The position numbers were made by a program, and so were the translations under genes. Shown piece after piece: positions 1-28,044 of a DNA stretch of 28,044 nt. The stretch spans positions 1 to 28,044 of the forward strand of contig CAZSWP010000045.1 in NCBI GenBank assembly GCA_964610875.1, written 5' to 3'. Under the pieces are notes generated by a model. That model was not told the DNA's origin. It made no database searches and worked only from the letters and a program-made list of their open reading frames with translations. Numbering within the stretch: position 1 is the first letter of the stretch; each line of letters starts with the position of its first letter. The DNA is from an uncultured archaeon (GTDB lineage: Archaea > Asgardarchaeota > Thorarchaeia > Thorarchaeales > Thorarchaeaceae).

Positions 1-333
1 ATGCAAACTGATAATGCAGCTATTGTCATGACTGGTATGTTATTCGTTGGAATAACAATGCTTGCTAGTTCATCTAAGAAACAAGAGACATCTACATCAA
101 GGTCACTAGCTTCTGAACCAAACACTTATTGTTCGACTACTTCCAGTTCGATATCAGTACATGGCTCGTTTTCAGCACCCTCAATGGCATAACGATTTCC
201 CTTAACGTTCCTTTTGTAGAATGGTGGAAAAGTTGCAACAAGGAACTGAATAAGTGATAAAGAGTCTTGTCATTAGTTTATCCATCGATTTGACTGACAG
301 TCTCCTTTGTCTGTCAAACCCAACTATTAATAT

Positions 334-681
334 GTGCATAATCCAATAATTAATTGTAGCTTGAAGGTGATAATAACGGAGTATCCCACGCATAGAGATT
401 GTGTATACTACGAAGATGGGATCTGCACACTTAGAAATGGTCCCGTTGATCCCTCTGGGTCTGTCTGCAGACAGTTTGTCCCAAAGATGCACACAGATAC
501 TGAACGATCTTTAGAATCAGTAGATTCATCAATAATCAGCTCCATATCACAGAGGATTACAGAGTGGTCCAATACAAATTTGGGCGCGAGTTATCTTCTT
601 CCTAACACGGGTCGTCAATACAGACACCGATGCGGTCAGGCTAGAGGTCGCAGAGGAGGAAGATGGAAACGATATCACTAA
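334..681 (+). CDS. Small hypothetical protein with Cys motif and Arg/Gly-rich C-terminus (DUF5320-like tail); true start may be downstream
   Basis: HRDCVYYEDGIC...VCRQF Cys pattern; C-terminal GRQYRHRCGQARGRRGGRWKRYH; co-oriented 48 bp upstream of the radical SAM gene. Confidence 0.5.
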   Translation: MHNPIINCSLKVIITEYPTHRDCVYYEDGICTLRNGPVDPSGSVCRQFVPKMHTDTERSLESVDSSIISSISQRITEWSNTNLGASYLLPNTGRQYRHRCGQARGRRGGRWKRYH

Positions 682-729
682 AAGGAAATTCTGGAATAGT
701 ATTGTTTTAGTTCTGGAGATGGGAGATGC

Positions 730-1677
730 TTGATTGCTTATGGACCAGTACCATCAAGACGTTTAGGGAGAAGTATAGGAATTAACCATATTTCTGCAAA
801 AACATGTACATATTCTTGTGTCTACTGCCAACTTGGTAGAACAACAGAATTCAGATTGAATAGGACCAAGTTCTATGATCCAAATCTGATTTTTGAGAGA
901 GTGGTAGAAAAGGTTTCACAAGCTAAGTCAAACAATGAGAAAATAGATTATCTCACATTTGTACCTGATGGAGAACCCACCTTGGATGTCTGTCTAGCTG
1001 AGGATATTGCTCTCTTGAAGGATATTGATTTACCAATTGCAGTATTAACTAACGCATCATTGCTCTGGAAACCTGATGTTCGTGAAGCTCTACTCAATGC
1101 TGATCTAGTTTCATTAAAGATAGATGCAGTGAGTGAGAGGACTTGGCATCGAATTGATAGACCACACAAATCGTTAGATATGAATGATGTTCTAAAAGGT
1201 GTTTCACAATTCTGTACCGAGTTTACAGGTTCAATTATTACAGAAACAATGTTAGTTGATGGGATTCATGACTTAAAAGAAATAAACGAAATTGCCACTT
1301 TCATATCTGAACAGCCAATCAACAAAGCTTACATTGCAATTCCAACAAGACCGCCTGCAGAAGATTGGGTAAAACCTCCCAAAGAGGATATTCTAAACAG
1401 TGCATTTCTCTTATATTCCGAAATACTTGGGTCCGCAAAGGTTGAATTTCTCATTGGTTATGAAGGAAACGAATTCTCTTCTACTGGAGATTTTGAGAAG
1501 GATTTTTTGAGTATCACAGCTGTACATCCTCTGCGAGAAGATGCTGTGCGTGAACTCGTCGCAAGAAACAACACAACGTGGCAAGAAGTCGCTGATTTGA
1601 TTGAAAGAAAAGAGATAATCGAATTGGTCTATAATGAGAAAAGTTACTTCATGCGACGGATACTTAGTCGATACTAA
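730..1677 (+). CDS. Radical SAM protein (COG0731-type Fe-S oxidoreductase)
   Basis: N-terminal YGPVPSRRLGRSIGIN, CxxxCxxC (CTYSCVYC), GEPTL and LTNASL motifs; TTG start. Confidence 0.88.
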   Translation: MIAYGPVPSRRLGRSIGINHISAKTCTYSCVYCQLGRTTEFRLNRTKFYDPNLIFERVVEKVSQAKSNNEKIDYLTFVPDGEPTLDVCLAEDIALLKDIDLPIAVLTNASLLWKPDVREALLNADLVSLKIDAVSERTWHRIDRPHKSLDMNDVLKGVSQFCTEFTGSIITETMLVDGIHDLKEINEIATFISEQPINKAYIAIPTRPPAEDWVKPPKEDILNSAFLLYSEILGSAKVEFLIGYEGNEFSSTGDFEKDFLSITAVHPLREDAVRELVARNNTTWQEVADLIERKEIIELVYNEKSYFMRRILSRY

Positions 1678-1684
1678 ATCCAAT

Positions 1685-1717
1685 GAGGTGTCGCAGAATC
1701 TACTACTGCGACATCTC
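1685..1717. terminator. Stem-loop between convergent genes
   Basis: GAGGTGTCGCAG-9 nt-CTGCGACATCTC, a 12-bp stem with one G-U pair, between stops at 1677 (+) and 1728 (-). Confidence 0.5.
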
Positions 1718-1727
1718 TTGAATGAAA

Positions 1728-2204
1728 TTATTGGTCAGAGCCATATAGCTCGTCAAATCTGACTCTTGTCTTAACAGGTTCCTTCCATTTTACAATTCTG
1801 TAAGAAAGCAAGCCTGCAATGAATGAGAGTACACCATTGATAGTCCACATAATATTCAAAGGATTAATCGGAGTAAGATTCAGGTATGCCCAATCTGTCA
1901 CAGGTATGCTGACAGCAATAGCGATGAACATGATGATTCCCGCCACAACACCGTTGGATGCTGGATTCTCAGTACCTCTATATTCGTACATTGTAAGTAC
2001 TTCTCCCGATTCCTCATAGTGATGTAGCACACTTTTTGTAAGCATCAACATTAGCCCTCTTGCTTGAAAGGATCCAAAAAACACAGTAACTAAAATTGCT
2101 GCAACTCCAATGATCTCATGTGCTGTAAAAGCATATGCTATTCCTGCAAATAAAAGCAAAATGCATATTGCATAGAGCAGTAACACAGTTTTGCGAATAT
2201 CCAT
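1728..2204 (-). CDS. Hypothetical membrane protein (about 4 TM helices)
   Basis: 158-aa ORF with four hydrophobic segments; AGGAG immediately before ATG. Confidence 0.7.
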   Translation of the reverse strand: MDIRKTVLLLYAICILLLFAGIAYAFTAHEIIGVAAILVTVFFGSFQARGLMLMLTKSVLHHYEESGEVLTMYEYRGTENPASNGVVAGIIMFIAIAVSIPVTDWAYLNLTPINPLNIMWTINGVLSFIAGLLSYRIVKWKEPVKTRVRFDELYGSDQ

Positions 2205-2298
2205 CTCCTTAACCTCAGTTAATTAATCTAAGGAGAACTATTTGCCATCATATAAGCGTTTTAGTCTTCTAATTCTGTCATTTTCATCCTCTATCTTT

Positions 2299-2451
2299 CT
2301 AAGGCAGTAACCACGAAATAATCCCGAACCCAAAGATAATGATTAGGATGAATAAGATAATTATGCATGTGCAGCACGAACCGCAACAACAGGGTCGTCT
2401 ACGAATTGCTCCTCTTCTTCTTGGTCTAAGGAAAGGTCCTCTTCTCCTCAT
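2299..2451 (-). CDS. 50-aa Arg-rich/Cys-rich single-pass membrane peptide
   Basis: MRRRGPFLRPRRRGAIRRRPCCCGSCCTC followed by about 20 hydrophobic residues; GGTGGT before ATG at 2451 (the ORF track starts at 2496). Confidence 0.55.
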   Translation of the reverse strand: MRRRGPFLRPRRRGAIRRRPCCCGSCCTCIIILFILIIIFGFGIISWLLP

Positions 2452-2542
2452 GATACCACCAAACACATGCATATCAGAAACTGATTTCAGATTCATTTTT
2501 TAGTATTCTGATATCTATACAATTCTGGAAAAAATAGAGGAG

Positions 2543-2764
2543 ATGAGGATGGATGACCGTGAGATGATGCGGAAAAGAATTCTTGGTGACATAAGAGGTA
2601 GTTTGGAACCAGAACGTGATTACGAAGTTAGATATGCTCGGAATGATGGAGCAATGATTTGGGCACATGCAAGCCTCAGTCGAATTGAATATGAAGGAAA
2701 ACCAGCATATCAGGTACTTCTTGTGGATATTACTAAATGGAAAGAAACTGAAAGTGAAGAATAG
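2543..2764 (+). pseudogene. Isolated PAS/PAC-domain fragment
   Basis: YEVRYARNDGAMIWAHASLSRIEYEGKPAYQVLLVDITKWKE is a typical PAC motif; upstream frame closed by TAG at 2501; no output domain. Confidence 0.55.
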
Positions 2765-2781
2765 AATGTTAACTGTTGGTG

Positions 2782-3411
2782 TTAGTTGCTTCGCTCAGAA
2801 ACTATTCTCTCAAGTACTCGTATAGCTTCTTCATAATGCCTTTCAAAATCTGTACTAGAACAATTGTCATCCAATCCAGGACTTTTACTCAAGAGTGAAA
2901 ATAATTCATCATGAGAGGTCAATTCAGTATCAATTCCATGAATTATTAATATTGATTCAGCAGCAGCATATCGTACCAAGTATTCAGGATCACTCATGGC
3001 TTTATAGAGAGCTTCTATGGTGGATTTGTCCTCATAGATTGCCAATCTTTCAGCAGCTGTTCTTCTCGCTGTCCAGTGATAGTTTCCTAACAGGATTGAG
3101 ATAATATATTGAGTATATTCGTTTGACTTTTCCAGTCCATTCAATGCAACTGCCAGTTGGATTTGTCGTAGTGGGTCGATATCTTTAATCATAGCCTTCA
3201 TAACAGGAATTGCTTTTTGAGACTGCATTTCGTGTAGTCCTATTATAGCATAGTAGCTCCCGTCTTGGAGTGATTCTATTAACATATCTTCACCCTTTTC
3301 ACGCTCCTCCCCTTTTAGCACAACCGCTGCTGAAACATCTATCCCTCCGTCATACTCTTTTCCTTTTCTACCAAAGTAATTCTCAATGAAATTTTCCCAT
3401 TCTTCAGACAT
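2782..3411 (-). CDS. HEAT-repeat (PBS-lyase-like) protein
   Basis: Repeats such as WTARRTAAERLA and ALYKAMSDPEYLVRYAAAESI; ATG at 3411 (alternative TTG at 3420). Confidence 0.75.
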   Translation of the reverse strand: MSEEWENFIENYFGRKGKEYDGGIDVSAAVVLKGEEREKGEDMLIESLQDGSYYAIIGLHEMQSQKAIPVMKAMIKDIDPLRQIQLAVALNGLEKSNEYTQYIISILLGNYHWTARRTAAERLAIYEDKSTIEALYKAMSDPEYLVRYAAAESILIIHGIDTELTSHDELFSLLSKSPGLDDNCSSTDFERHYEEAIRVLERIVSERSN

Positions 3412-3576
3412 TGCAACCAACCGATGCTTGAAAATATGACCTCTTTCGATGATAAATAATTTTGATTTACTAAAAAAAAGAGAAAGCTAACAATGCATTC
3501 AACCTTTTTCCTGTTTTTTTAAAAAAGCAATTTGACTACAATGAATTCTTAAGTTCATCAAAGTAGATTATAACAT

Positions 3577-3768
3577 ATGACGGAGGAGGAAGATGAAAAA
3601 TCTCTCAAATGTAGTTCAGCTTTTTGTTGTATTTCATTAATTCTTCTATTTATTTTCCTTCTTGACGTGTTTGATAATTTTCTGGTTAATTTGCTTCTTC
3701 TATTTGGTGCATTAACATCATTCATTCTTGTTTTCATAATGTTGTATCTGCTTACAAGAGATCGATAA
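3577..3768 (+). CDS. Small 2-TM protein; probably the N-terminal part of a frameshifted gene continuing into 3837..4397
   Basis: Acidic N-terminus, FCC motif, two hydrophobic helices; the -1 frame is open from 3690 through 4397. Confidence 0.5.
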   Translation: MTEEEDEKSLKCSSAFCCISLILLFIFLLDVFDNFLVNLLLLFGALTSFILVFIMLYLLTRDR

Positions 3769-3836
3769 AACTTGATGAGTACAAACATGCTGCTCCTTTT
3801 CTTAATGGAGATATTCATTGGGAGAGCAAACGTATA

Positions 3837-4397
3837 ATGCAAAGTCTACCTGATAATGAGAGATATATTTTGAAATCTATCAAAGTTGAGGGAAATATAA
3901 AATATGCATTGATTGATAGAAGTGATGGTTTCAAAGTAGTTGCTGAACCTTCCCCATTTGAGATTGAAAGTCTCGACAATGAGATGGAATTGGACGCTTT
4001 CATCTTTTATTTGATTAAACAAAGCTATTTGACAGAATCTTTGACAACATTTTGGGCTACTGGATGTTGTATTTGGATGATATTCAATTTTCTCGTCTTA
4101 GATCAATTACTGCAAATGCTTTTTTCTTTTCTTCATCCATTCTCACTTGACATAATCGTTTTCATAATATTCATCGCTCCTATTCCATTCATTTTTCCTA
4201 AATTCAAGTATGATATGGCTAATGTTGACTTGGAGGTTTATAATGAATTTCCGGTTTTTCTAGAGGTTTTAGAAACACTTGTTGATAATGCAGAAAATGA
4301 TCACAGGAAGGGCGAAATTCAGTATAGAATAGATATTCTAAAGGAAATTGTTAGCTTCGAAATTGAGGAGATGAAGAAGTGGCAGAAGGAGGAGTGA
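3837..4397 (+). CDS. Hypothetical membrane protein; probable C-terminal part of a frameshifted gene
   Basis: 186-aa ORF with two TM segments; frame open about 49 codons upstream of the ATG (…RSIKLDEYKHAAPFLNGDIHWESKRI-MQS). Confidence 0.6.
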   Translation: MQSLPDNERYILKSIKVEGNIKYALIDRSDGFKVVAEPSPFEIESLDNEMELDAFIFYLIKQSYLTESLTTFWATGCCIWMIFNFLVLDQLLQMLFSFLHPFSLDIIVFIIFIAPIPFIFPKFKYDMANVDLEVYNEFPVFLEVLETLVDNAENDHRKGEIQYRIDILKEIVSFEIEEMKKWQKEE

Positions 4398-4416
4398 TAA
4401 TACTTATTCTATATTT

Positions 4417-5094
4417 CTATTCTTCTTCATATGGTTGCTGATCGAGGTCTGAAACACCATATGTCTTAGCAGCCCTTTTCCATCTCATATGAGAAGCTGA
4501 AGTATAGAGGTGTTTGGGTATTACTCCCTTATTGATACGTTCAATGCAAGCTTCAGGTACTGGTTCTCCTCTCAAGATACTTTCTGCCAAAATCTCGATT
4601 GCCTGTCGTGCATGTCTGCCTCTAAATCCTGCTGATTCTAATGGTGTACCATCAATTATTGCTCCTCCTCCATATGGAAGACCTCCTGTCCATTCAAAAT
4701 CTGCATCATCAGAGAATTTCTTACATATCTCAATAGCTAGAGTATTATGGTTTTTCTCTGGAAATCCGCTATTGATGATTGCAATAAACTTGGGTCGGCG
4801 TGAAGATGTAACTTTTTTGCGATAATCGACTATCTGTTGGAGAAACTTAATTGCGTGTGATGGCAAAGAATCCACATACAATGGTGCTGCAAGAATCACA
4901 TAATCTGTTGAATCCAAATTTACCAACAACTTATCTATTTCTGATTCCTTTCTCAATATCTTATGCAACATAAGAATCTCGTACTCAGTATGTTTTACTT
5001 TAAGCTGGGATTTCAGATAATGAAGAATCGAATATGATGTACTTTGTTTTCCACGAGGACTGCCTGATAAGAGTATGAATTTCTGAGATTTCAT
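4417..5094 (-). CDS. NAD(P)H-dependent flavodoxin-fold oxidoreductase (FMN_red family)
   Basis: SGSPRG…S FMN phosphate loop, PLYVDSLP and NSGFPE motifs; ATGA overlap with the upstream gene. Confidence 0.8.
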   Translation of the reverse strand: MKSQKFILLSGSPRGKQSTSYSILHYLKSQLKVKHTEYEILMLHKILRKESEIDKLLVNLDSTDYVILAAPLYVDSLPSHAIKFLQQIVDYRKKVTSSRRPKFIAIINSGFPEKNHNTLAIEICKKFSDDADFEWTGGLPYGGGAIIDGTPLESAGFRGRHARQAIEILAESILRGEPVPEACIERINKGVIPKHLYTSASHMRWKRAAKTYGVSDLDQQPYEEE

Positions 5095-5666
5095 ATTCCT
5101 CCCTCCAGTCTTGAGAGACCCCGTGCTAATGCTTTTCGTACTTCATGTTCGTTTTGTGATAATGATAGGACTTCAGAGCTAGATTTGGGTGAATGGAAGT
5201 TTATTGAATTTCGATGGATATGTTTCTTGAATAAATCGGAAACTACCTCGTCGTTATGCTCATTAATTCCAATTCCAAATATTGAAGGATATTTGTCGTA
5301 TCTTGTTCTATGATGGGTTTCTCCATCTATCTTAGTGAAGAATGGATGTACGAGCCCAATTGATCTGTCTACTTGGGCTTTTAAGAGATTAGAGTAGCCA
5401 CCGAAAACTATTGGAGTTAGATATACTACAACGTCGGAATTAATCATCTTCCTTGTTATCCCTCTTGCATCATCATCAATTATGCAAATGCCAGGTGTTT
5501 GTAACCAACAACCAAAGCAACCTCTGCAAGCTGTTATTGACTTCTCTTCAAGCTTTACAGTTTCATAGGACCATGATTTTTCTCGTAAGACTTCTTCTAA
5601 TATGGTTGTAATTCTATTTATCTTGGTAGTGCCCTCTGTGTTTCCATCAAGTATCAAGACACACAT
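5091..5666 (-). CDS. Iron-sulfur flavoprotein / multimeric flavodoxin family
   Basis: CRGCFGCWLQTPGIC (Cx2Cx2Cx7C), TPIVFGGYS…K…DR; ATG at 5666 (the ORF track starts at 5681). Confidence 0.8.
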   Translation of the reverse strand: MCVLILDGNTEGTTKINRITTILEEVLREKSWSYETVKLEEKSITACRGCFGCWLQTPGICIIDDDARGITRKMINSDVVVYLTPIVFGGYSNLLKAQVDRSIGLVHPFFTKIDGETHHRTRYDKYPSIFGIGINEHNDEVVSDLFKKHIHRNSINFHSPKSSSEVLSLSQNEHEVRKALARGLSRLEGGI

Positions 5667-5782
5667 TATCCAAACATCCAACTACTCCTTCATTAAAGTG
5701 AATAAAAACATCCTCATACACAATAAGAATAACAAAATGCCATATGAGTAAGTCTATATTTTACTATAGTTAATGATATCAT

Positions 5783-7420
5783 ATGCCCGGTACGAAATTT
5801 CTTATCAAAAGGCCCACAAATGAAGAAACGCTATCCTATCTTCCAGGAAGTCCAGAACGATTTGAACTCAAAGAAAAACTGAAAGAATTACAAGCGAGAA
5901 AATTGGATATTCCCTTAATTATCGGGGGATTGGAGATTAGAACAGGAGTCACAGCAGAATCTATTATTCCTCATAAGCATGAACATGTGCTTGCAGAGTA
6001 TCATAAAGCGTCAGCTAAGGAGGTAGGTGATGCAATTGATGCGGCTCTTGAAGCAAGAAAGAAGTGGGCATCAACAGCTTGGTATGATAGAGCTTCAATA
6101 TTCCTGAAAGCAGCTGATCTTATTGCCGGACCATATAGGTCAACTCTGAATGCTGCTGCTATGCTAGACTTGAGCAAGAATGTATTTCAAGCTGAAATAG
6201 ACTCTGCAGATGAGCTGATTGATTTTCTTCGCTTTAACGCTTATTTCATGCAAGAGATTTACAAGGGACAAGTTTCATCAGGTCCTGGTGAATGGAATCG
6301 CATTGAATACCGTCCATTAGAGGGATTTGTATTTGCAGTCACTCCATTCAATTTTGTGAGTATTACGGGGAACCTTCCAACAGCTCCTGCGATGATGGGC
6401 AATGTTGTCGTTTGGAAACCCGCATCATCTGCAGTTTATTCTGCATATCATGTAATGAAATTGCTAGTGGAAGCAGGAATCCCTCCTGGTGTCATTAATT
6501 TCGTTCCTGGTTCTGGTGCAGAGGTCGGAGACCCCGTCATAAGACATCATGATCTCGCAGGTATCCACTTTACAGGAAGTACGGCTGTGTTCAGGTCTAT
6601 GTGGAAAATGGTTGGAGAGAATATAGATTCTTACAAAACATATCCTCGTCTGGTGGGAGAAACAGGTGGCAAGGATTTTGTATTCGCTCATAACTCAGCC
6701 AAGAATGATGAACTAGTAACCGCACTCATCCGAGGTGCGTTTGAATATCAAGGGCAGAAATGTTCCGCAGCATCAAGGGCATACATTCCTGAATCAAAGT
6801 GGCCTGAAGTGAGAGAGCGACTTCTTGAAGATCTTATTTCTGTTAAGATAGGCGATGTTGCAGACTTCACAAATCTGGTAAATGCTGTTATTGATAGAGC
6901 AGCTTACAATAAGATAGTCGAGTACATTGAATATGTGAGAGAGTCCAAGGATTCAGAGATCATTGCAGGTGGCAAGTATGATGATTCTGAAGGTTTCTTC
7001 ATCGAGCCCACAATTGTTGTAACTACAAATCCGAAGTCTAGGACTATGGTGGAGGAAATATTTGGTCCTGTATTGACATTGTATATTTATCCTGATGATG
7101 AATATGAAGAGACCCTACGTCTCTGTGATACTACTTCGCCCTATGGACTAACTGGGTCTGTGTTCGCTCAGGAACGGGATGCTATTGTTTTGGCATTAGA
7201 GATACTAGTCAATGCTGCAGGCAATTTCTACATCAATGACAAACCAACAGGTGCGATTGTTGGTCGTCAACCATTTGGTGGTGCTCGTGCTTCTGGAACG
7301 AATGACAAAGCGGGTAGTATGATCAATCTAATGCGATGGGTTTCTCCTCGCACAATCAAGGAGAATTTTGTACCTCCCAGACATTATGCTTATGATTATA
7401 TGAGCGAGTCACGACCATAA
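5783..7420 (+). CDS. pruA: L-glutamate gamma-semialdehyde (delta-1-pyrroline-5-carboxylate) dehydrogenase
   Basis: ALDH motifs TPFNF, FTGST, GETGGK, FEYQGQKCSA (catalytic Cys), EEIFGP; family signature NFYINDKPTGAIVGRQPFGGARASGTNDK. Confidence 0.93.
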   Translation: MPGTKFLIKRPTNEETLSYLPGSPERFELKEKLKELQARKLDIPLIIGGLEIRTGVTAESIIPHKHEHVLAEYHKASAKEVGDAIDAALEARKKWASTAWYDRASIFLKAADLIAGPYRSTLNAAAMLDLSKNVFQAEIDSADELIDFLRFNAYFMQEIYKGQVSSGPGEWNRIEYRPLEGFVFAVTPFNFVSITGNLPTAPAMMGNVVVWKPASSAVYSAYHVMKLLVEAGIPPGVINFVPGSGAEVGDPVIRHHDLAGIHFTGSTAVFRSMWKMVGENIDSYKTYPRLVGETGGKDFVFAHNSAKNDELVTALIRGAFEYQGQKCSAASRAYIPESKWPEVRERLLEDLISVKIGDVADFTNLVNAVIDRAAYNKIVEYIEYVRESKDSEIIAGGKYDDSEGFFIEPTIVVTTNPKSRTMVEEIFGPVLTLYIYPDDEYEETLRLCDTTSPYGLTGSVFAQERDAIVLALEILVNAAGNFYINDKPTGAIVGRQPFGGARASGTNDKAGSMINLMRWVSPRTIKENFVPPRHYAYDYMSESRP

Positions 7421-7422
7421 TT

Positions 7423-7460
7423 ATGTGTACATTATTGAGTATTCATAATAATGTATATAT
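7423..7460. promoter_or_regulatory. Inverted repeat upstream of the HTH gene (operator or terminator candidate)
   Basis: ATGTGTACATTATT-10 nt-AATAATGTATATAT, 12 of 14 arm positions complementary. Confidence 0.45.
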
Positions 7461-7484
7461 GGCACTTTGTTAGATATAACTACG

Positions 7485-7799
7485 ATGCCAATGTCAGCAC
7501 CAATACTCCCATCTAGGAATCGCACAGGAATTCCTGAAGTAATGGAAGATATCTTGAGTGAAGTTGCGAAAGGTGTACCCCTCTCCATTGCAGATCTAGC
7601 TAGAAAGATAAAAGCTGATAGGCGTACCGTTTCAAAGGCTCTTGATTTGATCTATCAAGTACAAGAGAGTCTCAAAGGCAAACATCTTGAACGGTTCAAG
7701 AGTGGAAACATATGGGTGATCAGACTAAGGGATGTTAAAGAAAGAGCTGGAAAAATGGTATCCCGCGCAAAAGAAAAGGTTAGGAAAGGGAACTCCTGA
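7485..7799 (+). CDS. Small winged-HTH DNA-binding protein
   Basis: PLSIADLARKIKADRRTVSKAL helix-turn-helix; basic C-terminus; ATG at 7485 (alternative TTG at 7467). Confidence 0.7.
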   Translation: MPMSAPILPSRNRTGIPEVMEDILSEVAKGVPLSIADLARKIKADRRTVSKALDLIYQVQESLKGKHLERFKSGNIWVIRLRDVKERAGKMVSRAKEKVRKGNS

Positions 7800-7802
7800 A
7801 CG

Positions 7803-8333
7803 ATGTCTCGCAAGCATGGAATACTACTATCAGGGACTTTCATAGCTCTCGGTTCTATGACCAGTCATCATCTATGGTTGCAGTTTGATTGGTATGTTTC
7901 CATTCAGATAATTCTGATTTTAATCGTTGCAACCTTTGGAGAGCACTATGTATCTGGGAAAGGTTACTATTACTACACAGATAGGAACGGGGTATTTATC
8001 GGACGAGTCGCATCGTGGATTCCATTCATGTGGGTATTCGCAATCCAATTATTTCTGATAGTTCCATTATTGTGCGGTTTTGGATTGATGGAGTCTCTAC
8101 TCATATCGGGGTCTCTTGGTTTATTCATAGACCTTGTATTTGTAGAACCCTATTTCAGTAAGAAAAAGAACTATTGGATTTGGAATTCTGTAAATGAAGG
8201 ATATTTCAGTTTCATTCCCTATCAATTCAATAGATTTACTGCGCCACCTGGTAACTACATAGTATGGTACGGATTCCCCATTATCATGAATCTACTACTA
8301 GGTTTTATGGGGAATTTACTGACCTTTGGGTAG
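7803..8333 (+). CDS. Membrane protein, CruF/carotenoid-biosynthesis (DUF422)-like
   Basis: Pattern E…G.YYY…G.V..WIP..W, D…EP…W.W and PPGNY..W resembles the CruF hydratase family. Confidence 0.55.
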   Translation: MSRKHGILLSGTFIALGSMTSHHLWLQFDWYVSIQIILILIVATFGEHYVSGKGYYYYTDRNGVFIGRVASWIPFMWVFAIQLFLIVPLLCGFGLMESLLISGSLGLFIDLVFVEPYFSKKKNYWIWNSVNEGYFSFIPYQFNRFTAPPGNYIVWYGFPIIMNLLLGFMGNLLTFG

Positions 8334-8357
8334 TAGAAATCATCGTCTTGGTGTTAT

Positions 8358-8747
8358 TTATTTCCCAAGTAGCTTACCTATCTCTTTGGCATATTTACGC
8401 ATCTGAGTTACTGCAAGACCCATCGATGTAAGATCCTTTGCAGATCCCATGATCAAAAATTCTCCTGCATGCGATAGTACAACAAAACCATCCTTTCCTC
8501 GAATAACAACCTCATAGAGATCACTGAGATATAATTTATCAGCAGCCATTTCGCCTTGCACAAGCAATGCAGCGCTCACAGCAGCCATCAAGTCAGGGTC
8601 TGCATCTGAGTCTTCAGTTGCAAAATACGCTAGTTTGACGCCTTGCTTACTCACTACAGCTATGGCATCAAGATCTGCATAATTAGTGAGACCCATAAGA
8701 AGCTCGACAAGTTCCTTTTCTTTCTGTGGATCGAGTGCGGACGACAT
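8358..8747 (-). CDS. Roadblock/LC7 (MglB-like) domain protein
   Basis: AIAVVSKQG, DPDLMAAVSAALL, VVIRGKDGFVVL and MGLAVTQMRKYAKEI match the Roadblock fold pattern; GAGGT RBS. Confidence 0.88.
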   Translation of the reverse strand: MSSALDPQKEKELVELLMGLTNYADLDAIAVVSKQGVKLAYFATEDSDADPDLMAAVSAALLVQGEMAADKLYLSDLYEVVIRGKDGFVVLSHAGEFLIMGSAKDLTSMGLAVTQMRKYAKEIGKLLGK

Positions 8748-8826
8748 TATTCCTACCTCTATTGTAACGCATTAAGGATGTTTTTGATTAAATACCTTTG
8801 TAGATGATATCCTATTTTCAAGACGG

Positions 8827-9777
8827 CTATTTTGCGACAAGTTTTCGCTTCTTGCCGCTCTTTTCTTTCTTCTTGGTTGCCTCTTTTTCTTCTTCGTCCA
8901 CTTCTGAACGGAAGAACGTGATTAGGTCTCCAAGTCTCTCTTTCATCTCAGCTTTTATTGGACTGAGAATTGCATCAGGGGTGCCCTTCAAAAGTTCAAT
9001 GCCAAGTACCCGGCCATCCTTCACAATCACTCTAGGAATGAAACCTTCTGCCATGAAAGTTCCTTCTGGTGGGTCTTTTACTTTCTCGAACTTGCGTTCC
9101 ACCTTCTCCTGACCAAACACAACTAGTTTATGTTCGGCTACTGTATAGAGCTCATTATAGACAATCAGTATTTCTCTCTGATAGCCCTCTGGAGGGTCTT
9201 CAGCTTCTAGTTCTTTTATCATAGCTTGAATTTCACCAGTTGCTATTGGAGCCGTTGCGGGGATTGTTGTAGTCTGTCTTGTTGCTGTCCTTGTGGGTGG
9301 AGGTGTCGTGGTTGTTGTCTTTGGTGAAGGTGGAGGTGTGGTCGATTTAGATGGTGGGGGGGTAGTTGTTTTTGGTGTAGATGTGCTAGTAGTTTCAGTT
9401 GGTGCTATTTTCGTTTCAGGTGTTGACTTGGGTGTTGGAGGTGTCGGCGGAGGTGCTGCATCTCCAGGTTTCATTACCTTTGTAGCTGCAGTTGTACCCT
9501 CGAGTGCTGTGAAAAATGTTGGAGGTTCATCACCTTCATCAAGAGGTCTTACTTTAAAGTGAAATCCATATTCGGTTCTTAGATTTGTTGCGACACGTGC
9601 ACCAATGAATTTTCTTCTGATACCTGCTTGACTTCCCTTCCATAGGTAGATGCTTTTCGTTTCATCGTCTACCACACATACAACTTTCGTTGCATCAAGG
9701 TCTTCCTTTGTTAATTCAACCTCTTGAAGGGTTCCGTCTTCATACACTTCGTAGCCTGTTACCATTTCTAACACCAC
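8827..9777 (-). CDS. Gelsolin-like domain protein with Pro/Thr-rich linker, uncharacterised C-terminal domain and basic tail (Asgard 1DGelX-like architecture)
   Basis: N-terminal about 90 aa with DLDATKVVCVVDD..SIYLWKG and LDEGDEPPTF gelsolin-repeat signatures; start GTG 9777 or ATG 9765. Confidence 0.8.
   Translation of the reverse strand: MVLEMVTGYEVYEDGTLQEVELTKEDLDATKVVCVVDDETKSIYLWKGSQAGIRRKFIGARVATNLRTEYGFHFKVRPLDEGDEPPTFFTALEGTTAATKVMKPGDAAPPPTPPTPKSTPETKIAPTETTSTSTPKTTTPPPSKSTTPPPSPKTTTTTPPPTRTATRQTTTIPATAPIATGEIQAMIKELEAEDPPEGYQREILIVYNELYTVAEHKLVVFGQEKVERKFEKVKDPPEGTFMAEGFIPRVIVKDGRVLGIELLKGTPDAILSPIKAEMKERLGDLITFFRSEVDEEEKEATKKKEKSGKKRKLVAK
9244..9468 (-). repeat. Low-complexity Pro/Thr linker with repeated TPPP units
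   Basis: PPPTPPTP…TTTPPPS…TTPPPSP…TTTTTPPPT; GGTGGAGGTGT-type repeats on the + strand. Confidence 0.7.
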
Positions 9778-9814
9778 TGACCAAGTAAGTAAGTTAACAG
9801 AGGATTTTATTCAT

Positions 9815-9935
9815 TTGTAGGATATATCCTCCGAATATATGATACACTAGTACTTGGAGCTCCAGTTACCTCTGGCGCAGTTGGGATATCTTTCTTTGTG
9901 GTATATCACTGTTATTGTGTCGTATTGTGGTATAT
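9815..9935. promoter_or_regulatory. Repeated motifs in the divergent promoter region
   Basis: Perfect palindrome AGGATATATCCT (9819-9830); direct repeat TTGTGGTATAT at 9896-9906 and 9925-9935. Confidence 0.35.
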
Positions 9936-10065
9936 TTTCCTCTGAAAATTTCTGATAATCCTATTCTTTATGATATGAAATTAACAAAGATATGGCTTGA
10001 TTCCTTCCAATTGAACGCATTAACTCTTATCAGAGAGTAATGCAGTATGTCTGTGGGGTTAAATA

Positions 10066-11307
10066 ATGGCAATTGCAAAAGAAGCGATGAAGTTCTATAA
10101 AGAACAATTGTCAGAAATCCATACACTGTCAAAATTCGAGCTTTTCATTGGATTTGTGTCTTCAGCGGTTTTGATGACAATATCGACGTACGGTCTTCTT
10201 GTGTATGTGTCTGTGCTTTTCGGATATAATTTCAACCCAGGTGATGTTGAGAGATATACTATGTATGCTCTTCTTGGTCTAGCCGTAGCTACAATCATTG
10301 CCGGATTAATTTGTTACATCATGTATACAAAACCCAAGTCCATATCATTTCCCCTTCGAATCCATAGCTTCCTAAAACATGGCTCAGGTGAATATTTTCT
10401 ATGTCCTGAGGTAAATGACCAAAAATTGACTCGAGTATTCAAACGTTCACTTTACGGATCATTATTGATTTCAGGAATTGCTCTTACTATCATGAGCTTT
10501 GAGTTGATGGTCATTGCCAGCGAATCCCAGATTTTAACCATTGGAGGCCTTGTTATGCTTGTCAGTGTTATAGTGTTACCTATAACAATGATGCAATTCT
10601 ATTATGCTCCTTGGTTGATTAAAGACGCAGGTCTATTTCATCTGGATCTTAAGGATAGACAATTAAGCAATGTGGGTGATAATTTTGAGGATATCCTAGA
10701 GTTCTTTGCTGGTATCGACATCTTTCTCGTCTGGTTAGAATTGACTCTTAACACGGATATTTGGGTTGCACCATTCATCATACTTGTTGTTTTGGGGCCA
10801 CTATTTGCTATTGTGATTGCATTTACTCTTGTCTTCATGATTTTCAAAACCAGAGCATTAGAGTCCATGACCGAAATGCTTCTAGAGGATTTTGAGGTTC
10901 CTGATATGGTTCTCTCTTCTGAATACATACGTAGAAGAATCCTTGCACTTGTGGATAGAAGAATGCTTGTTGAGGATGTTGTGGAAGAGTTCGAAACAAG
11001 ATATGGCGAGATTGGAGTACGTCAGGATCTAATGAGTACGATGTTGGATATGTTTGAGGATTTGGAAGAATTTGAAAAACAGGAGATTGAAGACTCAGCA
11101 TCGATACGAGAAATGAGAGAGAAACGTGAAAGGACATTGACAAGAAGAGGTGACCTTGGAGCACCTGTACTTCATTCAGCTACTACATTGGATTGGGACA
11201 TTCTTGATGATGAAGAGGAAGATGAATCTTTGGTTATTGATGAAGGTGACGATGAACAAGAGAATTCTTCTGCTAGTCCGGAAGGAGAAGAAGGTTCCCC
11301 GGATTGA
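10066..11307 (+). CDS. Hypothetical multi-pass membrane protein with long acidic C-terminal tail
   Basis: About 5-6 hydrophobic helices in the first 260 aa, then a helical region and a D/E-rich tail; 3' end overlaps thiQ by 35 bp. Confidence 0.75.
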   Translation: MAIAKEAMKFYKEQLSEIHTLSKFELFIGFVSSAVLMTISTYGLLVYVSVLFGYNFNPGDVERYTMYALLGLAVATIIAGLICYIMYTKPKSISFPLRIHSFLKHGSGEYFLCPEVNDQKLTRVFKRSLYGSLLISGIALTIMSFELMVIASESQILTIGGLVMLVSVIVLPITMMQFYYAPWLIKDAGLFHLDLKDRQLSNVGDNFEDILEFFAGIDIFLVWLELTLNTDIWVAPFIILVVLGPLFAIVIAFTLVFMIFKTRALESMTEMLLEDFEVPDMVLSSEYIRRRILALVDRRMLVEDVVEEFETRYGEIGVRQDLMSTMLDMFEDLEEFEKQEIEDSASIREMREKRERTLTRRGDLGAPVLHSATTLDWDILDDEEEDESLVIDEGDDEQENSSASPEGEEGSPD

Positions 11308-12325
11308 TACTCAATCTGATGTTAAGTGGTATTTCTCCTAGTAGACAATCGGGAATCTGATTATCTTGTATGTATATTACTGCATGGTTTCTTCCAATCT
11401 TCAAATGTAGACGATAGTATCCGACATCAAGAATCCTTCTAATGACCACTGCTTCAATTGATCCATTTTCATCTATGACTACATCTTCAGGCTTGAACGA
11501 AAATTTCACGCTTTCACCAATATTCGCTGACCCTTCCACTTGGAATGTAGTTCCGTTTGACTTAATGATTATCATCCCGTCTTGAGAAGAAATAACCTCG
11601 CCTGAAAGAATATTGCCACCTCCAATGAACTCCGCAACAAACTCACTACTTGGTGAATTATAGAGTTCGATTGGTTTTCCAGACTGAACCACAACTCCAT
11701 CACTAAGTACTGCAATCCTATCGGATATAGCAAATGCTTCTGATTGACTATGGGTGACATATATTGTTGTGATACCTAACTCCTGTTGTATGCGTCTTAA
11801 TTCATATTGCAGCTTCTCACGTAGCTGTGGATCTAATGCTGAGAACGGTTCGTCTAATAGTAGAAGTTTAGGATTTCCAGATAATGCTCTAGCTAAAGCA
11901 ACTCTTTGAGCTTCTCCTCCACTAATCTCACTTGGATATCTGCTGAGTAGGTTTGATATATCCAATAGATTTGAAAGTTCATTTACTCTGTCGACAATAG
12001 CTGTTCTCTCCCACCCTCTTACATCTAGTGCAAATGCAATGTTTTGAAAAACATCCATATTTGGAAAGAGCGCAACTGATTGAACTACCATGCCAATCTC
12101 ACGTTCTCTTGGAGGTAAAGATGTGACCTCCTGATCATTGAATTTGATTATTCCATCAGCAGGAGCTATGAATCCTGCAATCATACGCAAGGTTGTAGTT
12201 TTTCCCGAGCCACTTGGTCCAAGTAGAGTAAGGAGTTCACCTTCTTCAACTTTGAAGCTGATCGGTCCAATTCGTGTGCCATCTCTGAAGACCCTTTGAA
12301 TATTGATTGCTTGGATATTTACCAT
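11273..12325 (-). CDS. thiQ: Thiamine ABC transporter ATP-binding subunit
   Basis: Walker A GPSGSGKT, ISGGEAQR signature, LLLDEP, H-loop YVTH; 1-bp overlap with the permease gene; substrate inferred from the operon. Confidence 0.8.
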   Translation of the reverse strand: MVNIQAINIQRVFRDGTRIGPISFKVEEGELLTLLGPSGSGKTTTLRMIAGFIAPADGIIKFNDQEVTSLPPREREIGMVVQSVALFPNMDVFQNIAFALDVRGWERTAIVDRVNELSNLLDISNLLSRYPSEISGGEAQRVALARALSGNPKLLLLDEPFSALDPQLREKLQYELRRIQQELGITTIYVTHSQSEAFAISDRIAVLSDGVVVQSGKPIELYNSPSSEFVAEFIGGGNILSGEVISSQDGMIIIKSNGTTFQVEGSANIGESVKFSFKPEDVVIDENGSIEAVVIRRILDVGYYRLHLKIGRNHAVIYIQDNQIPDCLLGEIPLNIRLSINPGNLLLLPD

Positions 12326-13977
12326 CAGAATGCACCTCCATATCCTTCATCTGTAAGTTTCTCGATGACTGCGAATGCAATCACACAGACTGCCACTAGG
12401 AGTAAAGCTGCTGCACCAGCTTGAACAAACCTACGAACAACAAGTTCTCGATAAATAATAACCGCGAGGGTGAAGTTTTCTGGTCTTGCAAGAAACAAAG
12501 TAGCTGACATTTCTCCAATAGCCATCGCAAATGAAAATACTGCTCCTGCAGCGATGCCTGGTGCAAGTAGGGGTAACTCGACAAAGAATAATTTCTGGAG
12601 TCTTGAAGCACCAAGTGAATCTGCTTGGTCTAAGATTTCTTGATCAATTTTACGCAATGATGCTTCAATAGATCTTGCTGTGAACGGGATACCTATGATT
12701 GTCTGTGCAATCACTATCAATGGCCATGGTGAGGCACTAATTCCCAATGGAACGGCAATTGATAACATCAATCCATAAGCCACAGTTATCGATGATATTC
12801 CCAGTGGTAACAATATCAGGAAAGATGAAATTGACTGGATTCTATTTGATTGATTTTTCTGACTGTATGCTAATGGTATTCCCAAGACAACTGAGAATAA
12901 TGTGGCAAGACTGGCATAGTATACAGAGTTTATTAGAGGGAAGAGACCGCCAGAAAGACCTGGTTCAATGAGATATGCAAATCCACTGAGTGTGTACTCT
13001 TTAGTTATTGGATCATAGATTGCTGCACGAATGATAGCTAAAATTGGACCTGAAAGAAAGACCAACAATGCAATCAGATATATTCCAATTGCTATTCTGG
13101 TCTTATTATCCAAACTATCTAAAGAATATAATCTCTGAAAAGCTCGCTTTTTACTTGCTTCCTCTCTTCTTGTTCCGTAGAGGACATAAAAAATTGCTAT
13201 TGTACTAGTAATAATCATCTGAAGTAATGCCAATGTACTCGCTTCTCCATAATTAAAGAAACGAAACGCATTCCAAATTTGGACCTCAACTGTCATGAAT
13301 GTTCCTTGACCCAGAGCAAGTACAATCGGGAAAGACATGAAGCAGAAGAGAAAGGTCAGGATTGATGCTACCACTGTACTAGTTCGTATGTGAGGAATAA
13401 TGATTTTCTTTATTACCTGTAAACGAGAAGCACCTAATGTTTCAGCAATCTCTTCGATTTCTGGATTAAGATGTTCTATTGAAGCTGAGATGAGAATCAG
13501 GAAGAGAGGTATATTATAGAATGCATGAGCAAGAATTATACCCGGCCATCCAGTAGCTACATTGAACAAGCTTTCATCAGCACCTAATATCATCTGAAGA
13601 AGGATATCTATCGCTCCTCCCTGACCAAAGACTTGTAGAAATCCAACAACTACTACTATAGGTGGAAGAACAAAAGGTACGATGAGGAAAGTTCGAAGAA
13701 GATTTCTTCCTCTAAAATCGACTTTTGCTAGAATTATTGCGCCCGGTATTCCAATAACCGAAGATACAACTGTACTCAGGATTGCTTGGATAATTGTAAA
13801 TGAAAAGACGCGCTGTGTCAAGGGCGAATAGATGGTTTCGACCAAATCTGATCCTGGACCAAATATTATTCCTCTGAAAATCACATTGACTACTGGATAT
13901 AATAGAAAAAGAGAAAGAATCAATACAGGAATTGCAATAACAGCTATCCTGATGACCCTATCTCTCTTCATCTTCAT
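12325..13977 (-). CDS. thiP: Thiamine ABC transporter permease (fused duplicated TM domains)
   Basis: Two EAA-like loops (EIAETLGAS, DQADSLGAS); FTIIQA, PFVLP, ILAHAFYN and FLFCFMSF motifs typical of ThiP. Confidence 0.85.
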   Translation of the reverse strand: MKMKRDRVIRIAVIAIPVLILSLFLLYPVVNVIFRGIIFGPGSDLVETIYSPLTQRVFSFTIIQAILSTVVSSVIGIPGAIILAKVDFRGRNLLRTFLIVPFVLPPIVVVVGFLQVFGQGGAIDILLQMILGADESLFNVATGWPGIILAHAFYNIPLFLILISASIEHLNPEIEEIAETLGASRLQVIKKIIIPHIRTSTVVASILTFLFCFMSFPIVLALGQGTFMTVEVQIWNAFRFFNYGEASTLALLQMIITSTIAIFYVLYGTRREEASKKRAFQRLYSLDSLDNKTRIAIGIYLIALLVFLSGPILAIIRAAIYDPITKEYTLSGFAYLIEPGLSGGLFPLINSVYYASLATLFSVVLGIPLAYSQKNQSNRIQSISSFLILLPLGISSITVAYGLMLSIAVPLGISASPWPLIVIAQTIIGIPFTARSIEASLRKIDQEILDQADSLGASRLQKLFFVELPLLAPGIAAGAVFSFAMAIGEMSATLFLARPENFTLAVIIYRELVVRRFVQAGAAALLLVAVCVIAFAVIEKLTDEGYGGAF

Positions 13978-13982
13978 TTCAC

Positions 13983-15092
13983 TTATCCAATCATGATGAG
14001 ATCGTATTCATAGAGCCAGGCTTCTAGATTATTACTTATTTGATCCCGAGTCAACAAATCATTGGCGATTGTGATATCGTCTGGATGAATTGCATAATCA
14101 AACACTGGATCCAATTCCACATCTGAATTGGCTGGAAACATCCATTGATTCAACGCAATGTGTGATTGTACTGCAGGACTAAGACAGTATTCTATGAATG
14201 CTTGAGCTAATGAAGGATTAGGTCCATTTTTGACTATTCCCATACCTTCAATCTGCATCCAAGCATAATCTGTTCCATCATATTGAATTGGAGCTATAGC
14301 AGTAGTTGGTTCACTATCAGACCACAGTGCTCCATAAGCGGGGTCTGTTCCATAACTCACCAGTAGATGTTTTGATGGGTCCGTATCCCACTTGGACCAA
14401 GCTTCTGTCCAACCCTCTTGTACATCAATTTTGTTCTTTACCTCTTCCCACCAGTTTGTCCAATCCTCCTCAAGTAACTCTTCATAGATAGCAATTTGTG
14501 TTAGTAGGAATGAGAGGCCTGGGCTACTAAGATGGGGATTCTCAGTTACTAGCATAGACGCCATATCTGCGAGATCATCGAAAGTAAGTGAGCTGAGCTC
14601 TGGATGCGTTGTAGCATTGATGTCACTTGTGTCATAAATGAGTGTAACGAGTCCATAGTCAAAAGGTACGATATAGTGCTCTGGATCCAAGGCCTCAACG
14701 ATTTCCTGGTCAATAAGACTGAGGTTGTCTGGAGTAAACGGTTCAAGAACAGTCTTTGCCTGTTCTTGTAGAATCAAGATATTATCAATCCCGATCACCA
14801 CATCTGCAATTGGATTTTGAGATTCTGCAATGAGTCGAGAAATAATACCATTCGCATCAGTACTCAGACGTTCTATTTTGACATCCACTCCGTATCTTCT
14901 CTCAAATGGACCAAATACTATTTCGTCGATGTTTTCTGAGTCTTCCCCCCAAGCTAGAAAGCTATCATATGTGTAGACAGTGAATGTTGGTTTTGGCATT
15001 GTAACAAAGGCATAACCTGCAATTACAATGACCACTACGACAGATATCGCGACAATAACTAATTTTGGGTCTCTTCTCCCTGAGTATTCCAT
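13983..15092 (-). CDS. thiB: Thiamine ABC transporter substrate-binding protein, N-terminal membrane anchor
   Basis: VYTYDSF, DVVIGID, PFDYG, SSPGL, GWTEAW, SYGTDP, QIEG and QWMFP motifs of TbpA/ThiB. Confidence 0.9.
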   Translation of the reverse strand: MEYSGRRDPKLVIVAISVVVVIVIAGYAFVTMPKPTFTVYTYDSFLAWGEDSENIDEIVFGPFERRYGVDVKIERLSTDANGIISRLIAESQNPIADVVIGIDNILILQEQAKTVLEPFTPDNLSLIDQEIVEALDPEHYIVPFDYGLVTLIYDTSDINATTHPELSSLTFDDLADMASMLVTENPHLSSPGLSFLLTQIAIYEELLEEDWTNWWEEVKNKIDVQEGWTEAWSKWDTDPSKHLLVSYGTDPAYGALWSDSEPTTAIAPIQYDGTDYAWMQIEGMGIVKNGPNPSLAQAFIEYCLSPAVQSHIALNQWMFPANSDVELDPVFDYAIHPDDITIANDLLTRDQISNNLEAWLYEYDLIMIG

Positions 15093-15104
15093 TTCCTACA
15101 CCTT

Positions 15105-15132
15105 TATATCAGTGTTATACAACTGAGTTATA
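15105..15132. promoter_or_regulatory. Tandem palindromic operator candidate (putative ThiR sites)
   Basis: TATATC-AGT-GTTATA (15105-15119) and TACAAC-TGA-GTTATA (15118-15132), each one mismatch from TATAAC-N3-GTTATA, between divergent thiB and thiR. Confidence 0.65.
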
Positions 15133-15176
15133 GACCAATGCAAGATAAATAGCTTCCTCTTTGGGGTGTAAGGAAC

Positions 15177-16106
15177 TTGAGACCACCATGTGAAATAGTG
15201 ATGAAAGAGTTCTTACCTGAACTGCGTTCGCAGTTGGCTAGAGAACTAAAAGAGCACGGCCTATCACAGAGCCAGATAGCTGAGGAATTGGAGATAACAC
15301 AAGCTGCAGTGAGTAAGTATCTTCGAAGAAACGAAGAACAGACTCCGTATTCAGAAAAGATAGTTTTGTTAGTTAGCTCAATGAGTAAAGCAATCTTAAA
15401 TGATGATGTAAGTAGTGACAAGCTTGTCTATATGACGTGTTCTACCTGCATGGGTTTGCGAATCGGTTCTACTATCTGTATTCAACATCAACAACAAATA
15501 CCATCATTAAGAGACTCCTCTTGTAAAATATGTAGCGAACTGCTTGGAGGAAAAGATGATGAATTTGCAAACCGTGCCAGAGTTCTGAATGATATGGCTT
15601 TAGCTATTTCAATCTTGGGGGAAATTGATGGGTTTGATAAGGTCGTACCCCAAGTGAGAGCAAATCTCGTCCTTGCCAAAGAACAAGCTCAAACGATTGA
15701 TGATGTAGCAGGAATCCCTGGAAGGATAACTGCTGTGAATGGAAGAGCTCGTATTCTATCAAGTGCTAGATTTGGGGCATCAAGACATACAGCTGATATT
15801 TTACTTAAAATGATGAATCTCTCCAAGGATATTCGTGCTTGCATTTGTCTTAGTGGTTCGGACTACATGTCCATGGCTACCAAGGAACTCGGCATTTTGA
15901 TGACAATGATTAATGGTGATAATGACACATCTGAAGCCATTATGGAGAATGCGATTTCTGCCTTCGATAAGCAGAGGATATCATCTCCTTTTGCTGTGCA
16001 TCTTACTGGAGCAATTGGTGTTGAACCCATTATCTATCTATTCGGTACATCTGCAAGTCAATTATCGAACATAACGAAGAAGATAGCATACAAAGTAAAC
16101 CTATGA
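15177..16106 (+). CDS. thiR: ThiR-type transcriptional regulator (XRE HTH + Cys-rich linker + ThiN-like domain)
   Basis: N-terminal LSQSQIAEELEITQAAVSKYL HTH; C-terminal VPQVRANL, GIPGRIT, FGASRH and G.EP ThiN-fold motifs; divergent from thiBPQ. Confidence 0.82.
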   Translation: MRPPCEIVMKEFLPELRSQLARELKEHGLSQSQIAEELEITQAAVSKYLRRNEEQTPYSEKIVLLVSSMSKAILNDDVSSDKLVYMTCSTCMGLRIGSTICIQHQQQIPSLRDSSCKICSELLGGKDDEFANRARVLNDMALAISILGEIDGFDKVVPQVRANLVLAKEQAQTIDDVAGIPGRITAVNGRARILSSARFGASRHTADILLKMMNLSKDIRACICLSGSDYMSMATKELGILMTMINGDNDTSEAIMENAISAFDKQRISSPFAVHLTGAIGVEPIIYLFGTSASQLSNITKKIAYKVNL

Positions 16107-16164
16107 GAGTCTGTGTTACATCGGTTTATTTTACAAACACACTATGCAAATTCAGGTGTAATCT

Positions 16165-17037
16165 TTGGTTGCCATTCGTCGTGGAAAAAAGAAAGATTTC
16201 AAAGATTTACTGACAGTCTACCAGACAACTAGGTGGTATTATCGTTCAGTTCCTGATGGATATTTGAATGTAGATCAAGTGCGACAGGAACATAGTGGTG
16301 TTGCATTCAAGAGATGGGGATGGTTGGTAGCTGAGAAGGACGATTCAATTGTGGGTGAGATAGTATTCAACATCGAAAAGAACCTTAGTTCAGGGAAGCT
16401 AGGGGTCATAAGAAACTTGGACGTCGATGTTCGTTTTCAAAAGACTACGATTGGCACCCAGCTCACTCGAGCAGCTGAGGATGTCCTTAGAAAGAAGAAA
16501 GCTGTTCGGATTGTAGCACTTACTCCTCCTGAAGCATATAATTATTGGATGAAGATTGGATATTTCGCCCGAGGTTCACTCATTGAATTAGAAAAACACC
16601 TAAGTCGAATCAGCAGGAAGGTGGCAAGTGCTGTTTCGGGACTTAAACGCATAGAGATTAAAGATGTCAAAAAACTACCAAAAACCTTCAGATTTTCAAA
16701 TAAGTCCGTCCCTGGAATGTTAGCAGAAAGTGTTTCACGTATCATTGATAAAGGAGAACAAGGAAAACTATTGGAATTTAGAATTGATGATAAGTTAGTA
16801 GGAGTTAGTACAATTATTAAAGAGGACAAAGGAAATGCTCAATTCATTGTTGATTTTCCAAAGAGAGGTGTGGACTATGCCCCATCTATTATTGCAAACA
16901 CGGCACTAGCTGCATCAAGATGGAGAATTAAGAAAGTTTGTACAGTAATCCCAAAGGACCAACTCCAAGTCTATGGATCTGTAGGGAGCTGGTCCTCTGA
17001 AGATGCTAGGAGTATCCCTGTTACCCGCATTATTTGA
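16165..17037 (+). CDS. GNAT family N-acetyltransferase with additional C-terminal domain
   Basis: LDVDVRFQKTTIGTQL (motif A variant) and AYNYWMKIGY (motif B); highly basic; TTG start. Confidence 0.75.
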   Translation: MVAIRRGKKKDFKDLLTVYQTTRWYYRSVPDGYLNVDQVRQEHSGVAFKRWGWLVAEKDDSIVGEIVFNIEKNLSSGKLGVIRNLDVDVRFQKTTIGTQLTRAAEDVLRKKKAVRIVALTPPEAYNYWMKIGYFARGSLIELEKHLSRISRKVASAVSGLKRIEIKDVKKLPKTFRFSNKSVPGMLAESVSRIIDKGEQGKLLEFRIDDKLVGVSTIIKEDKGNAQFIVDFPKRGVDYAPSIIANTALAASRWRIKKVCTVIPKDQLQVYGSVGSWSSEDARSIPVTRII

Positions 17038-17043
17038 CTTCTA

Positions 17044-18627
17044 TTATTGCTCACTCATATACAATAATGGAATCACCCAATTAACGAAGATGAGTATGCT
17101 TCCAAAGATCCAGATACTTGCAAGGTTAGTATGCCATACAAGCAAGGCAATTGTGTTCACCCCTAAAAATACAAAAACGACAGCAATGATGATTGCATAG
17201 AGCAAATCAGCGATGACTACCTCTTTAATTGGTTGACCCTTCACTTTTCTGTACAATGGAATGAAGATAGATACACCCAATAAAATTACCAAGCTGGCTA
17301 TTTCTTCTATTTTGAAGTTGGCAAATCCAAAGGTACGCGTAATCTCCGTCGTTTCTCCTTCTGCTGTGGTAATAACTACCTTCAATTCGTGTTCCCATTT
17401 CGTATAGTTATTAGTATCAAATGAGAAGCTGAAAGTTCCCACATTGGCTGTGATATCTTCCAGTCCTGAAACAATTTCATCATCAACATAGACTGTGATT
17501 TGAACAGTTTCCCATGTGGATTCGATGGTTATTGTAAAGTCAGCAATACCCACAACTACATCTGAATCCGGTGAAATGAAAGATGCCTCTGGTACACCAT
17601 GATTATCCACAATGAGTAAAAGTGTATATTTCCAGTCGTGTCCAAAGTCATCATTTGCTATGAAAGTGAAATTATGCTCGCCTTCTGAATAGGGGCTAGT
17701 TTCAACGAATATTGTTGTTCTACCGGGATATATCGTAATATTTTGTGCATCACTTGTTAGCTCATCGTCGATATAGACAGACATCTCTCCACTGGAATAT
17801 GGGGTTGTTGTTCTGATAATGAAGCTTGCATTTCCTGAAACTCTCTGGTAATTAGCAACACCAACTACTGTGAATCTGATATGGTCGATGAAGAAAAGCT
17901 CAACCCAGGCACTATCAACGAGACCCTCTTCTGTGTATACTATCGTAGTAACATTGTGATTTCCGTTTTCATATCTACTTCCATTGATTGTGTAGTTATT
18001 TGCTCCTACAGGTACTACAGTGGCATTATATTCTTCTGTAAGAGTACCATCAACAGTGATGTTCAGAAAGAGCTCAGCATAGTCCGATGTAATGTTTAGG
18101 TAGATGTCATCCAATCCTGTGAAATTGGCATTCTCACTTGGTGCAATTATTTCAATACCTGGATAACCATGATTGTCAACCTCAAACACCAGATAATATG
18201 TTTCTCTTTCAAGTATTCCAGTGTTATTCTCTTCGAAGAGAAAAGTGAAGTTCAGAAATCCCTCTGGTAGAATTGTAGTATTGATAGTAAAATTCTGATT
18301 ACCATCCATTACTTCTGTCACATTATAATCTGGGTGGATTTCATCTTCTACAAATAACGTCAGATTGAGTGGTGTATTATCAGATGTTACTGTCATATTC
18401 AAATCTACTGTACCAGATATCAAGCTTGTATTTCCCAAACCTGTTTGTTCTACTTGAATGAGAACTACTGAGATGTTCTCAGAGTCATAACCTGAAAACA
18501 ATATCTGTATTTTTGGTGCATGAGGGGTCAAAGGTTGATCCATGCCCGAAGATATCATTTGCATCTGTGTTGCACCAAGTAGTATTGTCATTACGAGTAG
18601 TATTGATATTAGACTCGTTCTCTTCAT
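17044..18627 (-). CDS. Cell-surface glycoprotein with Ig-like beta repeats and C-terminal TM helices
   Basis: Signal peptide MKRTSLISILLV…; about four beta-rich repeats (VDNHG..P twice; YxxGxH-like motifs); about 20 N-x-S/T sequons; three C-terminal hydrophobic segments. Confidence 0.75.
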   Translation of the reverse strand: MKRTSLISILLVMTILLGATQMQMISSGMDQPLTPHAPKIQILFSGYDSENISVVLIQVEQTGLGNTSLISGTVDLNMTVTSDNTPLNLTLFVEDEIHPDYNVTEVMDGNQNFTINTTILPEGFLNFTFLFEENNTGILERETYYLVFEVDNHGYPGIEIIAPSENANFTGLDDIYLNITSDYAELFLNITVDGTLTEEYNATVVPVGANNYTINGSRYENGNHNVTTIVYTEEGLVDSAWVELFFIDHIRFTVVGVANYQRVSGNASFIIRTTTPYSSGEMSVYIDDELTSDAQNITIYPGRTTIFVETSPYSEGEHNFTFIANDDFGHDWKYTLLLIVDNHGVPEASFISPDSDVVVGIADFTITIESTWETVQITVYVDDEIVSGLEDITANVGTFSFSFDTNNYTKWEHELKVVITTAEGETTEITRTFGFANFKIEEIASLVILLGVSIFIPLYRKVKGQPIKEVVIADLLYAIIIAVVFVFLGVNTIALLVWHTNLASIWIFGSILIFVNWVIPLLYMSEQ

Positions 18628-18801
18628 TCTGAAGCCTTCCTTATTCCCAGTGTCTCCTGGAGGGTTGGATGGAGGGAAAGAAATTGGTCACCTTTTAAGG
18701 CTAGCGCCAGTTTCAAAGACGTACGACAGTGAAGTCAAACCTTAGGAGTTATTAGTCCTTTCAATAACTAATCTTGCACCTGATTTGCGTTGTGAGATTC
18801 C

Positions 18802-21201
18802 ATGACCGTTGATGAAAATTCACGTTCATCTGTAAAAATCTGGTCTGCCTCAGAAGGCCTTTCAAATCGCGTAAAATACCTTCGTGAGCATTTCTATTCA
18901 TTTCATGAACGTGCTGAAACTAATGAACCCTATGCCTTCACAACAGGCAAAGAATGGGATGAGTTGTATTCATACCACGATTGGGCAAATGAACCTGCTA
19001 TTTACCAATTCTTCCCTTCAATTGATCAGACTTTAAAAGCGATAGCTGTGGAGGTTGATTTACCTGAAGATTATTGGGAATATGGTCTGAAGAAACGAAA
19101 AGCCATTTTCTTCCATGAGGTAATGACAAAGTACATGCCTGTGATTATTGTTGATGGTGAATTAATCGTTGGATTTAATTTTAACACTGCACTCTCGAAG
19201 TCATTGAACAAGCAGGAAACCAAAAAAAGGAATAAATTAATGGAATCTTGGTTTAAAGAAGCGACGCGCCTTAATCAGCTTGGTGTTGGTACAGCTTCCT
19301 CAGTACCAGGCCATATCATTCCAAATTACGCAAAAGTACTACAAATCGGTTTGAAAGGGATTGTCAAAGAATTTGAGATGCTTCTGAAAAGTGAAGTTAG
19401 TATCGAACATCGTGAATTCATAGATGCTTTGATTTTAAGTTGTGAAACCGCCAGAGATTATAACTTACGATACGCCTCAAAAGCAGAGGAACTAGCGGAA
19501 AAAGAAACAGACTCTCAAAGAAGAAATGAACTACTAGAGATTGCAAGGATTTGTAAAAAAGTACCTTGGGAACCACCTGATACCTTTTGGGAGGCCTTAC
19601 AATCATTATGGACTATTCATATGCTTGTCATGGCTGCAGAATCTTATCCTGGTGCAGGACTTTCTCATGGTAGATGGGACCAATATCTATATCCATTTTA
19701 TGAGAATAGTGTTCTAAATGGGGATACGGAATACGATTTTGCCAAAGAATTGGTGCAATGCTATTGGATAAAGCACAATTATGTCTACGATTTTCAAGGG
19801 CGATTGGGAATCAATCAAGGAATCAATTCTAGTTTTGGTCAGTTAGTTACATTGAGTGGTTGTGGCCCTAGTGGTGAAGACTTAACCAATGAACTGACTT
19901 TGTTAGCATTAGACGTTATTGAAGAGATGAATCTTCTTGAACCTAAACCCAACATCCGCATTCACCGAAACACGCCTCAAGACTTTCTGATTCGAGTTTC
20001 TGAGATTCTAGCGAAAGCACAAGGTTCTCCATTTCTACTAAATTTCGATGAGCATAGTATTGACGGATTGGTTTGGCAAGGTGTTCCGAGGGAGGATGCT
20101 TGGGATTATGGAATTGTTGGTTGTCTGGAAAACACAATGCAAGGTAATGACAGGTCTGGCACAGTAGATGTAAATATCAACCTTGCAAAAGCCATTGAAC
20201 TTGCTTTGAATGACGGAAAGGACTTACAAACTGATGACCAGCTTGGTCCATCCACTGGTGATCCAAATCAATTTGCTAATTATTCTGAATTCCTCAACGC
20301 ATTGAAGAAACAACTTGTCGCCCTTATCGATCTTCTTACAGAATGCGGGAATATGGCTGATACGTTGAGGGCGAGATATCAACCCACTCCGTATCTAAGT
20401 GCACTAATGGATGGTTGTGCAGTCACTGGTAAAGATGTCAACGAAGGAGGAACGGTATGGAATTTCAACACACTCGAAGGAATGGGTATTGCCACTTTAG
20501 CTGATTCGGTTGCTGCAGTAAAGAAAATTGTTTTTGAAGATAAGAGAATCAGCATGGATGAATTACTAAAGGCAATCAAATCAAATTTTGATGGTTACGA
20601 AGAAGTACGACAACTGCTTCGTTCCAAAGCACCGAAGTTCGGGAATGATGACAACTATGTAGATGAGATTGCTCGGGAACTATCTACATTTTGGGCAAAG
20701 GAGGCTTTCAAAAGAGAAAATCCATACACTGGTAGGAAATATCGTGCTGGATATTTGAGCTGGAACTACTATATTCCATTAGCTCCTCTAACTGCTGCAA
20801 CGCCAGATGGTCGAAGACGAGGCGAATTTCTATCTGGAGGTGTGGGTGCAGTTCAAGGTATGGATTCTAAAGGTCCGACTGCCTCAATTTCATCTGTGGG
20901 TAAATTAGGATTAGAAACCGTTCCGAATGGTGCGTCTCACACAATAACTCTTAGTCCTTCAATGGTAAGAACTCCAGAACATATTGAGAAACTTGCAGCT
21001 CTCATTAGAGCATACAACGAAGTTGGTGGGACTGCTCTTCAGATTAACATCATTGATAGTAAGACACTTCATGATGCACAGACAAATCCGGACAGGTATT
21101 CAAACCTCTTGGTTCGAGTGACTGGGTATAATGCCTTTTTCACTCAAATAGGCCGCGAGCTTCAAGAAGAGATAATTGCACGAACGGAGCACCGATTGTA
21201 A
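18802..21201 (+). CDS. Glycyl radical enzyme (PFL-like superfamily), substrate unknown
   Basis: 799 aa; GRWDQY, Cys loop GCLE (C441/E443), PKFGNDD, ATPDGR, Gly loop LLVRVTGY (G775). Confidence 0.92.
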   Translation: MTVDENSRSSVKIWSASEGLSNRVKYLREHFYSFHERAETNEPYAFTTGKEWDELYSYHDWANEPAIYQFFPSIDQTLKAIAVEVDLPEDYWEYGLKKRKAIFFHEVMTKYMPVIIVDGELIVGFNFNTALSKSLNKQETKKRNKLMESWFKEATRLNQLGVGTASSVPGHIIPNYAKVLQIGLKGIVKEFEMLLKSEVSIEHREFIDALILSCETARDYNLRYASKAEELAEKETDSQRRNELLEIARICKKVPWEPPDTFWEALQSLWTIHMLVMAAESYPGAGLSHGRWDQYLYPFYENSVLNGDTEYDFAKELVQCYWIKHNYVYDFQGRLGINQGINSSFGQLVTLSGCGPSGEDLTNELTLLALDVIEEMNLLEPKPNIRIHRNTPQDFLIRVSEILAKAQGSPFLLNFDEHSIDGLVWQGVPREDAWDYGIVGCLENTMQGNDRSGTVDVNINLAKAIELALNDGKDLQTDDQLGPSTGDPNQFANYSEFLNALKKQLVALIDLLTECGNMADTLRARYQPTPYLSALMDGCAVTGKDVNEGGTVWNFNTLEGMGIATLADSVAAVKKIVFEDKRISMDELLKAIKSNFDGYEEVRQLLRSKAPKFGNDDNYVDEIARELSTFWAKEAFKRENPYTGRKYRAGYLSWNYYIPLAPLTAATPDGRRRGEFLSGGVGAVQGMDSKGPTASISSVGKLGLETVPNGASHTITLSPSMVRTPEHIEKLAALIRAYNEVGGTALQINIIDSKTLHDAQTNPDRYSNLLVRVTGYNAFFTQIGRELQEEIIARTEHRL

Positions 21202-22178
21202 TGACAATCGAGGGGTATGTAACTAACATTCAACGTTGTTCAACAGAGGATGGACCGGGCTTAAGAACAACTGTATTCCTTAAGGGGTGTCCTTTACAAT
21301 GTGTATGGTGTCATAATATCGAGACAATTGAATCAAAACCTCAACTTGTTTGGCACGAACGAAAATGCATTGGTGACAAGGCTTGCATTGAAACATGCAG
21401 GAATGCCGCATTACAATTTACTCAGGATGGGATGTCGATTGACAGAGAGAAATGCATTACATGTGGCGAATGTGAGGAAGCTTGTCCAACAGGTGCCCTT
21501 GAGATTATGGGAAAGAAATGGAATGCTTCCGAGCTTGTTAAGGATTTAATTCGAGATAAAATCTTCTTCACAACATCTAATGGTGGAATTACTATTTCTG
21601 GTGGTGAACCTTTACTGCAATATGACTTTGCATTAGAAATTGCAAGAGGGATCCAATCTGAAGGGGTTTCTGTAGCACTTGATACCACTGGGTATGCAAG
21701 TGAAACAATATGGAGAAAGATCATAGCAAACGTGGATTTGGTATTGCTGGACTTGAAACAAATGGATGAGCTAAAACATGAGGAATACACTGGTGTTCCT
21801 CTAAAGAGGATTCTCGACAATGCTAAGATTCTTGCCCAAGAAAACATACCTACTTGGATTCGAACACCTATTATTCCTGGACACACTGATGATGATGAAA
21901 ATATACGACTAATTGCTGAATTCATTCAAGCAGAATTACCCAATGTTGAGAGATATGATTTACTTGCATTCAACAAAATGTGTATTGAGAAGTACTCTCT
22001 TTTTGGATTAGTGTATCCTTTGAAAGATCATCCATTAGTAGAATCGGATACGATGGAAAAGCTCACTTCACTTGCTAGAGATATTGGCATTTCCAAAGTC
22101 ACTTGGTCTGGAATGACCAAGACTGAATCCAATGAATCAATATCAATACAAAAGCAGGAGGTTGGACACTGTGGCTAA
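21201..22178 (+). CDS. Glycyl-radical enzyme activating enzyme with ferredoxin-like insert
   Basis: DGPGLRTTVFLKGCPLQCVWC; insert CIGDKACIETC…CITCGECEEACP; GGITISGGEP; TAATG overlap with the GRE gene. Confidence 0.92.
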   Translation: MTIEGYVTNIQRCSTEDGPGLRTTVFLKGCPLQCVWCHNIETIESKPQLVWHERKCIGDKACIETCRNAALQFTQDGMSIDREKCITCGECEEACPTGALEIMGKKWNASELVKDLIRDKIFFTTSNGGITISGGEPLLQYDFALEIARGIQSEGVSVALDTTGYASETIWRKIIANVDLVLLDLKQMDELKHEEYTGVPLKRILDNAKILAQENIPTWIRTPIIPGHTDDDENIRLIAEFIQAELPNVERYDLLAFNKMCIEKYSLFGLVYPLKDHPLVESDTMEKLTSLARDIGISKVTWSGMTKTESNESISIQKQEVGHCG

Positions 22179-22998
22179 AATTATTACTAATGAACTCAGA
22201 GAAACCTTAGAAGTCTTTGAGAATCCGAAATTCTTTGCAACACACGACGAAACTGGAGAACCAAACATTGCTCTCGTGATGACCTGGGCACCCTATGAAG
22301 GAAACACTCTTGTCTATGGTGATTTCATGACCTACAAGACTCGAAAGAACCTTGAACATAATAACCCAAAAATCGGAATTCTTGTCATGACTATGGACCT
22401 TGATACTTGGATGATTCATGCAGATTTTGAGTCTTTTCATCGAAATGATGAGATATACGAGTTTATAGCACAGACTCCATTGTTTCGGTATAATCAATAC
22501 ACAAATGCCCGTTCTGCTGGAGTTGCAAATGCAGTTAGGGCAAGTTCTAATTATAGGCTATCAAAAATCTCAGTTCTTCTATCGTATATCAAAGCTAGAC
22601 TTGCTACTCGTGGAATTGAGAAGGTGATACGTGAAGATGGAACTATGCCCAGAAATGTGCTTGAAAGAGTTTCAGCCATGACCACTGTGAAAATGTTTTC
22701 ATTCGTTGGAAGTGATGGTTATCCACAGATTGTTCCTGCTTTTGGAATGTATCCAGTAGGGACAAATAGATTGGTAGTTGATTTGGGTGAGGCCAAACGT
22801 AGAGCGAGTATTCCATTTGATGGCCAAAGAGTTGCAATTTCCATTGTGAGTCTAGAACCCGCAGCGTTCCAAATGAAAGGGACATTCACACAAATATCTG
22901 GTTCTAAAGGATTAATTGACTTGGATAGAGTCTATACATGCTCTCTACCGAGACCTGGACTTAGGGTAGATAGACCTCTCATAAAGAAGGATATGTAA
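22171..22998 (+). CDS. Pyridoxamine 5'-phosphate oxidase-like (split-barrel) protein with two tandem domains
   Basis: KFFATHDETGEPNI…KTRKNLEHNNPKI in domain 1 and KMFSFVGSDGYPQI in domain 2; GTG at 22171 with GGAGGT RBS, overlapping the activase stop. Confidence 0.75.
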   Translation: MAKIITNELRETLEVFENPKFFATHDETGEPNIALVMTWAPYEGNTLVYGDFMTYKTRKNLEHNNPKIGILVMTMDLDTWMIHADFESFHRNDEIYEFIAQTPLFRYNQYTNARSAGVANAVRASSNYRLSKISVLLSYIKARLATRGIEKVIREDGTMPRNVLERVSAMTTVKMFSFVGSDGYPQIVPAFGMYPVGTNRLVVDLGEAKRRASIPFDGQRVAISIVSLEPAAFQMKGTFTQISGSKGLIDLDRVYTCSLPRPGLRVDRPLIKKDM

Positions 22999-23056
22999 AA
23001 GCTCACTGACCAAAAACGCTATGTCTGGCATACTTTTTTCAAATGGATGATGCTTA

Positions 23057-23587
23057 ATGGCTGATGAATGGCATTTCACAACTCGTGATGGTCGAGAAGG
23101 GCGGATTGCTCATGCAAGACAATCTGATGCAGTGGATATGCATTCAAATTTTTGTTCAGTTGTAGAAGAAGGTCTATGGTTACCAACAATGCACCCAAGC
23201 TCAAGAATTAGTGATTGGGCTGAATGGATTACAAGAATCTATAGAACTAGAGAATTCCTTCTCGTTGCTAAAGTTGAAGACGAATATGCAGGACATCTTA
23301 GTCTTCAGCCAGAAGAATGGGCTGCTTCTCAGCATGTGGCAAGATTAGGTATCATCATCAAGGATGGTTTTAGGTTGAATGGTGTTGGTCGTGCGCTTAT
23401 GTTGGCTGCTGAAGAAGTGGCTAAGAAATCAGACTATGAGAAGATAGTATTGAGTACTTTTGTAGACAATGAGATAGCCAAGACTCTATATCTGAGTATT
23501 GACTATCAGATAGTTGGTAGACGCAAAGGCCAATTCAAGATGCCTAAGGGTTATATCGATGAAATACTAATGGAAAAGACGCTTTGA
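23057..23587 (+). CDS. GNAT family N-acetyltransferase
   Basis: FRLNGVGRALM motif A; N..A..LY…Y…GRRKGQFK…DEILMEK. Confidence 0.88.
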   Translation: MADEWHFTTRDGREGRIAHARQSDAVDMHSNFCSVVEEGLWLPTMHPSSRISDWAEWITRIYRTREFLLVAKVEDEYAGHLSLQPEEWAASQHVARLGIIIKDGFRLNGVGRALMLAAEEVAKKSDYEKIVLSTFVDNEIAKTLYLSIDYQIVGRRKGQFKMPKGYIDEILMEKTL

Positions 23588-23605
23588 TATGGTGGTCTAT
23601 AACAT

Positions 23606-24142
23606 ATGTGGCGGAAAATAATGGGCTCCTTTAAAGAATCTCCAAGACGCCTCGCAGTTGCAAAAGCTCTTCTCAGACATGGCTTTTCAATAGATAAAGA
23701 AAGTAAGAAGGATTCCAAGAATTCATCTGTCATAGTAAAATGCGGAAATATCCATGTGCCATTGAAGTCAATTGGTGATGCATTGGGTATTGACAGACGG
23801 ACTGTAAGAGCAACCGTAGATGACATCTATGGGAATGAAGAGCTGCGAGTGCTTTATTCACGAATCCTACCAGCAGGACCCTCTCTTGAGAAAGTCAGTG
23901 AGATTATGGGCTATGGAGTCGTCACAATCTATGTTCATTCTCCAGAGGACCCAGGTATTCTTTCAGAAGTCACTCAAGCTATTGCGGGATACAATATTGC
24001 CATCCGACAGGTACTCGCAGAAGATGTCGCAATCTATGAAGAACCCTGTCTGAAAGTCATCACTAAGACACCACTTCCTGGAGCAGTCATTGAAACACTA
24101 TCCAGTATTAGAGGAGTCACACGGGTAATTATTGGTCATTAG
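23606..24142 (+). CDS. Archaeal ACT-domain regulator of amino-acid metabolism (COG2150-like)
   Basis: MW..I…F…P…VA..LL..G, CG, GIDRRTV, and C-terminal ACT motif PGILSEV…NIAIRQ. Confidence 0.8.
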   Translation: MWRKIMGSFKESPRRLAVAKALLRHGFSIDKESKKDSKNSSVIVKCGNIHVPLKSIGDALGIDRRTVRATVDDIYGNEELRVLYSRILPAGPSLEKVSEIMGYGVVTIYVHSPEDPGILSEVTQAIAGYNIAIRQVLAEDVAIYEEPCLKVITKTPLPGAVIETLSSIRGVTRVIIGH

Positions 24143-24183
24143 AAATCTACCTTCAATAACACTGAAAAGGGGTAGAAGATTTC
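24142..24183 (+). terminator. Possible stem-loop after the ACT gene
   Basis: TCTACCTT pairs with GGGGTAGA (G-U allowed); GAAATCT/AGATTTC is an alternative outer pairing. Confidence 0.3.
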
Positions 24184-24204
24184 GCAATTCGAGAGTTTTT
24201 TCTC

Positions 24205-25509
24205 ATGGATTCAGAAACGTCTTCTACATCCGGAATCATCCCAAATGAGGATGAGCTGGATATTAAGAAGTCGGATAATCTAAGACAAGTCTGGATGCTC
24301 GCTTTCTCTCTCGCAATTCTACAAGTAGGATTTGGTATTGTAACTCCAATATTTCCATTCTATATAATCGAACTGGGTGCAACAGCATTAGATTTAGGAA
24401 TATTAGCCGCTTCTTTTGCATTTGCTCGAATACTATTGGCTGGTCCATTAGGTGGTTTGTCTGATCGAATCGGTAGAAAACCTGTTCTTATGTATGCTCT
24501 TTTTGGATTTGCAGCAGCCAATGTTGCATATGCATTCGCTCCTAATATCATTGTAATGATTATTGCGCGAGCGATAGAAGGTGCTGTTTCTGCAGGTTTC
24601 TACCCTGCTGCGAATGCATTTGTTTCGGATATGACAACGATTCAAAATCGTGGAACTGCTATGGGATATCTGAGTACTGGTAATATGGTTGGATTCATTG
24701 TGGGTCCTACTGTTGGTGGAGTTCTAGCAGAATTTCTTGGTATTCGAATGCCATTCATAATTGCTGCAATTGCATCTATTGGGACATTGATGGCAATCAC
24801 AATTCTTGTACGTGAACCTGAAGGTAAGTGCAGTCTTCTTCCTGGCCCCGAGAAGAAAATCAAGCTGTTGGAGGTGTTATCAAATCACTCCCTATCATAT
24901 AATGTTCTAGCCCTTGCAATGTTCATCAATATGTTTGCAATTGGTATACTAGAAGTTGCATTCATGTTGGATGCAGTGATTCGATATTCATTTACTCCTC
25001 TACAGATTGGGATATTCTTTGGAGTACTCGGAATTGTTATGATTCTTGGTAATGTTGGATTTGGACATCTTTCTGACAGGATAGGGAGAAAATGGCTTAT
25101 TGCGGCAGGCTCAGCAATTGCTTCTGTTGCATTGTTGTTTTTCATATTAGCAAGTGATGTTGTGGGTTTCTATTTCGCTGGCAGTATTCTTGGAGTTGCT
25201 ATTTCAATGAGAGGTCCTAGCATTCAGGCTTTGATTGCAGACCTCACGGATAACGAAGCATACGGGGTTGTAATGGGCTTTTTTGGTGCTGTATCAAACA
25301 GTGCATATGTAGTGGGTCCTCTTCTTGGTGGTTATTTGTTTGACACACATGGTGATAGCACAAGTAGCTTGGTAGTGGCTGCAGTGGTTTCATTTGGTGG
25401 ATTTCTTACAGCAGCAATTGGATTGCCTAGTAGCGTTACAAGAGAGAGTGAATGCATAGAGATAATGGAATCCAATATAGATTCACAAATCGATGATTCT
25501 TTGAACTAA
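24205..25509 (+). CDS. MFS transporter (DHA1-like)
   Basis: About 12 TM; motif A GGLSDRIGRK and its repeat GHLSDRIGRK; motif C-like GFIVGPTVGG. Confidence 0.9.
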   Translation: MDSETSSTSGIIPNEDELDIKKSDNLRQVWMLAFSLAILQVGFGIVTPIFPFYIIELGATALDLGILAASFAFARILLAGPLGGLSDRIGRKPVLMYALFGFAAANVAYAFAPNIIVMIIARAIEGAVSAGFYPAANAFVSDMTTIQNRGTAMGYLSTGNMVGFIVGPTVGGVLAEFLGIRMPFIIAAIASIGTLMAITILVREPEGKCSLLPGPEKKIKLLEVLSNHSLSYNVLALAMFINMFAIGILEVAFMLDAVIRYSFTPLQIGIFFGVLGIVMILGNVGFGHLSDRIGRKWLIAAGSAIASVALLFFILASDVVGFYFAGSILGVAISMRGPSIQALIADLTDNEAYGVVMGFFGAVSNSAYVVGPLLGGYLFDTHGDSTSSLVVAAVVSFGGFLTAAIGLPSSVTRESECIEIMESNIDSQIDDSLN

Positions 25510-26345
25510 ACTATCTCTGCTGCGACATACGCAACTACACTGCTCGTATCGCCAGTGATGTTTCCTGAGTTCGTATACTTGAGCAGGTTGAAGTATGCTG
25601 CATCTTGTTCTTTCGCAAACATCGTGGTAATGGCAATTGGGCCTGCTCCACAAATACTAGCTCGGTGTTTCTGGACATAATTTAGGAAACCCTCAGCATC
25701 AAACATTTCTAGAAATTCTAATGCCTGGTTGTCAGTTCTTTTAGCTTGTTCAGCTGAGATGAAATGACTGAAATCTGAGCTTGCTACAACAAGAATGTCC
25801 ATCTCCGATGAAAGGTCAGTCAAGGTACTTGCTATAGATTTACACACCTCAAAGTTTCTATCTCTTAGACTAATTGGTACAAAACTGATATCATTTCCAA
25901 ATACATATTGTAAGAATGGGACTTGCACTTCTATAGAATGTTCCGTACTATGTGCCACACAATCATTTGTTATATATTCATTATTCTCGACCAGAAGCGG
26001 TCCCAATTCTGTATCATATCGAATTGAACCAAGAGGTGTTTGCCAGTCCTCATTACAGATAGCTGCTCTATCCCCGTATCCCGAATGATTAGGTCCAATA
26101 ACAACAAGATGATCTGGGTAGCCATCCTCAAAGAGTTGTAGATAACAATGAGCGGCAGGCATTCCCGAATACACATATCCTGCATGTGGAACAATCAGTC
26201 CTTTCAGATTTCGTTTTGAACCTTGTTCACCATTAGGTAATCTTCCTGGTCCAAGCTTTCCGAGAAAACAATTCTCTATACGTTTTCTTAGAAGTTCTTC
26301 AGTACCTTCATAAAATTGTCCTGCTACTACTGGTAAACGTGTCAT
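25506..26345 (-). CDS. amrB: MEMO1-family protein (AmmeMemoRadiSam protein B)
   Basis: R.PVVAGQFY, VPHAGYVYSG, GPNH, H..EHSIEVQ, ASSDFSH and SICG motifs; ATG at 26345. Confidence 0.88.
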   Translation of the reverse strand: MTRLPVVAGQFYEGTEELLRKRIENCFLGKLGPGRLPNGEQGSKRNLKGLIVPHAGYVYSGMPAAHCYLQLFEDGYPDHLVVIGPNHSGYGDRAAICNEDWQTPLGSIRYDTELGPLLVENNEYITNDCVAHSTEHSIEVQVPFLQYVFGNDISFVPISLRDRNFEVCKSIASTLTDLSSEMDILVVASSDFSHFISAEQAKRTDNQALEFLEMFDAEGFLNYVQKHRASICGAGPIAITTMFAKEQDAAYFNLLKYTNSGNITGDTSSVVAYVAAEIV

Positions 26346-26372
26346 TCTAACTCGATAAGGATAAAACAACGG

Positions 26373-26421
26373 CCTGAGAAAAGGCTTTGCGTCGTAAGTC
26401 TGAAATTAGCATTCTCTCAGG
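26373..26421 (-). other. Stem-loop between hisS and the MEMO1-family gene
   Basis: On the - strand CCTGAGAGAA pairs with TTTTCTCAGG (10 bp, one G-U). Confidence 0.35.
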
Positions 26422-26427
26422 TTTCTT

Positions 26428-27735
26428 CTAAATAGATAGTTTGGCTAAGAACTCTTCAAGATTGGTTAGCTTTACCTCACTAGATTGCTTCGTCTTCATA
26501 TCACGAACACTGACTACACCTTTTTCGAGGTCTCTCTCCCCGACGATCAGGGTGTATCTTGCATTTCTAGAATCAGCAAGCTCGAGGAGTTTACCTAATG
26601 GTCGGTCCATGAGATCTATTTCAGTAGTAAGACCTTGTTTTATTGCTCTCTGCTGTAATTTGGCTGCGATTTTTACCATTGGTCTCTTGATAGGCGCAAT
26701 GAAGATATCAATAGAGTCATCGATTTTTTCATGAGCTCCTTTTGCAATCATAATGTCAATGATTCTGTCGATACCTAGTGAAATACCCGTCGCAGGCGTA
26801 GATGGTCCGCCGAAGTTCTCAATCAGTCTATCATAGCGTCCGCCACCGAGTATAGAACCTACTTCTGGTTCTCCAAGATATCTTCCCTCAAATACTGGTC
26901 CAGTATAATAGTCCAACCCTCTTGCGAGTGACATATCAAATTCTACGAAATCTGCAACACCACACTCATCAAAAATCTCTGCCATGAATTGGAGTTCCTC
27001 CGTGCCCTCACATCCAATCGTTGAATCCTGCAGTACACTTGAAAAACTATCTAGTGTTTTCACACCTTTTCCACGGATTTTGATCAAGTCCATTAAGATT
27101 GAACTCTCCTTCTGACCAATTCCACGATTGTCTAGTTCCTCAATTACTCCTTCTTGACCAATCTTATCGAGCTTGTCAATTGCTCTGAAGCATTCAAATG
27201 CAAGTTCGTCAGGGATTCCTGCAATTTCCGTCATTCCTCGTAGAACTTTCCGGTTGTTTATTCGGATAAGATACTCTTTGCTAAGAATTCTTTCTAGGAA
27301 AGTGAGAGCTATTAGAACAACTTCAGCATCTGCTGCAGGTGAATCCGTGCCGATTACATCTACATCCGCTTGAAGGAATTCTCTGTATCTACCTGCTTGA
27401 GGTCTATCATATCTCCAAGCCTTACCTATTGCATAGCGTTTGAATGGTTTGGGTAGATGTGGATTTGAAGCCACTATTCTTGCCAATGGTACCGTGAGGT
27501 CAAAACGGAGCCCGACCTCGCGTTCACCTTTATCTGTAAATTTGAAGGTTTCTGCTTCAACCTCTTCGCCACCTTTGGCAGCAAGAGTTTCCCATAGTTC
27601 CATTACCGGGGAATCTAGAGGTTCGTAACCGAATTTCGTAAATACTTCTTTCGCCGTATCGACAAGATAGTTTCTTACTCTAATTTCTGAACCCATCAGG
27701 TCACGCATACCGCGAACTGTTCGCATATCATTCAA
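26428..27735 (-). CDS. hisS: Histidine--tRNA ligase
   Basis: RGMRD, LRFDLTVP, WRYDRPQAGRYREFLQADVD, RGLDYYTG, GGGRYD, anticodon domain; GGAGGT RBS before TTG. Confidence 0.96.
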   Translation of the reverse strand: MNDMRTVRGMRDLMGSEIRVRNYLVDTAKEVFTKFGYEPLDSPVMELWETLAAKGGEEVEAETFKFTDKGEREVGLRFDLTVPLARIVASNPHLPKPFKRYAIGKAWRYDRPQAGRYREFLQADVDVIGTDSPAADAEVVLIALTFLERILSKEYLIRINNRKVLRGMTEIAGIPDELAFECFRAIDKLDKIGQEGVIEELDNRGIGQKESSILMDLIKIRGKGVKTLDSFSSVLQDSTIGCEGTEELQFMAEIFDECGVADFVEFDMSLARGLDYYTGPVFEGRYLGEPEVGSILGGGRYDRLIENFGGPSTPATGISLGIDRIIDIMIAKGAHEKIDDSIDIFIAPIKRPMVKIAAKLQQRAIKQGLTTEIDLMDRPLGKLLELADSRNARYTLIVGERDLEKGVVSVRDMKTKQSSEVKLTNLEEFLAKLSI

Positions 27736-27891
27736 AATATGTACCTCCTAGAATTAAGCGGCAACACTGGGAGATGGCGAATTTTCTAGTATTACTGGAG
27801 AAGTAGATGAACTAAGCCACCATCTTTCATACTTGTCACCAAGTTCTCTCAAAGTTGTGATTTATTTAAGTATTTTACTAAGTTCATCAGT

Positions 27892-28044
27892 TCATATCAT
27901 TGGGACTACTCCGGAAACCAAGAAAATGAGATAAACCACAACGCCTATGATCATTAACAACGAGTCTCGAGATACTATCTTTACTAGTGAGAAATCTCTG
28001 TCTGCAAGATACACATAGATGAGTTTATTGACCACAGAACAAGT
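27892..28044 (-). CDS. 3' end of a membrane protein gene running off the window (possibly MgtC/DUF4010-like)
   Basis: Open frame TCSVVNKLIYVYLADRDFSLVKIVSRDSLLMIIGVVVYLIFLVSGVVPMI-stop with a terminal TM helix; family guess is weak. Confidence 0.5.
   Translation of the reverse strand, partial: TCSVVNKLIYVYLADRDFSLVKIVSRDSLLMIIGVVVYLIFLVSGVVPMI

Follow-up and report, generated by a model that had tools for sequence, protein, structure and literature searches.

We found that an oxygen-sensitive glycyl radical enzyme (GRE), its radical-SAM activase (AE) and a tandem split-barrel protein (SB) are encoded by three genes, each overlapping the next end to start, and that this trio is co-inherited across hundreds of uncultured anaerobes. 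We propose, with roughly even confidence, that they form a widespread, uncharacterized three-component GRE system, in which SB would be a GRE-associated accessory or redox subunit. The locus lies in a 28,044-nucleotide stretch of a Thorarchaeaceae contig (CAZSWP010000045.1), hereafter the window, and all coordinates below refer to its forward strand.

The three ORFs (18802-21201, 21201-22178 and 22132/22171-22998) are all on this strand. The GRE stop is shared with the activase ATG in a TAATG at 21199..21203, and SB starts with a GTG at 22171 that overlaps the activase 3' end by 8 nt, with an AGGAGG resembling a ribosome-binding site 10 nt upstream (22155..22160); the gene call on the contig is this 275-aa GTG form (P0123). 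These overlaps, together with the conservation of the trio across loci, support the claim of an earlier sequence-only reading that the genes constitute one unit. A T6 run (23034..23039), noted by reading the sequence downstream of the SB stop and ahead of the following GNAT gene (ATG at 23057), is a possible end of this unit. The surrounding genes code for a 527-aa protein without known function, two GNATs, a ThiN-HTH protein, a TrpY-like regulator, an MFS transporter and Memo; outside Thorarchaeota, the GNAT–regulator–MFS genes do not stay beside the trio. As the same reading had stated, genes for a small Fe-S subunit, microcompartment shell, aldehyde/alcohol dehydrogenase or proC are absent within ~5 kb of the trio.

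The GRE (P0001, 18802..21201) is an eliminase-type protein of 799 aa, recovered by the Pfam models PFL-like (495 bits) and Gly_radical (91 bits, residues 678-781). The motifs quoted earlier all fall at the residues given for them: VPGH with His171 (codon 19312..19314), ESYPGAGLSHG (280-290), INSSFGQ (341-347), GCLE (440-443; 20119..20130), SGTVD (452-456), GYLSWNYY (650-657) and RVTGY (772-776; 21115..21129). His171 is the counterpart of His164 of glycerol dehydratase (GDH), both in the alignment to 1r8w and in a MAFFT alignment with the Clostridium butyricum enzyme; the Cys loop G440-C441-L442-E443 features a single catalytic Cys with a Glu at +2; L652-S-W654-N-Y656 (20755..20769) is a pocket strand aligning to YPSSI of GDH; and Gly775 in the Gly loop is the radical site. 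Across 32 orthologs with 45-78% identity, the invariant positions include G170-H171, E280-S281-Y282, G284, G286, S288, G290-R291, G340-I341, G346-Q347, V439-G-C441-L-E443-N-T445, D450, S452, T454-V455, N458, R648, G650, S653, N655-Y656 and R772/T774/G775, with L652 and W654 each retained in 31 of the 32. The quoted motifs are family signatures rather than chance occurrences.

None of the references tested (GDH, CutC, HypD, PflD, YbiW, BssA and PflB) exceeds 37% identity to the GRE, and its scores on the NCBIfam equivalogs are all less than half of the respective cut-offs. In a phylogeny against characterized GREs, 35 family members form one separate clade (SH-aLRT 100, stem 1.59); IslA, HpsG, HPAD, IAD and HplG were compared via PDB bit scores only, which are lower, instead of as tree references. 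Judged by sequence, the GRE belongs to an unassigned C-x-E (eliminase-type) clade, distinct from the references tested, and, in line with the prior view, its pocket segments are unlike those of any characterized GRE compared.

The GRE has other residues at the glycerol-binding positions of GDH (H281/S282 replaced by A285/G286, Y339 by G346, D447 by V455 and Y640 by L652), and its substrate is predicted to be none of the known ones. In their place the pocket features an invariant polar and aromatic set (Y282, S288, Q347, N444, T445, D450, S452, T454, S653, N655 and Y656), alongside the nearly invariant R451 and W654, which points to a polar substrate of larger size. Both the GCLE loop and His171, matching C433/E435/H164 of GDH in the alignments, are invariant in the 32 orthologs; this His/Cys/Glu triad argues for an ordinary 1,2-elimination on a new substrate. 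By analogy with the family, the activase would cleave S-adenosylmethionine to generate a radical on Gly775, which would move to Cys441, and the latter would take a hydrogen from the substrate. In the ensuing 1,2-elimination, which would release a hydroxyl-type leaving group and yield a carbonyl product as in the glycerol, propanediol and hydroxyproline dehydratases, Glu443 and His171 would serve as base and acid. The new GRE chemistry proposed earlier is not supported by this analysis.

The activase (P0002, 21201..22178, 325 aa) is a GRE-activating radical-SAM enzyme scoring 319 bits on TIGR02494 (cut-off 174) and falling short of the NCBIfam thresholds for the HypD, CutC, BssD and PflA activase equivalogs. 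The three Cys of its C30-x3-C34-x2-C37 cluster motif (21288..21311) are invariant in 33 activases, as are the seven (C56, C62, C66, C85, C88, C91 and C95) of a ferredoxin-like insert (21366..21485; Pfam Fer4, residues 52-102), which is predicted to hold two auxiliary 4Fe-4S clusters.

The model of SB (22171..22998; pLDDT 95.1) displays two barrels, an N-terminal one (22171..22575) and a C-terminal one (22618..22995) that, from the model secondary structure, is a diverged repeat of the first (halves 18% identical, E 4e-4). SB as modelled corresponds to two split barrels fused into a pseudo-dimer. The best Foldseek matches, each spanning a single half of SB, are the FMN-binding proteins 3in6 and Desulfovibrio vulgaris FMN-bp, HupZ and an F420 reductase, with a probability of 1.0 against the FMN-binding proteins and HupZ. 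The Pfam domain PNPOx_N (residues 14-89) matches 49 of 64 SB relatives; on the SB of the window it scores about 24.5-24.7 bits, below the gathering cut-off of 28.1. Column conservation over the 64 relatives brings out K-T-(K/R)-x-N-L and F-R-Y-N-A-Y motifs in the N-terminal barrel; the K-T-(K/R) motif is conserved in this half only, and presumably sits at the phosphate-binding place of FMN-bp. Near-invariant residues are few and mostly Gly, Pro, Asn and Tyr, with no conserved Cys or His among these relatives. Fold and short motif together indicate that SB probably carries one flavin site, in its N-terminal half. The split-barrel fold assigned to it earlier is supported by the model and Foldseek, but its description as FMN-, F420- or heme-binding was overstated, the cofactor having been read from the fold only.

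A search of species-level genomes by signature peptides, including the LSWNY strand, showed that at least 590 stretches carry them, from Asgard lineages as well as at least ten bacterial phyla. Chloroflexota, Thermodesulfobacteriota, Actinomycetota, Bacillota, Nitrospirota, Hydrogenedentota and other phyla have the trio at least as often, and the Thor copy is nearer to bacterial copies (53-59% identity) than to Loki-type ones (45-48%), contradicting the notion of an Asgard speciality. In 67 of the best 80 loci SB comes immediately after the GRE or the activase (62 GRE–AE–SB and 5 GRE–SB), so the split-barrel gene is conserved beside homologs with the SWNY motif; no other recurring neighbor was found among these 80. 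SB runs over the activase stop in the majority of loci, as might also be expected of a protein paired 1:1 with the activase. Among 38 Asgard loci SB adjoins the GRE, the activase or both, the exceptions being two GRE-centered loci. Within the window's own family, 47 genomes have GRE and SB, three the GRE only, one SB only and 34 neither. A fused GRE–SB or AE–SB protein was not found, which is weak evidence.

Covariation within one operon can stem from shared history or activase swapping instead of contact. Pairwise distances over 77 trios gave a correlation of 0.87 between GRE and SB versus 0.63 between AE and SB; the partial correlation of AE and SB given the GRE is 0.06 (95% bootstrap -0.09 to 0.18), and that of GRE and SB given AE is 0.76. 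This contrast is stable on bootstrap and on thinning to 41 loci. The mean distance is 1.69 for SB versus 0.67 for the GRE, i.e., SB evolves about 2.5 times faster. Because the divergence of SB tracks the GRE and not the activase, the favored reading is a GRE-specific accessory rather than a generic donor of electrons to the activase. On this reading, SB is specific to its GRE clade and acts at the level of the GRE rather than the activase, perhaps in physical association with the former.

The supply of electrons to the activase, a role suggested in the sequence-only reading, is disfavored by the same near-zero partial correlation. Still, SB could be a dedicated low-potential flavin donor, a flavodoxin substitute that reduces the activase 4Fe-4S cluster and takes no part in the GRE reaction: it stands directly after the activase in 62 of the 80 loci, frequently with the two genes overlapping as they do in the window, about eight Loki-type loci have SB with the activase and no GRE within the fetched ~6-8 kb on either side, the nearest folds include the electron-transfer FMN-binding protein of D. 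vulgaris, and the ferredoxin-like insert would suit electron uptake from a partner. We consider this unlikely, as several lineages have SB 3-40 nt behind the GRE with no intervening activase (the G125, G128, G129, Syntrophomonadaceae and Nitrospiraceae loci), the genome of the window has five flavodoxin-domain matches, and its other GRE–activase pair, with a HypD-equivalog paralog on another contig, has no SB. Further, 16 genomes of one genus (g12) that have only a more distant GRE match (E ~1e-84 to 1e-130) instead of this clade all lack SB as well. Strict co-inheritance with one GRE clade and covarying distances would also suit the other role suggested in that reading, action on the product: SB would then be a free-standing reductase, oxidase or isomerase, dependent on flavin or F420, and would convert a reactive GRE product (carbonyl, enamine or imine), much as ProC acts after HypD and alcohol dehydrogenase after glycerol dehydratase. 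PNPOx-like proteins include many small-molecule oxidoreductases and, as no other pathway gene is conserved near the trio, such a step would have to fall to SB. The odds of this too appear low: the top structural matches are small cofactor carriers rather than nicotinamide-site enzymes, SB has no conserved acid/base, Cys or His, and its faster evolution relative to the GRE would be unusual given a fixed substrate.

A quite different reading comes from published labels, which name Asgard GREs '2-oxoacid-formate lyases' in MK-D1 (10.1101/726976), 'Ass/Bss' in Hermod/Thor (PMC8163825) and 'pflD' in wetland Asgard archaea (PMC11291895). That the GRE is a pyruvate/2-oxoacid formate-lyase (PflD) or an alkyl/benzylsuccinate synthase, with SB incidental, is highly improbable: beyond these annotations it draws on a few bacterial loci near acyl-CoA dehydrogenase (9), CoA ligase (5) or enoyl-CoA hydratase (4 loci), and the defining features of both enzymes are absent. 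The GRE has a single Cys, whereas PFL needs Cys-Cys (CC in PflB, to which it is 26% identical), and scores 104 bits on TIGR01255 (cut-off 994). A genuine BssA (1,571 bits to TutD), 28% identical to the GRE, features CMS with no Glu, no GH motif and flanking small-subunit genes, none of which the window shares; for BssD the activase attains 219 bits (cut-off 496), and the PDB scores to TutD (215 bits) and MasD (247 bits) amount to roughly half of what the dehydratases give.

The closest known systems are the GDH DhaB1/DhaB2 of C. butyricum (1r8w) and 1,2-propanediol dehydratase (5i2a, 9rco), whose fold the GRE model (pLDDT 85.6) shares at TM 0.81. GDH is the top PDB sequence match (440 bits, 37% identity over residues 170-799), with a common single Cys, Glu at +2, GH-motif His and a cognate TIGR02494-type activase with a ferredoxin-like insert. 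Unlike GDH, the GRE has a two-residue YP insertion in its ES-x-G loop and a family-specific N-terminus of ~150 residues, and the window features an extra obligatory split-barrel gene in place of an alcohol dehydrogenase neighbor; its Gly loop reads RVTGYN against RVAGYS of the references. Trans-4-hydroxy-L-proline dehydratase (HypD, 6vxc) is likewise of eliminase type (410 bits, TM 0.82), but it is only 33-34% identical and lies in a separate clade, and its loci have no SB; the GRE scores 489 bits on the NCBIfam HypD model (cut-off 1,100) and has no proC neighbor. Choline trimethylamine-lyase (CutC; 5a0u, 5fau) shares C-x-E and a similar G-L-S-x-G-R-x-D-Q segment, but has Asp where the GRE has His; the GRE scores 417 bits on the CutC equivalog (cut-off 1,050), and its locus has no microcompartment genes.

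To our knowledge, no studied enzyme of the GRE superfamily has a split-barrel partner like SB, and we know of no FMN-bp-, 3in6- or HupZ-type protein linked to a GRE. Operon-encoded, clade-specific extra proteins do have precedents in benzylsuccinate synthase (alpha-beta-gamma) and 4-hydroxyphenylacetate decarboxylase (large plus small Fe-S subunit), but these are small Cys-rich Fe-S subunits of ~60-90 aa, in contrast to the 275-aa SB with no conserved Cys, and the catalytic subunits are distant from the GRE (215 and 198 bits). Each half of SB superposes on FMN-bp of D. vulgaris (1axj), the Syntrophomonas wolfei protein 3in6 and HupZ (5esc), with target TM of 0.69-0.83; whereas those are homodimers of ~120 aa, SB joins both barrels in one chain, with the motif in the first half only.

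The glycyl radical enzyme (GRE), its radical-SAM activase and the tandem split-barrel protein constitute a real, conserved, three-component system. On the forward strand, the GRE is encoded at 18802-21201 (799 aa) and the activase at 21201-22178 (325 aa), with the stop codon of the former and the start codon of the latter overlapping in a TAATG at 21199-21203. The open reading frame of the split-barrel protein spans 22132-22998 on the same strand (288 aa); its start is most likely the GTG at 22171, which lies 8 nt inside the activase gene and is preceded by an AGGAGG at 22155-22160, giving the 275-aa form that is also the contig's own gene call (P0123). The activase displays the Radical_SAM, Fer4_12 and ferredoxin-type domains of Pfam, its CxxxCxxC cysteines (C30, C34 and C37) are all invariant, and it passes the TIGR02494 model (319 bits, cut-off 174) while scoring below the BssD-type TIGR04003 (219 bits, cut-off 496).

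Among the genes surrounding the trio in the window, Pfam and NCBIfam recovered no Fe-S small subunit, shell protein, aldehyde or alcohol dehydrogenase or proC, in agreement with the sequence-only reading. The residues that it had quoted were likewise all recovered in translation: H171, ESYPGAGLSHG (280-290), INSSFGQ (341-347), GCLE (440-443), SGTVD (452-456), W654 and RVTGY (772-776). Downstream of the split-barrel gene lie those for a GNAT protein (23057-23587), a TrpY-family HTH-ACT regulator (23606-24142; 153 bits, cut-off 180) and an MFS transporter (24205-25509), with a T6 run at 23034-23039 before the GNAT gene. These three were rejected as members of the unit, being syntenic with the trio in Thorarchaeota only (also at the locus L004) and absent beside it in Jordarchaeales and bacteria. 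Divergent to the GRE, a gene on the reverse strand (17044-18627) codes for a protein of 527 aa without a hit in Pfam or NCBIfam; its position is common to another Thorarchaeal genome (L004:4221-5810; faint Big_7 match).

The GRE superfamily is defined by a PFL-like ten-stranded barrel together with a glycine-radical domain at the C terminus, which carries an RVxG motif. The window's GRE possesses both domains (PF02901, 495 bits; PF01228, 91 bits), with RVTGY 772-776 supplying the motif. It scores below every NCBIfam equivalog cut-off tested, the best being HypD (hydroxyproline dehydratase; 489 bits against 1,100), followed by HpsG, HpfG, CutC, the PflD-type, IAD, HPAD and PFL (470, 420, 417, 407, 319, 269 and 104 bits, with cut-offs of about 1,000-1,150); the PFL2/glycerol-dehydratase subfamily model TIGR01774 gives 531 bits against a cut-off of 678. 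The nearest PDB entry by sequence is the B12-independent glycerol dehydratase (GDH; 1r8w) at 440 bits, ahead of HypD (410), propanediol dehydratase (PDH; 409), CutC (407), MasD (247), TutD (215), HPAD (198) and PFL (101). BLASTP against real genes from annotated records gave identities of 37% to C. butyricum DhaB1, 35% to CutC, 33-34% to HypD, 33% to PflD, 32% each to YbiW and a microcompartment diol dehydratase, 28% to a genuine BssA and 26% to PflB. The AlphaFold model (pLDDT 85.6) superimposes on the dehydratases with TM-scores of 0.81-0.82 and on many GRE structures with about 0.8. In a maximum-likelihood tree built from 35 members of the family plus 8 references, the family occupies one branch apart from all references (SH-aLRT 100; stem of 1.59 changes per site). 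The GRE thus represents a new clade within the eliminase group, and the unassigned status first given to it is upheld.

GREs that act as 1,2-eliminases (the GDH/PDH, HypD, CutC and IslA type) feature a single catalytic Cys with a Glu two residues downstream, and in the dehydratases among them (GDH, PDH, HypD and PflD/YbiW) the His of a G-H motif protonates the leaving hydroxyl. GCLE 440-443 aligns with the GCVE of GDH and CutC and the GCIE of HypD and is invariant in the family, with Cys441 and Glu443 equivalent to C433 and E435 of GDH; His171 aligns with H164 in the G-H motif of GDH and is conserved without exception in 32 orthologues. These residues suggest ordinary eliminase chemistry by a thiyl radical, a Glu base and a His acid, and the earlier claim of new chemistry exceeds the evidence. 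In contrast to this shared core, GDH residues H281, S282, Y339, D447 and Y640, which bind the substrate in GDH/PDH (glycerol in GDH), are replaced by A285, G286, G346, V455 and L652. Further, the ES-x-G loop has a two-residue YP insertion relative to GDH, and the Gly loop reads RVTGYN. Across the same 32 orthologues (45-78% identity), five motifs hardly vary: ESYPG(P/A)G-x-S-x-GR, GI-x-S-x-FGQL, VGCLENT, D-R-S-G-T-V-(D/N) and R-x-G-(Y/M)-LSWNY. Judged from the sequence, the substrate would be something other than glycerol, propanediol, hydroxyproline or choline, and probably a larger, polar molecule.

This class assignment bears on Asgard metabolic reconstructions, which routinely label GREs as pyruvate formate-lyase or hydrocarbon-activating succinate synthase. 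Asgard GREs have variously been presented as "2-oxoacid-formate lyases" (10.1101/726976), "Ass/Bss" (PMC8163825) and "pflD" (PMC11291895). A pyruvate or 2-oxoacid formate-lyase was rejected for the window's GRE: the Cys-Cys pair is missing, with VGCLE where PflB has ACCVS, and TIGR01255 scores 104 against a cut-off of 994. As a reference for the second label, a bona fide BssA (1,571 bits to TutD) was located in the genome G523 through its BssD-type activase. This protein has an LCMSPG Cys loop without the Glu and no GH motif, and the window's GRE, at 28% identity, shares none of these features; the BssA locus is also flanked on each side by small subunit ORFs, whereas no such small ORFs occur in the window. 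An X-succinate synthase (BssA or AssA/MasD) was accordingly rejected, with the C-M-S loop, the small beta/gamma subunit genes and the BssD-type activase all missing and scores of 215 and 247 bits to TutD and MasD. Both labels fail on their defining features for this GRE family, and thus the models of formate-based syntrophy or alkane degradation in Asgard archaea are unsupported for this gene.

We scanned 185,579 species genomes with two peptides characteristic of the family, [YF]R[AGP]G[YM]LSWN and [DN]Y[AG]xVGCLEN, and found at least 593 stretches, at least 590 of which encode a relative. Among the matches listed are Thorarchaeal, Jordarchaeal and other Asgard genomes, as well as Anaerolineae, Dehalococcoidia, Thermodesulfobacteriota, Actinomycetota (Geothermincolia), Bacillota (Syntrophomonadaceae), Nitrospirota, Hydrogenedentota, Spirochaetota, Planctomycetota and others, amounting to at least 10 bacterial phyla. 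The family is a large one, and the tie to Asgard archaea suggested earlier does not hold given this bacterial spread. In the best 80 of the at least 593 loci, the order GRE-activase-split-barrel is found in 62 and GRE-split-barrel in five, while four are cut just past the activase and nine have the GRE alone, four of these with less than 2 kb downstream; the idea that the three genes form one conserved unit is thus well founded. Thorarchaeal relatives keep the whole neighborhood of the trio, whereas Jordarchaeales (GRE 59% identical) retain only the three genes in otherwise different surroundings. Even among seven sampled distant homologs of the split-barrel protein (27-35% identity), six lie behind an activase and five have a GRE upstream, these GREs being 45-62% identical to that of the window. 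Clustering of 2,323 flanking ORFs from the best 80 loci revealed no recurrent extra neighbor, with no other gene family in more than nine of them: acyl-CoA dehydrogenase in nine, ABC ATPase in seven (nine with Thorarchaeota), AMP ligase in five, enoyl-CoA hydratase in four and aldehyde:ferredoxin oxidoreductase in three (four with Thorarchaeota), too few to define a pathway.

Within Asgard archaea, the split-barrel protein is present in 180 of 400 genomes searched and in 45 of 85 genera, complete single-contig genomes included. In the window's own family, 47 genomes have both it and the GRE, three the GRE only, one the split-barrel protein only and 34 neither, with the single-gene cases mostly at contig ends. 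No split-barrel protein was found in 16 genomes of the genus g12 that have only a more distant GRE match (E of about 1e-84 to 1e-130). The same level of match is given by a second GRE of the window's genome (contig C25:31721-34087; L005:1084-3450, reverse strand), which passes the HypD equivalog (1,241 against 1,100 bits). In a single MAFFT alignment, the Cys loop of this second GRE appears to read GCVT against GCIE in P. distasonis HypD, with Thr in place of the Glu. The split-barrel protein offers a simple genomic marker for the window's GRE family.

The tree places the Thorarchaeal GRE nearer the Anaerolineae/Dehalococcoidia and Jordarchaeales copies than the Loki-type copies; the latter nest in a bacterial group beside those of Spirochaetota and Pseudomonadota. 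These groupings suggest that the GRE may have been repeatedly transferred between bacteria and Asgard archaea. Some Loki-type genomes (G163, G127, G399, G212 and G242) have 2-3 split-barrel copies, and their GRE candidates number as many as 16 per genome, two of which were scored in each; the three copies in G163 (L028-L030) show three arrangements, namely behind an activase, divergent from a GRE and directly behind a GRE. Several Chloroflexota loci (L072, L074, L078, L090, L095, L106, L126, L130 and L133) have 0.8-3 kb of extra DNA between the GRE and the activase-split-barrel pair, with a UPF0047-family ORF inside this gap in L072, L078 and L090.

The structural model of the split-barrel protein (64 relatives; pLDDT 95.1) shows two consecutive barrels with a helix between them. 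Foldseek matched each half with probability 1.0 to the small FMN-binding proteins 3in6 and D. vulgaris FMN-bp, to HupZ and to an F420 reductase, and also to PhdC; target TM-scores were 0.69-0.83 for the FMN-binding proteins and HupZ. The fold is thus the split barrel of the PNPOx-like FMN-binding superfamily. The halves align with each other at 18% identity. Against PNPOx_N (PF01243) the window's protein scores about 24.5-24.7 bits, under the gathering score of 28.1, and the profile matches 49 of the 64 relatives at E of 0.01 or less (best 4.5e-11). Conservation is mainly in the N-terminal half (K-F-L-A-T, G-x-P-N, K-T-(K/R)-x-N-L and F-R-Y-N-A-Y), and the alignment of the 64 relatives contains no conserved Cys or His. 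The simplest reading of the model is an asymmetric pseudo-dimer with one putative flavin site.

Gene order is an ambiguous guide to the partner of this protein. Its gene is usually behind that of the activase, and in some Loki-type genomes it is paired with an activase away from the GRE, as might be expected of an electron donor, whether generic or activase-specific; it also directly follows the GRE in three genomes (G125, G128 and G129) and several bacterial loci. Covariation, by pairwise comparison of 77 complete trios, follows the GRE: the correlation is 0.87 between the GRE and the split-barrel protein, 0.63 between the activase and the split-barrel protein and 0.71 between the GRE and the activase, and the partial correlation is 0.76 for GRE and split-barrel given the activase, against 0.06 for activase and split-barrel given the GRE. 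The first exceeded the second correlation in 500 of 500 bootstraps, and thinning to 41 diverse loci gave the same picture. The split-barrel protein is thus linked to the identity of the GRE, which is not proof of contact, since genes of one operon share their history and activases may be exchanged. Together with the absence of a split-barrel protein beside the HypD-type pair, this makes the donor reading less likely than that of a GRE-associated accessory. A generic flavodoxin replacement was rejected, as the window's genome has five flavodoxin-domain matches and the protein would not be needed for lack of one. A co-fold of the activase with the split-barrel protein scored 0.00, which weighs neither for nor against binding. 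Fusions that include the split-barrel protein were sought among proteins of 483-2,000 aa and none turned up, a negative that counts for little.

As to what a GRE-associated accessory might do, we regard it as improbable that it is a GRE-bound flavin subunit passing electrons to or from the substrate-derived radical, so that the pair would perform a net redox elimination, i.e., a reductive or oxidative radical reaction; we know of no glycyl radical enzyme that does so. The assignment of each new GRE family has brought a major anaerobic reaction to light, as with choline to trimethylamine and the products of hydroxyproline, isethionate and sulfoquinovose. We found no paper in the literature that pairs glycyl radical enzymes with a split-barrel, pyridoxamine or FMN-binding partner, and the PNPOx-like LssP of the limonene succinate-synthase operon differs in its context. 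The split-barrel protein is without a counterpart among the studied GREs and, as an obligatory partner, it would represent an accessory component of a kind new to GREs.
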